Origin: Archangium sp.
GTDB taxonomy: Bacteria > Myxococcota > Myxococcia > Myxococcales > Myxococcaceae
Assembly: GCA_031367385.1 (NCBI GenBank)
Contig: JANLPS010000406.1
Coordinates: 1-10,181, forward strand
Reading direction: 5' to 3'
Length of the DNA stretch: 10,181 nucleotides
Both the position numbers and the translations under genes were made by a program. Of this stretch, positions 1 through 10,181 are shown in pieces. The notes beneath the pieces are model-generated. The model was not told the origin of the DNA and ran no database searches. It worked only from the letters and a program-made list of their open reading frames with translations. Numbering within the stretch: the stretch's first letter is position 1; each line of letters begins with the position of its first letter.

Positions 1-182
1 CCGTTTGGGGTCTCGAAGGTCACGACGCCAGTCTCTGGAGCGCCCTGCACCATGCTGATGGGTGAGCCTTCACACCGAGGGCATGTGTCGCTCGCGCGTG
101 GGCGATACCGCAGCTGACAGCGTGAGCAACGCACCCAGCGCTGTTCAACGGCTCCGATACCCATCGTTGCGGCTTGATCCAC
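1..182 (-). CDS. Partial CDS (5' end only; runs off the left edge), N-terminal zinc-ribbon-like protein
   Basis: Not in the ORF track because it has no stop inside the window. From GTG at 182 (alternative ATG at 164) my translation is (M)DQAATMGIGAVEQRWVRCSRCQLRYRPRASDTCPRCEGSPISMVQGAPETGVVTFETPN..., with a CxxC-x12-CxxC pattern. AAGGGA lies just upstream of the GTG. Divergent from the ArsR gene. Confidence 0.6.
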   Translation of the reverse strand, partial: MDQAATMGIGAVEQRWVRCSRCQLRYRPRASDTCPRCEGSPISMVQGAPETGVVTFETPN

Positions 183-425
183 GAGGTGTCCCTTGCTGCG
201 TCGACGCTTGATTGCGCCCGCGGTTGGGAGGCATTGCGAAGTTCATTCCCCCGTCGAGCGCCCAGCAATTGCGGAGGCCTGGCCGCTGGTTTCGGCCCGG
301 AGTGAGTGGCCAAAGCTCACCGGGCTGAGCCCCCAAGTCTCAGCAACCCCCTGCGACCCAGCTCTCCAAACGACATCGCGCACGGTCACATCACGTTGAC
401 CCATGGGGCTGGTAAACGGCGCCGC

Positions 426-455
426 TTGACATGTGCATGTGCGTGCATCTATACA
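426..455 (+). promoter_or_regulatory. Sigma70-type promoter of the ArsR-family gene; transcript probably leaderless
   Basis: Perfect TTGACA at 426-431, 18-bp spacer, TATACA at 450-455. The ATG at 462 follows after only 6 nt, with no Shine-Dalgarno. Confidence 0.65.
431..450. promoter_or_regulatory. Putative ArsR operator 1 (ATGTGCA-N6-TGCATCT), between the -35 and -10 boxes
   Basis: Imperfect inverted repeat. Its core GTGCATGTGCGTGCA (433-447) matches GTGCATATGCGTGCA (834-848) at 14 of 15 positions. Confidence 0.65.
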
Positions 456-461
456 CCATGC

Positions 462-815
462 ATGCGTGGCTCTCAGGCGCTCAATCGCGAAAAAGCAGCG
501 AAGGCATGCGTCGAGGTGCTCGACACGACCTTCTTCAAAGCCCTCTGTGAGCCGGCGCGAGTCGCTCTGCTTCGCGAAATCGTTCTCAAGGGGCGCGCTG
601 ACGTGGGCACCATTGCTGCGAGCGCTCCGCAAGACCGTTCGGTGACCGCGAGACACCTGCAGGTGATGGAGCGCGCCGGTCTCTTGAAGTCTTCTTCAGA
701 GGGTCGCAACACGTTCTACGACATCGATGCCCCGGCGATTCTCGCTCGCCTCGATCAAATGACCACGCTCATTCGAGCGGTGTCGGCGATCTGCTGCCCT
801 CCGAACACCCCCTGA
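462..815 (+). CDS. ArsR/SmtB-family winged-helix transcriptional repressor (117 aa)
   Basis: FFKALCEPARVALL...VGTIA...QDRSVTARHLQVMERAGLLKSSSEGRNTFY is the ArsR HTH/wing pattern (FKAL.DP.R..IL; S.HL..L..AGL....+.GR...Y). C-terminal vicinal Cys (ICCPP). Start moved from the ORF-track 306 to ATG 462 based on the promoter and typical family length. Confidence 0.93.
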   Translation: MRGSQALNREKAAKACVEVLDTTFFKALCEPARVALLREIVLKGRADVGTIAASAPQDRSVTARHLQVMERAGLLKSSSEGRNTFYDIDAPAILARLDQMTTLIRAVSAICCPPNTP

Positions 816-831
816 TTTTTTTTACCCAGAT

Positions 832-851
832 ACGTGCATATGCGTGCACAT
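832..851. promoter_or_regulatory. Putative ArsR operator 2 (ACGTGCA-N6-TGCACAT), between the regulator and the hydrolase gene
   Basis: Inverted repeat with 6 of 7 arm positions matching, a near copy of operator 1, preceded by a T8 run at 816-823. Confidence 0.65.
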
Positions 852-872
852 GAACACAGAAAGAAGAGCATC

Positions 873-1928
873 ATGCGTTACAGATGGGTGCAGCGCAGCG
901 TCGGAGCCGTCGTGGGGGTCATCGTCGCGTGGGGCGTGCTCGCATATCGCAGTGGCGCGTGGCTGCCGTCACAAACGAGCGTGATTGCGCCTGGGCAGTT
1001 CACCAATGACGGCTTCTCTGACCAAAAGAAGGTCGCCCATCTCTCAGTGGGCGATGTGGCTTACCTCGATGAAGGGCAGGGGCCGGTCATCGTGCTGTTG
1101 CACGGCTGCCCCTTCAGCGCCTTCGAGTGGCAGGCGGTCTTGCCGCTGCTGCGTCGAGACCACCGGGTCATCGTGCCTGACCTCTTCGGCTTGGGCGATA
1201 CGCCGGTCACGCTCAATGACGATTACCGATTGCCACGCGACGCGCAGATGGTGGCGGAGCTGATGACTTCGCTCGGCATCTCAGCAGCCGACATCGTTGC
1301 CCATGACCACGGCGGAGCGGTACTTCAGCTGTTGATGCAGCACGCACCGCAGCTGATCAATCGCGCGGTCATGAGCAACGTCGAAGCGTATGACGCGTGG
1401 CCGAGTGCGCCTGAGCTGCCGTACCTCAAGGCCATCGTCAGCCCGCTGCTTTCTCCGCTGATGTTTCACTTGCTGCAGTTCGAGGCCGTTCAGCGCGAGG
1501 TCTTCTCGATCGCCGTACACGATGAGGCCACGCTCACCGCCGACGTCTTGCGAGGTTGGGTCTCACCTCACGTCGCAAGCCCCGCGCGGTGGCAGCGGCT
1601 GAGGCGCTTTTTTGCCTGGCAACTCGACCCCGAGCACCAAAAGGTGACCACCGGGGCCGTCGAAGCGATGCGACGGTTTGATCGGCCCGTCTTGTTGGTG
1701 TGGGGCGTCAGAGACAGCAACTTCGGGCTCCCGTTGGCTCAGCGCCTGGCCCGCGACATTCCTGGTGTTCGAGGTATTGAGCAGCTCGAGCGGTCTGCGC
1801 ACATGCCCATGGTCGAAGAGCCCGGCGCCTACGCGAACGCGGTGCTCGAATTTCTCGATCACGGGCGGGTCGAAGACGCGGCACAGGCGAATGCCGATCA
1901 CGCGCGCACCGCTGGAGCCTCACGATGA
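873..1928 (+). CDS. Alpha/beta-fold hydrolase, epoxide hydrolase/haloalkane dehalogenase-like (Asp nucleophile), with an N-terminal membrane anchor or signal
   Basis: Oxyanion motif LLHGCP (HGxP), VPDLFGLGDT (PDLxGxGxS), nucleophile elbow AHDHGG (GHDWGG-like), LVWGVRD, and catalytic His in SAHMPMVEEP. Hydrophobic N-terminal stretch VGAVVGVIVAWGVLAY. ATG 873 follows purine-rich AAGAAGAG; the ORF-track start at 834 falls inside the operator. Confidence 0.92.
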   Translation: MRYRWVQRSVGAVVGVIVAWGVLAYRSGAWLPSQTSVIAPGQFTNDGFSDQKKVAHLSVGDVAYLDEGQGPVIVLLHGCPFSAFEWQAVLPLLRRDHRVIVPDLFGLGDTPVTLNDDYRLPRDAQMVAELMTSLGISAADIVAHDHGGAVLQLLMQHAPQLINRAVMSNVEAYDAWPSAPELPYLKAIVSPLLSPLMFHLLQFEAVQREVFSIAVHDEATLTADVLRGWVSPHVASPARWQRLRRFFAWQLDPEHQKVTTGAVEAMRRFDRPVLLVWGVRDSNFGLPLAQRLARDIPGVRGIEQLERSAHMPMVEEPGAYANAVLEFLDHGRVEDAAQANADHARTAGASR

Positions 1929-2659
1929 ACCTCTCGCTGGTCGAGACCATTGGGGTACCAACGACGTTCGTCACGCTGTGGCTCCTCGAGCGCCGGCGCC
2001 CGGCCCGCGCGTTCGCACCGGTGGCGAATTGGGCAGCCTCCGGCATCGGCTTCTTCGTGCTCACGGCAACGGTAGGCAGCGTGGTCTCGATGCTCTGGAA
2101 AGCCAGCCCGCTGAGCCAACACTCGCTGTTGCACTTGCAGCAGTGGGGCTTCGCGAGCCTGCCGATTGCGTTGGCGGTGCTGACGCTGGCGCACTACTGG
2201 TGGCATCGCGCGGAGCACCATTTTGATTCTCTCTGGGTGCGCACCCATCAGCTTCACCACAGCGTTCTGCGAGTCGACATTGCAGGCGCGTTCTTCGTTC
2301 ACCCTGCCGAGGTCGCTGCCAAGATGACACTGTCATTCTTGGTCTTGGTGGCCGTGCTGGGCGTGGCTCCCGAGGTCGCGGTCGTCGTGACAACCGCCTT
2401 GGCGATGCTCAGCATCTTCGAACATTGGAACGTTCGCACCCCGCGGTGGCTCGGGTACTTGATTCAACGGCCCGAGATGCATTGCCTGCACCACGAGTTT
2501 CAAGTGCACCGCCGCAACTATGGGCTGCCGGTGTGGGACTTGCTGTTCGGTACCTTCGAAAACCCAACCACCGTTGACGTGAAGGTCGGCTACGAGCCAG
2601 CAGCCTCGATGCGAATCGCCGACATGCTGCGCTGGCGCGACGTGAACGCCAAGCCATAG
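1925..2659 (+). CDS. Sterol desaturase / fatty acid hydroxylase superfamily membrane di-iron enzyme
   Basis: His boxes YWWHRAEH, HQLHHS, FEHWN and HCLHH, followed by NYG..VWDLLFGTF, plus several hydrophobic segments. ATGA overlap with the hydrolase stop at 1925-1928 suggests translational coupling. Confidence 0.93.
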   Translation: MNLSLVETIGVPTTFVTLWLLERRRPARAFAPVANWAASGIGFFVLTATVGSVVSMLWKASPLSQHSLLHLQQWGFASLPIALAVLTLAHYWWHRAEHHFDSLWVRTHQLHHSVLRVDIAGAFFVHPAEVAAKMTLSFLVLVAVLGVAPEVAVVVTTALAMLSIFEHWNVRTPRWLGYLIQRPEMHCLHHEFQVHRRNYGLPVWDLLFGTFENPTTVDVKVGYEPAASMRIADMLRWRDVNAKP

Positions 2660-2669
2660 GCCCGCGTCG

Positions 2670-3998
2670 CTACAGCATCGCTGCCAGCGGCGCAGAGGTG
2701 CCGCCGGGCCGCACGACACCGAACGAGTCCATCGGTACGCCGAGCCCGGTCGAGAGCGCGGTCAGAAACGAGTTGACCGTCATGCCGTTGGGCGGCGGCT
2801 CGCCCCAGCCTTCATCGGTCGGCCCCTCGAGGTAGCGCCCTCCCGTTCGCAAGGGGCCCCCCGCGTCGCCGATGACGATGAAGCGCTGGCTCGACCCATT
2901 GTGATGGTCAGGCCCTGAATCGCTGTACAGCACCACGATCGTGTCATCGATCAACCGCCGGCCGTCAGGGCCAGGCGCCTCGAGCTTGCGCAGAAACGCG
3001 GCGACCTGATCGCTGAGCCACTTCCACAGAATGGTTCGCGACGCCATATAGGTCGGGTCGTGGCCTTGATCGGCGATGAAGCCTTGCTCTTCGAAGATGG
3101 TGCCCACGTGGGGGCCGATGAAGCGGGGAAAATGGGAATGGCTGTTGCCGCCGCCGATGCTGCAGCCGACCACGTTGGTCATGCCGCACTGCAAGGCGGT
3201 GACTGCCGCGTCGAGCATCCCAGGCAGCTCCGCCACCACGCCTCGATCGGTGCCGAGCTGGGCCGAGGTCGCGCATGCCCCGGCCGCGCGGCGCTTGTCG
3301 TAGGCGTCGAGCGAGCCCAAATACCCATCGAGCTTGCGGCGCTCTTCACCCGCGAGCTTCGAGCGCAGCGAAGTCACGTCGGTGCGAAGCCGCGTCATCA
3401 CCCGCTTGGTGTCAGCTTCTCCGGCCTGGGCAGCGGCCGACCCGGGAAAGAGGCGCTCGAACAGCACGCTCTCTCTGACCGGGTACGGCACTGGCTGATT
3501 CGGGCCCGAGGCGAAGAGCGATTGGTGCACCAACCGCGTCGGGTCGTTGTCGATGCCGAAGAGCAGGGCAGGCATGGTGCCAGCCGCCGAGAGCTTCGCG
3601 CCGAGCAGTTGATCGATGGTCGCGGCCCTGGGCGCAGCGTCAGCGTCAGCCCCGCCATCACACGGAGTGCACGACAACATGCCGTACCCCGCGCTGTGCT
3701 GCGTGCCCGGCACCGCCAACGAGAGCCCCGAGACGATGAGGGTCTTCGACCTCCACGGGTTGAGCGGCGCGAGCGACGGGTGAAAGCTCCACTCGGTCTC
3801 GCTGGTGCGCGAGGGTCGACCGAGAAAGACATCGGGGAGCCCCGCGCCCAGGCTCAAGAAGACGACCTTCTTGCTGGTCGGCACCGCGCCGTATGCCGTG
3901 CCATGGAGCAGGGCGGCGATGGGCGCCAACACCCGGGCTCCGCTGCCCAAGGCCACCGCGCGCAAAAAGCGCCGTCGCGACTCGTCAATTCGGCTCAC
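2670..3998 (-). CDS. DUF1552-family protein with a twin-arginine-like N-terminus
   Basis: SRRRFLRAVALGSGA leader; LAPLNPW...LIVSGL; TIDQLLG; LFERLF; KLAGEERRKLDGYLGSL; ALQCGMTNV; LIDDTIVVLYSD. GTGA overlap with the upstream gene and GAGGT RBS. This is the usual partner of DUF1592/DUF1588 genes. Confidence 0.88.
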   Translation of the reverse strand: MSRIDESRRRFLRAVALGSGARVLAPIAALLHGTAYGAVPTSKKVVFLSLGAGLPDVFLGRPSRTSETEWSFHPSLAPLNPWRSKTLIVSGLSLAVPGTQHSAGYGMLSCTPCDGGADADAAPRAATIDQLLGAKLSAAGTMPALLFGIDNDPTRLVHQSLFASGPNQPVPYPVRESVLFERLFPGSAAAQAGEADTKRVMTRLRTDVTSLRSKLAGEERRKLDGYLGSLDAYDKRRAAGACATSAQLGTDRGVVAELPGMLDAAVTALQCGMTNVVGCSIGGGNSHSHFPRFIGPHVGTIFEEQGFIADQGHDPTYMASRTILWKWLSDQVAAFLRKLEAPGPDGRRLIDDTIVVLYSDSGPDHHNGSSQRFIVIGDAGGPLRTGGRYLEGPTDEGWGEPPPNGMTVNSFLTALSTGLGVPMDSFGVVRPGGTSAPLAAML

Positions 3999-5644
3999 GG
4001 CGTGACCTCGAGGCGTGGAGTGGTGGCCTGCCAGACAATCAGCTCTTCGATCACCGCGAGGGTGTCTTCATGGCTCGAGCGGTACAAGGCTTTGAGCCGC
4101 GCCAGCTCGCACTGGTCTTCACGCGTCGGTGTTCGGCCGACGTAGAAAGAAAACAGGTTGGTCACGTAGCAGTCGTGCACTGCCGGCGAATCGGCCAGCA
4201 GCTGCATCAGCTCGGTGGGCCCAGTGAAGGGCACCGCCGAGAACCCAGGCCCGTTGAGCACGCCCGCGGTGGTGACCGGAGCGCCGTTGTCGGTGCTCTG
4301 GGGCGCTCCGACGTGGTTGAAGGCTTCGAAGGCCCCGCCGAGGTCGTTCATCAGTACATGGCAGCCGGTGCAGCCGGCGCCGCTCGTCTTCTGCTCGACG
4401 GTCTGGCGGTACGTCAGCCCCGCATGCTCGGGGATCATCGGTATCACCCCGACCGGAATCGATGGCACCGGCATGCACAACAGCCGCTCGCGAATGAACC
4501 GCCCGCGGCGAACCATGTTGTTTCGATCTGGCTCGGAGAATGCTGCCAGCCACGCCGGTTGCGCCAGCACGCCGGGCCGGCCCTTGGCGACGATCACGCC
4601 TGGCATCGGGTTCTCGACCTTCCAGTTGGGCGCAGTCTCTTCAGAGAGTGAAATCTCTTCACTCGTCAACAGCGCCCGCAGCAACCCGGCGCGCGCGTGC
4701 CCGGTGACGTGGCGCTCGACCGCGGCCTCCACGTCGTCGATCATCTTCTGTTGGTTGTACGGGAGCTTGGGGTCCTTCCGAACCTTGAGCACCTTGTCCC
4801 ACTGAAAGTATTCGCGCAGAAAACGCCGCAGCGAGGCCAGGTGCTGTGGCTCTTGCATCAACCGGCGAACCTCGGCCCGCAGCGTGGCCTCGTCGAGCAG
4901 GCCGTCGTGGGTGGCGAGCTCCCACAAGGGGGCATCGGCGGGGGTGCCCCGCAACGTGAACGACAGCAGCCGGCCGCGCTCGATCGAGCTCAGCCCCTTC
5001 GGGCCCCCCAGCTCGGGTCGAAAGATCATCTCAGGCGACATCAACAGCGAGCGGAGCATCAGCTCGATCGCCTTGCCCGGGGTCGCGCCGTCGGCTTGGT
5101 ATGCGTCCATCTCGGCCATTCGCTCGGCCGCTTCGGTGGCAGACGGCGGGCGGCTCCACACGACGGTGCTCACGTTCTGAAATGCCTCAGCCCGGCACGC
5201 CGCAGTCGCCGGGTCGCACGACATTCGGTACCGCGCGGCGCTAGGCCCGGGCGCGATGGCTTCGGCGACGGTGCGAGAGACGGCCAGCAGCTCATCGAGC
5301 TCATACTCATCGACCGAATCGCCGGCGGGGAAGGTCGTGAAGAGGTCTGCCGGGTTGGTGCGCGAGAACGGCGCGACCACCGCGAAGGGCGTGTCTAGAT
5401 ACTGACCGCGCCAGTTGAAGAGTTGGTTGAGGGTGCTCACATAGGCGGGCGAATCGACCCGAAGCACGCGCTGGGGCAGGGCGGGCAGCACGTCGGTGCA
5501 CACCACCGGCACCTCGGGGGCTGGTTCGGCATCTCCCGGGCCGGCTGGCCCTTCACCCACCGCCGAACCCTGCGAAATTGGGGCGAGAATCTGACCCGAG
5601 CAGGCGCACATCGCGGCAAGCAGGGCGAGGTTCAGGGTCCGCAC
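3995..5644 (-). CDS. DUF1592/DUF1588 (DUF1587-1595-1592-1588-1585 architecture) putative lipoprotein with one CxxCH motif
   Basis: Lipobox-like MRTLNLALLAAMCAC; DUF1587-like RVLRVDSPAYVSTLNQLF; LLMSPEMIFRPE; LLSFTLRGTPAD; RPGVLAQPAWL...VRRGRFIRERLLC..P..P; CTGCH..MN.LG.AFEAFN..G; terminal CYVTNLFSFYVGR. Confidence 0.9.
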   Translation of the reverse strand: MRTLNLALLAAMCACSGQILAPISQGSAVGEGPAGPGDAEPAPEVPVVCTDVLPALPQRVLRVDSPAYVSTLNQLFNWRGQYLDTPFAVVAPFSRTNPADLFTTFPAGDSVDEYELDELLAVSRTVAEAIAPGPSAARYRMSCDPATAACRAEAFQNVSTVVWSRPPSATEAAERMAEMDAYQADGATPGKAIELMLRSLLMSPEMIFRPELGGPKGLSSIERGRLLSFTLRGTPADAPLWELATHDGLLDEATLRAEVRRLMQEPQHLASLRRFLREYFQWDKVLKVRKDPKLPYNQQKMIDDVEAAVERHVTGHARAGLLRALLTSEEISLSEETAPNWKVENPMPGVIVAKGRPGVLAQPAWLAAFSEPDRNNMVRRGRFIRERLLCMPVPSIPVGVIPMIPEHAGLTYRQTVEQKTSGAGCTGCHVLMNDLGGAFEAFNHVGAPQSTDNGAPVTTAGVLNGPGFSAVPFTGPTELMQLLADSPAVHDCYVTNLFSFYVGRTPTREDQCELARLKALYRSSHEDTLAVIEELIVWQATTPRLEVTP

Positions 5645-5734
5645 TCAGGCACTTACCTTGAGCGCGACGCACCCTTCCCGCGCGCCAGCATTCTTCAGGG
5701 TCGGCAGGAGCTGATTTGGTACGGTGAGCCGAAC

Positions 5735-6112
5735 ATGAGCAAGGCCATCGAGCAGATAGTCGTGGGGTTTCACACTGCGGTCGACCGAGGCCTGCCGTGT
5801 GAGAGCTTGCCGAAGCCGCTGAAGGCCCAGTTCATCAAGTGGGTTGGCACCAACTACCCCGAGGTGGCTGAAAATGCCGACGTCGACGACCTCGAGGGGT
5901 ACCTCATCGATGAGCACGAGGGCGTTGGCCCGATCGTCGACTTCTTCAAGACGCTGCCTGCGAAGAACCTGCCGGCCATCTTCAAAGATTTTCGAAAGCG
6001 CATCGATGCGTACTATTCGAACTCGACGCTCGACCCTGAAGACGAGCTCGAGAAAGCGGCCATCGACACGCGCAAGCGAATCGACGCGTTCTTGAGGAAG
6101 CAGGCGGGTTGA
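5735..6112 (+). CDS. Hypothetical protein (125 aa, charged, probably helical and cytoplasmic)
   Basis: Strong G/C third-position codon bias and protein-like composition from ATG 5735 (MSKAIEQIVVGFH...). The ORF-track extension to 5423 overlaps the DUF1592 gene antisense. A TG-n-TACGGT extended -10-like motif lies at 5717-5725. Confidence 0.75.
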   Translation: MSKAIEQIVVGFHTAVDRGLPCESLPKPLKAQFIKWVGTNYPEVAENADVDDLEGYLIDEHEGVGPIVDFFKTLPAKNLPAIFKDFRKRIDAYYSNSTLDPEDELEKAAIDTRKRIDAFLRKQAG

Positions 6113-6114
6113 TT

Positions 6115-6585
6115 TCAGTACTCGCAGACGACGTGCGCATCGGCCTGGGCGAGCTCGGCGCGCCGCTTGTACCGCGCGACCCAAATCATGACCGCCGGCC
6201 CGACCAGACACCCGAGCGCGCCGACCTTCGGGAGATGAATCGCCTCGGCCAGCCCGCTCACCAGGCCGCACACCAAAAACCCGGCGAGAAAGCCGAGGGC
6301 CAGCCCCGAAAACGAAACCGGGCCTGCGCGTCGATGACCACACTTGGGGCACTTCGAGAGCCTGATCAGGCGCTCACCCTCGGCTGAGGCATTCGAAAAT
6401 GCGTCGATGCCCGCGCGCTCCTTCGCGGAGTCGCGCCCGACGCCATAGACCGCACTGCCGGTGCCCCGGCCACCGACCTGCACGCGCGCCTTCCACGTGA
6501 AGTTGCACTTGGGGCAGCTGACCTTCTCCGACCAGTCGAGCGCTGACTCTCGCTGGTACACGACATCGACTCTTGGAATGGGCAC
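6115..6585 (-). CDS. Hypothetical membrane protein with a split zinc ribbon (two CPKC motifs) and two C-terminal transmembrane segments
   Basis: SCPKC...KCPKC about 50 aa apart; hydrophobic LALGFLAGFLVCGLVSGLA and VGALGCLVGPAVMIWVA followed by basic RYKRR. Its stop lies 2 bp from the stop of the convergent gene. A TAAGCT -10-like hexamer is 10 nt before the GTG. Confidence 0.75.
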   Translation of the reverse strand: MPIPRVDVVYQRESALDWSEKVSCPKCNFTWKARVQVGGRGTGSAVYGVGRDSAKERAGIDAFSNASAEGERLIRLSKCPKCGHRRAGPVSFSGLALGFLAGFLVCGLVSGLAEAIHLPKVGALGCLVGPAVMIWVARYKRRAELAQADAHVVCEY

Positions 6586-6641
6586 GGGTGCTGTGAGCTT
6601 ACGCTGACCGGGCCCGCCGCCGAAGCGCTCTCAGCAGCTGC

Positions 6642-6749
6642 GCGAAGCGCTTCGGTGCGACGAACGTCGTCATCAATAGAGACGGCGCCGCCTTCGGGGC
6701 CGACAAGAAGGCCTTCGACTTTGCGCTCGACACGATTGTCTCAGGCTGA
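6642..6749 (+). pseudogene. Internal remnant resembling a Zn-dependent NAD(P) alcohol dehydrogenase (cinnamyl-ADH/YahK-like Rossmann segment)
   Basis: My translation is AKRFGATNVVINRDGAAFGADKKAFDFALDTIVSG*, which fits the MDR-family pattern A++LGA..VV.........  ..FDF.LDT(I/V). No start codon and none of the rest of the gene is present. Confidence 0.55.
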
Positions 6750-6792
6750 TCTGACATGCGAGGTCAGGTGCCAGAATTCAAGTGAATGCTCG

Positions 6793-6824
6793 AAGGCCCC
6801 CGAGGTGTGACCCTCGGAGGCCCT
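6793..6824 (-). terminator. Stem-loop terminator of the 6841-7605 gene
   Basis: The minus strand reads AGGGCCTCCGAGG-GTCACA-CCTCGGGGGCCTT, a 13-bp stem whose two non-Watson-Crick pairs are G.U only on the minus strand. It starts 16 nt after the stop; the U-tract is weak. Confidence 0.75.
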
Positions 6825-6840
6825 TTCACACACTGTGTTT

Positions 6841-7605
6841 TCAGCCCGCGACCTTGGTCGGGTCAGCTGGAGGCCCCGACTCGCTGACCGTGCCAGCACT
6901 CGTCGTCGAATTGACGGGCTGCGGAGCAGGGGCGGGGGTCGGCGTTGAAGTCACCACGGGGACCTCGGCGGGGGTGCCCGCCTCGACCGGAGGCGGCTCT
7001 ACCGGTTCGTCGACCTTCAACTTGTTCGGCGCTTTTCGCCGCCTCGGTATGTCGAGGCCATTCGCGGTCTGGAGCGCACGGCCTTCTCGGACACGCTCCG
7101 TCAGAACGAGGTAGACGTCGGACCATTTGGCATTGCTGGCTTCCGCCTTCGCGGTCGCCCTGGCCTCTGCTTTCTCCGTGCTTCGGTACTCTTTGACCAG
7201 CGAGCTGCCGAAGGCCGCCAACGCCTTTGAGGCCGGGTCGTGCATCGCCTCCAACGCCGGTACGACCAGCCGCTCCGCGACGTCGATGCCTTCGCCGTCG
7301 GTATCAACGGAGGTCAACGCGGGGTTGACTCGGATTGAGCCATAGCCAACAGCCATGTCATTGAAGGTGTCGATGTCTTGGGCCGCCTTCTTCGACGCAG
7401 CAATGCAGTCAGTCTCGACTGCTTTATCGGCTGCTGCGACGGCCCCGACCACGATCAGCTGGTCGCGGAGAGAAGTCACATTCGCCGCGGCGACACTGGC
7501 GACCTCATTGCCGTGCATTCGCTGCAGACCGACAATGGTTTCAGCTGCGGTCTCCAGCGCATCGGTGTCTCGCTTCTGGGTATACGTCTGTTGCTCTTCA
7601 TTCAT
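6841..7605 (-). CDS. Hypothetical protein (254 aa): Ala-rich, probably helical core, basic RRRKAPNKLK patch, Pro/Thr-rich disordered tail
   Basis: AGGAG RBS 7 nt before ATG 7605 (MNEEQQTYTQK...), a promoter-like motif upstream and a terminator downstream. The ORF-track extension to 7806 is Arg/Ser-rich and not protein-like. No family recognised. Confidence 0.8.
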   Translation of the reverse strand: MNEEQQTYTQKRDTDALETAAETIVGLQRMHGNEVASVAAANVTSLRDQLIVVGAVAAADKAVETDCIAASKKAAQDIDTFNDMAVGYGSIRVNPALTSVDTDGEGIDVAERLVVPALEAMHDPASKALAAFGSSLVKEYRSTEKAEARATAKAEASNAKWSDVYLVLTERVREGRALQTANGLDIPRRRKAPNKLKVDEPVEPPPVEAGTPAEVPVVTSTPTPAPAPQPVNSTTSAGTVSESGPPADPTKVAG

Positions 7606-7657
7606 TTGCTTGCTCCTGGTAGCGCCAGCACGAGATGTGTTGGCGGACCGGGGCTTG

Positions 7658-7673
7658 TTCAAGAGTGGTGCCA
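7658..7673 (-). promoter_or_regulatory. Putative sigma54 (-24/-12) promoter for the 254-aa gene
   Basis: The minus strand reads TGGCAC-CACTC-TTGAA against the consensus TGGCAC-N5-TTGC(A/T): perfect -24 box, exact spacing, but GA instead of GC at -12. Predicted +1 is near 7647. Confidence 0.5.
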
Positions 7674-7793
7674 GGCTGAATTCGAATTCTTTCAGGCGTT
7701 TCGCGAATGAGCACCGTCCGCGGCGGGAGACTGACCGTCTGTTTTCGAGAGTCGCGCGTGGTGATCGTCTGATTTCGGTGGCTCGAAGCGCGC

Positions 7794-8250
7794 GCGCACG
7801 GTGCAACTCGGGGGTTTCGGGGCCGTTTGGTCTTCGCCGAAGCCGCGCGGAGGCGCGATGTGGCCAGGTGCACGGTGCAGGTCACTATGTCCGGCCCGCT
7901 CATCGCTTGCCGGTAAGCGGGTGAGGGTACGAGGTGCCCAGGTGCACGCTGCGACGGCCGGTTTCGCAGCTGGTTTGCCCTTTCCGGGAAGCGTGCGCGG
8001 GTACGAAACCGTAAGGTGCACGCTGCACTTCAACGTGGCGCGGCGCGACTGCGCTTCGCGGTGAGCCCGTCAGCGGTCGAAGTGCCCAGTTGCATGGTGC
8101 AACTCGTCGCGTCGGGGAGTGGCTTCGCTTCGCGGTTAGCGCGAGAGGGTGTGCCGCGGTGGAGTGCACGCTGCAACGCATCACCTTCGGGCCTGGTTGG
8201 GCTTCGTCGGAAGCCCCAAGCTGGTGCGAGACCCCGACGTGTACGGTGCC
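7794..8250. repeat. Non-coding 74-bp-period array of two alternating palindromic boxes with variable spacers
   Basis: Box A starts at 7794, 7868, 7942, 8016, 8090, 8164 and 8239 (spacings 74,74,74,74,74,75). Box B (GCTT-N6-AAGC-like) starts at 7831, 7905, 7979, 8053, 8127 and 8201, each box A + 37. The period is not a multiple of 3. Confidence 0.9.
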
Positions 8251-8487
8251 GCCCAGGGTTTTGAAGTCGATCGCACCTCGCGCGAATAGGGTTGCTGCTC
8301 ACCCAGAGCCCCGATGTGGCGTTGTCATCTGAAGATGGGCACGTCAGCATCCAATTCGAGAAGCTCCGAATGACCGCCCTGACGCTTCGAGAGGTCAGTC
8401 GCTTTGAACGCGGGTTGCTCCGACCTCGGGGTAAGCGGTGATGCGCGTACCCAAGTCGAAGAGAAAGAAGAGCTGAGCTTCACCGGT

Positions 8488-8521
8488 GCTGGCGGGCTTT
8501 CGACTCATTGCGCCCGCCAGC
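8488..8521. terminator. GC-rich inverted repeat, possible terminator between phoD and the array
   Basis: GCTGGCGGGC (8488-8497) pairs with GCCCGCCAGC (8512-8521): perfect 10-bp stem, 14-nt loop. No U-tract is directly adjacent on either strand. Confidence 0.45.
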
Positions 8522-8571
8522 GGCGAGGAGCATCAGCGCACCAGGCGGCACGACTCTCATCCACCAGCTCC

Positions 8572-10041
8572 TCAGATTGACAATCCGGCGTCGCCTTCGA
8601 GAACCGAGGTCTTGAGCTGTGGTCGCTCGCCGCTCTTCCACAGTGCAGCGGTGTGTAAGACGCGATACCGAATTGGCCCGCCGTCGGGTTTTTCGCTCCG
8701 TGCGATGGGCCGGGGAATGCACACGAACTCCGTTCGCATCTCAGTGCCCGTCAGCCGAACCTTCGAATAGCCATGGCCGCCGAGATCGACGAACTCGAGG
8801 TGCGGGGCAAGGTCGGGGTTCGACAGGGCACGCGCGCGCTTCAGATCGAAGCTCTTCGCGTATTCAAGGCACGAGCGAACGCCGTGTTTCACCAGCATGT
8901 TGTACGTCCAGTCGGGCTTCGCTCCGTCGGGCCGGTCGGCGAGGAAGAGCGGGCGTAGCGGGTCGGTCTTGGAAAAATTGTGCTCGGTGGCTTCCATCGT
9001 CCCCGGGCTCGAGAGCGAGGCGCCGACGAAGCTCAAGCCGACGGGGTCGAACTTGCCTGGCGGCAGCTCGGAGGTCGCGTAGCCCGCCCAGAAGCTGTGG
9101 CGGTCGCCCGAAACGATCGCGAAGCCGGTGATCTTTGCGTCGCGCACGAGGTCGTAGATTTCGGCGCGCTCTTTGTAGGCCGAGCCGTAGTCGCCGGTGC
9201 CGAGCGAGGCAAAGGTGTTCTTCGGCCACGTTTCCTTGGTCAGGCCCGGAGGCAGATTTTGCGGGTCGGCGCGCTGGTCGAGTGCGCCTTGTGAATTGCC
9301 CCAGATTTTCCACGTCGCGGTTGAATGGCGGAGCTGGTCTTTGAACCAAGCTTTCTGCTCGGCTCCGAGGATCGTCTGCGGCGGTGCGCTGCGCTGCGAA
9401 TTGGGGACCTTCGCGCCATTGAAGCTGACTTCCGCCGGTGGTTTCCCTCCGTTGAAGGCACGGCCGCCGTCGAGAACCTTCGCCACGTCCTCCGGAAACA
9501 TGCCCGGGAACTCCGGCCCGAAAGCGCCGGCCGCCGGGTCGCTGAACGGGTCGGCGCTGCGATAGCTGTGTTGATCGGTGATGATGAGGTCGAGGTGTTT
9601 GCCGTAGCGATACGAGCGGTGGCCGATCAGGCTTTTGATCGCGGCCAGGTTGTTGGGCTCGTCGCCAAGGCCGTTCTCGTCCCACTTTTCGATGGCGACA
9701 TTTTTAACCTCGGGCGGCTCGAAGCTCTCGAGTGAGGGGCCGCTGACCTTCTTGCAACGCGACGGCAGGTATTCCCACCAGGCCTGGTTGGCGGCGACCT
9801 TGATGCTCTGGCCGGGCCGCGCCTTGCCGGCCTTCTGAATGCTCTGCCAGCCTTGCCACGAGAACTCGTGGTTGTCCCAGATCATGACGAACGGCCAGCG
9901 CGCGCGAGCGTCTTGGAGGTCAGGATCGGCGAGATACCCTTTGTAGATGGCCCGGTAGCCATCGACGGTCAGCGGTATGTGGAACCCTCCGACCTTGTCG
10001 CCGTCTGCGATGCGCGCGACCTCAAAGATGGTGCGGTCGTA
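8572..10041 (-). pseudogene. phoD: Alkaline phosphatase D family metallophosphatase, 5'-truncated; the C-terminal ~489 codons are in frame
   Basis: PhoD motifs present: YRAIYKGYLADPDLQDARARWP, IWDNHEF, AANQAWWEY.P, DQHSYR, TILGAEQKAWF...S.ATWKIW, VSGDRH. The Tat leader, N-terminal domain, SC and GDxIY motifs are absent. Sequence before YDRTIFEV is unrelated and overlaps another gene's 3' end. Confidence 0.8.
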
Positions 10042-10063
10042 CCCACGCGATCCGTATCGGGCC

Positions 10064-10181
10064 CTATGACGCAAGCGCTTGAGGGGGCTGATCGGCAAGC
10101 ATCGGCTTGATCGCGGCACCTCCGATGAATTGAAGGTCGAGAGTGGTGCCGAGCGACAGTGCGTTCCACGCGAGTCGTTGG
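10064..10181 (-). CDS. Partial CDS (3' end only; enters from the right edge), unknown product
   Basis: Open frame from the edge: ...QRLAWNALSLGTTLDLQFIGGAAIKPMLADQPPQALAS* with TAG at 10064-10066. Composition is protein-like and the frame differs from phoD. Confidence 0.5.
   Translation of the reverse strand, partial: QRLAWNALSLGTTLDLQFIGGAAIKPMLADQPPQALAS

Follow-up and report, generated by a model that had tools for sequence, protein, structure and literature searches.

What does a series of short palindromes, spaced at an almost constant distance outside any gene, do in a myxobacterial genome? The window analysed here is a stretch of 10,181 nt that makes up an entire contig of a 7.97-Mb genome (G000, 98% complete). 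It contains a tandem array of seven 74-bp units, the last interval being 75 bp, at 7792..8253, with no strand assigned. The array is a real, selected, non-coding control region of a sigma-54 cassette of uncultured myxobacteria, in which the array is followed by a predicted sigma-54-type promoter and then by an orphan gene on the minus strand. It very likely serves as a phased, double-stranded-DNA platform for protein binding that is tied to this cassette, and the question then becomes which protein occupies it.

Architecture of the array

The initial annotation placed seven 12-mers in this interval, and their coordinates and spacings (74, 74, 74, 74, 74 and 75 bp) are confirmed, as is a CGA 12 nt ahead of the box at 7856, 7930, 8004, 8078 and 8227, three times in the form CGAnGTG[G/C]CCAG. 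The palindromic core it described is also real, but the 12-mer is only the core of a 17-bp palindrome, here called box A (consensus AGTTGCA-CGC-TGCAACT), centred on 7800, 7874, 7948, 8022, 8096, 8170 and 8245. The annotation had missed that the array goes with the neighbouring orphan gene and its sigma-54-type promoter, and each unit also has a second box. This box B is a weaker palindrome, CTTC-N4-GAAG, read directly and from column conservation once per unit between 7832 and 8213, without strand (copies at 7832-7842, 7906-7917, 7980-7991, 8054-8065, 8128-8139 and 8202-8213). It lies ~37 bp from box A in each unit, and by column conservation its identity is ~0.6 both within and between the window array and a paralogous array of the same type on contig C265 of the same genome.

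The period is equally clear. Across 7741-8300, autocorrelation reaches 0.49 at lag 74 and, at twice that lag (148), 0.48, while 1000 dinucleotide shuffles gave 0.283 +/- 0.020 at lag 74 and a maximum at any lag of 0.389, so the proposed 74-bp peak exceeds even the shuffled maximum. A half-period is absent, with the value at lag 37 (0.25) falling below the shuffled level. The sequence between boxes had been described as variable spacers of held length; the length is held, but the spacers are in fact homologous, at ~50% identity. Because the inter-box stretches of units 2-7 are 34-60% identical, compared with ~28% by chance, the array is an old, decayed 74-bp tandem unit rather than a repeat with unique spacers. 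Tandem Repeats Finder missed it, as the units are too diverged. Contigs assembled from public runs X4 and X5, which come from the same study as two possible source runs of the window, cover 7768-8948 with zero differences; run X3 also matched 6000-8421, but may itself be the window's source.

Which parts of the unit are held can be seen by comparing the window array with the C265 array. Identity between them is 82% in the 11-bp core of box A, 58% in box B and 37-45% in the linkers; the C265 spacings are 74, 74, 73, 74, 74, 74 and 73 bp. These figures bear out the earlier suggestion that spacing is under selection. In the window array, five of the six intervals are exactly 74 bp, or seven DNA helical turns, despite ~0.85 substitutions per site. 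If one indel is assumed for every 20 substitutions, such length retention has a probability of 0.001; with an assumed one for every 50, the probability is 0.07.

The conserved palindromes could act either as DNA or as RNA. When folded and compared with shuffled sequence, the array gives z -0.05 on the gene's strand and a marginal z -1.7 on the plus strand. Rfam, its CRISPR repeats included, has no match in the array. Across 15 units, departures from box A pairing comprise 10 G-T and 11 A-C pairs, with no strand bias and almost no compensatory change, and no Nop domain (PF01798) was matched in G000; control genomes were positive. No RNA data set is among the public runs listed as matching. Taken together, these results favour box A as a double-stranded protein site over a hairpin, and the earlier alternative that each unit is a processed RNA gains no support.

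Two other features of the window were seen. An ArsR-like helix-turn-helix gene at ~465-815 lies between the two copies of a 29-bp direct repeat (428-456 and 829-857), which are 76% identical and show TGCA-N6-TGCA symmetry; the copies are probably the operators of this gene, one before the regulator and one before hydrolase and fatty-acid-hydroxylase genes. The interval 2670-5644 contains a DUF1552 and DUF1588/1592/1585/1595 gene pair, which is ordinary for myxobacteria and planctomycetes.

The predicted sigma-54 cassette and its family

The array begins ~190 bp upstream of the orphan gene, which runs from 7605 to 6841 on the minus strand and encodes 254 aa. Between the two, at 7658..7673 on the minus strand, lies the sigma-54-type -24/-12 site TGGCACCACTCTTGAA, a GG-N10-GA element that agrees with 10 of 12 consensus positions, has A in place of the consensus C at -12 and is 68 nt from the start codon. 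The scoring consensus (GG-N10-GC near TGGCACG-N4-TTGCW) was taken from the available text of PMC7910581. Measured to its centre, the closest box A lies 128 bp upstream of the promoter GG. Direct reading also identified a ribosome-binding site, AGGAG, at 7613..7617 on the minus strand and, just past the stop codon, a GC-rich inverted repeat (6792..6826, no strand assigned) that is a possible terminator, although a terminator scan did not call it. In the sole other genome of the genus (G201, 87% complete), another gene comes after the ortholog of the flanking phoD, and no member of the orphan family was found; synteny is also broken at the three solo-array sites, so that no clean empty insertion site was found. 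The G201 gene after phoD also has an upstream sigma-54-like site (L051:1730-1780).

The orphan protein belongs to no family in Pfam, NCBIfam, PHROGs or PADLOC. It is predicted to have an all-helical core, with helices at residues 10-28, 34-91, 106-120 and 124-181, a basic patch after Gly183 and a disordered, Pro-rich tail. The AlphaFold2 monomer agrees, showing an all-helical core and a disordered tail (mean pLDDT 79, 163 residues at or above 90). Fold searches returned no Foldseek match at E<=0.001, a best Z of 10.7 that is ordinary for helical bundles, and matches to generic coiled coils only, none of them a known DNA-binding fold. When two copies were predicted together, the homodimer score was 0.65, compared with 0.00 for the best control, with pLDDT 89 and runs agreeing in 100% of contacts; 20 of 30 solved homodimers attain the homodimer mark, as does 1 of 23 single chains. 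The predicted interface (residues 77-91 and 124-136) is antiparallel and sits at the far end of the helical hairpin, with residue 77 near residue 91 of the partner copy. The protein is therefore predicted to be an end-to-end, rod-shaped homodimer whose heads, each made up of the N-terminal helix and the basic tail, would point apart, with a tip-to-tip length of roughly 160 Å as estimated from helix rise alone. The basic tail recurs as at least five K/R within 22 residues after a conserved glycine in 27 of 29 family members. No longer or fused forms appeared among 7998 candidates, which is weak evidence, and dN/dS for five pairs (0.27-0.75) is a crude estimate, too rough to use.

A 29-row profile of the family was searched against the 201 genomes of the window's taxonomic family, yielding 36 matches in 17 genomes with a patchy distribution (4 of 23 genomes in one genus, 6 of 13 in another). 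Strong protein matches are confined to this taxonomic family, and no close relatives were found in metagenome contigs, viral contigs or phages. These searches yielded no close ortholog of the window array either, so the comparison of boxes with linkers relies on the paralogous C265 array. The 27 loci analysed have an intact 5′ end and upstream DNA; fragments and weak matches were set aside, as was one locus truncated by its contig end. A sigma-54 score of at least 9 of 12 is found at 21 of these 27 loci, compared with 49 of 1156 control genes of G000 (4.2%), and in 20 of the 21 the motif lies at -64 to -76. An upstream array is significant at p<0.05 at 17 of 26 testable loci, with the caveat that kin are not independent. 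Of lags 15-109, the best are only 31, 32, 63, 64, 73, 74 or 93, all near multiples of 10.5 bp. The remaining 9 of 26 loci, including the intact 32-bp-clade gene L025, have no significant array, and some of the arrays found are young, at 80-90% homogeneity. The helically phased, protein-binding scaffold first proposed for the window gains support from this survey, where arrays of kindred genes, with unrelated sequence, again have near-whole-turn periods.

Both the period and the box follow the protein tree. The 32-bp clade spans two genera and has the boxes GACCAA-N-TTGGTC, GAGGAA-N-TTCCTC and GATGAA-N-TTCATC, whose half-sites change together; the other spacing groups are one 31-bp clade and a 73/74-bp spacing that occurs in two clades. 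Genome G360 has three cassettes with three different boxes. The box pair of the 32-bp clade is found in 8 of 201 genomes, of which six are exactly those with the clade's gene; the other two have single matches spaced 33 bp apart, and the one that was read is apparently inside a coding frame. Among 111 variable protein columns, one tracks the three box types, a number that chance alone could give (estimate ~0.3). The distance from the promoter GG to the nearest box ranges from 21 to 173 bp across the family, and the phase of that box relative to the promoter varies as well. Among the 231 loci listed for a paired box A pattern in genome and metagenome contigs, none fits the unit profile (E<=0.05) or the protein profile (E<=1), which marks these as chance matches or unrelated repeats.

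The source genome alone has six paralogs. Upstream arrays are significant in five of them, with best lags of 74, 73, 73, 73 and 63, and in the sixth a pair of boxes is separated by 74 bp; the unit sequences fall into four unrelated types. The very distant paralogs C62 and C364 have a common box core, ATTTCGAAAT. A genome-wide scan of G000 found lag 73 to be the commonest lag not divisible by three (12 loci, the next having 7). Five of the paralogs (C40, C62, C156, C360 and C364) have GG-N10-GA with TTGAAC at -12, as compared with the GC kept at most other family loci. At G000:C62:3167-3310, two units of the 73-bp array have a perfect -24 element (TGGCACG) apiece, with an imperfect -12 element after it, and at G375:C40:13826-15204 (L333) a tandem pair of family genes stands behind a single 73-bp array and promoter. 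Many family members also have a small, GC-rich hairpin whose loop includes GGA just ahead of the ribosome-binding site (L022, L023, L026, L027, L031, L032, L033, L060, L061 and L075); these leader hairpins resemble CsrA/RsmA sites.

Arrays also occur without a family gene. In G000 these are on C265 (window type) and on C367 and C163 (C364 type), and gene-less arrays of the 32-bp type are found in four of the six genomes that carry the clade's gene. One such array still has the final 48 codons of a family gene joined to it, which shows that gene-less copies arise through gene deletion and cassette decay. One solo array occupies an identical spot in two species (G357 and G402), and in G402 its box differs from that of the gene-linked array. 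Solo and gene-linked arrays have common boundaries, with no terminal inverted repeats or target duplications evident in the alignments, and the solo arrays have no adjoining sigma-54 site. In the gene-less arrays G000:C265, G000:C163, G357:C23 and G402:C321, a convergent gene has its 3′ end directly beside the array end that would face the promoter.

At 20 loci, 170 neighbouring genes were called and 76 of these scanned. No activator was found among the 76, and no ParA, ParB or Rep domain among them or in the window; an activator domain 3.7 kb from the paralog C253 belongs to a gene outside the 76. The neighbours are ordinary chromosomal genes, with restriction-modification or defence-type domains among the nearest genes at 7 of the 20 loci, a figure for which no control was computed. 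The patchy, multi-copy spread of the cassette, together with some defence-gene neighbours, suggests an accessory stress or defence role. Literature searches, which missed most subscription journals and supplements, found no published description of the cassette.

A parallel case, as an analogy only, may be provided by DUF6261-like (PF19775) genes of Myxococcota, which likewise encode small, all-helical proteins with a low-complexity tail and can have upstream arrays. Such arrays, of 42, 43 or 84 bp, are present at 4 of 13 loci, and a sigma-54 motif scoring at least 9 of 12 at 1 of 13. The arrays of L349, L356, L357 and L359 are near-perfect (42/43-bp or 84-bp) and come with no sigma-54 motif. 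None of the 29 family members has a match in Pfam, DUF6261 included, HHalign against 13 DUF6261-like proteins gives a probability of 1.5%, and language-model scores of 0.82 and 0.85 are a weak lead to a shared fold.

Candidate proteins for the boxes

Our preferred candidate, at a little under even chances, is the cassette's own protein, for which the array would be a docking strip and which would thereby control its own transcription. Four observations point this way: box sequence turns over with the cassette and not with the host, gene-less arrays track the presence of the gene, no regulon of these boxes is seen in the host, and the dimer is predicted to be a basic rod with two heads. Outside arrays, box A-like sites near sigma-54 sites number 6 of 97 and 6 of 113, compared with a 12% background, and are thus not enriched. 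In the mechanism we propose, the heads of adjacent dimers would meet on each palindrome, linking the protein into a chain on a single face of the helix, so that unit length would be set by protein geometry and the linker sequence would be free to drift. The resulting filament would control whether a host activator can reach the sigma-54 promoter, and solo arrays would persist as remnants for docking or titration. Several findings weigh against this candidate. The orphan protein has no known DNA-binding fold, and since the array adjoins the gene, a common history is expected whoever binds. The core common to C62 and C364 fits a common outside factor, and the arrayless genes, the mismatched box of the G402 solo array, the activator domain near C253 and the finding that a single protein column tracks the box types also count against it. 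In addition, one rod would have to suit both the 31/32-bp and the 73/74-bp periods.

A stronger form of this idea, which we hold to be doubtful, is that these are self-contained, diversifying sigma-54 cassettes whose coiled-coil dimer acts as a molecular ruler and switches the promoter without a dedicated activator. Here, the dimer would polymerise over its own palindromes placed exactly 3, 6 or 7 helical turns apart, and the co-evolved box would insulate each paralog.

The main competitor to the cassette's own protein is a host sigma-54 activator (bEBP), which we judge the less likely binder of the two. In this case the array would be an amplified enhancer, with each box binding an activator dimer, the phasing allowing activator rings to assemble or DNA to wrap, and different cassettes using different host activators. 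Palindromes of 13-17 bp suit helix-turn-helix dimers, a sigma-54 promoter needs an activator, and G000 encodes RpoN and ~49 strong activator-domain matches. The features of known enhancers that recur here are a -24/-12 motif whose distance from the start codon is fixed, repeated palindromic sites from ~130 bp upstream, and a host with RpoN and many activators; the C62/C364 core also fits. The comparison rests on the available text for NtrC at glnA (PMC7408454), Myxococcus Nla28 (PMC7910581) and the three-site enhancer of NorR (PMC2831303). The box at 128 bp from the -24 GG falls within the 80-150 bp upstream at which activator sites are placed in the accessible part of PMC7910581, and NorR requires all three sites and flanking DNA, as far as the text of PMC2831303 goes. 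In contrast to these enhancers of two or three sites, the arrays here have seven to nine sites over as much as 500 bp with a 73/74-bp period, -12 is GA in five G000 paralogs, and some arrays lack a promoter. The boxes form no regulon in the host and shift with the cassette inside one genus and even one genome. At two loci they come to within 21-29 bp of the GG, compared with a minimum of 70 bp to the start site in the portion of PMC7408454 available.

It is improbable that the cassette's protein uses the array as a scaffold of centromere-like or chromosome-anchoring type, with the adjacency of the array to the promoter being secondary. Iteron and operator arrays are bound by the product of the adjacent gene, and here too the array lies beside the gene of the proposed binder. 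The twelve 43-bp repeats of sopC in plasmid F, as described in the text available (PMC9178275), likewise recur at a long, helically phased period and include a short palindrome. The solo array kept at one spot in G357 and G402 and the defence-type neighbours would also suit a scaffold. Unlike sopC and iterons, however, the arrays here are chromosomal, have tandem long-period repeats with a palindromic core but no adjacent ParA and ParB, no Rep domain and no match in phages or viral contigs, and are paired with a single all-helical protein and a sigma-54 promoter.

Less probable again, and largely refuted, is the view that a minisatellite or MITE-like repeat stands beside the gene by chance and is decaying neutrally. 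Units that are homologous over their whole length, the youth of some arrays and the common boundaries of solo intergenic copies would fit such an origin. The closest likeness is to the BrickBuilt MITE of Porphyromonas gingivalis, which in the accessible text (PMC4596501) also consists of intergenic tandem repeats at several loci. BrickBuilt is given there a leader, a tail, terminal inverted repeats and 0-11% mismatch (PMC4596501), whereas the arrays here are tied to one gene family and their units differ by up to 50%. Moreover, unrelated units converge on near-whole-turn periods, boxes are conserved far more than linkers, net indels are nearly absent and the array fused to the end of a family gene is a case of cassette decay.

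CRISPR arrays have near-identical repeats of roughly 23-47 nt and unique spacers, and TIGR arrays have a ~36-nt unit with box C/D motifs. The initial annotation had already set CRISPR aside, and we concur: the box is 11-17 bp, the spacers are homologous, Rfam finds no CRISPR repeat and no cas gene is present among the nine window proteins scanned. TIGR-Tas, which uses a Nop-domain Tas protein according to the available text (PMC12385481), is made unlikely by the Nop-domain result and the low value at lag 37. That each unit gives rise, through transcription and processing, to a small RNA guide of either kind is very improbable, even though two palindromes per unit could form short hairpins and the plus strand folds slightly better than shuffles, given homologous spacers, pairs that are neither compensatory nor strand-biased, and an array that sits upstream of the predicted promoter.

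Significance for the cassette family

Across the family, arrays reach up to nine sites, and while their sequence turns over fully, the distance between sites keeps to whole helical turns. Bound by a host activator, they would be bacterial enhancers of unusual length, suited to testing the effects of site number and phase. If the binder is the cassette's own protein, it would represent a new DNA-binding fold, for which the family would supply naturally matched proteins and boxes that make specificity directly testable, and should the dimer also act as a ruler, this fold would come with a new kind of sigma-54 control element.
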